Notes under the pieces: model-generated | What the model was told of the DNA's origin: nothing | Seen by the model: the letters and a program-made list of their open reading frames with translations, nothing else | Databases searched by the model: none | Program-made: the position numbers and the translations under genes | Assembly: GCA_964016885.1 (NCBI GenBank) | Contig: OZ024745.1 | Span: 61,194,001 to 61,258,000 of the forward strand | Reading direction: 5' to 3' | Source: Eledone cirrhosa | Taxonomy: Eukaryota | DNA length: 64,000 nt | Part shown: positions 1 through 64,000 of the stretch, one piece after another | Numbering within the stretch: position 1 is the stretch's first letter | Layout of the letters: each line of letters starts with the position of its first letter

Positions 1-1052
1 GAACCATTGATTCAGCTAGCGATAATCCGGTGTAGGGGACGGCTGCCTCTTCTACCAATGATACGTCCGGAACGAAGTTGTAGGCGACTTTGAAGGCTAG
101 AGCGTCCACAAGCGCCTCTTCTACATATCCCGGCTCTATGTTTCTTGAATCAATGAATCTCTTGTCCTTGTTCAGACATCCAATCATTCCATAAAACGTG
201 TGCAGGTAAGGGTTCGATCCCACAGAGAAGACACACTTATCTATCAGTCCCAAGGACTTCTGATAAGGGAAAATCCCTGTTTCCGAAGCTCCTGCATTTA
301 GGGACCTCAACATTCTCGTTATTTCGTTCGCCCCGGCTTCATTTATCATTAGGTAAAGCAGATCGGAGATGGTCAAATTAAGAATATTCATGAAGTGATT
401 CAGAACTTCGATTATGTGCATGCCTTCGTATCGGGCCAGTATAGTTCCTCTTCGCAGTAATGACAAGTCATGTGCATTATAGTTACCTGAAATGATCATT
501 TTTCACAATATGACTCAGGAAGCCGTTAAGAAGCATATCCTGATCATACCGATAAGGATGTGTCATCCTATAATTGTTAAAAGTTTTTATTATATTCTGT
601 TTATAGTCGCCGACTTCCAGACTTGTCCCCGCATTTACTACCTTATAAAGGGTGACGATATAAAGTAGTAGTCCGAGATGGTGATTTTGAGTGGACGTTG
701 TTGCGGTGGGTGTGGGGAAGCTGGAATTCTCGGTGATGGTGAAGAAGTCTGCAGGAGTGACTGTATTCTTTTGTCGAATAAAACTGTAATTCTGCAGATC
801 AGCATTAATATCGAATTTTAGATAAGACTGGCAATACCTGATCATGAAGTGTAAGATGTGTTTTGGTAGAATTTCTTGTGTGTTTGCCTTGGTTTGAATG
901 AAGTCGTGAGCCGCGTTAACATCTCCCCCAGAGAAGATGGTTACTTGCTGGGGCTGAAAGGATTCAGAATTAAAAACGTCAAAGTCCTTAGTCGTCTTGC
1001 TAAGGCTAAATTTCAGCTCCTCATGACCAGTGGAATTGGAAGAATTAGACAT
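1..1052 (-). pseudogene. Endogenous rhabdovirus-like (Mononegavirales) nucleoprotein N gene, frameshifted near 483, running off the window start
   Basis: The 189-aa ORF 1052-483 ends ..KNDHFR*. Manual translation of the shifted frame from 481 to 1 is open: YNAHDLSLLRRGTILARYEGMHIIEVLNHF..EAGANEITRML..GIFPYQKSLGLIDKCVFSVGSNPYLHTFYGMIGCLNKDKRFIDSRN. This is colinear with vesiculovirus N motifs RYGTIVSRFKDC, SYMPYLIDFGLSSKSPYSSVKNPAFH and RSTRARNAR. It is intronless and more GC/CpG-rich than the host introns. Confidence 0.85.
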
Positions 1053-2009
1053 AATGGATTGAAGGATTATAAAGACAACAGTAAAATACGATAAATCCGT
1101 GTTGTCTAATTATTAACATTAAATGTTAATGGTAAGTGTTGTAAGAATAGCTGTGGACGAAGCTATTATGGTAGTTTACCAGAGCTGGCAAGAAGATGAT
1201 GGGTAGGCGAGGAAATGTTGGCCTCCCAGATGTATTGCCGAATGTGCTAGGGAGCTAGGAAAAAATGGCCGGCCGCTTTGATAAGAAAAAAAGCAAGCTG
1301 AGCGATATCCAATTTTAGCCGCTTACTACAATGTATGAGGCTATTCCAACAAATTTACATTCCCCTTTTTTTAGCCGTTAAAAGAAATATAGATTTATGC
1401 CGCTTACTTGCTGTAGTTGCTGCTTACTTCAATGTATGAGGCTATTCCAACAAATTTACATTCCCCTTTTTTTAGCCGTTAAAAGAAATATAGATTTATT
1501 TATTGTTTTTTTTTTGCGATTTATTTGCTACTGGGGCATAGATTTCTTTATTTGCCCCTTCTTTGTTTGTTTTTTTGCGATTTATTAGCCTTTTGGGGTC
1601 ACACACACCCCCGTAGAAAGTGTGCGACCTTTCTGCCAGGGAGCACAGAGAGAGGGGGGGTGCTCCCTTCTTCTCTTACCTGTACAAGCCGATATAGAGA
1701 GATGGCCCACTTACACGGGCCATTATTGCTACTTTCACCCATCTTTCATGGAATTGGCTGGGACTGAGTGCCTTTTTCTCCACCTTGATCCTTCTTTCGA
1801 AGTGGTATCGGAAGAAGAGGACCATTTGTTGGCCGGCGACATATCCCCACAGTTTCCTCGTTGCAAACGCATCTGGGACATTTCTTTTCCAAGGGGTTTC
1901 CGTCCCGGAATCCGTGTCTGTAGAGCCTTTCCCGAACGGGCAGGGCCCCTCGGTATAATAGTAAGTATTAGTGGTTGTAATAAAAATGCAATCAAAATGT
2001 AATAAATAC

Positions 2010-2145
2010 CTCCACTGATTTCTTTCCTTATATTATCAACAGAAGTTGGTATGTCACCCAAAGTTCGCTTTGTATGTTCCCGAATAGCAGTGAATTTTGA
2101 TAAAACTGTTTCTAATTCCTTCTCCAGAGTAAGACAAATATCCAT
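2010..2145 (-). pseudogene. RMND5: Captured first coding exon of an RMND5-like gene (left arm, inverted copy)
   Basis: Reverse complement of 2319-2454 with a few substitutions (R/K, E/G) and the same GTATTT donor. Confidence 0.75.
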
Positions 2146-2318
2146 GTGTAGTCCAAAAAGATATAAATCTTTAAAAAAATTATAATAATTCTTTATTATT
2201 ATTTTCTTTTTCTGTAAATAATTATTTTTCTATATATCTCAAACCCTGCCAAACACCACATCTGTCTATCTGTAAATTTAAATGACTGTTCTTTCATACT
2301 TATCCTCTTCAACTACAC

Positions 2319-2454
2319 ATGGATATTTGTCTTACTCTGGAGAAGGAATTAGAAACAGTTTTATCAAAATTCACTGCTATTCGGGAACATACAAAGCGAA
2401 CTTTGGGTGACATACCAACTTCTGTTGATAATATAAGGAGAGAAATCAGTGAAG
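2319..2454 (+). pseudogene. RMND5: Captured first coding exon of an RMND5/GID2-like CTLH E3 ligase gene (right arm copy)
   Basis: MDICLTLEKELETVLSKFTAIREHTKRTLGDIPTSVDNIRREISE resembles the vertebrate RMND5A N-terminus (MDQCVTVERELEKVLHKF..). It ends at a phase-1 donor GAAG|GTATTT, after which the similarity stops. Confidence 0.75.
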
Positions 2455-3179
2455 GTATTTATTACATTTTGATTGCATTTTTATTACAACCACTAATACT
2501 TACTATTATACCGAGGGGCCCTGCCCGTTCGGGAAAGGCTCTACAGACACGGATTCCGGGACGGAAACCCCTTGGTAAAGAAATGTCCCAGATGCGTTTG
2601 CAACGAGGAAACTGTGGGGATATGTCGCCAGCCAACAAATGGTCCTCTTCTTCCAATACCACTTCGAAAGAAGGATCAAGGTGGAGAAAAAGGCACTCAG
2701 TCCCAGCCAATTCCATGAAAGATGTGTGAAAGTAGCAATAATGGCCCGTGTAAGTGGGCCATCTCTCTATATCGGCTTGTACAGGTAAGAGAAGAAGGGA
2801 GCACCCCCCTCTCTCTGTGCTCCCTGGCAGAAAGGTCGCACACTTTCTACGGGGGTGTGTGTGACCCCAAAAGGCTAATAAATCGCAAAAAAACAAACAA
2901 AAAAGGGGCAAATAAAGAAATCTATGCCCCAGTGGCAAATAAATCGCAAAAAAAAAACAATAAATAAATCTATATTTCTTTTAACGGCTAAAAAAAGGGG
3001 AATGTAAATTTGTTGGAATAGCCTCATACATTGAAGTAAGCAGCAACTACAGCAAGTAAGCGGCATTTAGGCCGCTAAAATTGGATATCGCTCCCGATTC
3101 GAACATTCCAAATGTTAAGCCACTCCACATAGCCATTAAAACGAATGGCGAATTCAAATAGGCTGCGTTTTCATACCTA

Positions 3180-3431
3180 ATCACGTCGGGTCACCAATTT
3201 AGCAGAGAGTTATATTTTGAGAGTTGTAATGTCGCCACGAGGAACCATCTTTGGTAGAAAGATATGATAGGAATATCGACAATGACTTTAGCTTGTTTTA
3301 CATAATTTATTAACAAAGGTTAAGAAGTGAATTAAGCTGGCATGCCAGAATAATGAAATAATTCAATTAAGATTACAAGAGAAAATACGGTCGTTTGGCC
3401 AGGTCCGTAGTAAAATTGTTGTGTCGTTACA
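3180..3431 (-). mobile_element. LTR (3431-3198) plus tRNA-Trp primer-binding site (3196-3180) of a Gypsy-like retrotransposon
   Basis: The minus strand begins TGTAACG, contains AATAAA and ends ..CTGCTAAA (degenerate CA end). One nt later comes TGGTGACCCGACGTGAT, the complement of the tRNA-Trp 3' end with one C lost. Confidence 0.7.
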
Positions 3432-3850
3432 TATTGTTCCTCCTCCTCATCATCATCATCATCATCCTTCTTCTTGAGAGGGTTGTGGCGGGCAGAGTCC
3501 TCAAATACTCCTTCGAGTAGGTTCTGTCAGAACCAACCATCTTGCTCGAGGTCTGCCCCTAGGTCTCTTGCCCATAAAATCTGTCCAGCGATTCTTTCCT
3601 GAGACATTGAGACATTCTAACCACATTTTTATTTTATTTATTTTTTATCGGAGGTGGAGTGGGGTAAAATAAAAGAAATTATGTTTAAAAAGATTGTTTG
3701 AATGTTTATATCTTCATGTCTTCAATATTACATACCACAAAACAGAATTGTATTTTTATCCTCTGAAACATAACTTTAAAACAGTGAATATTATGATGAA
3801 GAGATTGCAAGAATTAGTGTCTTTTCATGGTTCTGATATTTTCTTCCCAG

Positions 3851-3978
3851 AGTGCCGACAGATTCTTCTTCCTATGATCTTGACTCACACATCTGAACTG
3901 CTGAACAACAAACGAGAAATGCCAGAATGTGCCAATGTTCTCAGTGATATCTTGGACAATTTCTACTGCACAAGAAAT
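3851..3978 (+). CDS. DOCK1: DOCK exon ([25 protein letters not shown])
   Basis: CCCAG acceptor, GTAATT donor; resembles DOCK1 DCREILLPMM. Confidence 0.9.
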
Positions 3979-6900
3979 GTAATTTATTTATTTGTTTTTA
4001 CTAAAATCTTTTAATTGTACAGTAATTCTTGCTTACATTGCATATTTTTCTGGACGTAGGATTCCAACATCATCATCGTCATCTTAATATCAGCTTTCTC
4101 TGCTAGCAATGGTTGGGAGAACATCCAGCTGTAAAATATTGTCTGAAAACATTCCATCCAACCCATACCAACATGGAAAAATGTACATTAAATGGGTGAT
4201 GATGATGATGATGATGATACACATTTCTGTCTAATAAATATTTTAATTTGCTAGAATCTAACATGTTATTGTAAACTAATCTACTCTGCTGAAGATGAAC
4301 TACCTGCAATTTTTGATGTTGAAAATGATTCACTTAACCATTTAGCATTTAAACCAGCCATATCGGCAAGAATTCTCTCACCTATTTCTATTCAAACCTG
4401 CTGTAACTGGCCGCTCATACTGTTCTCAAAATAAATAATATCAAAATCTCATAGATTCGATATTATGTGAGGTAAAGCCTTTACCGAGAAAATATAATAG
4501 TAAATATAGAGTAATGTAAATCCTAAAGGGTTAAACAGTATAATTTAGTACAGTACATGACTTTATCCACAACAGATTTACTTAATGCACAAATGTCTGA
4601 TTTAATCTACATGTAAAAATAATGTATGGTAAAATAAGTTAATTTGTTGAATTTGTATTTTTTTTTTATATTTTTGTTTATATTTTTTTTATAGGTTGAG
4701 GATTTGTCAATAATGATACAAAAGATATTCAGAACAGTAATTCAAACAATTATTCAGATGGATTGGGCCAAAGTTCTTGTGGTATGTTCTAACCATTGTA
4801 TTATACTTTAATGTGCACAGACACCAGTATAGACTGGTCATTTTTACTTTTTTACTATTTCAAATTGACCCCCCACACACACACACACAATATCCACAAC
4901 AATAAAGATGGTTAATTTTGTCTATTGGTAGTGTGTGCATTTGTCAGGTAAGAAAGGGCTAATGTCGCTATGAAACTTTGTATCCCGTGCCAGCATAATT
5001 AAAACCACTTGCCCAAAATTAGCAAGTTGGAGGTCTTTATTGTTATTATTATTGGCAGAGTCTGTAGAGCGTCGGCCACCATGCTTCGCGGCATAGAGTT
5101 ACGGCCCTTTACTTTCTGAGTTCTAATCCCGCCAAGGTTAGCTTTGGCTTTCATCCTTACTGGGTCAATAGAATAAAGTACCAGTAATGCACTGGTGTCG
5201 ATTTAATCAACTTTCCTCTCCCTCAAAATTGTTGGCCATGTGCTTAAATCAGAAACAATTTTTATTATTATATTTTCAAGGGTGGTGGATTGGCAGTATC
5301 GGTAGAGGGTCGGACACCATGCTTTGCAGCAAAGAGTTACGGCCCTGTATGGTCTGAGTTCAAATCCCGCTGAGGTTAACTTTGCCTTTCATCCTTATGG
5401 GGTCGATAAAATAAAGTACCAGTAATACACTGGGATAATTGCTGGCCTTGTGCCAAAAGTAGAAACAATTATTATATTTTCATCTGAGGAGGAAAGGCGG
5501 TGTTCAATACTTACCATATGTACTCGAATATAAGTCGACAGTCCCCACCACCACCATTTTATATCTGAGAAATGAGCAAAAATCTAAACCCTGTGTATAA
5601 GTTGAGGCAACTAATCAACAGATTACATTTAAATGTCTCAGCTTTCAAATTCTCCTGAGAATATATTTATGAAGTTTTAATATTTTGATGTATAAAATGT
5701 TTTAAGTGTTGTTTAGTATATAGTGTTTGTTTCACAACTCTATTAGATAGTAATTTTTTACTAATTTCCATGTGTTTTAAAAGCTATATTTATTCAAAAG
5801 CCATATTTATTCATAGCACATAAAAAAGCAATAGGGAAAATAATTTCACCTTTAAAGCAAAAATATTTTAGCAATCTCATTCATGTAGAATTTGAAGTTG
5901 GTGAAAATCACCAAAATATTGACCTCGAATATAATTCCCCCTCCCCATTTTACCATTGTTTTACCATTGTTTTTTGTCACATATTTCTCAGCTTATATAT
6001 GAGAATATACAGTATGTAGCTGCTACAAAATTAGTGCCCTTGATAGAATTGATGTTCTTAGGAAAAGTTGTGTCTGACACACTAGTGTGGTATGCAGGAG
6101 GAAGATCTGCATCTCTATACTTCAACATATTCCCACAACTGGTACAGCCAGTCGTTGGGGCGCCGCTCTAGACGCTTTTGCAGTCACAGTTGTTGCCATT
6201 GGTCTTTATTTTCTGTTATACATAGAGGATCTTGGTGTTGTGTTCAGTCCAGTCCAGTCCAGTCTAGTCTCTCTCTATATACTTAATGTTACAGAAATCA
6301 GAGTTAAGTATCTGCTCTTTGTAACCTAATGATTTTTAAACATTTTAACATTTTCGCTACTTTTCTCACCCCCTTTAACAAAACATAATAAGCAAGTCTT
6401 CCCTCAGTAAAGCTAAAGCTTGATGAATATATAAAACAAAATAAATTAAACCCTAGTATCAGATTATGATGATGTCATTGTTTTTACTTTTTATAACTCC
6501 AGGGTAACTACGTTGCGATAATGATGGCCATTCTCAGTCAGATGACTGAGCACCACTACAATGTCTATATTAGTAGCTTTGCTACACGCTTCGATTTGCT
6601 GGACTTCCTCACTGAAATACTCATGATTTTACAGCATTTAATAACAATGAATGTCTACAAAAATGACTGGAATGAAATGATTCTGCATCAGAACAGGTAT
6701 TTAGTTCACAGTTTATTTATTATATTCATAAGTCTTTTAAATTGAAGGTGCATAGCTTAGTGGTTAGAGCGTTGATCACACAATCGTAAGGTTGTAAGTT
6801 TGAATCTAGGACCAAGCTGTGAATTGTGTTCTTGAGCAAGATACATTGTTTCGCGTTTCTCCAGTTCATTCAGCTCTAGAAATGAGTTGCGACACCACTG

Positions 6901-9900
6901 GTGCAAAGCTGTATCAGCCATTACCTTTTCCTTGGACAGCATCAGTGGTGTGGAGAGAGGAGACTAGCATGCATGGGCAATTGCTGGTCTTCCACAAACA
7001 CACCTTGCCCAGGCTTGTGCCTCAGAGGGGGAACTTTCCAGGTGCAAATCTCATGGCCATTCTTGACCAAGGTAAGTGGGGAGGACTACCACGATTATCA
7101 TTGTCATTATTTCACACTTGTTTGATAATACTTTCAATTTCCTTAATCTTCCAACAGCATCATTCTCCGAGCCCTAAGGTTTTTTGCCACTACAATAAAA
7201 AATAAATTTTCTGATCAATTTGAATATGAGGTAAGTATTGGTTTCTTAGATACTTCCATGCTTTTTTTTCTTTCTTCTTCTTTGCCCACTTATTCCTGAG
7301 AGGGTCATAGAGGCAGTCCTGAAACACTCTTTCCAGTGGGTCCTGTCAGAAGCAACCATCTCCAACTGATCCTGCTGGATCAGTTGGAAATGTTTTTTTT
7401 TGTGTGTGTGTTAGTTTTATTTCTTGCAAAATAGCAATCAGTTAAGATCATCAATCAGGTGTTAAAGATTCTTCCCCAACAATATGCAACTGTCCAGATT
7501 TGACAAAATCCATACCAACTACGCTTGCATGGAAATATAGATGTAAAACAATAATAAAATAAATTGAAAAGAAAATTGAAGTAAGATATAGAAAAAGCTG
7601 AAATCTGCATAGTATCCATATATTTCATTTCTGCATGCTCTCCTATTACCATAATCTTTCCTATACAGCCAAATTTGCTCTTATATTTTTTTATTTCTTA
7701 ATTTTGTTTTTATCTGTTTTTAATATTTTCATCATTGTATAACCTTTGTTCAATAAATTTAATAAAATGAAAAAAATAAATTATTATAATTTATAGTGTG
7801 AAAAAGTTCCATTCACTATAGAGAGATTTTTTAAAAAATTATTTCGCTGTCTTCTTTATACTTTGCTAGAGTCTATTTAGCAGTTGTACTTAAGAGCCTT
7901 TATTCTTGAAAATTGTTGTCTTAATTAAACCATTTCAATATAAGGATATCTCACCTGCATTACATCCATGTTTATTTAGTGAAGAAGAGAATGGAGCTGT
8001 GTGACAGCTCAGTAAATAGTGTAAAGCATGCAAGCTTAGACACATGAACAGCACCAGTCATATGTATCTTTTGACAATATGCAGCAGTTTCAAAGAATTA
8101 TGTCTTGTAGTATCTAGAAGAAGTTTCTATAAAACCACATATCTCTCTTATTTATTGAGCTATATGTTTTAAAATTTGTTTTTAAACCTTTAGTTTTGAA
8201 CCTGTCTCAAACCGGCTCTGGTTTTATGAAATATAACCACCCATTTTAAAGGTTTCCAGTTTAAATTAAAATCTTCCAACATAATTTTATGTAAGAATCT
8301 TACATTAAGTTACTATCTTAATAATGAAATAATTAATAATATTAGTAAATCTCTCAAAATTCTTCATTAGTTAATTAAAATAGTGTATTTCATTAGAAAT
8401 GTGTTCATGAAAGGATTAAATCATCTGGTAATGTTTTCCCTGAATAACCATAAATAACAAAAGAATTTTATCTCTAAAATGAGAATACCTTTCTCCTTAA
8501 TGTGACCTCATATTATTGTTTTGATGCATCAACTTATATAGATAAAACAATCTCTTTGGGATTGAGTTATTTTCTCTCATTCAATCCAAGAGTGATATTG
8601 GTCTGCTATTTTAAATCCTTTTTATAGCAAACCATCAGAAACTGGACCTATTTCTCTGATATAAAACTGCTTATTTTAAAACATTTATATTTATCTAAAA
8701 TCTTTCTTTCATAATTTTATGTAAGAACCTTTGTTAAGTTATGTTTCAAACACCACATTAGTAATGAGAAAGTTAACTATTTTAATGGATCTCTTCAAAT
8801 CTTTTATTATTTTTCAAATTATTGGCAGTGTCTTTCATTAGAATATGATAATGGAACTGTTAAACTGTTATATATTTTAAAAACAAAAAACAAATATACT
8901 GTTAAATATCAGACAAATTTGATAAAATTATTCATTTTATTTCATTGGTTATTTCAGCTGTGGAATGGATTTTTCTTCTGTGCTGTCTCATTCCTTACAC
9001 AAAAGCCATTGCAACTGGAGAAATTTTCTCCCAATAAAAGAAGTAAAATTATAGCCAGGTAAGAAGATTCTAACCAAGGATACTTCTAAGCATATTCATG
9101 TTTAACTTTTAATATCCTGTACCACATGAAACTGCATTTGTAAGATATTCTTTAAAAGTACAAATAAACATTATGATGGCATCAATTATTAAATTTTGCC
9201 AATCTATCTCTGGCAAAATTTTATTTTAAGTTGTAGCATTCCTGTAACAGTTATTTTCTTTATACATTAAAAAATCATTATACATGACCAAAAAAAGTAC
9301 ATTACAAGAAATCTGATACATTTTAAAATAAATAGGATGTGTTGGAGTCTCAATATGCAAAATAAATGACTAATTCTGTTTTTTTTTTTAAAATCAACAG
9401 AGACAGCCTATGAAATTACCGATTTTCAACCCCCCTCATTATTTGGAACCCGAAAGTACTTGTTGCATTATTTCATCATCTCCTCAATGAGGTTCAATAT
9501 TCTGAGATCTGCTTTCACCACTTCTGTCCAAGTTTTTCTCAGTCTTCCTCTTCTGCAACTTTATTAAATTAATAAGTGATATATTTCCATTATTATCATC
9601 ATTTAATTTCCCCTACTGGTAAAGGTTGAACCAATTTATCAGAGACCAAGTCAGAACTTAATTGGAGCTACTGACTTCTCAGAAGAGCCAGAAGCCCTCT
9701 TCTTACTTACAGACATTTCTGCACTCTTCATAGTGCACCAAGTGCATTTCATTGTGGCACAAGCACTAGGATAGTTGTTATATCTATGACACATCTAAAG
9801 AGTCCTCTCTGCTCTGTTTGGCAGGTTTTCTACAGCTAGAGGCCCTTCCTATTTCTTCAAATCTCAAAAATAGTTTTAAAATATATACCATGAAAGCATG

Positions 9901-12900
9901 GAAAAGCAGACATAAAAACGATGATGATGATGATGATGATACTAATGTCTTCTCTCTGAATCTCTTGCTTCTTTTTTGATTTTGTTCTTTCATGTAAAAA
10001 TTTCTTTTTTTTTCTGTTATTCTCTTTCATTCCCCCTCAATTCATTTTCTTTACTTTAGATATAAAGACATGCGACGAGAGATGGGGTTTGAGATTAGAA
10101 GTATGTGGTTCAAACTAGGTATGTCACTTGAAAAACTGTTTACTTCTTATTTTTCTTCTCCTCCTCATTCCTGGGAGGGTCGTTGTGGCAGAATCCTCAA
10201 ACATTCCTTCCAGTGGGTTCTGTCAGAAGCAACTGTCTCCAACTGTTCTTTGATGTTATTTTCAATTGGACATTTCAAGATCTTCTTTTGCTCAACAATG
10301 TATTACATATTGCATTGGTTGCGGTGATGGTGAGAGTAATCACGATGATGATGATGAATATATGTTTCTGTTGTAGATCAAAACAAACACCGGTTCATTC
10401 CTGATTTGGTTGGTAAAATTCTGGAGATGACACTTATACCTGAAACTGGTAAGTATCAGGGTGGTGGATTGGCAGTAATCGGTAGAACGCCAGACAAAAA
10501 TTATGAAATAAACCAGGCATTATCTACTACCATGTCTTTCACTTCACCTCTATCGTATCTTATTCTACTTATCCTCTACATTTCAATTAATTTTTTAACC
10601 CATTCACTAATCATTTGTTTGATCTTTTGTAATCAAAATATATCCACCAATATGTAATCAGTTCTCCTGACATCTGTGGCTGGGAAGATGGGAAGTATGA
10701 AAAACCCATGCTCTTCCAAAGATTATTAATATAGTTAGGGAAATAGTTATGATCAATGAAACCAGCCTGGATCCTAGGAATTAACTTAGCATACAGCTTA
10801 CTACTTATACGGTACCTATACTTAGGATACAGCTTACTACCTATACAGTACCTATACTTACTACCTATAAAGTACCTATACTTACTACCTATAAAGTACC
10901 TATACTTACTGCCTATACAGCACCTATACTTACTACAATACAGCACCTATACCTACCACCTATACTTACTACAATACAGTACCTATACATACCACCTATA
11001 CAGTTCCTATACACACTACCTATACATACCACCTATACAGCAACATTTGCAACAATTTTAGATTTATCACAACAATAATTGTTTCATTCGAAAGTTTTAT
11101 TTTATTTTTAACCTTACCATTTATTTTTTATATATTCCACTTTTATAACCAATTATTTTCTTTGTCTGAATCAGCCCTCAGGAAAGCCACTATCCCAATC
11201 TTCTTTGACATGATGCAGTGTGAATTTCAGCAAGTCTTGCCCGATGGACGAAATTGTAAAAATAATTTTTCTGAGGTAAATGTTAACATTTTCATATTTT
11301 TGCTGTTTTATTTTATGCTGATTTAAGGCATTTATTCATCTTTACTTTACATTGGTTAGTCTATTTAACTGTGATGTGCAATGTAAGTGTGAGAGAAAGA
11401 CAGAGCTGGGAGAAGCTGAGTTTAAGAGGATTCCAAGGTGGTGTGCAGGAGAGAAGACTGTGTTAGTCCAGACATGTGATGTACATGGACAATGATCATT
11501 GGGTGAAGAAGTGCCAGGAAATCACAGTAGAGGTAGACCAAGAAAGACCTGGGCAGAGGTTGTGTGAGACTCACAGGGGAGATGAAAAATGATTGCGATT
11601 TAGACCGGAAAGGTTGTTCAGCTCAAGAAATTACATGTCTAATTCCTATGCTGTAGTATTTTCAATACCAACTGAACCCAGATGTTTCAAAATTATAAAA
11701 TTCTAGAACATTCTAAGAAATATTCAAATAAGAATGTTTCAAAAGTATTCTGTTTGTTTGTATACTGTTCTTCTGCCTGTTAGTATTTTTATTTTGTTTT
11801 ATTTTTATTAGGTTGAAAACAAAATAGTCACTGAGCTTGATGTTCTGGTTGAAGGTGGATGTGGCGATGAAGAGTACATGGAACTTATGTATGAAAAGTA
11901 AGTCTTTTTTAGAAATATCAAATTAACAATAAACGTTGGTAAAGGGTTTTCAAATTGTTTAATCTGCTGCTGAGGATGATCATTATTATGATCATTAACC
12001 TCATCATCATCAACATCATCATATATACTTTTCTGTAGTGGCATGGAGTGAACAAATTTCAGTGAATGTATTTATTAGTTTTGTAAGAAAGAATGATGTT
12101 TATGATCTTTATAGGCTTTCAATAATCATTATTGTGATCATGGTCGTTTTAACGTCCGCTTTCCCTGCTAGCAAGGGTTGGATGGGACTACATAGACCAA
12201 GTTAGTATTGAAGCAGAGCCACTGATCTACTATCTCATTCTGTTGTACCTTTGGTAAATGTCTTCCCCCATAGCTTTAGATTGAGAGTGAAATTTGGTAG
12301 ATGAAAACTGTCTGGGAACCTATCAAAGGAATCATTTCTGTTTTTTGGTGGCAGACCCAATCCACTCTTCAATTTAATATCACTAGCTGGTCCATTGAGA
12401 CCATTAACGCTTTTGTGACCATATTTCTAATGAAATACACCCTGTTTCAATTAATTAATGAAGAATTTTGAGGGATTTACTAAAACTATTAATTATTTGA
12501 TTACTAACTTAATGTTGGTAAATCTTAATTTAAATTGGAAACCTTTTAAATAGGTGGTTTTATTTCATAGATCCAGAGCCATTTTTGGCTGGATTGGTAA
12601 CTAAAGGGTTAATGGAGCCCACTTTGTTGTAAGCATAGAAGACAGATTTCCAATCTGAGGATAAGTTCCTCCCTTTCTCCTACCAATCTCAGAGGCTCTG
12701 AAAAAGTCACAGGCATTGCCTTCCTTTGAAAGTTGTGTCAAAGACATGACGACCCCCCCCCCCCCCCCCCAGTGCTGGCACCACAGTAAATTGCACTCGA
12801 TATTGCATGGGAGCATATGTGGGCATGATGCAAGCACCTAGCCTGTCTGAGTGTCAGTTGTCCAATTGATTAACCTGTCCAACCTTTGCTATTGGGGAAA

Positions 12901-15900
12901 ATCCAACGTTGAGTTGTGTTGTTTAATTCCCTGATAACCTTTAAATGGAAGAATCAATTGTTCTTTAATATAATTCATGTGATATTGTGTCACTTCTAGG
13001 CTGAAAGGTTTATTTGAAAAGAATAAACAGATGGCACAACAAGGAGAAGTATTTGTTGAGATGATTCGAAAACTACTACAACGGCTGTTAGAATATAGAA
13101 CAATGATCCAAGATGAAGTTAAGGATCATAGGATGAGTTGTATTGTAAATTTGTTGGTAAGTTATTCTGATTTTTTACCCCTAATCTTTCTATCTTTATT
13201 TCTACTACTCACATGTAAATCTAACAGTTCAAACATTTTTTCTGTTTCTTCTAGTTTACATATTTATCTCTTATTTTAAGGTGCTAGACTACTGACCATA
13301 TGGTCAGTAAAAGTTTTGGTTTCCTGCCAGGTAGTTTTGCTCATAAAATCTGTCCAGCAATTATTTCCTGAGACATTTTAACCACATGCCCATAATATCA
13401 GAGCTGTGATCTCTCAATTTGGAGAAGTAACGGCTCTACCTGGAGTGGCTCTCTGATCTCCAAGCTACGCACTCTATCGAGTAACGTTACTCCAAAGACT
13501 CTTTGGAGGAATCCTATTTCAGCCGCTTGTATTTGTGATTGTATTCTTTCGGTCATTACCCAAGATTCATGACCATAGGTAAAGGTTGACACAAATACCT
13601 AATTGAAGATAGTGAGTTTGTCTTTTACACCTACTTCCCTTTTTCTGATTATCAAATGCTGTAGCTGGGGCATTACTGCACCAGGGTCTGCATTAACATT
13701 CCAAATCCTAGCTATACACTCAGTTGTCAATATTCAAAATCTCACCTTTCTAGGATTGAAAAAGATGTAAAATATATTATTAAAAAAATACAAAAAAATT
13801 ATTTTTTTAATCAACAAAATTTAAATAATTATCTTTTAGTAAATATTTTTCACTATTTTTATGTTTTTTTACAGAATTTTTATCATGAAATTGGTCGCCA
13901 AGAACTGTATGTTCGCTACCTACATAAACTCTGTGACCTGCATTTAGACTGTGATAATTTTACTGAAGCTGCATGTGCTCTCAATTTGTATGCTAATATG
14001 CTTGAAGTGAGTACAAAACTATCAATATTCTTTTTATTTCTTCAAAAATTTCATTTGTCATGGGTTAAAGTCTGTCTCAAACCAGTACTTATCCTGGTTC
14101 CATGGCATGAAGCGACTAAGGGTTCATGATCCCCCCCCCCCCACTCCCTGGACAGGACACCAGTCCATCGCAGGGTAAAAGTCTGCCTTCTACTGGTGCT
14201 TATCCTAGTTTTGTGGCATGAAGCGACTGAGAGTACAAGACTATCCCCAGTCTATTGCAGATTTAAAGTCTGTTTCAAGCCAGGAGGCTTGTCTGGTCAG
14301 TGCTTATCCCAATTTTGAGGCATGAAGTGACTAAGAGTACAAGACTCTTCTTTGAACAGGACACCAGTGCATCGCAGAGTTAAACCCCCATCTATTGCTG
14401 GTACTTTTTCAGTTGAGTATACTGGAGCAACATAAAATTACATGCTTTGTTCAAGAACACAACACAGCCCATGAATCGGACCCACAACATTATGATCATA
14501 ACTCCAACACCCTTAGCACAAAGAAGATTTAACACAAATTACTGATTTTATTTTTATATTTATTTTAATCCTGCAATTCTAATTTCTTGCCAATGAAATG
14601 TGTAATATCTTTTGTATTATTCAGTGGTCTGATAAAAAAGTTCCACCTGTATTAATGAGTCATCAATACCCTGAGTGCCAGGACCAATTAAAACTGAAAG
14701 AGAAGTTGTATTATGACATGATTGATTACCTTGAAAGAGGCAAGGTAAGGATCTGTGTCCACACACAGGAATATTGTTATTGCTGCTGTTGTAGTAGTGA
14801 ACAGATGATAATGAGCCCCCTCTCAGGTGTTGCCAATATCAAGGTGTTCATATTTAATTACATATATTACATATTTCAATATCAATGTTAAAATCTACAT
14901 ATTTTACATATTTCAGTATCAGGAGCTTATGCTTACTTACTTGTACTTGTGGTGGCGTTCACCTGGGGGGGATTGAGTTTATTTCAATGGAGTTTCTTTG
15001 GGTGATTGGTTTCACAAGCGGTGCTGAGCTGCAAGTATATGCTACACTTTAGGATAATGCAGTCCAGGCATTGCATTGGTTATAGCACTGAGCTCTCACT
15101 TTCATATCCAACCCAATTTGGTGAAGCCAGTGCCATGACAGGGATGCATGGGAGGGAGTTTGGCCGGCAGAGGTGATAAACTATTTGAGCCATTTTGTAA
15201 GCCAGCAAGAGCTCACCCCACTGCCCAGCTCAGGCATACTAACACTCAGCACCAACTTTTGATTGCTGATAGATAATCTGTTTTTGCATAATTACCTAAA
15301 TAAAACATGAAAGATAGTTATTTAACTTCTATCTTATCCATTTCAAAACATGTTGATTTTGTGTAAAATTACATTCTTTTTAGTAAAGCCATGTTATCAA
15401 TTATCAAGAACAACAGTCTTTATAAATGTGAAAATCATTTCTTTAATAATAACGCCAATTTTCTTTTCTTTTCCTTTAGATGTGGGAAAAGGGAATTGAA
15501 CTATGCAAAGAGCTAGCAAACCTCTATGAAAACGAACTCTTTGACTATGAACGCCTCAGTGAATTACTGGTATGTACTTCTTAACCATAAGCAACTTATG
15601 TATTCAAATACAATGTGTGAGTTTATTGGTAATGTTCTCATCATCTCTAGTTTCAATAAATTTATATCATAAACTAGAATTTCTAAAATCCTTTAGCAAT
15701 ACTTCTAATATTTTATCTCATTTTCTATAGAAAAGACAGGCGGAACTGTATGTTCAAATTATGAAGATCTTAAGATATGCCTCAGAATATTTTCGTGTTG
15801 CTTATTATGGTAAAGGTTTTCCATCGTTTCTTCAGGTTTGTAAAGTTATATTAAATTTAAAACTAACATGAGACTGTTTATTTATTCCTCCTCCACCTCT

Positions 15901-18900
15901 TTTATTCTTGAATTCAGTCTTTTTATGGAGGTTTTTGCTACTTCCTCATTAAAAAAACTAACCATTAAATGATAGAAATAGTAAGTAATGAAAAAAAAAA
16001 GGGTGGGGGTAAAGAAGGGCAGATCTGGTTGTAGAGGAAAGGACTATAAATGCCACAAATGAGAAGAAAAGAAAGGGAAAAGCATTCATATTTTAATGAA
16101 TAAATCATTAATATTTTACTTATCTGAGCTTGTTTGGCTACTTTATTATCAGGTTTGACTATGTAACTATATTATCAACCTTCACATTCCAAAAGTGTGG
16201 AGGCACATGGCCTAGTGGTAAGGGTGTTAGATTTACAATCATAATGTTGTATGTTCAATTCTTGGGCTGGGTTGTGTGTTGTCCTCTTGAGCAAAACATT
16301 TCAGTTCACATTGCTCCAGTATACTCAGTATAGACTGGTGTCTTGTTCAGGAAGGAGTCTTGTACTCTCTGTCACTCCATGCCATGAAGCTGGGATAATC
16401 CTTTTGGCTAGAGACAGACTTTAACTCTTCATACCACGAAACTGGGATAAGCACCAGCTTGACGAGTCTCCTAGCTAGAGATAGACTTTAGACTAGAGAT
16501 TTAGGCTCACTTGTTTGGCTACTTTATCATCATAGGTCTGACCATGTAACTATATTATCAACTTCCATACTCTTGTGTAGTATTTCTTCTGGATCTTTAC
16601 GCTCTGAGTTGAACTTCATTTGTCAACCTTTTAGGGGTGATATAATCAACTTTCTCCTTCCCTATATTGCTGACCTTGTGCATAAATTAGAAAACATTTT
16701 TTTTTTTTTTTTTATTCCTCATATTAAAATGATATTTTCCATCTATTTAGAACCAAGTATACATTTATCGAGGAAAAGAATATGAACGGCTTACGGACTT
16801 CAGTGCTCGCTTGTTGACAATGTTTCCATATGCTGAAGTAAGTTTCTAATAGTTTATATATTTCAGCTTTCAAGGTTCCAATTTTCTTGTAACTTCAGAA
16901 ATTTAAAAAATTAGTAAATCCATATATATGTCTCAACAAAACTGATTTTTCTCATCTAAAAGTCAGTTGAGAATTAAATTAATATAGCAAATCTAATAAT
17001 CAATTATAATAATAGCGATTGTGTATATATTTATTTATATATTTCGCCATCATTCACTGAAAGGGAGATGACTGAGGAAGGAAGGATGTGAGGATATGTG
17101 TAGCACATTGGCTATTATTATTGTGTGAGTATATATGTGTGTGTGTGTGTGAATATATTTATACATATGTGAGTGTTTGTGTTTATATTTGTATATTCAT
17201 ACATATAAATCTATATTTATGCACACCAAGATATTGGTTATCTATGTTAGTTGTGGATAGTTTGTTTCACAAAAGAATCTTGTTATACAATATTATCTGG
17301 CAGTATCGGTAGAGGGTCGGACGTCATGCTTTGACGCATAGAATTACGGCCCTTTCCATTCTGAGTTCAAATCCTGCTGAGGTCAACTTTGCCTTTCATC
17401 CTTACGGGGTCGATAAAATAAAGTACCAGTAATGTACTGGTCTTGTGGCAAAAGTAGAAACAATTTTAACTAGGCCACCTAGTTAATATAGATAATATTG
17501 GAATAGAAACTTGTGTATTGGACAATAATTTTGTTGCTATCCTTTGAAGAAATTTCAATTTTGTGCATCTGGCTTTCTTTTTTTTTTATCTAATGTTTCA
17601 TGCTGCTCAATTTAGCTGTTTGTTAATAAGCAACATTAGAAAACAAAATATTTATTCTATACACCTTTCTCTTCACAGAAATTAACTACATTATCCACTC
17701 CAGGAGATGATATCAAGTTGTCTCCCAAGCAGTGTATCCTTTTCTTTCATCATTTCACTTTATTTTATTTCAAATTTTGAAAACAATATTATTGATGGTG
17801 ATATTTTTAGAATATGAAATTCATTTGTTTAAAATATAACTTTTCATGTTTATTTCTGATGTAATATTTAATGAATAGATTCATTAAAATAAATTCTTTG
17901 TATTCAACTATTTCCCTCTCCATATTTAACAAAGTTTCAAATTTACATTGTTATCATTTTATGTTTCTTTAACCAAGTCACAGACTTGCAAATCAATGCT
18001 GTTTCACCAATTTTAGATCTGAAGAATCAATTTAAAAACAAAACAGTGAGTGAATCAATCTTAAAGTAAGTTGTTATCTTACAATTTCTTTATTTCATCT
18101 CATATTATTCACTGTTGGGGTTCTTATATTATTTAACTTGTCTAATTAACAGTTACTATGCAGTCAATGAAGTTCAAAAGTTTACTTACTCTCGGCGAGT
18201 AGATGACAATGTAAAAGATGTGAAGGTAAGTTCTCAATCTTGTGTTTTGAAATATTCCGGGAGGACCTTCAGTTATGTCAATGGCATGGAAACCTGTCCT
18301 GAGCATTCAATGGAATGTGAGACTGTCCATAAGCGAGACACGGGTCTCTGGGCTGCCTGGGAGATCAGTGGCTCCACTTCAGTACTGACTTAGTCTATAT
18401 GGACTTGTCCAACCCTTGCTAACAGGGAAAGCAGATGTTAAAACGACAATGATTATGAATGATGATGCAAATAAATGTAAACACAAACAACACTTTAGAA
18501 AAATCCAGGCCTTTATTTCTAAGGATTTTTTTTTTTTATTGATTTACAATAGTTTAACATAATTTGACAATCATTGTAAATGTTTTAGAAAATTAGGTAT
18601 GTCTCTTGCCACAATAATGTAGGATACCATTTAACTTGCTCTACATTCAGTTTATCTTAACCTTAATTACTTCATTCTAATTCATCTTTAAATGTACTCA
18701 ATGTAGGGTTTGAGAGAACACCCCTACACCCCAGTCTGGACGAGTGTGTGACAACCTCCCTTGTGCTGGTGCCATGATAAAATGCACCTCATACACCAGA
18801 AAAGTTTTTGTGTTGGTGTCATGAAAAATCACACCCAGTACACTCTGTAAGGTGGTACCGGTGGTTGTTGTTAGGCAGGGCCTCCAGCCATAGGAACCAT

Positions 18901-21900
18901 GCCAAATTTGGAATGTATGAGCAACATGTCACTCCAACCTGTCAAACATATGCCATGATGATGATGATGATCATCATCATTATTATCGTTTAAGTTCCAT
19001 TTTTCCACACTAGCATGGGTTAAATGAGTTGTCTTGTTCAAGGCAAGTCAGATCAGGTGACCGTGTCATGCTCATACAGAACTGTTTCTAGCTTGGTTTC
19101 TACAGCTGGATACCCTTCCTAACACCAACCACATTTATAGTGTGGGCTGGATGCTTTTTGTTGTGACACCTACAGGACCACTTAACAATGTGGCCTGTGC
19201 TTTTTGTTGTGACACCTTTACAACCACCTTACAATGTGGGTTGAGTGCTTGATACATTATTTTCTAAGATTTCTTTAAAAACTTTTTATTTATCACTTGT
19301 AACTCTAAGATTTTGTACCAGTTTGCTCATTTCAATTGACACAATCTGATTTCTACTTGATAGGACATGTGGTTGGAACGCACAATTTTGGTTATATCCC
19401 ATTCACTTCCAGGGATTCTTCGTTGGTTTCCTGTGGTCTCCACTGAAGTGGTAAGTTTTAAATGTTTTGTTTTTGTGAAGATTATTTTTTTTTTTTTCAA
19501 CTTGTAAAGCATCTTTCTGTAGCAAATAATACTTCTCACTTCCTTTCTACACAGGTTGAAGTTAGTCCACTTGAAGTAGCAATTGAAACTCTAGAAACCA
19601 CAAATAAGAAACTCCAAGGTCTTATAGGCCAACATAGCAATGATCCTAGTTTGCGGATCGACCAGCTTACTATGTTATTGAGTGGAATTGTTGATCCTGC
19701 TGTTAACAAGGGCATTCTCAACTACAAGGTAAATATGGCTCCTGGGATTTCTTTAATATTTCAAACAAGAAAACAGTTTCGGAAAGATTTTATTTCTAAC
19801 TATTTTGGTGCATGATTTGATTTGATCTAGCTAGGAGAACGTGGAAATATATGGGTGTCCCCACTCAAGCTTAGACAATCAACCAGATAGGTAAATAAAT
19901 CGACATGCTTCTCTTTCCCTAGACATCAGACTAAATATTTTACTAATCTTTTATTTCTTTATTGAGTTAATTTTTCCTTTTACTGTTTTTAGTCAGAGAG
20001 GGAAGGGTAGTGCCCATGACTTCTTTGAGGATCTTTGATACTGGTGATAAGGAGAAAAGAAGGCATTCTTAACTCTTTCATAACTGCATTTCTAATGAAA
20101 TATACTCTATTTTGATTAAATAATGAACAATTTTGAAGGATTTACTAAAATTATCAATTATTTCATTACTAAGATAGTATCTTAATCTAAGGCTCTTATA
20201 TAAAATTATGTTGGAGATTTTAATTTAAATTGGAAACCCATGCAAATATGAAAAATACACGTCTAACCCATGCTAGCGTGTAAAATCGATGTTAAACAAT
20301 GATGATGATGATGCTGATCCATTGTTAAATTTACAAAGAAAAAAAAAATGTCTCACTTTCTTTTATTGTATTTTTATTTACACTGTAGGATTTTTATTCC
20401 AATGAATTCCTAATGAACCATGCAAATGACAAAAGCACTGTAGACATGATTGACAGGTTGAAGAGTTTAACTTTGTTGCAGGTAATTTATTTTTGATTTT
20501 TTAAAAATACTTTGTCTATTTGTTTGTTTTGTTTTTCCTTTCTTTTTTTGATAAACAGAAATATAAGTGTTGCTTGATTTCCTAACCCTACTATACGTCT
20601 CGTATCAGTTGACCACACCGGCTACCGGCTACTCAACTATCTACTGTCAAGGGCTGGATTTAGACCTTGGGGGCCCTTCATACACAAAAAATTACATCAA
20701 CCAAGAGAATACTGACAATTCTCTATTAACTTAGAATAGTGTTTAATTTTGGATTTTAGCATTTTTTTCTATCGACTTTTGGTTTCATTTATTTTTTGAT
20801 TTTGTAACGTTTTCGGGTTGTTAATAGTTATTTTAAGAATTTTTCATCAAATTTAATCGTTTACATAGCATTAAATTTATCTAAACTAATTTAGTCTCTT
20901 GTTTTTGTTTTTTCATTTGAATTATTAACAAAACGTAGAATTAAAATATTTCAAGCCCTTCGTAAAAGCTAGATTCTCAGCTAATTAACCCTTTCATTAC
21001 TGCATTTCTAATGAAATACACTCTATTTTAATTAATTATTGAAGAATTTTGAGGGATTTACTAATATTATTAATTATTTCATTACTAAGATAATAACTTA
21101 ATGTAAGATTCTTATATAAAATTATGTTGGAAGATTTTTATTTAAATTGGAAACCTTTTAAATGGGTGGTTTCATTTCATAAAATCAGAGCTGGTTGGTA
21201 ACTATAGGGTTAAATATATTTTTAAAAACATTAGTGATTTTACATTGCATTTTAAATATTTTGCTGGTTTATTTATATACTGATGTAACTTTTCTGTTTT
21301 CTGTTGTTCCCTAGGGTGAATTATTGAACGATGCTCTTCATGTACACAAACAACTTTCCCATGAAAGACTAAAACCTCTACATGCTCATATGGAGCAACG
21401 GTTTGCTGATCTGTGCGACTTCATCGAACAAGAATGTGGTATGCGGGTAAGAAAAACTTAATTTTCAACTGTTCAATATTTCAGACATAGAAATTCACTA
21501 TCAGCATTTCTGCCTCTTCATTTTTTATATTGTTGATTTGTTTATTTTAGAAATTATATTGAACAGGTGGGGAAATAAGGAAGAGAAGAGAAATACAACA
21601 AAGATATGACTTATATTATCATGACAAAAAGTCCCCAGTCCACACTATAAAGTGGTCGTGTAGGTATCACAACAAAAGTCTTAGGCCCACACTGAGCCCA
21701 CATTGTAAAGTGGTCATGTTAGTGACACAACAAAAAGTGCCCAGTCCACACTATAAAGTGATTGTGTTGATGACACGACAAAAAGAACCCAGTCCATACT
21801 GTAAAGTAGTCGTGTAGGTGTCACAACAAAAAGCACCAGTACATACTGTAAATGTGGTTGACGTTATGAAGGGCATCCAGTTGTAGAAACCAAGCTAAAA

Positions 21901-23017
21901 TCAGTATGAGCAAGACATGGTCATTTGACCTAGCTTGTCTCACAACATTCTAGTCTGGAAAATGGATGTTAAATTGTTAAATAGTGATGATGATGATGAT
22001 AATTGAATAATTCAATCTACAGGCTGACATGTTTTTTATCAGTAGTAGTAGCGACTATTAAGAAACAAGAAAGAGCCTTTAACTTCCAATGGAATTGTAG
22101 GTGTATCATCATAACATACATCTTGGCATTTTTTTTTTTTTTAAACCTGACTGAACTCATCCCTCTCTAGATCTAAACACAACTGGTTTCTACGAGAGAT
22201 TGAGAGAAAGGGATAGAGAGAGAGATTGAGGAAGAATTGATTCCAGTATTAGATTGGTTCTTTATTCGTTGATCTCAACAGGATTTGAACTTGGAGCATA
22301 GTGAGCTGGAACAATTTTCAAAACATTTTTAACCAATGATTACATGGAAATAAGAATATGACCCTCTTAACTTTGAAGATATTCACACTGAAATTACAGC
22401 TGGAACAGACAGACAATGACTTGAATTATTATTTATTTTTTTAACTAAATTATTTATTAAGTTTTCATAATTAATTATATAAACAATGACAAAAGAGGGG
22501 GAAGGGATAAGGAAGTGCAGATCTGGCTGTATAGGAAAGGAAAGGATTATAAATGCTATAAATGAGTAGAGAATGAGGGAAAAAGCAAGGACTATTAGGG
22601 CACAGAAGAAAGATGGGCAAAGTGGAGTGGGTGACAGGCTCTAAGCCTAGGTCAGGTCGGTGTTTCGGCTGTGCCCCATGGACAAAGCTCCCAATGGTGA
22701 TGAAATTTCCATAGATTACTGGATTCATAAATATTACATTTGTGTTTCTAATTTAATTTTATAGATTGCAGATAAAGATGTTACTAACGCCATGAGGAGA
22801 AATCAATCTTTCCTTTCAATGGCCTCTTCTCCAAGATACAGTAGCACTTCAATAGCCGCGATGTCTGAGTAAGTAAATTCTATATCATTTTTTTCTTTGT
22901 GTTTTCCATATTATGCAGGATCTTATGTAACCAGGCCATTGAAATATATTTAGTCTTATTGCAATAATAAAACTTCAAGGGAACTTCACCAGTTCGGCCT
23001 CCTGTTATTTTAATCAA

Positions 23018-23061
<44 letters not shown>

Positions 23062-26000
23062 CCCACACTATAAAGTGGTCATGTAGGTGTCATGACAAAA
23101 AGCACCCAACCCACACTATAAAGTGGTCATGTAAAGGACACGGCAAAAAGCACCTAGCACACAATGTAAATGTGGTTGGCATTAGGAAGGGCATCCAGCC
23201 AAAGAAAACCAGCCAGAAACACTTCAATATGAGCGAGACACGGTCACCTGACCCAACTAAATGGGACAAACCCGTCTAACCCATGCTACCATCATATACT
23301 CATCCTCATCATTTTCCATGCTGGCATGGATTGAACAAACTCGTGTTTCAAGACTGTATGGGTATAAGGACTGTATCATCCTCTTATTCCATTTTGGCAT
23401 AGTTTCTACAGTTGGATATAATTCCTATTGCCAAACACTCCACATTCTCCTGGGTACATTCTATAGTATCACCAACACTACCATTTTGCAGAGTGTACTG
23501 GGTGCTTTTTATCGTGACACCAACACTAGAGTAATCATTGTGCCTTCAGCAACTGACTGTAAAATACTGCCTCAAAATGGCTTGTCCAACACATGCCAAC
23601 ATGGAAATGTGAATGTAACAATGATGATGATGACACACACACATATATAAGAACAATGTAGGAAAATAAGTTTTCAGCTTTTGAGCACTGAGTATATATA
23701 TATATATAGAGAGAGAGAGAGATAGATAAATATATAAGTATAAAGGCTGGTGTGTTCAAGTGCAGAAATACTATAAAAATAGCTTATAAAATAATGTGAA
23801 AAGCCTTAAAAGTAGGAAGAAGTTGCTATGAGGAATTGAACTCCATATCTTCCAAATACTGGCTATTTTTCTGTTTTTTTAGGCTCTTCACCTTATTTTA
23901 TAAGCATTTCTGCACTTGGGCACATCTTTGTTCATACTTTTTACTTTCTATTTATCTTCTAATGAAGGACTAGTGTCCGAAACACTAAGACTCTCTTCCT
24001 GCTCTTTCAAGTGTTAAACTGATATATTTGTTCCATGTAGAGTGTCGTTTGTTTTGTTATTTCTGTTTACCTTTTACATATATATATATATATATATATA
24101 TTCATCATCATCATTTTACGTCCGCATTTCCCTGCTTGCAAGGGTGGGACATATATATATATATCATTTTCATTTTTTTATTTTTTAGTACTGGTGTAAG
24201 TACCTTAAACCATACACCTCCATCAAGCAAAAGCACCTCTGCTCTCCGATCGCGCTCAATTTCCTGCGCTTCAGTAGCCGGTGTCGTAGCAGAATGTGCT
24301 AATGGTTTCCCATTAAAAGGAAAGAACAAGCGCACATCTCAACTATCTGACCCAAGCAGCAGCACATCAAGCGGCCAGCGTAACTCGTTTGAGCATCGCT
24401 TAGAACTTAATGAGCAGGTTTGTTTTTAAACACCTAAACACCTAATCTTTGCTTGATCCTTAAAAGATTTATTCATACATTTTTTTGAAAGTTCAACTAT
24501 GTTTTTCTATAAGATACCGAAAACTTTTTAACTTCCACCTTCTCACTCCTTCCTCCAGCTAACACCTAAACGTCCTCTACGACCCGACTCTGAACGCAGA
24601 AATAGCCGACCAGCGAGCAGCCAGTTCCACTCTGATCAAACTCTTTCAGTTTTTCATGCCAGTGCTTCAAGCCTTTGTTCTAACGTCTCAAATACGTTAG
24701 GTAATTATTTATTTAAACTATACCATTGTAGGGTATTCTATTTCTGTCAGATTAAAAAATAGTTTGTAGTATAATTTATGATGATCTGAAGATGACTTAT
24801 TTGTTTATTAAATAAGGTGTTTCGTTTTTATTAAAAATCGTCATTTTTTTTTACTTTCAAAATTCATTAGAGAAATTTTTAGTAGTCAGCTTTGCTTCTT
24901 TACTTTTGTCTGTCTTTTCTCCTTCCTCTGTCTTTTCTCCTTCCTCTGTCTTTTCTCCTTCCCCTGTCTTTTCTCCTTCCTCTGTCTTTTCTCCTTCCTC
25001 TGTCTTTTCTCCTTCCTCCGTCTTTTCACCTTCCTGTCTTTTCTCTTTCCTCTGTCTTTTCTCCTTCCTCTGTCTTTTCTCCTTCCTCTGTCTTTTGTCA
25101 TTCCTACTTCTTCCTTTCTAGGATCATAGTCTGCTGATCCTTATATGTCTGTCTATATCAATATGGCTACCTATCCACTAACTCCTGCTGTGGATTTAGC
25201 ATTAGAGTAGAACATAGAAGGCTTGCTTTCTACTTATGATGTCCCTACATCACTGATTGAACCGCTTCATACTTTGTTTCTTCATCCTCATCAACCTTTT
25301 ACGTCCACTTTCCTGTAGTTGGACAGTAGCTTTTGCTTAAGTCAGTTCTTATTTGAATTTACTTCCTTCCTAGACAGGTTGGGGAAGACCATATCTTGCT
25401 TGTATGATTTATTTTTGGTGTGATTTCTACAGTTAGATGCCCTCCTAACACTAATCACTTTATCATGGCATCAACACTAGAGAGGTTGCCCTGTCTCCTG
25501 CAGAATTAAGAAGTCTTTTCCAATCTACATAGTCTCCTTCAAGGCAAATATGTCCTAGAGAATGAGATTATGAAAAATGTTGAAAGAAGGGAAGGTATAG
25601 ATACGGGTGTGAAGGGATTGGAAAACGTCTGTAATGAAAGTTACAAATGAAGACATGTTTATATTACAAATGTAAGACTTATGATATAGGTGTACCTAAT
25701 TACTTGTACTTAAGGCAGCATTCACCTGTGGTGGGTTGCTCCATCAAAAGAGTTCATGGTGTAAGTTCATTTCAATGGAATTTCTTTGGGCGATTGGTTT
25801 CATAAGCAGTGCCCAGCTGCAAGTATATGCACTTTAGGAGAGTGCAATCCAAGCATTGCATTGGTTATAGCGCTGAGCTCTCGCTTTCACACCCAACGAT
25901 ATTTTCTACTAAACCATTGCATGATTGTAAAAGTTATATAGGTACTTGATTGAAAAAACCTTTTACCTTCCTACCATGATACCTTACTTCAGTTCAATAC

Positions 26001-28714
26001 TCTTTAATAATAAACTATTTATTTATACTTTTGTTATTGATGATTTATACTGCAGTAGCTAATTACATCTCTTTTGTCTTATATCAGAAACGCCAGAATC
26101 CACCAGTGATGATTCAGATTGCTATGGCGAACCACCGCCGCTCCCGGAAAAGCTAACGTTTGCTGACTATACTAATACCATGGGAGAGGACTCCCCAATA
26201 ATTTCTCATCGTCTAATCAATTTAGTTGGACCTAAGAATAAAGTAAGATCAATTGGAGTACTTAGCCATTTGATGACTGCATTTCTAATGAAATATGCTC
26301 TATTTCAATTAATTAATGATAATTTTGAAATTTTGAAAATTATTAATTATTTCATTACTAAGATTGTAACTTATTAAATATTATCATCATCATCATCTTC
26401 GTTTAACGTCCATTTTTCACGCTAGCATGGGTTAGACGGTAGTTGTCCCACTTGAGGCAAGGTTGGTCGGGTGACCGTGTCTCACTCATATAGGACTATC
26501 TGGCAGGTTTTCTACGGCTGGATGCCCTTCCTAACACCAACCACATTTACAGTGTGGAACTGGGAACTTTTTACCGTGTTACCTACACAGCCACATTACA
26601 GCGTGGACTGTGTGTTTTTTTTGTCGTGACACCTACATTATCTCATTTATTTGGACTGGATGTTGTGGTACCAACTTTACAGAGAGAGGGTGGTGTTGGT
26701 GGGAGTGGGAGGATAGGGTAGGGGTAGTGGATTGTGGTGTAAATTTGGTTAAGAGGTGCCTACTGACTGTAGATTTCGCTTTGTACATAGGCAAGACGAG
26801 TCTTCTGTATTACTGCATAGCACCAAAGATCTCGGTCCAGTGACATTGTCTTAGAGAGGTGCAAGTGTGTAAGGTCAGAATTTATCAGATCATCCCAGGT
26901 TTTTCTGGGTCTGCCTACTCTGTAACTACCATCAATTTTGATCGCCCTGCACTTTTTTATGCAGCTGTCTTTCATGCGCATCACGTGGCCATACCAACGT
27001 AGTCTTCTCTCAAGTAAACAGCATCTGATCCCTCTTATTCCTAATTTCTCATTTAGTTCATTTATGCTTTGCCGTTCACGTATATTACTATTACACATCT
27101 AACGGAGGATGCATGCTTCATTCCTTTCCAGTCTGCGCAGGTCCTCTGCACGTAATGCCCATGTCTCACTGCCATGTAGCATTGCTGTTCGTATACAAGC
27201 ATCTGCCTTTCATTTTTAAAGAGAAACCGTTTGTGGCCAACAGCGGTATAAGCCCTCTGAACTTTTTCCATCCCGTTCTGACTCTGGCTACTGTACTTTC
27301 AGAACACCCTCCTCCACTGCTGATTTTGTCACCCAGGTAACGGAAAGTGTCTACTATTTCTATAGAACCATCTGGGCAATAGAAGGAGCTAGTATCCTGT
27401 GGACACCTGCTACCTATTGCACCTGAGCATCAGCCACATATAAAGTCTACGTTCTTAGATAGTTTACCTGTGATCCCACTACATCTTTTATGTACCCATA
27501 CTTTGCATTTGGGACATAAAATTGAATTTCTGCCTACTCATTTCCTACACACTGAGCATGGCTATTTCCCTGAGGGTACCTGTGCCTTATTTTCCTTTCT
27601 ACAAACTAGGACTTTAGTCTTAGACAAGTTAACTTTAAGGCCTTAAGGGGTATTTAATTTGTCTATTTATAAAAGAAACTTTGTATTTTATCTGATGAAA
27701 GCGTACCAATGTTGTCTTGGTACCCTAGAAATATATATAATAAAATAAATAAGGTTTTATAAATATAGTTTCCATTTATTTAATATCATTGTATATATAC
27801 ATTTATATATATATATATATATATATATATCATCATCATCATTTTACGTCCACTTTTCCCTGCTTGCAAAGGTGGGACGGGAACTGATTCTGGCTTGATT
27901 TCTACAGCTGGATGCCCTTCCTAATACCAACCTCATTTACAGTGAGTGCTGGGTTCTTTTTTGCCATGGCACCTCCACGACCACTTTGCAGTGGAATGAT
28001 ATGGACCCCAGTCCCTATCATCTCATTTCTACAGCTGAGTAAACTGGAGCAATGTGAAATAAAGTGTCTTGCTCAAGGAAACAACACATCACCCGGTCTG
28101 AGAATTGAACTCACAACCTTTCAATTGCAAGGCCAATGCTCCAATCACTAAGCCATGTGCCTCCATATATACATATATATAATACACCATTGGGTAGAAC
28201 TGGTGGTTCTGGTTGGTAAATCATGCTGTAACAAATCAGTGAAAGCAGTGTTATGCAAGTCATCCATTGTAGATGTGGTATCCAGTGGTTGGTGCAAGAT
28301 CGGAGTTAAGTATTTATTTGGCCGGACTGGAAAATTTCCTTTGAAATTTTAATTCCGTGAAATCACTATACATATTTCGATGGCCCAGCTCCATCAGCTG
28401 ATTATGATGCAAGACAGGATTATCTCGTCAGGCGACTTCCACAGAATTACTTAACAGGGTTACATTGAACCCAAACATATAATGGAAATAGGGAAAAAAG
28501 AATAGAAAATTGAAAATTCGATTCAGGGACTGCCTGTAAAAAATCTGTTGTCTTGGTAAGAGGCAGTCATATTTATATTCATAGATATGTGTGTGTTATT
28601 TATTAACTTATATAAAGCTGATTGTTTTAATTTATTTTGCAGCTTCCTCCTCCAATTCCAGTTGAAGAAGAAATAATACCACCTGTACCAAGAAAGCCAC
28701 CACTTCCACGATAG
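3851..28714 (+). CDS. DOCK1: Dedicator of cytokinesis, DOCK-A subfamily (DOCK1/DOCK180/myoblast city-like) Rac GEF; 3' 27 exons (~996 codons: ARM region, DHR-2, Pro-rich tail); 5' exons lie upstream of the window
   Basis: AG/GT-bounded, phase-consistent exons: 3851-3978, 4695-4781, 6503-6696, 7158-7230, 8958-9058, 10060-10118, 10377-10448, 11175-11275, 11812-11897, 13000-13156, 13875-14006, 14625-14744, 15480-15569, 15731-15835, 16751-16837, 17679-17733, 17984-18065, 18153-18225, 19364-19450, 19555-19728, 20389-20481, 21315-21446, 22765-22868, 24189-24417, 24559-24700, 26088-26242, 28643-28714. Motifs: [89 protein letters not shown]. Confidence 0.95.
4335..4534. mobile_element. piggyBac-type MITE family A; related copies near 35911-36128, 56718-56905 and 62670-62860
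   Basis: TTAA-CCATTTAGCATTTA ... TAAATCCTAAAGGG-TTAA termini; the same body recurs in both orientations. Confidence 0.65.
4695..4781 (+). CDS. DOCK1: DOCK exon ([22 protein letters not shown]..)
   Basis: ATAG acceptor, GTATGT donor, phase-consistent. Confidence 0.85.
5050..5470 (+). mobile_element. Two tandem tRNA-derived SINEs with a Deu/Nin-like core; further copies ~17297, 33445(-), 34775, 35005, 37415, 41230, 42175(-), 51590, 53110, 54640(-), 63358, 63590
   Basis: A-box-like TGGCAGTATCGG, B-box GAGTTCAAATCC, core GCCTTTCATCCTTACGGGGTCGATAAAATAAAGTACCAG. Confidence 0.85.
5512..6014. mobile_element. Degenerate Tc2/pogo-like MITE
   Basis: TA-CCATATGTACTCGAATATAAGTCGA ... CAGCTTATATATGAGAATATACAG-TA imperfect TIRs. 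Confidence 0.5.
6503..6696 (+). CDS. DOCK1: DOCK exon ([28 protein letters not shown])
   Basis: CCAG acceptor, GTATTT donor. Confidence 0.92.
6745..7075 (+). mobile_element. tRNA-derived SINE with a CORE-like segment
   Basis: TAGCTTAGTGGTTAGAGCG A-box head, degenerate B box, TGTGTTCTTGAGCAAGATAC core. Confidence 0.7.
7158..7230 (+). CDS. DOCK1: DOCK exon ([13 protein letters not shown])
   Basis: ACAG acceptor, GTAAGT donor. Confidence 0.9.
8958..9058 (+). CDS. DOCK1: DOCK exon ([24 protein letters not shown]..)
   Basis: TCAG acceptor, GTAAGA donor; conserved FLTQxxLQLE. Confidence 0.93.
10060..10118 (+). CDS. DOCK1: DOCK exon ([19 protein letters not shown])
   Basis: TTAG acceptor, GTATGT donor; conserved YxDMRR..MW. 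Confidence 0.93.
10377..10448 (+). CDS. DOCK1: DOCK exon ([23 protein letters not shown])
   Basis: GTAG acceptor, GTAAGT donor. Confidence 0.93.
10785..11040. repeat. Minisatellite, ~24-bp unit TACCTATACTTACTACCTATA(C/A)AG
   Basis: Directly visible tandem array; explains the repetitive ORFs. Confidence 0.9.
11175..11275 (+). CDS. DOCK1: DOCK exon ([17 protein letters not shown]..)
   Basis: TCAG acceptor, GTAAAT donor; hallmark DOCK-A/B motif. Confidence 0.95.
11812..11897 (+). CDS. DOCK1: DOCK exon ([22 protein letters not shown]..)
   Basis: TTAG acceptor, GTAAGT donor. Confidence 0.93.
13000..13156 (+). CDS. DOCK1: DOCK exon (..[28 protein letters not shown])
   Basis: CTAG acceptor, GTAAGT donor. 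Confidence 0.93.
13380..13720 (-). mobile_element. RTE-clade LINE fragment, second family; its 3' ends also occur at ~3470, 7285, 10165, 38910-39165 and 59165-59340
   Basis: [44 protein letters not shown] is a typical RTE ORF2 C-terminal segment. Confidence 0.8.
13875..14006 (+). CDS. DOCK1: DOCK exon, start of DHR-2 ([23 protein letters not shown]..)
   Basis: ACAG acceptor, GTGAGT donor. Confidence 0.95.
14065..14520 (-). mobile_element. tRNA-derived SINE with V-domain-like segment and internally repeated 3' part; + copies at 16198-16490 and 31218-31460
   Basis: CCCTGCGATGGACTGGTGTCCTGTCCAGGG motif; head GTGGCCTAGTGGTAAGGGTG seen in the + copies. Confidence 0.75.
14625..14744 (+). CDS. DOCK1: DOCK exon ([22 protein letters not shown])
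   Basis: TCAG acceptor, GTAAGG donor. Confidence 0.93.
15480..15569 (+). CDS. DOCK1: DOCK exon ([30 protein letters not shown])
   Basis: TTAG acceptor, GTATGT donor. Confidence 0.95.
15731..15835 (+). CDS. DOCK1: DOCK exon ([24 protein letters not shown])
   Basis: ATAG acceptor, GTTTGT donor. Confidence 0.95.
16751..16837 (+). CDS. DOCK1: DOCK exon ([22 protein letters not shown])
   Basis: TTAG acceptor, GTAAGT donor. Confidence 0.95.
17679..17733 (+). CDS. DOCK1: DOCK exon ([18 protein letters not shown]) followed by a U12 intron
   Basis: ACAG acceptor, GTATCCTTT donor. Confidence 0.9.
17734..17983 (+). other. U12-type (minor spliceosome) GT-AG intron
   Basis: 5' site GTATCCTTT; branch-site-like TTCTTTAAC ending ~10 nt before the CAG; no polypyrimidine tract; splicing restores SPKQ-Y-LQINAV. 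Confidence 0.9.
17984..18065 (+). CDS. DOCK1: DOCK exon ([17 protein letters not shown])
   Basis: ACAG acceptor, GTAAGT donor. Confidence 0.9.
18153..18225 (+). CDS. DOCK1: DOCK exon ([15 protein letters not shown]..)
   Basis: ACAG acceptor, GTAAGT donor. Confidence 0.92.
18740..19250. mobile_element. Tail-to-tail pair of Meta-domain-like SINEs with RTE-type (GAT)n tails; other copies 21620-22000, 23060-23290, 47240-47480
   Basis: AGGAAGGGCATCCAGCCGTAGAAAC-type core, CCCATGCTAGC..GGACGTTAAACGATGATGAT tail. Confidence 0.7.
19364..19450 (+). CDS. DOCK1: DOCK exon ([24 protein letters not shown]..)
   Basis: ATAG acceptor, GTAAGT donor. Confidence 0.95.
19555..19728 (+). CDS. DOCK1: DOCK exon with nucleotide sensor ([29 protein letters not shown])
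   Basis: ACAG acceptor, GTAAAT donor. Confidence 0.95.
20389..20481 (+). CDS. DOCK1: DOCK exon ([20 protein letters not shown])
   Basis: GTAG acceptor, GTAATT donor. Confidence 0.9.
20985..21213. mobile_element. piggyBac-type MITE family B (~230 bp); copies ~8185, 8610, 12404, 20068, 26263, 30182-30500, 32634, 55160
   Basis: TTAA-CCCTTT ... ATAGGG-TTAA termini; shared body CATTTCTAATGAAATACACTCTATTT. Confidence 0.75.
21315..21446 (+). CDS. DOCK1: DOCK exon, end of DHR-2 ([23 protein letters not shown]..)
   Basis: CTAG acceptor, GTAAGA donor. Confidence 0.92.
22765..22868 (+). CDS. DOCK1: DOCK C-terminal tail exon ([16 protein letters not shown]..)
   Basis: ATAG acceptor, GTAAGT donor, phase fits both neighbours. 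Confidence 0.8.
24189..24417 (+). CDS. DOCK1: DOCK tail exon ([18 protein letters not shown])
   Basis: TTAG acceptor, GTTTGT donor. Confidence 0.85.
24559..24700 (+). CDS. DOCK1: DOCK tail exon ([18 protein letters not shown]..)
   Basis: CCAG acceptor, GTAATT donor; LTPKRPLR recalls invertebrate mbc. Confidence 0.88.
24905..25095. repeat. 18-bp tandem repeat TCTGTCTTTTCTCCTTCC (~10 copies)
   Basis: Directly visible array. Confidence 0.95.
26088..26242 (+). CDS. DOCK1: DOCK tail exon with Crk-SH3-type motif PPPLPEK
   Basis: TCAG acceptor, GTAAGA donor. Confidence 0.88.
26384..27645 (-). mobile_element. 5'-truncated RTE LINE copy, same family as 47639-50319
   Basis: Near-identical to ~47640-48880 including the 3' UTR and (GAT)n tail; contains frameshifts. 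Confidence 0.92.
27686..27745 (+). ncRNA. Minimal type I hammerhead ribozyme motif (Penelope-associated type)
   Basis: TTTTAT-CTGATGA-stem II (GTACCA..TGGTAC)-GAAA-palindromic TATATA-TA-ATAAAA; stem I TTTTAT/ATAAAA. Confidence 0.6.
28643..28714 (+). CDS. DOCK1: DOCK terminal coding exon ([23 protein letters not shown])
   Basis: TGCAG acceptor, Pro-rich SH3 ligands, TAG stop at 28712-28714. Confidence 0.88.
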   Translation, partial: LPPPIPVEEEIIPPVPRKPPLPR

Positions 28715-29212
28715 CATCAACAGACTTGTTAAAATGTCTACAACTCTATTCATCTTACAAGTGACCTCTTTGTTTGCTTTTCCTGCACTTTGAAGCAAGC
28801 AAGCAAATTAGTGTAGAATATATTCTACTATTCTGGCAGTGCCAGGTTTACACTAAATTGCTCGTGAGACTAAACCAAATTGATAATGCTATAGACTGTA
28901 AGCAAATCTCATAAAAGTGTTATGGCAATTTTTTTTCTCTCTCTCCACATAGCTTCAAAACAGAAACCCATATGCACACTCCACATTTATCCCCCCCCCC
29001 CCCCTTAAGCATTTAATTTTAAAAATTTTTATAATTTCCTAATATCTGGAGGAAATAATTATATTTCAACTATCTTTTGAACAAATTTTATATAAATAAA
29101 TTTTTTTTTTAAATTTTACGTTCCACAATTTGAAGTTACCTCTACATATGTTGAAATTTTGTAGTATTTCCTCTCACTCCATCTAATAGCAACACTATTC
29201 AATGCTGATTAT

Positions 29213-29250
<38 letters not shown>

Positions 29251-32200
29251 CCCCCCCCCCCTCTCACCTTTTATTGATATCCTTGCCAGGGATAGAACTC
29301 AACTGCTGGCAGCTGGCAAATATATTTTGCTGTCCAATGACTATTTTAACATTTTTATTTTAATCATTTAATTTTTAAATATCCATCAAAAACAAGTTTT
29401 ATCCATTCTTTGTGATGGAATTCAATTCATATTTTCTATCAATTATCCATATTTTCTGTATATTTTTAACATTTATAACTTTGAAGTAATTGGTTTTAAT
29501 CAAATTAAACTGTACATAGGTACATCTATATAATATAGATCTGTCTACTCAATGTGAGCTACAAGAAATTCTTCTTCCTGAGGTTATTCCTCCAAGAAAA
29601 AAAATTTTAGATTTTTTTTTTTAATGAATATTCTAAATTGTTTTACCATAAGATTAGGAGTTTACACTGAAAGTAACTGTGTTTACTTCTTTGAAAGAGC
29701 ATTTTTTCAGCCTTCATTACACTTCTGTGTATCATAGTTGTGAGATATATTACAGGCCTTGAGAATACATGACTGTATATGTTTTGTTAAGTGCTATTCA
29801 TGTTTACTTGTTATGCAATCCAAACAAATGAAAGAATTTTATGAATGAAAGGTTGAGACGAGAATCTTGTATTTGAAAGCACACTTAAAACTGCTGTTTT
29901 CTCATTTACACATACACAAAAATACACAGAAACACCTACATAAATTCTCATACAGGCAAATAAACTCAAATGCTCCAAATTTAACACTGCTTCATGTGAC
30001 TTTGAATATTCTGTGTTTTATGTGTGGTATTTCTACAAAATAGAACTTTATAATTCCACTAGTTTAACTTTTACAGTAGATGCTAGGTGCTAAATGAATT
30101 TAAAAAATTACTAATATGAAATTTCTAATTTAAGACTATCCAAATACTAGTAACCAATGTATTTTGGTCAAATTTCATCCTTTAACCCTTTAGTTACAAG
30201 TCCAGCCAAAACTGGTTCTGGTTCTATGAAATAAAGTCACCCATTTTAAAGGGTTCCTATTTAACCCTTTAGTTAGCAACTCAGCCAAAACTGGCTCTGG
30301 TTCTATGAAATAAAGTCACCCATTTTAAAGGTTTCCAATTTAAATTAAAATCTTCCAACATAATTTTATATAAGAACCTTGCATTTATTTATTATCTTAG
30401 TAATGAAATAATTAATAATTTTAGTAAATCCCTCAAAATTCTTCATTAATTAATTGAAATAGAGTGTATTTCATTAGAAATGCAGTCGTGAAAGGGTTAA
30501 ACTTCTAGGGACTTTTTTTTCCTCTCTTCATTCTTCACAGAAATACAAAATTTACTGAATTAAGTTAACCAAAGCTACTAGCTGAAAATGTATGTGGGCT
30601 ACACACACACATTTTTGCCATTAAAAACACATCTTCTATTATGGCCATGTCTGTTTTAATATTGTTTTGTGGTATGTATGAAAAACTTCCATTGTAAATT
30701 TATTATGTGATCACTGATAGAAATAGAGCATTAACGATTATTGCATAGATGTACAGCCAAATATTTTTCATGCTGAAAGATTAATATTGTTGACACAAAT
30801 TTGAAGCTAACAACGTATGTATTTTTAATGGCTCAAGACCCTACCATGCAAATTGCTTTGGTTTCAGTACACAATTTTAGATGGAATCACTAACTAAAAA
30901 AGTGTTGCTAAGAAATATATATCATCATTATTATCAACTGTCCATTTTACAATGCTGGATGTATAAATATATGCATACATAAAGTAAAAGTTTTAACAAT
31001 GATATCTTAAAAATCAAAATTGATTCTTGTGTGGTATTTTAATCAAATAGATTATAATACTGAAATGTAGGTTGTAAATTAAAAATGAAAATGCATTTGT
31101 GTGTACACACACACACATACAAAACACACATTTGTAATATGATGAATCATAAAGACTGTTTTGAGTTAAGTCTTAGATATATTTTTGTTAATATATAATT
31201 GCAAGTATTTTCTTATGTGGAGGTGTGTGGCCTAGTGGTAAGGGTGTTGAGCTTATGATTATAGTGTCGTGGGCTGGGTTGTGTTGTGTTCTTGAGCAAA
31301 ACATTTCATTTCCTGTTGCTCCAGTATACTCAACTGAAAATAGGGGTTTAACCCTGCGATGGACTGGTGTCCTGTCCAGGGGATAGTCTTGTACTCTCAG
31401 TTGCTTCACACCATGAAAGTGCTTTCCTGGCGAGCCTCATGGCTTGAGACAGACTTTAAGTCTTTTCTAGTTAAATGGTATATTTCTTCAGTTATAGATA
31501 TATCACCACCATCATCATAATAATAATTTGATTTCCACTTTTTGGGTCTTGCTTGTTTTTTGATCTCAAATTTACAAATATATATTTAATATTATCTATA
31601 TTAAAATCTTAGCTAATCATTTATTATATATATTAAATTAAAGAAAAAAAAAATCAGTTATATTTATTTCCAAATTAAGCACGCTCTTTTCAGTCCTAAT
31701 TTTGTAAAATCAGGTAAAAACTTTATTACTAAATACCTTATTTCCTGTCGTCGAAGATGCTTCGCCCTCTGGATGCACCCCAATTTTGACAACCAAAAAT
31801 TTGGTAAAAATTTATAAACATGAAAATAAGGTCCAGGTACTTCAGGTTTTTTTACCTAATTTTTAATATTTTGTTTTACTACTTTAATTAAGTATAATCT
31901 ATACACTTCATTGAGTGGTCATATACAGGAGTTCAGATTACTGTCTAGCATAGATAATTTTCCTTTGGGATTAGGATATGTCTATGAGAAACATAACCTT
32001 CGGTCTCCAGGATGCATGGTAAATTTTCGAGACTTATTTTTGGAAAAAAATATGCCAGGAAATATGGTAAACAATTTCCTTATGGACTTTTTTTTTTTCG
32101 TAACTCTATAAACTTTAAAATAATATTTTTAATCTCATGCATCTTTATTTCTGGATTTACCCACCATTAAGATGACTTTTAGGAAAGATTCTGTTTTGGA

Positions 32201-33219
32201 AAGATAGGTTTCCACCTAGACAGAATGCTAGCAATCCTATCTAAAAAGCCCATTACACCTGCTGCACTTATTTTATCATTCCTAGAATTGAGATCCACAG
32301 AAACAAGCCCTAAATTTGTAACCACCGAGTATAAATTTCAGTACATTTATCAATGTACCAAGACAACTAAATGAGTCAGTGTGTGTACTGTGGTGTTTGA
32401 AGTAGTGTCTTTTGTAATTGAAAATCTTGAGTTTCATTGAACATGTTGTTTCTGGCTGAAATCCTATCCTCTATTGCAACTATTTTACTTCATTTTCTTA
32501 TAATACTCTTGGAAAAGGCATGAACATCACAACATCCATTTTATCTTTTTCCTCATTTGATATATTAATAGTACTAATCACCAAGATACAGACATTTAAA
32601 CACTCTACTCTGTTGTATCTGTGTATCAAATAACCCTTTTGATACTAACCTGCCACAAACCACCACAATTCTATGATGACAAACCTCTTGTTTGAAAGTA
32701 TTCATATTTAGATAAAAAGTGTTATAGAAGAATTTTTTTGTTATGTTATGTACTAAACACCAGCTTACGGATAAGGTTAGATATTTTACTAAATCCTTTC
32801 AAATTGTTTATTATTTACGAAATTAATTGAAAAAAATAGGTGATTTATTTCATCATAAATCTGGTAATGAACGGGATAATCTGGTGTCTCTAGTGCTTCA
32901 CCAAACTCTTCTAACCACAAACAGTTGTTCAACTAATACAGTGCCAAGTGACCTACTATTGTCTATATCTATCAGATTACCCCCACATAAGCACAGCTCC
33001 CAAACAAACACACTCTTTTCTGTGATATAGGGTTAATTATACATAAGGGATATAAGTAGAAGCTTTATAGCTGTTATGTACTCTTTGTTAATGAACATAA
33101 CTCTACTTAACTGTGGTGTGACAGCCACTTCCATTTTACCAACCAACTAATGACCAGATGGAAAAATATTTCAGTTGAAAAAAAATTTTTTCTACAATAA
33201 AAAATATCCCACTCACATT

Positions 33220-33441
33220 AGCAGAGAAAAATACATATATTGCAGTAAATAATATTTTGAAATCCTTCATAACTAGCCAAGAAAAATACATGTATCACAG
33301 CAAATAATATTTTGAAATCCTTCTTAACTAGCAGAGAAAAATACATGTATCACAGCAAATAATATTTTGAAATCCTTGATAACTAGCAGAGAAAAATATA
33401 TGTATCACAGCAAATAATATTTTGAAATCCTTGATAACTAG
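33220..33441. repeat. 55-bp tandem repeat, 4 copies
   Basis: Units start at 33220, 33275, 33330 and 33385 (AGCAGAGAAAAATACATGTATCACAGCAAATAATATTTTGAAATCCTTGATAACT). Confidence 0.95.
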
Positions 33442-33649
33442 ATAATAATTGTTTCTACTTTAGGCACAAGGCCAGCAATTATCCAGTGCATTACTGGTAC
33501 TTTATTTTATCGACCCCGTAAGGATGAAAGGCAAAGTCAACCTCGGCGAGATAATAATTGAGATTGTTCATGTAGGTTTGGATGATATAGACAGTTTACT
33601 ACTCTCACTTACAAACAATCATATTTTAGCTAAAAGAAAAACCAAGCTT

Positions 33650-34520
33650 TTTTTGGTGGGAGTAGGAAACACACAGAGATAAAATGTCTGTAAAATAACA
33701 ACACAAGTGAATCCAAAGTCTCAGTATACTTTCGGTGGGGGGTAGAATTTACACACAGAAATGTCTGTAAAATAGCCAAACAAGTGCATCCAATGTCCAA
33801 GTATTTTTGGTGAGAGTGGAACACACAGATAAAATGTCTGTAAAATAACCAAACAAGTGCATCCAAAATCCAAGTATTTGGCGATACAACAGTGCCAATA
33901 ATAAATAAGTTATATTTTCATTATAAATATTAGTTAATCCTAACTTGAAATATAATTTCAACTTGTAATTCCTGTTGAAGTTAATGTTATGTCTGACAAT
34001 CTGTAAAACTTTGTTAAAATTATAAGAATTCTTTTTCACACTGATTTTTACTTGACCCTGTATGAAATTTATTGATTTTATCAGGTGTATTTTTACTATG
34101 TATCTGTGAAATCAATACTAATAATGTTTTCTGTTCACCTGTGTAAAAAAAAAAAAAAAAAAAAATTATAATAAGCCTATTATAGTTATTTTCTATTTAC
34201 CTGTGTGAATTTGATCTGATTAAAAATGTTTTCTGTTTATATTTATGTAATTAAATCTATCAAAAATGTTTCTATATTTTATCTTATGTAAAATTAACAT
34301 TTATTTAAACTGTCTTCTGTTAACCTGGGTGAAGGTAATCTCAATGAAGATGTTTTCTGTTTGAAACTAACAGTTTTCTATTTACCCGTGTGAAACTAAT
34401 ATCATCGAAGTTGTTTTCTAATTTACCTGTGTGGAACTAATTTTATGAAAAATAGTTTCTATATACCTGTGTAGAATTTATTCAATCAAGAATATTTTCT
34501 TTTTTTATCTGTGTCAAATT
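33650..34520. repeat. Two degenerate minisatellite arrays (~70-bp units, then ~40-bp units)
   Basis: Recurrent AAATGTCTGTAAAATAAC and ATGTTTTCTGTTTACCTGTGTGAAA. Confidence 0.7.
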
Positions 34521-34645
34521 ACTAATCAAAGGTGTTGGTTCATGAATGTTTTCTTTTTGTTTTTGTTGTGTTTTTTTATCAGCCTGATAAGCATTATTCT
34601 CTTGAAATCTGTGAATGTTGATTACTGCCTAGAATCCCATTTAAA

Positions 34646-34677
<32 letters not shown>

Positions 34678-37600
34678 TATTCTGAGAGCTGCTGGTCTGC
34701 AAGATCTTCAAACTGCCAGTGCTCAACTTTAGAAAGATATTAGTTTTGTGCATTATTATTACTCATACTAGGCCAGTAGATTGGCAGTATCGGACAGTAT
34801 GCTCTGCGGCATATAGCTACAGTTCTTTACATTCTGAGTTCAAATCCCGGCATGGTTTAGCTTAGCCTTTCATCCTTATGGGGTCGATAAAATAAACTAC
34901 CAGTAATGCACTGGGGTCGATTTAATCGACTTTCCCTCCCCTTCAAATTACTCGCCTTGTGCCTAAAGTAGGAACAATTATTATTATCACTATTGTTACT
35001 AGGACAGGGGATTGGCAGAATCGGTAGAGCGTCGCACAACGTGCTATGTGGCATAGAGTTATGGCCCTTTACATTCTGGGCTCAAATCCCACCAAGGTTT
35101 AGCTTTGCCTGTCATCCTTATGGAGGGGAGGGGTCAATAAAATAAAGTACCAGTAATGCACTGAGGTCGATTTAATCGACCCCCCCTCCCTCTAAAATTG
35201 TTGGGTATGTGCCTATATCAGAAACCATTACTACTACTACTGCCACCACCACTACTACTACCGCCACCACCACTACTATTGATACACTCTCACACTATTT
35301 CTCTCTTGATTAAGGACGGAAATTTCAAATTCATAAAATAAAAAAATGCATTCCTTAAGAATCATCATATCAAGTTTCATATAATTCTGGATTGTTTACA
35401 ATGTTATGTATGTCAAATATATATATATATATATACACACATACATATACACATACATATGTATACACACGCACACATATATATATATATATTCATACAG
35501 AGAACAAAAGCACTTTTGTTCTCTGTGTGAACATAAATGATATATTTCTGCTCTCTACCTGATTGTGTACTGTTTTCCTTTTCACACCTAGATATTGATT
35601 ATATATATACACACACACACACACACACATATACACATGTATATATACGTGCACATGCACACTAATATTGAATGCTTTCTATGTAATGTATGTACTAGTC
35701 AATAATCTATTGAATTGTAATGACACAAAACAATATCAAACCAAATCATGTTCTACTTTATACACTGACATTCCAACAGACTACTACTACTACAAAGAAA
35801 TGAAATCAACCTGGTGTATATGTTAAGTTTGTGTACAAATGTACAAGAAGTTCAAAGGTCTTCCATTCTTCTTACACCGCTTTTGTGCAGTCATCTTTGT
35901 ACTATTTCCTTTTACCCTTTAGCATTTAAACCAGCCACTATCCGGCCAGAATTCTCTTCCCTTTTTCTGTTCAAACCGGCCGTAACTGGCCACTCGTACT
36001 GATGTTACGGTATTGTTCTCAACATAAATAATATCAAAATCTCATAGATTTGATATTATGTGAGATAAAGCCTTTACCGTGAAAATACAATAGTGTATAT
36101 AGAGTAATGTAAATGCTAAAGGTTTAAGATACTTCATGTGCACACATCTGTCACAATACTTCTCTCTATTGGTTTTGATACTGATTTTTTTTTTTTTTTT
36201 CAAATGGTTATTGTGTGTGTATATACGTATGTCTGTGTGTGTATGCATCTACATTTGTGAACAGGTTCATAAATTTCAGCTTTGTTGTATATTTGTGTAT
36301 GACAATATGTCTGTTTTAATACATCGAACATACATGAAGCTTTCATAAAACAATAAAGACTTAGTTGTGAGGAAAATATATAACTTTATTATAGAATTTT
36401 TTTCACAAATTCTCTAGAATTGTGTTGTATGTATGGCTGTGTATTTGTCAAGTGTCTTTGTTTTGTTCATCTTAATGTATGAATGTTTAGTCCAAACCTA
36501 TATGTACAATATAGAAACCATTTTAGGTTGGTATATCCTGTTAAAAACATCTGCAATAACTACTAAGGAAGTGTTTAAATTATCATCTTCCTATATTGTA
36601 TTAATATTTTATGTACAGAATGTATCATGTTATTGTTTTGTTCCTTTCTTTTTTAATTTAGATATCATTTCTGTTTAAATTGAAATCTACTTTATAACTA
36701 AAATATAGACTTGTATCTTCATCTAAGCTCTATCCTGCCCCTGTGAAATATTTTGGTTGTGAATCTCCCTGTGCCTACAACATACTGAGAAAATGTTTTA
36801 GCAATCAGCTATGTATCAACCAGATCAAGATCTTTTAAAGGTGTAGTTTGTACATCTGGAGCCTCTGTTTAAATTGCCTTTTAAATAACCAGCTTCTGCT
36901 TTGATCCAACTTTCTTTTCTCCTGTTAGATATCATGAATAATTCGGCCTACATCATAAAATTTCTCCCCCTCAACCAAATCAAAAATTCTTTTAAATACA
37001 AGTACACATCTGTTTCTGTATTTTTTTCTATGCCAAACTGTACTTGCATTTAATTTTTTTTTTTTCCCAGAGATATTGAAATATATATACCAACATGATA
37101 TGTTGTTTTTGTTTTGTTTATAGCTAATATTTATTTAACTAGAAATAGTTAAATAATTATGAAGTTTAGGCCAAAACTGAGTTTGATTCTGTTATCTTTG
37201 TAGTATCATAAATAACAAAAGCTGGACATATTTCATCAAAAGGTTGTGTCTTCATTGCTTTTCTTTTCTATACAAACTAATGTAAAACTGAGCGTCAGCT
37301 TCATAAAGATTGTTTCTTGTACACTGAATAAAATAAACCATGACATCTACTATTGTCAAGAGGGTTTTCATATCTACCTGTTTTACTGCATGATATACAG
37401 TTTACTATAAAATCCAGATGGTAGAATCGTTGGATTAAATGCCTTGTAGTATTTTGTCTGGTTCTCTGAGTCCAAGTCCCACCAATGTCAACTTTTTTCC
37501 TTTTATCCTTTCAGGATCAATAAATAAGCCTATGGCAGTGGATTAATGGAATTGTTAGAATGTCAGACTTAAACCTGGCAGTATTATCTCTTTCAGTTCT

Positions 37601-37771
37601 TTGCCTTCTTAGTTCACCTATGATATCATATGTGCCTAACTCTATTAGCCATGGTCTTCCACAAAAAAAGAAAAGAAAAGATAAATAAACTTAGCCCAGG
37701 CCTGTACCTTGAAGATAAATTTTCTAAGTGCAGATGCATGGTCCCATGATACATAAGATGACCTTGGATAG

Positions 37772-38470
37772 GCATCATCATCATCATTTTTACATCCATT
37801 TTTCCCCACTTGCATGGGTTGTACAGGTGTTTTTTCAGCACAGCTTCTTTCCACTCACTATGCTTCTTCATCATCTCCACTGTGAGTCTCAGTGATTTGA
37901 AGTCTGCTCTCACAACCTCTGCCCAGGTCTTTCTCAGTCTACCTCTACTGCGGCTTCCATCGACTGGCATTTCCTCACCCATTGATCATCCGTACCAATG
38001 CAGTCTTCTCTCCTGCACACCACCCCAGATTCCTCTTAAACCTAGTTTTTCCCTCAGTTCACCCAAGCCCTGCCTTTCTCTCACATTTATGTTGCACATC
38101 CAATGAAGCATGGCTGCTTCATTTCTCTCCAGTCTTCTGTAGTCACTGCTCATGTTTCACTACTATGCAGCATCGTGCACAGGCGTCTTAGAGTCATCCT
38201 TTTGTACACAAGGAGAAACCATTTGTGGTCAACAGTGGGAGTAGCTCTCTAAACTTCTTCCAGCCTATCCTTATTCTAGCTATTAATATTATACTCTCAG
38301 AGCACCTTCCTCCATTGCTATTTAAGTCACCTAGATAGTAGAAGCTGTCAACCACTTCTATGTATCTTCTACATACAAAGTCTTCCTTTCCTGTTAGTCT
38401 ACCCGTTATCCCACTACATCTCTTGTGCACCCAAAATTTACATTGTGTACACTGTGTGGAGTTTATAGAA
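37772..38470 (-). mobile_element. Degenerate RTE LINE fragment
   Basis: [45 protein letters not shown], (GAT)n tail. Confidence 0.85.
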
Positions 38471-39189
38471 ATCATATAGCCAAGTGGATAAATCATTGAA
38501 TAACTTGTTCATGAGTTCAAATCCATTGTGCTTAATTGTTTCAGGATAAAACACTTTATTCTATTTTACTTCAGTTTATTTTTCAAATATTGAAAGAATG
38601 CTCCACCTCTGTACACCAAATATTTCAATCAGCTTTGACTATGGTTTTTATTGAATTGCATGTAATATCTGGTGTACAACAACCTGCGCCAGATTAAATT
38701 TACCAGACAAGCATGTCCAACCCATGCAAGTGTGGAAAAACGGACATAAAAACGATGATGATGATGAAGCATTTTCAGCTACAACAGAGTCTTGTGAACA
38801 CAAATTACTAAACTACTTTTGGGTCCCAAATAATAGGGTGGAGTTGGAATAAGTGGGTGGAAAAACGTTAATTTTTCTAGGTCGTTTCCTTGATTTTTTT
38901 TTTAACCAGAATTAGTCGCTTAGTTGACGTATTTAGCATGTGGTTAGGTCTTGGGAAAGAATCGTTGGACAGATTTTACGGGCTAAAACCAACCAGCAGA
39001 AGACCCAGAGGTAGACCTCAAGCAAGATGGTTGGATAAAAACCATGAGCTTGGCTGGTCCATTTGGGTTTCCAGTTGGCGACGGTTGCTTCTGACAGGAC
39101 CCGCTGAAAGGAGTGTTTGAGGACTCTTCCCACACAACCCTCTCAAGAATAAGTGGGTGAAGAAGTCTGCACACATATATATTGAGCCT

Positions 39190-40545
39190 TCACATATGCA
39201 TGTCGACAGATTTTTGTGATGTGTGTACCAGGATCTCAGGTAGACTAACAAAGAATGTAGGTTTTACAGGTGAGCATTGCACAGGAGCAGTAAACAACAA
39301 GCGCTCACAGGAAACAAGCTCTATCAAATTCTTAGAGGGTTCCATAGAAGCAGTTGACAGTTTACGGCAGTATCATCGTTAACTACTACAAGGACAAAAG
39401 AGATGCACAAGATAGAGGAAACTATAGAGGCATCAAGTTGATGGACCATGTCATGGTGGTTACAGAAAGAGTTATTGCACAGCTGGTTAGGGATCAAGTT
39501 AGCCTAGTTGAGATGCAGTTTAGATTTGTACCACGTAAAAGTACCATTGAGACCCACTTCCTTGTGAGGTAACTGCAGAAGTATCTAGCTCAAAGTAAGC
39601 CCCTTCACTTAGCATTTGTTGACCTGGAGAAAACCTTTGACGGTGGACTCTTAGAAAATGAGTGGCTTGTGGGGATGGTACAAGCTATGTACAGAGGAGT
39701 GGTCAGCAAGGTTAGAATTAAGAATGGTTATAATAAAGAATTTAGCCTACAAGTAGGAGTCCAGTAGGGTTCTATTCTTAGCCCTCTCCTGTTTATTAAT
39801 GTCTGACTACAATAGAAGTGTTTAAGAATGGCTGCCCATGGGAACTTCTATATGCCAATGATCTAACCCTCATAACTGAATCTATGGGAGAATTAGAGAA
39901 GAAATTCCAAACCCGGAAGCAAAAGGTTTTAAATCAACTTAGCAAAGACTAAAGTCCTACTAAGTAGAAAGGAAAACACTGACCAGATCTCTTCAGGGAA
40001 ATTGCCTTGTTCAGTATGCAGGAAAGGAGTAGATAGAAGTTCCATTCTGTCCCAAATGCAGGCTAATGAGTACACAAGAGATGTATTTGGATCTCAGGTA
40101 AACTAGCAAAGAACCTAGGTTTTATATGTGGTCGATGCACAAGAGCTCACAGGGAACGAGCTATGTTAAATGATCGGAGCTCCACAGAAGTAGTTGATAG
40201 CTGCTGTTACCTGAATGATCATATTAGCAGTGGCAGTGGATGTTCTGAAAGTACAGTAGCCAGAGTGAGAACAGGATTGAAAAAGTTCAAGGAACTACTA
40301 CTACTGTTAGCTACAAAAGGTTTTTCTCTCAAAATGAAAGACATTGCATGACGTTTATGTATGAACAGAGGTGAGACCTGGGCACTGAGCAGAGGACCTA
40401 GAAAGATTGGAAAGAAATGAAGCTTGCATGCTTTGATGGATGTGTAATAGTAGTGTGCATGAATAAACTGAGAGAGAAACTAAGCATAAGAGTGATCAGA
40501 TGCAGTGTAAAAGAGAGAAGACTGCAGTGATATCGACATGTGGAG
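39190..40545 (+). mobile_element. Degenerate RTE LINE (RT region)
   Basis: NYRGIKLMDH, AFVDLEK, CPWELLYANDL, with many stops and frameshifts. Confidence 0.88.
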
Positions 40546-41559
40546 CAGTCAGTGCGTGGGCTTCCCTTTGCTCATAATAGTGACAGATCAAGGCAGTGAC
40601 ATTGGGAGTTTGGTTCCATTGTGTTCGGACCTGGTGTATATATTTATTTACCACACATTAACGGTATATTTGAAAGTGTTATTAATTAGCTAAGCCACTA
40701 TTCCTTTTTAGTTTTAAATGTTTTTTTTTATCACAAGACTCACTATTCAACCTTAATAAAATTGAAGAAACCTACTATCTTATTTGCCTACTTAAAAACC
40801 ATTACATTTATTTGATTACTTCGTTAAACTTTAAGATTAGGTGAACCCCTTTTTCACGTTTTCCCGGTAAAAATCCAGTGCCTACAACGAGTAAAAGAAC
40901 AAATGAATAATATATCAAAAATATTTTATTGGATATATAAAATGTTCCATTCAAAACGCGATAAATGTAGGCAGAACGAATTTTTTAACAATCTAAATTA
41001 TCTTAGTAAGTACAACCATATTATGCTAAAAACAAGTTTTCGTTTTTATAAAATAACAAAAGCTGATTATAACGAAAATGGCAAACATAGATAATTATAA
41101 GAGAATGAAAAAGGCAGTTAATAAATAAATGAAGAAAGCTTTTAAACTTTATACCGCTCTGAAATGACTCAGATAAAAGTATAAATATATTTCGGTTACT
41201 TTGAAAACATTGAAGTTAATGAACAAACATAGAGTTATGGCCCTTTACAGCCTGAGTTCAAATCCCGCCGAGGTTAACTTTGTTTTTCATCCTTACGGGG
41301 GTCGATAAAATAAAGTAATAGGGATAATTGCTGACCTTGTGTCAAAACTAAAAACAGTTATTTCATAACTGGATGTATTCAAGCTATTCCCACATACAGA
41401 GAGAGAGAGAGAGAGAGAAAGTGTTGTCAGAACGACTATCCTTCACCTCCAACTAATTTACCCTCCGCCTTTTTAGGAGAAAAATAGCATCGTTGACACT
41501 CGGAAATACGGTAAATAGCAATGTTGGTGTGGGTGGTCAGGCCAAAGTAAATAAGATAA

Positions 41560-41690
41560 AATTCATATCTCTGTTTGCTTATGGCACTACAACGGAATTG
41601 GCTGTCAGAAGTGAAAGTAGAAGAATGTGACGTCATTCGTCAAACCTTCGTTTATTTCCGTATCACCACCACCACCATGTGTAAATAAAT
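41560..41690. promoter_or_regulatory. Possible promoter: CRE site TGACGTCA (41628-41635) with a nearby ATTGG (CCAAT) box
   Basis: Motifs in a CpG-retaining segment ~1.5 kb upstream of the ZBED ORF; motif-only evidence. Confidence 0.3.
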
Positions 41691-41779
41691 AAACTTTATG
41701 TTGTTCTGTCTTGATTTGCATGTAAAAAAAAGTATTCTAAAATCTTCAATATGTATTTTATTTTCACTGACAACTTTTC

Positions 41780-42010
41780 TGCTGCCTGCCAAGCTGAACA
41801 GATCAAACTACCCAAATATCAGCCGCTCTGATATGTTTGTGGTAGAGCTTGTAGCAATGGAGACTTCAAGACACCCCCGGACTACATCCCTAACCAATGC
41901 TATCAGAGCGGAAATAGCTGCTTATCGCAGGTGCGAGCCCGCGGGGTGGAGTGGCTGTTCTAGCATGTCTCCCTTGCCGTCATCCGTAGCAAGGTATTCT
42001 CGGTCCTGTC
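41780..42010 (+). mobile_element. 3' fragment of a CRE/R2-group non-LTR element (REL endonuclease); related pieces 53320-53650(+), 62000-62260(-), 22480-22720(-)
   Basis: Degenerate VAMETS and AIxRGNxA-like segments; PVETSGVFHPRATSLL in the 62 kb copy; shared GCAGGTG(C/T)GAGCC..AGCATGTCTCCCT. Confidence 0.55.
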
Positions 42011-43132
42011 GGCCAGGACCCAGAGACAAATATAAGTTAGTTGGAAGTGGAGGATACTCAATGGGATTTTGAAACACACAGTTGAAGAAAGAGAGTGTGT
42101 GTGTGTGTGTTAATATTAACAGATCTTGTCATACTAATTCAGACCAACAAACTAAATAATAATAATAAAAATAATGGTTTCTGATTTAGGCACAAGGTCA
42201 GCAAATTTTGGGGAAGGAGACAGACGATTAAATCGACCCTAGTGCGTGACTAGTACTATGTTTTATCGAGACCGTGAGGATGAAAGGCCAAGCTAATCTC
42301 GAAGAATATTTTCTTTATTAGCCACAAAGGGTTTACAAAAAATACATTAAAAGGACAACACAGGACGGTACAATACGGGTTTCTCCGTGTAAAAATAAAC
42401 ATAATAATAATAATTCTTTCTACTAACAATAAAAATACACAAATAACGAACGAATTTTGTATCACATTAATGCTGCTTTGTATAAACAGAATTTATCAAA
42501 CGTCGAAATTGCTCAGCTGCAGCTTGATAGATTACGCAGCAAATAAAAGTTCGGCAGAATTAGTTGTCTAAATATTGATACGGACATGGACATTTCGATT
42601 CCAAAATTTTTCTTTTTCAGTTTCAAATTTTAGGTTGATAATATTTGAGGAATTGTTGCAAATCACGAGAAGAGAAAGGATGAAAAGAAAGAAAAAAAAT
42701 CAATTTTAATTTTTTTATTTATTTTAAACTGAAATTGAAAAATCAAAATCGAATCGAAATCGAATATATTGAAATTGAAATTTGAATCGATAATAAATTC
42801 CAGTTTTTAAAGAATTTCAGTTCCGGTTCAAATTTTGGTTTAACTTTATTTTTTTTCACGTTTTACTTTTAATTATGAAAATTTAAAATACTATTTTTAA
42901 TTGTCAATTAAGCTTCTTTAAAAACATGGAATGAAGTCTGTCAACTCTCTCTCTCTCTTTCTCTGTTATTAAGGAACTTCCTGGTTATATAATTTACATA
43001 AATTATATTCTTTAATTCACAGAAACCAGTAAGTAACACTATTTACGATCTGTTTTACACTGAAGTTGAGCTCTCTATTACATATTTTTGTCTGTTAACC
43101 ATTTCTATAGAATTTCTTCTGCATTGTTTAAT

Positions 43133-44950
43133 ATGGGACGTCACAGAACTAATGAAGCATATTCATATTTTACAATCGTTGGTTCTCGTGAAAACGCAAT
43201 AGCAGCCTGTAATGTAATGGGTTGCACTATGGCTTTGAGGCATCCTTGTGCTACTAATCTAATGAAACATCTGGAGAGACACCATAAAGCAGAATTTGAA
43301 ATTTTAGCTCGAAGACGAGAAGCTTTAGCTGCAACAGGGAAAAGATTACTCATGCTAGTCGAAAATAAAACTCCAGATTACAACCAAGCTAAGGTTTCAA
43401 AAAATGTTAATGACTTACATGGTGGTTTAACAATAAACATCCCAATGAATATAAAAACTTTTAATAATGCTATGATTGAGTTGGTGACTATGAATGGGAG
43501 ACCCTTTTCTGCAGTAGAAGACAGTGGATTATGTAAATTGATTGATCCAATTAAAAGAGCACTTAACACAGAAATGGATCGGAAGAAAATTTCCAATTTA
43601 ATTGATGAAAAAGCTGCAGAAATTGTAAATCAGATAAGTGAAGAACTTCAAAACAGAATGTTTTCTTTGAAAATTGACATAGCATCTCATCTAGATCAAA
43701 CTGTGTTGGCACTTAATGCTCAAGCCATTATTAAAGACACTCTTCAAATAAGAACACTAGCTGTTACAAACTTCTCTTCAGCTTATACAGGTGAAAATAT
43801 CAAAGAAATAGTTATAAATGTGTTGTCGAAATACAGCTTAAGTTTAAATCAAGTATATTCTATCACTGTTGATTGTGCTAGAAAGGATGAAGAAACTGAA
43901 ATTACCAGTGAAGAAAGTGATATAAGTAAAGTGGAGGACATAAAAATAGGCAGTGGTTTTTTTGTGAAATGTGCAGCTCATGCTTTACAACTTGCAGTAA
44001 AAGATGCACTCCAGGGAGAACTGTATGCTAACACTATATCTCATGCTAGAAATATATCTAAAATGTTGTGTAATCCAGTTGTAATGAATATTTTAAAGGT
44101 ACAAAAATATTGTATGCCTACTGTAGACGTGATGACACAATGGTGTTCTACATATGAAATGATTACCCGTTTAATGGAACTTCGACCGTTTATTGAAGAG
44201 TTTGTTGAAATAACTGGAATCAACTTGAAAGTTTCTCTTCAGTATTGGGTACAATTACAAGAAATAATGCACGTATTAGAACCGGCTAAAAAAACTGTAG
44301 TACGATTACAAGAAGAAAACTTGATTCCAGGAGATTTCTATAAAGTGTGGTTTGTTTGCAAAAGTGAAATTTCAAAAATTGAATGTACGTTGGCTAACAA
44401 CGTCATAGAAGCAATGAATGCCAGGGAAAATGAACTTCTTAAAAATGAAATAATATTAGCATCATTATATTTAGATCCTAGATTTAGTGTTATGTTATCT
44501 GAAGCAGATGAAGAACGAGCAATAAGCCATTTAATCAGACTTCATGGAGCATTGAGTGCAATGTATCCAAAACCTGAGCATAAAGTAGTTCCATATGAGA
44601 TGGTATCTGCTACAACAGAAAATGAATTAGAAAATATGCTTAGATTTGCTGCACAAAGCAAGAAAAATATAAATGCCACAAAAAAATCCATCTTATCATC
44701 TTTGAGAGACTTTTCATATACTGAAAGAATTCCTCCAGATAGTTGTTTAATTTCTTGGTGGAACACAATGAAAATAAAGTATGAAGACTTATATAAATTG
44801 GCTATTGTTGTGCATGCTGTTCCAATGACACAAATCAGTGTGAAACGGTTATTTTCTATTTTTGAAACGATTTTAAGTCCACAAAAAGACAATTTACTGC
44901 ATGAAAACATTGAGAATATTTTAATAGTTCATACTAATTTCAACATATAA
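43133..44950 (+). CDS. hAT transposase-derived BED zinc-finger protein (ZBED-like), 605 aa from the first ATG, probably domesticated
   Basis: Uninterrupted ORF. N-terminal BED finger (YSYF..CNVMGC..TNLMKHLERHH), RPFSAVEDSG, SLKID, ITVD, CAAHALQL, YLDPRF, C-terminal hAT dimerisation motif (WW..YEDLYKLA..VPMTQISVKRLFS). Splice acceptor TTTCTATAG at 43110. Confidence 0.88.
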   Translation: MGRHRTNEAYSYFTIVGSRENAIAACNVMGCTMALRHPCATNLMKHLERHHKAEFEILARRREALAATGKRLLMLVENKTPDYNQAKVSKNVNDLHGGLTINIPMNIKTFNNAMIELVTMNGRPFSAVEDSGLCKLIDPIKRALNTEMDRKKISNLIDEKAAEIVNQISEELQNRMFSLKIDIASHLDQTVLALNAQAIIKDTLQIRTLAVTNFSSAYTGENIKEIVINVLSKYSLSLNQVYSITVDCARKDEETEITSEESDISKVEDIKIGSGFFVKCAAHALQLAVKDALQGELYANTISHARNISKMLCNPVVMNILKVQKYCMPTVDVMTQWCSTYEMITRLMELRPFIEEFVEITGINLKVSLQYWVQLQEIMHVLEPAKKTVVRLQEENLIPGDFYKVWFVCKSEISKIECTLANNVIEAMNARENELLKNEIILASLYLDPRFSVMLSEADEERAISHLIRLHGALSAMYPKPEHKVVPYEMVSATTENELENMLRFAAQSKKNINATKKSILSSLRDFSYTERIPPDSCLISWWNTMKIKYEDLYKLAIVVHAVPMTQISVKRLFSIFETILSPQKDNLLHENIENILIVHTNFNI

Positions 44951-45107
44951 ACTTATATATTGCATTAAGATATGGGAAAATTAACAAAGCATAGATATGT
45001 ATACCATCATCATATATATATAATTCAAATTTAAAAGATCATTTGAGCTTATTTATTGAGAAACATAATCATCATACATATTATATATGTATTGATACCT
45101 TAACATA

Positions 45108-45108
<1 letters not shown>

Positions 45109-45158
<50 letters not shown>
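45109..45158. repeat. (TA)n microsatellite; others at ~23023, 51368, 61026; (TG)n at ~34646
   Basis: Directly visible. Confidence 0.95.
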
Positions 45159-45161
<3 letters not shown>

Positions 45162-45274
45162 GCACTTTGGCTACACACCAATCGGCGAAACTGTGCAGTC
45201 AGGACTTTGAAGAAAAATTAGGTATATTTTTGTCTATTTGCTCTTCACACTTATAATTGTTATACATATATATA

Positions 45275-45393
45275 TCAAGTTTGATATAGAAATGGCTTTT
45301 ACAGGACTAGAACTGTTTGATTCAAAAGAAATCATTTCTTTTGAATGAAACAGTTCTAGTCCTGTAGAAGCCATTTCTATATTAAACTTGATG
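45275..45393. repeat. ~120-bp near-perfect palindrome of a Penelope-type repeat; single arm also at 61735-61780
   Basis: ATCAAGTTTGATATAGAAATGGCTTTTACAGGACTAGAACTGTTT...AAACAGTTCTAGTCCTGTAGAAGCCATTTCTATATTAAACTTGAT. Confidence 0.8.
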
Positions 45394-46019
45394 TTTACAC
45401 TCTACTAATGTATTGAGTACCTTACAAACTGTGGTTACCCCCAACTGAACCCTGGACACACACACACATATATATACTAGCATTTATGTTGGACATTTCA
45501 CTTTCATCATTTAAGTAGTCAAAAGGATGTTTATTCCAAAAATGCACCTGTAAAACTATAATATATAATAAACTCACAAGAGAATCACAGTTACAATTGT
45601 AAGAAGCAGCTGGTGTTGAGCCATGTCTGGCTGAAACTGTTGGTCTAGTATGTTCTCACTCCATTTTTGGTCAAAATAAATTAGTGGGAAATCTTTAGAA
45701 GATTTCTACACTCTTTAAAGATCAATATCTGTTTGGCTTTTCAAAATAACTCACTTTTTTTAATGAAATGTTATTCAAATAAAATATAACACAAAAATAC
45801 ATATCATTTGGTTGTAGCAATGACAACAAGAGCACTGACAGTAGATTGCAAAAATACCAATAGCAACAACTGTGACAAAGACAATATACTGATTGTGACA
45901 ATGTTAATGTCAACAATGTGACTGCGAAAAAGACAAAATGACAATCTTAACATTTTTAGTTGTGATGATGTTAAGAGCATGATTTGCTGTAATAACAACC
46001 AGTTATAACAACACAAGTC

Positions 46020-56573: not shown

Positions 56574-58425
56574 TGTTGCTAAACATACTCAAAGGTGTAT
56601 GTAGTCATGTTAAACCAGGCAACGGATTAAGTCTACTACCAAAAAAACAAGAACTATATTTGTGATGGGCTTCCAAAGTTTGCAATAACCAAATTTCCCT
56701 CAAGTTTTGACTTACTTTTAACCCTTTAGTATTCACATTAATCTATATATACTATTATATTTTCATGGTAAATGCTTTATCTCACATAATATCGAATCTA
56801 TGAGATTTTGAAAGTATTTTGAGAACAATACCTTAACATCAGTTTAAGTGACCAGTTACAGCCAGTTTGAACAGAAAAAGGTAGAGAATTCTGGCCGGTT
56901 TGAACATTAAGTTATGGTAGAAGACACATCCACTGTAGCATACAGTGGGATTGAACCTGAGAACAGGTGGACACTGCCAACTATAACACGGACGAGAAGA
57001 AGAGAGTCAAATACTGGGGTTTGACAGGCCACTTCCTTTTCATGCCAATTGCTGTTGAGACCTCTAGTGTCCTCGGTCTTTGAATTGCCATTTTCCTCCA
57101 CAAATTTGGAAAGAGTGTATCCCACTTGGAGTGGTTGATGCAGCAGGTGTTGCTGGCTGTTTTATCCATGGGTCTCATCTGAAATATACCACCTTTAGAA
57201 TCTGCCACTTCCTACTCCCTATCCTTTACTTTCACAATTAAATATTTTCTGTTTTATTTCAAACATTATATTATTTAACTGAAATTTGGCGAATAAAGCC
57301 CCTTATCCATTTAAAAATTAAAAGTTTAAAGATATAACTCAAAAGGGATATCTGCTCTGAAGTTGCTGCTTTCCCATTGACTTTGAAAGATGTATTTATT
57401 TCAAGAATTTCCCCAATTCTATCAGTTTGTACAATACTAACCAGAGCTGCAGGTGTGATGAGCTAAGGTGGTAGACTACTTATCAAAGGGTCAACACTGT
57501 GCTCTGTTGTGTACTTAGCTAATATATACAATCATCCAATAATATAGTTTACTTAGTTATAAAGTGTTATCTATGTATGGTACATCTTACTGTTGTTGTT
57601 TAGCCTCAAGTCAGCTCTAACTGGGCAGGAATATGATCAAATGCATTTCAGCCATGATCATCCTGACATTTTTCAGACTTTGTGTAACTTGGCTGCTATT
57701 TTTAGTTGATTGAGTGATCACAAATGCTTCTATCTGTTCCTATCTCTGACCACATGGGGCTGAGGTATCAGGTCACGTAGTCATGCCTTTGCCTGCCCTC
57801 TGGTTCTTCACCACTGCCTTGGTGTCCGCTCTCTTACTCTAATAGTCTACATGTTGTCCCTAAAATGGGAAACATGGCCAGCTCATCTATGTTTACCCTT
57901 CTTTGTGGTCTTGATTATGTCCTTCACTACAATCCAAGCGATGGTCTTCCATTTTACGTTGGGTCACTTCAAGAATCTCTGCTGTGGTGCTGAATTCCTA
58001 TGTCTCACTTTCGTAAGTTATCACTGGTAGAACATAATCATTAAACAGCTTTCTAGTGGTTTCGATTGTTGACTTGGTACTTTTAATGATGTTATAAACT
58101 TTTCCAAAAGAAGTCCAGTCAAAAACATCCTTCTTTTAACCTCTGGAAGTAGGGCACCATCTCTTGCAATCTTCTTTCCAAGATAAAAAGGTATTAAACT
58201 GTGACCATGTCGTTTTTTCCTGTATGTCTAGAACATTATCCAGCGTGTCTTTTCTAAGACGGTTAGGTGTGGTTTGACGGAGATTCAACTACTACTCGTA
58301 GCGCGTCATGCTACTTAATTTTGTAAGTGACGTCACTATAATTGCCACGCTTTTTGTTACTTTAGACAGCTGAATTCCAATCTTTGATCGTATATTTTGG
58401 TGCGTTGTTTTTGTAAGGTTCCTAG

Positions 58426-59046
58426 GGCGATATCCAATTTTAGCTGTCTAAATGCCGCTTACTTGCTGCTTACTTCAATGTATGAGGCTATTCCAACAAA
58501 TTTACATTCTCCCTTTTTTTTAGCCACTTTTTTTTTTTTGCGATTTATTAGAGAGGGGGGGGGGGGCTCCCTTCTTCTCTTACCTGTACAAGCCGATATA
58601 GAGAGATGGCCCACGTACACGGGCCATAATTGCTACTTTCACCCATCTTTCATGGAATTGGCTGTGACTGAGTGCCTTTTTCTCCAAGAGGACCATTTGT
58701 TGGCCGGCGACATATCCCCACAGTTTCCTCGTTGCAAACGCATTTGCGACATTTCTTTTCCAAGGGGTTTCCGTCCCTGAATCCGTGTCTGTAGAGCCTT
58801 TCCCGAACGGGCAGGGCCCCTCGGTATAATAGTAAGTATTAGTGGTTGTAATAAAAATGCAGTAAGAGAAGAAGGGAGCACCCCCCTCTCTAATAAATCG
58901 CAAAAAGAAAAAAAAAAAAATCTATATTTCTTTTAACGGCTAAAAAAAAGGGGGAATGTAAATTTGTTGGAATAGCCTCATACATTGAAGTAAGCAGCAA
59001 CTGCAGCAAGTAAGCGGCATTTAGACAGCTAAAATTGGATATCGCC
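58426..59046. mobile_element. Second, internally deleted copy of the long-TIR cargo element with an 8-bp TSD
   Basis: GTTCCTAG|GGCGATATCCAATTTTAGC ... GCTAAAATTGGATATCGCC|GTTCCTAG; internal ~280 bp nearly identical to 1680-1990. Confidence 0.93.
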
Positions 59047-59138
59047 GTTCCTAGCAATAGTTAATTGTATTTATACTTCCATTCTGAAAGAATTATGAAC
59101 AATTTGTAATATTATTTATACAACTGTGGATAAAAAAT

Positions 59139-59360
59139 AAAATGGAACGTCATTTTTATTTACTTCTTCGTCCACTTATTCCTGAGAGGGTCGTGGAGGA
59201 AGAGTGCTCAAACACTCCTTCCAGCGAGTCCTGTCAGAAATAACCAGTTGGAGACAATCGCTCTTGAGAGGACTCGCTGGAAAAGTGTTTGAGGTTTCTG
59301 CCTCGACGACCCTGTTAGGAATAAGTGGGCGAGGAAGTGAATAAAATTGACGTTCCATTT
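59139..59360. repeat. Imperfect ~220-bp hairpin made of two inverted RTE 3' ends plus inverted flanks
   Basis: AAATGGAACGTCATTTTTATT..CCACTTATTCCT..CTCAAACAC..CCAGCGAGTCCT / AGGACTCGCTGG..GTGTTTGAG..AGGAATAAGTGG..AATAAAATTGACGTTCCATTT. Confidence 0.8.
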
Positions 59361-60469
59361 CGAGCCTCCCTCGAGGAGAAAAAGAATGTGTTCCAAGCGG
59401 CTGGTTTGTTCTAGATGCACTATACAGAACAAAAAACAAACAAAAGACCCACTTAGTCCTTAATTTCACGTTTATTCTGTCCTAGAATAAATGAATGATA
59501 AATACAGTAAGCTGGTTAATAGCACGAGTTATGTCCCTTTAATTTCACGTGTAATAATGACAAATAGACCGCAGAAATTTTGGAAATTAGAAAAAATTCT
59601 TTTTATTAGAAATAAATTAATTCCATAAATTTTTATAAACTAAAATTTATTCCATTTTATTTTAAATCTCATACCAATTTTATTACTTGAAATATTTTCA
59701 TAGTGACATAATTGACGCCTTCCCAGCGAACCTAGCGGAACACCAATACTTAGTAGTAGATGTGGAAAGAGATTCTGAGACTGAATGGAATCATACGATG
59801 TTATTGCTAACCAGCCTGTTGTTATTGACAACGTGAGTATTATAATTAATGACATAAAGACAGATTAAAAGACACTAGCAATGTTATATGTATATCTATT
59901 TGACTTAAATATTTCTATTTAACTCTGATCATTTGGGGTGTTCCATCAAATATTGTCCTTATGACTCATCTTTTACCGCACTATCAGCTTCTTGGCTAAT
60001 TATTCTTACGATCAGCTGGGGAATTTTCTATTTCAACTCGTATAAAGATTAGTCTTGTGTTTGACAATCATTTAAAAGATTCTATTTTTTAAAAATGAAG
60101 TAATAGCTGTCTGTAGTTCGGTAACTTTTGATAATAGGTTCGACTTAATTATAAGTCAACTAGCACTGACTTGCAACTTCCGTTATCTCCATTACTCCCA
60201 CCACTACAATTATGCCCAGCTTTACGAATATATATGTGTGTGTATATATATATAAAGGTTTATACCTTTTATTTTAATTTTTTCTTGTTCACCTAATTTT
60301 TTCAAAAATATGGAATATTATTGAATTTGAGATATAACAAAGTTCTAGTTAATGACACACCCATCTGGCTTTTTATTAAATCTTGTGGAGCGGCTAAGAT
60401 GTCCCGCACACCATAATTATCGTTTGCCCCTTTATTACCTAATATTTATAAATGTCGAAATAGGCTTTC

Positions 60470-60503
<34 letters not shown>

Positions 60504-61018
60504 TGTACGTACAGTTAACCAATGTTTAGACGTTTACTCTGTTCGCTCACACTTGCAACAAATGTCACTTGCTAAATTGACAGACAACTAGTTTTATCAT
60601 AGAGCAATTTTAAAAGCAATACTTTTAAACCTATTTGATTGGAAATTCTTATATTTCTTCACTGGTGATATTGTTTAAGATGTTTGATATATTTCTAAGC
60701 CGGTTTAGCCTATATACAAGAATAATAACCACGAAATACAAACTATATTTAACAGAACACTAAGGTTTAGTTTAAAATATTGTCGATGGAAAATTTTAAT
60801 AGAATGTTAAGTCAATTTTATTGAAAGTATTACTAATCCAAGTGCATAATTAATGATAGCGTTAATTTTAACGCGCACTTTGTTTTTTTTTTAAAGGGAG
60901 CATTCCTTCGTTATTCGTACGCCGAATGTTAGTATAGGAATAAAAGAATATGATTTCCTACATTAATACAAAGTTATATATTTATTAATGGGCCGTAATT
61001 TGACCTCAACTCCTGTCT

Positions 61019-61061
<43 letters not shown>

Positions 61062-61502
61062 TATCGATTCTGGAAGTTTAGAGACATCAAAGTATTTCGT
61101 CCAGTATTCTATAATTAGTTAAAACCGCAATGGGGGATAGAATAATAATAATAATAATAAAAATAATATAACTATCATGAACCTTGTCTCGTAATTATCT
61201 CCCTTTGGAACTTTTAAAATGTACACACAAACAAAGGTGTGTGTGTGTGTGTGTGGGGGGGGGGGGGTCAATAATTTAATTATTTCAATATATATTTTTT
61301 ATTGAAAATTATTTGCTTCGACTGTAAGATGAGTAAAGTCTTAGTTGTTCATTGGGATTAAATCGTATTCCGGTGCAACCCAAAATATTGGCACCAAATT
61401 TGGTAATAAACATGTCCATAATCGATTCCTCTCAGGGTCAACCTAACCTTTTATTTGATCATAGTATTTCGTGTTTTAGCATTAATATATATATATATAT
61501 AG

Positions 61503-61584
61503 TAAAGAGTCGGGACCCTGAGCTCTTGCCGTTTCAACAGTTAGTTCCGGAACAAGAGCTCAGCTGTCGGGTCCCGACTCTTTA
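61503..61584. repeat. GC-rich hairpin
   Basis: TAAAGAGTCGGGACCC/GGGTCCCGACTCTTTA outer stem and TGAGCTCTTG/CAAGAGCTCA inner stem. Confidence 0.8.
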
Positions 61585-61861
61585 TAATATTGCCATACTC
61601 TACTACTCCACGTATTGAGTACTATATTGAGTATAATGCTGAGCAAACTGGTTTTATCCTGATATATATATATATATATGTTTATCCCGGGTTCAATCGG
61701 GTGTAACCACAGTAAGAGCTTCCCAATGATTTCTCCTGAATGAAACAGTTCTAGTCCTGTAGAAGCCATTTCTATATTATATATATATATATAAACTAAT
61801 ATATTTCTTCCATTTACTGTGTTGTTTGTTTCGTTATTTTTGTTATTTCTGTTTACCTTTT

Positions 61862-61893
<32 letters not shown>

Positions 61894-63357
61894 CAGTTAT
61901 TCATTGATTAAAGAGAAATTAAAACATTCTACAAGTGTGTGTATGCAACATGTGGTGTGGTAAATGGTAAATATACATACATACCAGGTCTGTCCACAAA
62001 GGAACCAAACTCCCACTATCACTGCCTCCATCTCTCCCCATCTCTCACTATTATGAGCATATGGAGGCCCACCCGCTGGCCGCTCTGCATCCCCGGTGGA
62101 GAGAATGGAGAAAGCATTTCCCCGGAGGATGGTGAGGGAGACATGCTGTATGAGCCATTCCAGCCCACAAGGCTCACACCTGTGCTGATGGTGGCGAGTA
62201 GAGAGGTGGCCCTAGGGTGAAAGACACCAGAAGTTTCCACTGGCAACTGGCCCAGCTAGAAGAGTCAGTGGTATCTATGAATAGCATTGTAGACGTTGCT
62301 AATTGTCAGAAAGACAACTGTCAATGGCTAGGTTGATTATATTGTCAATAGGGGCCATCTGAAGATAGACTTCCCCTTTGCTAGCTCGTAAGTGTTGTAT
62401 GAATGATGAGTTATTTGTTTGTTTCCTTGCAGTACTGAGCTCAGATTTTCTTGTAGGCATAGAGGAAGCAACAGGGTAGCTATTCAGTGTCTTTTTTTTT
62501 TTCTGAAGCATTAACACAGGCAATCTCTTCAATGATTTACAAGGCATCATTTCTGAACTAATAATAAATTTACAACTCTCAAAACATATTTAATGAATTC
62601 CTGTGTTGTACCTTGGATGAATATGCATTGCTCAGATGCCATGAATACATCATCATCATCATCAATGTTTTAACCTTTTAGCATTTACATTACTCTGTAT
62701 TCACTATTGTATTTTCGTAGTAAAGGCTTTATCTCACATAATATTGAATCTATGAGGTTTTGATATTATTTATTTTGAGAACAATACCTTAACATCAATA
62801 TAAGTGGCTGGTCACGGCTAGTTTGAACAGAAGGAGGTGAGACAATTCTGGCCGGATACAGCTGATGTTGTTTACAATTCTGACATGAGTTGGATAGGCT
62901 TGCTACACAATATTCATTATATATTGCTCAAAGATGATAAACAGTGTTATGTTATGTATCACTGAAAGGAATAAGCACATCATCACATTAACTACAGTGA
63001 TATTACATATATTGCTCAGAGGTACCATACAATGATAACATGTGGACTACAATAATATGATCTGTATTCCCAAGAGCTAACACATCATCATCAATTTACT
63101 TACCATGTTGGTATTGGTTGGATGGTTTACAGAATCTTGCCCTACTTCTATGTTCCATTTTGGCATAATCTATACCAGGATGTTCTTCCTAATGCCAACC
63201 ACTTTACAGAGTTAACTGGGTGCTTACTAAAATAATATTTTGTTGCTCGGAAGTCATAATTATATTCATAACATTGCTGAAATACACTAAATTCTATATC
63301 ATTATCCTTAGCAATGTTTTAACATACCTCTATGCTGGCATTATTTATACATGTTAG

Positions 63358-63795
63358 GATGGTGGATTGGCAGTATCGGTAGAAGGTCGGACGCTATGCT
63401 TGAAAAATAGAGTTACGGCCTTTTATGATCTGAGTTCAAATCCCGCCGAGGTTAACTTTGCCTTTCATCCTTACGGGGGTGATAAAATAAAGTACCAGTC
63501 ACGAACTGGGGTCGATTTCAATTGACTTCCCCCTCCCCCACAATTGCTGGCCTTGTGCCTATAGTAGAAATCATTCTTTATACATGTTAGGGCAGTGGAT
63601 TGGCAGTATCGGTAGAGCATTCGACAACATGCTTTGTGGCATATAGTTATGGCTCTTTACGTTCTGTGTCCTGCTGAATTTAGCTTTGCCTTTCATCCTA
63701 ACGGCGTTGACAAAATAAAATACCAGTAATGTACTGAGGTCGATTAAATTGACTTTTCCCCTACCTCAAAATTGTTGGCCTTTTGCCTAAATCTG
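63358..63795 (+). mobile_element. Two tandem Deu/Nin-like tRNA-derived SINEs
   Basis: Same head and core as the 5050-5470 pair. Confidence 0.85.
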
Positions 63796-64000
63796 ACTAT
63801 TATTTATAAATGTCTTCTATACAGTATATTGTCAATTATTTTGATTTTTCATCGTCTCAGCTGTGAAATCCAGCATTTTTTACATCTTTGTTGGTCATAT
63901 TTTTCCTCTAATGGCAGCACACAACTCTGTCACCTTGTGGTCATCATCAATTGTTTTTCTATGTTAGGACAGTCAGCTCTTCATATACCGGCTGATGTTT

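Follow-up and report, generated by a model that had tools for sequence, protein, structure and literature searches.

The minus strand of nucleotides 1-1052 of the window (the whole stretch of 64,000 nucleotides analysed here, C5:61194001-61258000 of the 3.0 Gb Eledone cirrhosa genome) is a rhabdovirus nucleoprotein (N) gene, broken yet nearly complete. This copy is an inherited endogenous viral element, and it is directly joined at its 5' end to an LTR element. Most likely it entered the germline when the reverse transcriptase of a retrotransposon copied a viral N mRNA and switched onto the RNA of the LTR element, the product coming to lie in a DOCK intron and suffering one deletion. Six other places in the genome carry similar N/LTR fusions, which suggests that this virus group was captured repeatedly. 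The features of the locus, in window positions unless a C5 coordinate is given, are the following.

C5:61193802-10: gene-end-like tract of nine A, ~50 bases past the N stop and ~190 bases before the window, abutting a GAA-rich microsatellite.
502-2, minus strand: C-terminal frame of the N copy (C-terminal part 1..481), open, with the N motifs quoted in an earlier sequence-only reading of this DNA.
483..502, minus strand: break, with a frame shift; sister copies whose frame is open at this point have ~30 bases more.
1052-483, minus strand: N-terminal frame of the N copy, ATG-started, 189 amino acids to a stop met after the break.
1053..1103, minus strand: 5' UTR of 51 bases, opening at a gene-start-like motif (AAC.CG) at 1103.
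1104..1116, minus strand: apparent junction between host element and virus, where a few bases complete a short inverted repeat and, more weakly, a few may be viral leader.
1117..1301, minus strand: part of the interior of a non-coding LTR element that is ~2.4 kb long and present in many copies; the piece is 95% identical to its counterparts elsewhere and oriented like N.
1300..3093: high-copy foldback (long inverted-repeat) element of ~1.8 kb, its arms ~98% complementary around a 137-base spacer, lying inside the LTR element.
3093..3438, minus strand: more of the LTR element of 1117-1301, collinear with that piece: the 3' half of the LTR, a primer-binding-site-like motif and the 5' internal part.
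3853..3978, plus strand: exon of a host DOCK-family gene (TPR_DOCK, E 1e-5; alone below the curated cut-off).

The sequence-only reading had described two open frames, the second of them bearing rhabdovirus N motifs in order, and both frames were found as described. Against the Pfam family Rhabdo_ncap (PF00945), the comparison proposed in that reading, the window part of the C-terminal frame alone scores 53 bits (E 3.1e-14; curated cut-off 26), and the whole frame of 214 amino acids reaches 64 bits. The N-terminal frame alone has no significant family match in the profile search; it shares 82-85% amino-acid identity with the N-terminal half of the closest sister copies; in those sisters a single frame gives 55-81 bits against PF00945, starting at profile position 39 or 89. 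Solved rhabdovirus N chains match the C-terminal frame of the window at E 1.4e-8 to 6.7e-3 and make up 12 of the 16 listed matches, the other four standing at E 0.5 or worse. When the frame is aligned to the two best-scoring solved rhabdovirus N and to a VSV N, the three motifs fall in register. The central signature of rhabdovirus N is of the G(L/I)SxKSPYSS type, as seen in the solved chains, and in the window copy it is in register but substituted. Because the sister copies spanning it carry the same substitutions, and an Octopus bimaculoides protein has a similar form, the odd motif is a trait of the viral lineage: the signature is indeed altered, as had been noticed, but not through drift after insertion. 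A sister copy was modelled in place of the window copy for the structural comparison with VSV and rabies N, which had likewise been proposed. Its open stretch is predicted with a pLDDT of 92.5 from an alignment of 130 rhabdovirus N-related rows, and a model made from close copies only failed (pLDDT 33). The predicted fold resembles VSV, rabies and SVCV N with TM-scores of 0.71-0.76 (E 6e-13 to 3e-9), and the next fold class after N comes at E 4e-4.

The window copy represents one N transcription unit, since its ends match gene-start-like and gene-end-like signals. The C-terminal frame extends past the window edge by 142 bases and ends in a stop codon at C5:61193858-60, and the nine-A tract follows; this is the preceding DNA in which the earlier reading had advised looking for the N stop and a gene-end signal. 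The tract aligns with the gene-end signal of the sister copies, and the short 3' UTR with that of a sister. At the other end, the 5' UTR aligns with that of the copy at C2:336 Mb, and the gene-start-like motif matches the one that the C2:47.05 Mb and C219 copies carry behind their N gene end. The break is the sole frame disruption and is not a one-base slip; no other stops occur in the copy. Contigs of one sample reveal two alleles, neither of them in frame, that differ at the break by one small indel and 2 substitutions. The remaining coding gaps, of 21, 9 and 27 bases, are multiples of three in all comparisons covering them and are likely viral in origin.

The copy is set within a host gene. 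Plus-strand DOCK exons stand on both sides of it, C2 and TPR ones upstream and further TPR ones downstream, so the viral copy is intronic and antisense to the DOCK gene. The exon that the sequence-only reading had placed near 3851 is real and begins at ~3853. The genome has another DOCK gene of this type, at C6:12.16-12.18 Mb. Contigs from three runs of one sample, which is probably the assembly's own source, span the A-tract, the N gene and ~60 bases of the adjoining host repeat. Their depth over the N gene is that of a single copy (6.4-8.5, vs 5.9-9.8 in unique flank). The 3' microsatellite junction is spanned by no contig or read, this join being seen in the assembly only. Matching reads also occur in three of three other individuals under the same species label (reduced-representation runs of a second study): 7, 4 and 2 reads at >=95% identity, mostly from one shared site, a thin support that could include duplicates or cross-talk within one study. 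As the sister copies are only ~70% alike to the window copy, these reads are its own. The contig join to the host repeat and the reads from other individuals bear out the germline endogenisation that had been proposed.

The partner of the viral gene belongs to a large family, the repeat at 1117-1301 having 747 candidate places in the genome (best 40 scored). Four fetched copies are ~2.1-2.4 kb elements with no long coding frame, a primer-binding-like motif and a purine-rich stretch before a TGTAG start; terminal direct repeats are present in two of the four. We take the element to be Gypsy-type, from features typical of such elements and from Gypsy-like coding sequence beside two viral loci. 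Read along the minus strand, the window holds its parts in collinear order: LTR part (3438-3198), primer-binding-like site, internal sequence (3202-3093 and 1301-1117), and then the N gene. The LTR piece 5' of N lacks its first ~200 bases or so, and ~1.26 kb of the element is absent where the foldback element sits. The palindrome at 1300-3093 was considered as a viral or hairpin end and rejected, with 93 matches among the best 40 of 4390 candidates, mostly 93-99% identical; this foldback element is young and non-viral. No target-site duplication was found when one was looked for, and neither a 3' LTR nor a polypurine tract occurs within 3 kb beyond the A-tract, so that integrase-made ends are without support in the window copy.

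Genome searches brought up eight further N loci, plus a weak tenth match on C25 (E 1e-4); neither these copies nor the LTR fusion had been noticed in the sequence-only reading. LTR sequence adjoins six of the eight loci. The family seen in the window flanks the loci on C4, C5:74.85 Mb, C28 and C219, and a sister LTR sharing the purine-tract region flanks those at C2:55.9 Mb and C2:336 Mb; at the other two, no piece of the window's family lies within 10 kb. The family occurs in none of 31 background 3-kb tiles, which come from the 64-kb window and the flanks of the fetched loci and are not random places. It was discovered via the window copy, which is not an independent test of the association. 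At C4, C5:74.85 Mb and C2:55.9 Mb, LTR termini lie on both sides of N, N and the element run in opposite directions, and the joins contain short shared words; a polypurine-tract-like motif accompanies the LTR ends around the virus at sister loci. The window and C2:336 Mb copies are element-sense and begin at the gene start, and N is opposite to the element in five of the seven LTR-tied loci. One locus is repeated in place:

C28:117477140-117484968: tandem array of five units with a period of ~1.8 kb, each a partial N, antisense in the window's LTR element family.

More of the viral gene order is kept at C2:47.05 Mb and C219, where N is followed by a gene-end A-tract, a short intergenic spacer, an AAC-type gene start and then a P-like frame, for which Pfam gave no match. 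The C219 locus continues beyond this frame and ends near an LTR of the window's family, ~550 bases past the last viral-looking frame. N is linked to G or L at no fetched locus, and a genome search with PF00974, run without a positive control, gave no match. The most divergent N copy, at C2:46.93 Mb, is truncated and lies directly beside a putative Helitron coding region.

Compared with its four closest sisters, the window copy has pS of 0.76-0.95 and pN of 0.08-0.14; with nearly all sister stretches, pS is 0.73-0.95 (saturated) and pN 0.08-0.25, and dN/dS among three closer sisters is ~0.05-0.08. Synonymous saturation together with low pN implies that the divergence arose in a replicating virus, and hence that the captures were several and separate. 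The C4 and C5:74.85 Mb copies, at 0.32 on the synonymous comparison and with shared flanks, are probably one capture that was later duplicated, and those at C2:47.05 Mb and C219, which are 99% identical, are likely duplicates. The window copy itself appears young. Stops are made by ~3-4.7% of single-base changes, and zero stops in 393 codons corresponds to a neutral divergence of at most ~6-7%, in agreement with the 95% identity of the fused LTR piece to other copies. With an octopus rate that we assume to be ~0.0036 per site per million years, the insertion would be less than roughly 20 million years old. The missing stops are thus explained by youth. Where the earlier reading had offered recent insertion or selection, recent insertion suffices; selection need not be invoked, and the frame is broken in both alleles.

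The closest named relatives of the copy are octopod. A profile of ten rows from the genome's N copies, searched against 1.84 billion protein representatives, gave 244 matches, of which five are close, namely the four best and a short fragment; scores then fall to E 1e-16. Three of these five are named, Octopus bimaculoides A0A0L8FVJ3 and Argonauta hians GAB1603531.1 and GAB1610042.1 (E 4e-80, 7e-49 and 9e-29; next named virus 3e-16), the other two being assembly products. The Argonauta proteins lie on contigs of 27 Mb and 1.1 Mb, and all three named relatives, known from automatic annotations only, are 40-59% identical to the C4 copy. In a tree of 130 N rows, the octopod-associated rows form one clade with a support of 0.99 and a stem of 0.82 (one short Argonauta row was dropped), which fits the divergent rhabdovirus lineage that had been suspected. 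Among distant matches, the 20 of 150 looked up are insect, tick or arbovirus rhabdovirus N or insect genome copies. A word-based protein search with a sister copy returned no relative among 2792 candidates, and one with the ten-row alignment returned only the O. bimaculoides protein, itself a row of that alignment. With the N of Alpharhabdovirinae (VSV, SVCV, rabies, sigmaviruses, Menghai virus, Yongjia tick virus 2) the copies share PF00945, the predicted fold, the motif order and the gene-end/gene-start layout, but only 14-21% identity, and the central signature differs across the whole octopod-associated clade. Judged by these comparisons, the source virus falls in an octopod-associated clade that has no close named member. 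The lineage, which had been called unsampled, is so in the protein collections searched, but a rhabdovirus in cephalopod transcriptomes is reported in print (Rey-Campos et al., 2023, in its accessible part).

A route to the present structure can be proposed. Viral N mRNA would have served as template, the ends of the copy matching one transcription unit, and the copying would have been the work of a Gypsy-type reverse transcriptase that an autonomous element supplied. A switch of this enzyme from the N mRNA to the RNA of the LTR element would produce the 5' fusion. The window and C2:336 Mb copies, element-sense and with a 5' end at the gene start, are what such a template would be expected to give, and at the opposite-sense loci (C4, C5:74.85 Mb and C2:55.9 Mb) minus-strand synthesis may have jumped onto viral genomic RNA. 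The window copy is probably a young insertion, now neutral as protein. LINE-type retroposition would give some of the same marks, a LINE reverse transcriptase being primed on viral poly(A) at a simple repeat, with either a switch to LTR RNA or a landing in a resident LTR element. A single transcription unit, an A-tract beside the GAA-rich microsatellite without a 3' LTR, and a 5' LTR piece that is shortened as in an RNA-derived copy all agree with it. We nonetheless consider it unlikely, because there is no target-site duplication, the A-tract exceeds the templated gene-end signal by very little, and the sister loci, with virus between LTR ends and a polypurine-tract-like motif, point to LTR machinery.

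Capture by LTR machinery is also compatible with a later usefulness of the copies, in which the antisense intronic copy, or the whole set, might yield small RNAs against the cognate virus. Several viral strains are represented by at least nine N loci, most of them LTR-tied as in Aedes; this, the antisense position in a host gene and the reads in all three other individuals lend the idea some appeal. It remains doubtful, as there is no sign of selection after insertion, the frame is broken, the scattered loci include none established as a small-RNA cluster, and presence in four individuals fits drift. A domesticated host gene, its two frames explained by an intron or a programmed frameshift, would account for the lack of premature stops outside the break. 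This is very improbable: zero stops are expected below ~6% divergence, sequence is missing at the break with none added, and both alleles are out of frame and differ at that point. Still harder to credit is an assembly artefact, or contamination by an infecting virus or parasite. The best-covering runs do come from one sample, and the 3' junction is unspanned, but single-copy depth, two alleles and a contig join to host repeat oppose it, as do the DOCK exons that flank the copy within a 135 Mb contig and the matching reads in other individuals. An RNA virus, moreover, leaves no reads in DNA libraries unless it has been copied to DNA.

The element class and the mechanism are already known; what adds interest is the host group, a viral clade on a long stem, and one LTR family that was used repeatedly. 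For Aedes aegypti, the accessible text of a preprint proposes copy-choice capture of rhabdovirus RNA by LTR retrotransposons, N and G being favoured, and its rhabdovirus elements are, as here, mostly N-derived and LTR-retrotransposon-tied (bioRxiv 10.1101/127498). The present case differs in its octopod host, in the non-coding LTR partner at most loci and in the scattering of the loci. It also has five of seven LTR-tied copies opposite to the element, whereas polarity is mostly shared in that part of the Aedes paper (10.1101/127498). Mollusc rhabdoviruses are few (PMC11141596). Killamcar virus 1, a Uniorhavirus, comes from a mussel (PMC12282299), and two gastropod rhabdoviruses are in print (PMC11141596); in the accessible portions of these papers they are reported as viruses and not, as here, as genome copies. 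In the accessible portion of the 2024 rhabdovirus taxonomy update there is no entry for octopus, squid, cuttlefish or cephalopod (PMC12282299), and the main text of PMC12548735, so far as available, mentions neither "octopus" nor "cephalopod". No cephalopod or mollusc genome copies of rhabdoviruses came up in the open literature searched, most of it at the level of listings.

The copies are genomic evidence that a distinct rhabdovirus clade has repeatedly entered the octopod germline: one genome holds several strains, and two named octopod genomes hold relatives. The capture of RNA viruses by LTR elements, so far a matter of insects and mice, extends to a mollusc host with a specific partner family, and the N copies offer probes for the living virus. 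Two questions become testable: do cephalopods have a small-RNA immunity based on endogenous viral elements, and do the rhabdovirus reads of cephalopod transcriptomes stem from infection or from the transcription of genome copies? As a speculation, with the chances clearly against it, octopods may archive a still-circulating rhabdovirus clade, new at genus level, through many captures by one non-coding LTR family that feed small-RNA immunity, and part of the cephalopod transcriptome signal may come from such copies.

A second viral gene is represented elsewhere in the genome:

C3:130160000-130164830: long copy of a rhabdovirus L gene, interrupted by stops and frame shifts; a Gypsy-like pol frame of 901 aa lies ~600 bases away on the opposite strand.

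In the polymerase core this copy is 45-52% identical to 120 relatives among the matches listed, many of them Alpharhabdovirinae. In a tree made with 62 of the 120 and without an outgroup, its branch is 1.03 (support 0.72), and it does not group with killamcar virus 1. We infer that it derives from the same clade as the N copies. Smaller Mononegavirales L-like fragments occur at C23:16.22 Mb, C27:17.0 Mb and C3:37.5 Mb. The C23 fragment has no match to the named rhabdovirus L used and may belong to another family, and the one at C27:17.0 Mb is rearranged, with internal duplications. One of the smaller L pieces adjoins the window's LTR family.

Follow-up and report, generated by a model that had tools for sequence, protein, structure and literature searches.

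The stretch of Eledone cirrhosa DNA analysed here (64,000 nt of contig OZ024745.1, assembly GCA_964016885.1, positions 61,194,001 to 61,258,000; hereafter the window) raises the question of how a gene of an RNA virus came to be joined to a retroelement inside a host gene, and what it could do there. A preliminary description had proposed that a viral N gene occupies the gag position of an LTR element lying antisense in a host intron, with DOCK exons before the window. Its account of the host gene was borne out. In this 3.0-Gb genome, DOCK exons on the + strand flank the insertion on both sides, and the nearest two correspond to consecutive positions of the PF23554 profile, 192-225 upstream of the window and 228-262 at 3851..3978 (+ strand, E 1e-5, with splice sites), with compatible splice phases; a PDB sequence search with a DOCK exon gave no useful match. 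The exon at 3851..3978 closes a single 5.07-kb intron (about -1224 to 3850) that contains the whole insertion, whose 3.6 kb make up most of it. Both outer ends of the insertion lie within purine-rich repeats, and the insertion site is the GAT/GAG tail of a very high-copy host repeat (3439..3620, minus strand), recognised from its sequence and read depth. With DOCK on the + strand and N on the minus strand, N is antisense to DOCK pre-mRNA.

The viral part is a rhabdovirus N gene on the minus strand with its own ATG at 1052, in agreement with the preliminary description. Its 5′ frame (483..1052, minus strand, 189 codons from the ATG) has matches at the other N loci in this genome, a PDB sequence search with this frame giving no useful match. 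The 3′ frame (1..502, minus strand, continuing beyond position 1 of the window as far as a stop at about -141) matches PF00945 at E 2e-14, or, taken whole, at 1.9e-17, above the cut-off, and also matches rhabdovirus N structures in PDB. The assembled copy is split by one frameshift near 485-500, where the 5′ frame ends. Upstream of the ATG lie a viral gene-start motif (AAC...) and a 5′ UTR (1053..1103, minus strand); a similar motif opens N at locus L063 and the next gene at L064. Past the stop come a 60-nt 3′ UTR, a run of nine A's at about -200 to -208, placed where L061 carries its gene-end run, and then the host purine-rich repeat, with no next viral gene beyond the A-run. Running from start motif to gene-end A-run and no further, the insert amounts to a complete transcription unit, which is what copying from an mRNA would give. 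Homology to rhabdovirus N above the PF00945 cut-off identifies the locus as a rhabdovirus-derived, non-retroviral EVE.

Word-index protein searches found no relative of this N, and a full HMMER scan recovered the relatives that they had missed. The nearest named proteins come from Octopus bimaculoides and Argonauta hians, and named viral N proteins are 23-28% identical to it. In a quick tree of 36 rows (5 EVE frames, P0001-P0004 and the 27 proteins of at least 380 aa among P0005-P0040), nine rows including the O. bimaculoides and Argonauta proteins formed a clade with SH-aLRT 100 and no named virus. The locus thus records an octopod rhabdovirus lineage with no named virus among its close relatives. 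Such sequences are already in databases, since UniRef auto-names one O. bimaculoides protein a rhabdovirus nucleocapsid domain. A literature search found no report of a cephalopod rhabdovirus EVE, and the supplements of broad EVE screens could list such loci; as far as that search shows, the host group, the viral clade and the antisense-biased series of legible junctions described below are new.

Short-read contigs of runs X1 and X2, which may derive from the assembly's own sample, span N and its 13-nt join to the element, ruling out an assembly artefact at that join; the outer joins, masked as repeats, are bridged by no contig. A second allele appeared in runs X2 and X3, distinguished by two substitutions and by its length at the frameshift break. 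RAD reads of another study placed 7, 4 and 2 reads on N in three further samples, and the second allele at the break accounted for 3/3 reads in X4 (one start place), 0/4 in X5 and 0/1 in X6. The insertion is therefore present on both S1 alleles and in three more samples, and the break segregates and is not fixed. Lying between consecutive DOCK exons, on two alleles in S1 and in reads of 3/3 further samples, the rhabdovirus sequence is integrated in host DNA and inherited.

The retroelement side of the preliminary description stood only in part. The sequence at 3198-3438 belongs to an LTR repeat family with 822 candidates genome-wide, of which 40 were scored, many of them paired about 2.4 kb apart. 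The family LTR is 455 bp long and starts with TGTAG, its elements have a PBS and a polypurine tract (PPT), and 4-bp target duplications were exact in 7 of the 8 elements examined. A scanned copy is non-coding (no frame above 117 codons), and one family copy, possibly a mosaic of two families, bears Ty3 gag (DUF7041), protease, RT, RNase H and integrase. The LTR proposed at 3431-3198 is thus a genuine member of a repeat family, but the window holds only the 3′ part of this Ty3-type LTR (3198..3438, minus strand, positions 201-455, first 200 bp missing, 235/240 aligned bases identical to a family LTR), so that the TG at 3431 is internal and not the LTR start. A PBS-like motif does follow it, as had been claimed (3180..3196, minus strand); families B and E carry the same motif behind their LTRs, and we take it to be complementary to tRNA-Trp. 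A tRNA scan of the window found none. Next comes a remnant of the element's leader, about 90 bp reaching element position 560 (3093..3179, minus strand).

The roughly 250 nt before N had also been described as leader. The segment at 1117..1301 (minus strand) matches element positions 1983-2169 of 2862 at 93% identity, which is 3′ internal sequence between pol and the PPT. These 185 bp lie about 240 bp ahead of the element's 3′ LTR and downstream of pol in the gag-pol copy, so N is joined in sense to the element at position 2169 of 2862, and not in the position of gag; 1053-1300 is unrelated to the element's leader. The apparent gag position is an artefact of this misread segment and of a deletion, since 1.42 kb of the LTR element are missing where a fold-back sequence lies.

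This fold-back (1300..3093) is a young, high-copy DNA transposon with terminal inverted repeats, represented by 3184 candidates whose top copies are 96-98% alike. Its 767-bp arms, 98.4% alike, confirm the hairpin that had been noted between LTR and N, but it is an unrelated transposon and contains transposon sequence only, with no viral sequence. A Pfam search of four fold-back ORFs gave no match. The family has GG-type ends and 8-bp target duplications, exact in three of six other copies and with one mismatch in two of six. Because the window copy has no target duplication, we infer that the deletion occurred adjacent to its insertion. Before this fold-back-associated deletion, N would have lain about 1.7 kb behind the PBS. 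Within the intron the fold-back would form long dsRNA, a likely ADAR substrate.

At the far side of N, neither a PPT nor a second LTR nor a 4-bp duplication follows the gene, which ends in its own UTR and nine A's, and no LTR terminus was found at either end of the locus. A matching second LTR was absent upstream for all five families tested over 16 kb (L011, L023). A search for other family copies cut at LTR position 201 returned one match, the window locus itself, and with no copies piled up there nothing supports the idea that the copy stops at the start point of the RNA. The window copy is single and not an intact mobile element.

Protein searches of the whole genome returned at least ten N loci, which shared junctions reduce to eight capture events. 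Nine of the ten loci, or seven of the eight events, abut LTR elements. The first adjacency test employed only two element sequences, taken from the search with the window's LTR, and four of the seven other events (L058/L065, L059/L060, L061 and L063) abut these within about 35 bp. With the same two sequences, only 1 of 40 arbitrary 10-kb stretches had any match, and 0.11% of their bases were no more than 150 bp away from a match. Two more events (L064/L067 and L062) abut other LTR families, found from their flanks; with all families the control gave 2 of 40 stretches and 0.30% of bases. Chance adjacency was ruled out by these control stretches, the control for families D and E being lenient since they were found afterwards from flanks. 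A 64-codon N fragment on C25 had no LTR neighbour among the families tested. Two of the seven LTR-linked events (the window and L063) are in sense to the element and five are antisense, mostly in the order front of LTR, antisense N, then 3′ internal sequence, PPT and LTR. At L061 and L063, 4-bp target duplications flank the LTR ends, which points to insertion by integrase; ends of this kind are missing from the window copy. Compared with the other N copies, the window N has pS of 0.80-1.0 (saturated) and dN of 0.08-0.24, and it is single in the genome, with 68-71% nucleotide identity to the closest other locus. Saturated synonymous sites with low dN indicate that the divergence arose in viruses under selection, and that the window copy is a separate capture from another viral lineage. 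All in all, the window locus is an LTR-retrotransposon/virus recombinant, joined beyond chance.

The individual captures differ in structure. L061 (3617-5821; G000:C2:55.886-55.888 Mb) begins with the first 181 bp of a family-B LTR, whose terminal T-run adjoins the viral gene-end A-run; N follows in antisense, then 3′ internal sequence and finally a complete LTR, with the 4-bp duplication at the outer ends. L063 (4171-7794; G000:C2:336.02 Mb) is a two-LTR element with PBS, gag, protease and 4-bp target duplication, in which sense N, running from its gene-start motif and 3′-truncated, stands in place of RT, RNase H and integrase, that is, of most of pol and not of gag. L058 (4189-5892, C4) and L065 (4234-5995, C5) share the same two junctions in different flanks, and their LTR repeats within a copy are 97% and 100% alike, respectively; this chimera looks to have been re-copied. 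Between their N sequences 17 of 31 substitutions are synonymous (null 8.6, P 0.0008; 12/23, P 0.009, without a cluster of 8), an unexplained excess that may reflect selection after capture or exchange with related viral RNA. L064 (4160-6356, C2:47.05 Mb) and L067 (3782-5990, C219) likewise share a chimera in different flanks, with no synonymous excess (6/15, P 0.2). Their viral part covers the end of N, a 2-nt spacer and the beginning of the gene that follows, and it runs antisense to a PPT-like tract and LTR of family D; family D as an LTR plus leader in sense was ruled out, as the PPT-like tract and TGTAG start give the opposite orientation. At L059/L060 (G000:C28:117.477-117.485 Mb), antisense half-N and LTR-family pieces form a 1796-bp unit that is present in five tandem copies, next to a gag-pol element. 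At L062 (3194-5734, C2:46.93 Mb), the first ~170 bp of a family-E LTR are followed by antisense N; this family carries the Trp-type PBS motif.

How, then, was the window chimera formed? Our preferred account, which we hold to be reasonably probable, is that N was copied by the retrotransposon RT with a template switch, that the product entered the genome independently of integrase, and that fold-back insertion and deletion followed. In a Ty3 particle, cDNA synthesis would start at the viral A-tail and proceed by copy-choice to the mRNA 5′ end, where RT would jump to element RNA at position 2169 and continue towards the element's 5′ end. Such a product, with no integrase ends, would enter the purine-rich repeat tail by repair or LINE-type insertion, and the fold-back transposon would later insert with loss of 1.42 kb of the LTR element. 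Copy-choice is supported by the shared polarity of N and element, by the mRNA-like ends and by the LTR adjacency of seven of eight captures, and of the two readings in the preliminary description the template-switch chimera is the more probable one; the N of L063 also begins at the gene-start motif. For the antisense class, PPT-primed plus-strand DNA might jump onto viral mRNA, which the T-run/A-run join of L061 fits, or minus-strand synthesis might jump onto viral genome-sense RNA, which the gene junction of L064 fits.

The join itself leaves room for another route. Between N and the element lies a 13-nt linker of unknown origin (1104..1116, minus strand), the first 5 nt of which lengthen a short hairpin formed with the end of the element; with this fold-back linker and no microhomology at the junction, a DNA-repair join would also fit. 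Capture at the DNA level or by a LINE appears credible but appreciably less probable: N cDNA, made by LINE or LTR RT, would have been patched into a break in a resident intronic LTR element whose 3′ end was lost, or A-tailed RNA would have undergone target-primed LINE copying, as for bornavirus EBLNs. Such an origin would agree with the linker, the A-run at the 3′ end, the purine-rich target and a 10-bp, one-mismatch duplication that can be read at the outer ends within the purine-rich repeats and may be due to chance; EBLNs have poly(A) and target duplications (PMC3205384). It requires, however, separate losses of the LTR front and the 3′ LTR, and alone it leaves unexplained why seven of eight captures abut LTR elements, two of them with 4-bp duplications at the LTR ends. 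The preliminary description had also entertained a mobile non-autonomous LTR element in which N replaces gag and is expressed from the LTR. The LTR piece, PBS and N are indeed colinear and in sense, but the segment before N is 3′ internal sequence, the LTR is 5′-truncated and accompanied by no PPT, second LTR or 4-bp duplication, 1.8 kb of fold-back separate it from N, the assembled allele is frameshifted and no other locus carries the same N, so that such an element is contradicted at this locus and highly improbable. The window chimera is likely an inert germline fossil; "inert" is judged from where it lies and from its damaged parts, and against it stands the segregation of an allele with a different break.

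Recombination between viruses and LTR elements is an established finding in Aedes (10.1101/127498, PMC6797480, PMC8048955). The window locus resembles the Aedes EVEs in that rhabdovirus sequence is joined to Ty3 elements in the same polarity and copy-choice has been proposed (10.1101/127498, PMC6797480); unlike them, it is dispersed, intronic and outside any LTR-dense piRNA cluster, and its junctions are legible. In Aedes 543/614 nearest LTRs have the same polarity (10.1101/127498), whereas 5/7 LTR-linked captures here are antisense, two figures that are not strictly comparable since the former counts nearest neighbours. In mouse, LCMV-IAP recombinants likewise combine the cDNA of an RNA virus with an LTR retrotransposon in integrated form (PMC3205384), but they are somatic and experimental, whereas the window locus is germline and polymorphic. 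The EBLNs attributed to LINE-1 in the same source share with it an N gene copy ending in an A-run, and differ in that the window N is fused 5′ to an LTR element and its possible duplication lies in purine repeats. The dog-whelk N EVE (PMC6085071) is also molluscan, limited to N, in DNA form and transcribed antisense; piRNAs have been shown there, while for the window locus it is the genomic context that is known. With these findings, the capture of RNA-virus genes through LTR elements, known from insects and mouse, extends to a cephalopod. Their weight comes more from the genome-wide series than from the window locus, the junctions being legible enough to test how EVEs form, with regard to template, strand and use of integrase.

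As for activity, LTR-driven expression of N from the assembled allele would be unlikely, since the LTR front is gone, the 1.8-kb fold-back precedes N and the frame is broken. Whenever DOCK is transcribed, the intron would contain RNA antisense to N, which is most likely broken down along with the rest of the intron. Whichever way the chimera arose, we consider it rather unlikely that the locus is a heritable source of antiviral small RNAs, in which DOCK pre-mRNA would be cut by piRNAs against LTR or fold-back sequence and would feed antisense N piRNAs. The antisense intronic position is established and the insertion is shared by both S1 alleles and the three other samples, but it sits in an intron of a conserved gene, introns are mostly nuclear, the hairpin holds no viral sequence and a cognate live virus is hypothetical. 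LTR content is sparse, with one other fragment of the four families tested in the 64-kb window, although it is small RNAs that properly define a piRNA cluster; LTR family E is represented by fragments at 51822-52843. Precedents keep a small-RNA role conceivable: the dog-whelk rhabdo-like N, a probable EVE, yields negative-sense 5′U RNAs with a peak at 28 nt (PMC6085071), in Aedes one EVE restricts its virus in ovaries (PMC7522710), and molluscs that have been studied show ubiquitous PIWI/piRNA expression (PMC6128900). Whether cephalopods have EVE-based immunity could be tested with one small-RNA experiment.

A wider reading of the series is rather doubtful. Trp-primed Ty3 elements of octopods may have taken up an undescribed cephalopod rhabdovirus lineage again and again, in most cases through a jump that sets antisense viral sequence directly after the LTR promoter (LTR front, then antisense N, then PPT-LTR; once with the LTR T-run meeting the viral A-run, and a 4-bp duplication). 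Such chimeras could be copied again and, with the intronic antisense copy, would make up a heritable store of antisense RNA directed at that virus, dispersed and lying outside classical piRNA clusters.

Viral genes other than N were also sought. A glycoprotein family search of the genome gave 0 matches and had no positive control. Mononegavirus L polymerase EVEs were present at four loci with 7 matches (L068/L069 at C3:130.160-130.165 Mb, C23:16.22, C3:37.50 and C27:17.0 Mb), and the largest of them lies antisense, within about 200-500 bp of Ty3 pol and 3′ UTR.

Follow-up and report, generated by a model that had tools for sequence, protein, structure and literature searches.

A foldback Merlin-type transposon of Eledone cirrhosa with an RMND5 exon in both arms, present in at least 38 copies

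A near-perfect palindrome of approx. 1.8 kb lies in an intron of a DOCK-family gene of Eledone cirrhosa, and each of its arms holds the first coding exon of another host gene, RMND5. How does a host exon come to stand twice, in mirror image, in a transposable element, and does the hairpin RNA that a transcript of this locus could form act on the gene from which the exon came? The window analysed here is a stretch of 64,000 nucleotides (contig OZ024745.1, positions 61,194,001 to 61,258,000 of the forward strand), and positions are those of the window unless a contig or another locus is named. The reading favoured here, at a probability of roughly 0.8, is that the palindrome is a Merlin element present in at least 38 copies, whose exon was likely captured as DNA, which was likely folded when a copy of its 3' end replaced the 5' end, and whose spread was likely that of a neutral passenger, moved by a Merlin transposase from elsewhere. 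Hairpin RNA made from DOCK pre-mRNA would then be a by-product. The features to which the argument refers are listed by position and strand.

1117..1300, no strand: left flank, belonging to an unrelated high-copy repeat
1301..3092, no strand: non-autonomous foldback element, classed as Merlin, with an RMND5 fragment in both arms (from its ends, junction and family comparison)
1301..1398, no strand: left tip, a shortened 25-bp terminal repeat and then an 81-bp stretch that repeats 1419-1499 in tandem (from self-alignment)
1396..2152, minus strand: left arm, an inverted copy of the 3' end of the element, antisense to RMND5 in the DOCK transcript
2004..2145, minus strand: copy of the RMND5 first coding exon (ATG at 2145, 136 nt) with the GTATTT donor and 8 differences from the parent in 135 coding bases
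2153..2171, plus strand: start of the spacer, transposon DNA that in relatives lies 3' of the transposase stop codon; turn-round junction
2172..2502, plus strand: captured RMND5 segment, with 5' flank/UTR (2172-2318), coding exon (2319-2454), donor and approx. 48 bp of intron
2312..3092, plus strand: right arm, the 3' end of the family
2506..2715, plus strand: second cargo, a scrap of the 3' part of a LINE ORF2, mirrored at approx. 1750-1958
3093..3438, no strand: right flank, the same high-copy repeat as on the left
3851..3978, plus strand: DOCK-family exon that closes the 5,075-bp intron; a contig of 7,230 nt in run X4 covers it to the base
58426..59046, no strand: second, shorter family member in the window; its 8-bp target duplication is perfect, and its RMND5 DNA is reduced to 28 bp of intron

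The arms of the element are about 98% complementary. The main stem pairs 1396-2152 with 2312-3067 with nine mismatches and one 1-bp gap, and blastn of the arms against each other gives 98.3% identity over 767 bp, which bears out the near-identical long inverted arms described in an earlier note on this DNA. The tips (1301-1325 and 3068-3092) pair over 25 bp with two mismatches, and the left arm has in addition the 81-bp tandem copy (1318-1398 versus 1419-1499). Each arm reads, as had been noted, an ATG (2319 on the plus strand, 2145 on the minus strand) that opens 45 codons, one further base, and then GTATTT. The spacer of 159 nt (2153-2311) had been taken for the 5' flank or UTR of the exon; this is correct from 2172 onwards, whereas its first 19 nt or so belong to the transposon. 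The turn-round junction of the window copy has a 3-bp microhomology (AGT). Both ends of this copy read AGCG where the family has GGCG, an A variant seen elsewhere at one end, and the copy has no target duplication. Its LINE scrap gives no Pfam match; a longer version in a relative (L057) matches zf-RVT with an E value of 3.8e-7.

The exon can be assigned to RMND5 because its parent locus was found, the 45-residue peptide alone matching RMND5A (PDB) only at E=0.093 and giving no useful Pfam match. A CTLH-domain search of the animal's own genome led to a locus 18 Mb from the element on its own contig (near G000 C5:79,536,171-79,536,519), in which a downstream exon matches RMND5A with an E value of 1.6e-19. 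Parent and window copy are 88% identical over 354 bp, share 127 of 135 coding bases and agree in 37 of 45 residues; the parental first exon that the earlier note proposed to look for in the genome is thus in hand, and the suggested resemblance of the peptide to RMND5A/Gid2 is upheld. The captured piece comprises 147 bp of 5' flank, the 136-bp exon, its donor and approx. 48 bp of intron, and the retention of donor and intron in the element agrees with the capture at the DNA level that had been claimed. Run X4 contains spliced RMND5 and DOCK contigs as well as element-type contigs, all of them without strand or level; pre-mRNA and DNA carry-over are inseparable in them, and their depths are used neither as expression nor as copy number. 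One of these contigs joins the parent exon directly to the next exon across a 5.7-kb intron. Another carries parent alleles upstream of the ATG, and therefore part of the spacer at least corresponds to 5' UTR. CCAAT and ETS boxes, which we take to be promoter-like motifs, lie in the parent upstream of the captured part and are missing from it.

Among 72 arm rows, the derived codon alleles comprise 31 missense, nine silent and three stop changes, and the silent share expected under neutrality is 21%. Six differences are fixed between the family and the parent, all of them missense (P ~0.23 by chance), a result that neutrality allows but does not predict. Judged by these substitutions, the captured exon is decaying neutrally and gives no sign of protein function.

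The window copy contains no transposase, and the nature of the carrier can be read from relatives with the same ends. Several loci with the exon lie next to matches to DDE_Tnp_IS1595; in L056 and L057, this domain (E ~2e-13) is found directly upstream of the RMND5 piece, and the family is characterized by 8-bp target duplications and GG ends (most family ends begin with GG; L069, L070 and L086 are exceptions at one end). Because these ends and duplications occur together with an IS1595-type transposase in relatives, the carrier is best classed, on its sequence features, as a Merlin (IS1595-type) element, and the label Pack-MULE is wrong: a Pack-MULE has a Mutator-type carrier and a 9-10-bp duplication, whereas the linked transposase here is IS1595-type and the duplications measure 8 bp. 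'Pack-Merlin' would fit. The broader claim of an animal Pack-type transposon survives in part, as a cut-and-paste element with an identifiable parent exon, but has to be amended as to the carrier, the multi-copy family and the recurrence of the palindrome. Described Merlin elements have GG ends, target duplications of 8 or 9 bp and terminal inverted repeats (TIRs) of 24-462 bp (PMC8101967, consulted in part); the TIR of the non-foldback element L057 measures 63 bp, compared with approx. 780 bp for the arms in the window.

In the relatives, the transposase stop codon is followed by approx. 90 bp of element DNA, the RMND5 piece, the LINE scrap and the 3' end. It was considered whether the capture had interrupted the transposase gene; this was rejected, as the gene reaches its stop codon before the cargo begins. 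RMND5-derived DNA is present in all 14 elements in which a close transposase copy was mapped beside the 3' part. Two truncated close transposase pieces (L147 and L148) have no RMND5 DNA and leave room for a cargo-free form that preceded the capture. A full-length transposase was found in none of 13 close elements, the longest frame having 283 aa compared with 338 aa in a relative. Two distant Merlins with long frames (L114 and L119) were rejected as mobilising partners, since their ends differ. An A-rich tract after the third conserved block of the transposase (L055-L118) is of variable length in nearly all copies, often with a shift of the frame; it may be a slippage hot spot or, in part, an assembly error. 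In L056, a 1,685-bp inverted pair (732-2415 and 5816-7500 of that locus, 99.6%) brackets the one-armed RMND5-bearing Merlin and looks by eye like a Penelope-like retroelement.

The exact turn-round junction of the window occurs at 38 places on many contigs (at most one mismatch; none for the reversed control), and the window palindrome is one of at least 38 copies. When spacer and exon were searched together, 40 of 116 candidates scored 96-100%. The exon-core motif occurs at 113 places, which should include the parent, and the end motif at 444; approx. 220 elements have the family ends. Both ends lie within the fetched DNA in 23 of the 33 junction-bearing entries examined: target duplications are complete (8/8 bp) in 12 of these, match at 7/8 bp in four, and are weak or missing in seven, which include the window copy and one tandem pair counted twice. 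Long palindromes can be artefacts of assembly or amplification, and such an origin might be entertained for the window copy, which has no target duplication and is not spanned as a whole by any listed contig. However, 38 dispersed sites have the same junction, their target duplications are distinct, and the arms differ by approx. 1.4%; these sites and duplications demonstrate repeated transposition, so that an artefact is barely conceivable. L062 (C2:221.97 Mb) and L125 (C1:208.67 Mb), on different contigs, share the same 8-bp target duplication, which may reflect chance, target preference or shared descent.

The position of the element in a DOCK intron, as stated earlier, is confirmed: the whole of it is contained in an intron of 5,075 bp (starting at G000 C5:61,192,776), which belongs to a DOCK-family gene on the plus strand, and DOCK is spliced in X4 contigs. 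A strong donor-like site at 2781-2792 (plus strand) lies in the right arm, 3' of the LINE scrap; neither its use nor that of the captured RMND5 donor in DOCK transcripts was seen among the X4 joints listed. In five other copies of the flanking repeat, 1,418-1,453 bp lie between the parts that border the element here, and this DNA is missing at the window site. A deletion next to the element after its insertion is the likely cause of the absent target duplication. The flanking repeat (1117-1300 and 3093-3438; L048-L054) is more than 2 kb long, with 935 candidates that are 86-95% identical. No long reading frame was seen in it; its interior contains exon- and promoter-like stretches, and the repeat may itself capture genes. 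The same intron contains a stretch in two frames (1-1109, minus strand, continuing upstream of the window) that resembles a Rhabdovirus nucleoprotein (PF00945, E 2.2e-14 for 2-502) and runs antisense to DOCK transcription. Positions 900-1177 are covered by one contig in each DNA-like run. By sequence, this stretch is likely an endogenous viral element. That it travels with the flanking repeat was rejected, as it is present in none of four other copies of the repeat.

How the element came to be folded is best seen by comparing its relatives. Two RMND5-bearing elements, L057 and L113, are one-sided, with both ends and a target duplication. RMND5 DNA lies in both arms in eight architectures that differ in their turning points (the window type, C11, L121, L125, L111, L062, L144 and L058). 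In particular, the C11 element (G000 C11:53,551,045-53,554,872; L102/L103) is a full palindrome of 3,828 bp (97.4%) with a perfect target duplication, and it contains two head-to-head transposase copies that share one premature stop. Transposase DNA is found in both arms in L121, L058, L062 and L144 as well. The centre of the C11 palindrome is a 320-bp internal inverted repeat, and L057 has the same repeat near its 5' end. Six other architectures mapped on C11 are colinear with it except for one central deletion each (L144 lay outside this mapping). Two routes fit these structures, namely, a single full palindrome from which central parts were later deleted, or several rounds in which a copy of the 3' end took the place of the 5' end, as has been proposed for the Drosophila foldback Galileo (PMC3573991). 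In a tree of 40 arms from 26 chosen loci, arms group by shared deletions, but only 3 of 37 branches are starred and the bootstrap is unsettled; because of this poor support, one foldback origin and several are not separable. As far as the compared structures go, the palindrome is a recurrent property of this Merlin lineage and not a one-off event.

The near-identity of the arms has a likely explanation of its own. Among 21 copies of the junction type (14,516 columns; the tandem pair L063 left out), 13 changes private to one copy, relative to the 21 sampled, occur in both of its arms and 136 in one arm, whereas approx. 0.1 both-arm changes would be expected by chance. Arms differ by 1.44% within copies and by 1.91% between copies, and the window copy has one private change in both arms, at 2337. 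These both-arm changes suggest that the arms have likely been copied onto each other by conversion, which would keep the stem without selection for function.

The favoured reading joins these observations in a series of steps. It would begin with a transposase-bearing Merlin that holds the RMND5 5' flank, exon and intron start together with the LINE scrap 3' of its stop codon, a structure present in the relatives. The RMND5-bearing end would then have been duplicated in mirror image. The product is seen in the two-armed elements, and the process may have been either the formation of one full palindrome around the 320-bp internal inverted repeat, followed by central deletions, or several separate events of template-switch repair. 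The 1.7-kb form then transposed to dozens of sites, as the target duplications attest, while mutual repair of the arms, to which the shared private changes point, would have kept the stem near-perfect without selection. Finally, the window copy would have lost its target duplication through the adjacent 1.4-kb deletion.

The second question concerns what RNA from these copies might do. The central 866 nt of the element (1800-2665) fold into a single stem with a predicted energy of -672 kcal/mol (z -71), in line with the long-stem folding foreseen in the earlier note; a fold of this kind is what any such palindrome must give. On this prediction, a hairpin RNA from the window copy is plausible, and regulation of RMND5 by it is unsupported. 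An X4 contig of depth 66.9 was considered as a transcript of the element and rejected, since it carries the parent alleles and is RMND5 mRNA. Similarly, a joint at 2152/2310 on 'opposite strands' was rejected as support for the turn, as it represents continuity of the right arm against a half-palindrome.

It may be supposed that intronic copies fold into long dsRNA that is diced into small RNAs, and that these measurably lower RMND5 mRNA. The predicted stem lies wholly inside the DOCK intron; spliced DOCK and RMND5 contigs occur in X4 along with element-type contigs; and all 124 21-mers of the stem match the RMND5 exon with at most two mismatches, 22 of them perfectly in a typical copy. In the window copy, however, only 3 of the 124 are perfect, and RMND5 mRNA sequence makes up only 143 bp of the approx. 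760-bp stem. Moreover, the exon decays neutrally, arm-to-arm copying explains the identity of the arms, and dozens of copies are tolerated. Intronic RNA is usually nuclear and short-lived, which also counts against such dicing. Dicer action against RMND5 is therefore possible but unsupported, and a measurable effect on the mRNA appears improbable. By analogy with Mu killer, silencing of the Merlin family itself would be at least as likely a use of the hairpin RNA. Foldbacks might act mainly against their own family, with hairpin RNA made by read-through silencing the Merlin lineage, above all from forms that have transposase in both arms. The C11 palindrome with its two transposase copies, which by its structure is the best candidate 'killer' allele, would suit this role, as would L121, L058, L062 and L144. 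The window-type stem, however, contains no transposase coding DNA. As the foldback form was itself amplified to 38 copies, any silencing must have been late or weak, and we regard a role mainly in self-silencing as rather unlikely.

In animals, ADAR typically acts on long intramolecular duplexes, and a near-perfect stem of approx. 760 bp within one intron could be a passive substrate that is hyper-edited in DOCK pre-mRNA without effect on RMND5. This proposal is compatible with the favoured reading. Over 2154-6400, the contigs of X4 show A>G changes at 14 places and T>C changes at 19, compared with 12 and 17 in the DNA-like run X1; there is thus no A-to-G excess between these two sets of contigs, a weak objection, since contigs drop rare variants and the individuals are not matched. 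Two changes seen only in X4, at 2664 and 2688, were rejected as editing: on a single contig they point opposite ways, and in three relatives 2688G is present in genomic DNA. ADAR action on the stem is unsupported as it stands, and we would put passive editing at somewhat below even odds. A bolder proposal would make the lineage a mobile hairpin-RNA gene that folds and repairs itself, with dozens of read-through copies giving rise to small RNAs against both the transposase and RMND5, so that, through the exon, silencing the transposon would come at a cost to a host E3-ligase gene. We think this very unlikely; if true, it would be an animal case of conflict between transposon and host over silencing. 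The favoured reading, with hairpin RNA as a by-product, is retained in the comparison with known systems that follows.

As in Pack-TIRs, the element holds, within its TIRs, DNA from an identifiable non-transposon parent, RMND5, and has transposed recurrently with distinct target duplications. In the parts of the relevant survey that were consulted, Ssk-FB4 of Drosophila and Pack-hAT-N8_XT of the frog likewise contain a piece of a host gene whose parent is identifiable; it was captured as DNA, and its further transposition left distinct target duplications (Tan et al. 2021, PMC8277862); the target duplication of FB4 measures 9-10 bp, four of 370 animal Pack-TIRs are multicopy, and one multicopy example has three copies. 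In contrast to the Pack-TIRs described there, the carrier here is a Merlin with at least 38 copies, and its cargo lies inside both inverted arms, not between them, is promoterless and decays neutrally. The word 'Merlin' is absent from the main text of that survey and appears in its supplements only as a column head, in a term search that entries under other element names could escape. Within the Merlin superfamily, the DDE_Tnp_IS1595 transposase, 8-bp duplication and GG ends are shared, and very long arms are known from zebrafish, in which Merlin-1_DR and Merlin-N5_DR have TIRs of 1000 bp (PMC8101967, consulted in part). Merlin elements are abundant in Octopus bimaculoides. Unlike those of described Merlins, the arms here include DNA of a host exon and have formed more than once, with turning points that differ; the main text of the same paper, as far as consulted, makes no mention of foldback or gene capture.

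The Drosophila foldback Galileo has also recruited internal sequence to lengthen its terminal repeats, for which recombination or conversion has been proposed (PMC3573991, consulted in part). Galileo belongs to the P superfamily, and no host exon is described in that portion of the source, whereas the recruited part here includes the host cargo and, in a single copy, the entire transposase gene. The maize loci Mu killer and Ac killer each consist of one transposon end in inverted duplication and can yield hairpin RNA when read through from a host gene (PMC3440606; 10.1101/2020.01.07.897926; both seen in part). The window locus resembles them in that a long inverted repeat lies within one transcription unit, the 5,075-bp DOCK intron. 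They are, however, loci with demonstrated silencing, whereas the palindromes described here are mobile, multi-copy, carry host DNA and are at most candidates for silencing. Literature searches that combined Pack-TIR with Merlin, or RMND5 with transposon and inverted repeat, found no paper; those on octopus Merlins, covering titles and the starts of abstracts, gave no gene-carrying Merlin, and those on foldbacks and hairpins listed nothing closer.

Each ingredient is known; what is new is their combination, in which a Merlin carries a host exon in both arms, exists in at least 38 copies, and shows repeated foldback along with measurable copying between its arms. DNA transposons that carry genes are seldom multicopy in animals, going by the four Pack-TIRs in the consulted parts of PMC8277862, and none was found described for Merlin. 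Moreover, one genome has kept the intermediates side by side: the one-armed form with transposase and cargo, the full palindrome, seven other turning points, short derivatives, and arms that bear the marks of copying. The lineage offers ready material for testing how foldback elements arise and what keeps their arms identical. With approx. 110 genomic copies of a host coding exon, many of them as hairpins, toleration versus dicing becomes testable.

Several further observations concern other elements. In a different Merlin family, L060 (G000 C1:45.54 Mb) and L059 (C28:102.76 Mb) contain inverted pairs of transposase frames, the arms of L060 being 97-98% identical over approx. 1.1 kb, which suggests that foldback is common among the Merlins of the Eledone cirrhosa genome. 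In the window itself, a 626-aa open frame at 43070-44950 (plus strand) appears by eye to be a hAT-family transposase or a domesticated derivative, and frames at 47986-50325 and 26760-27098 (both minus strand) look, again by eye, like the reverse transcriptase of non-LTR retrotransposons.
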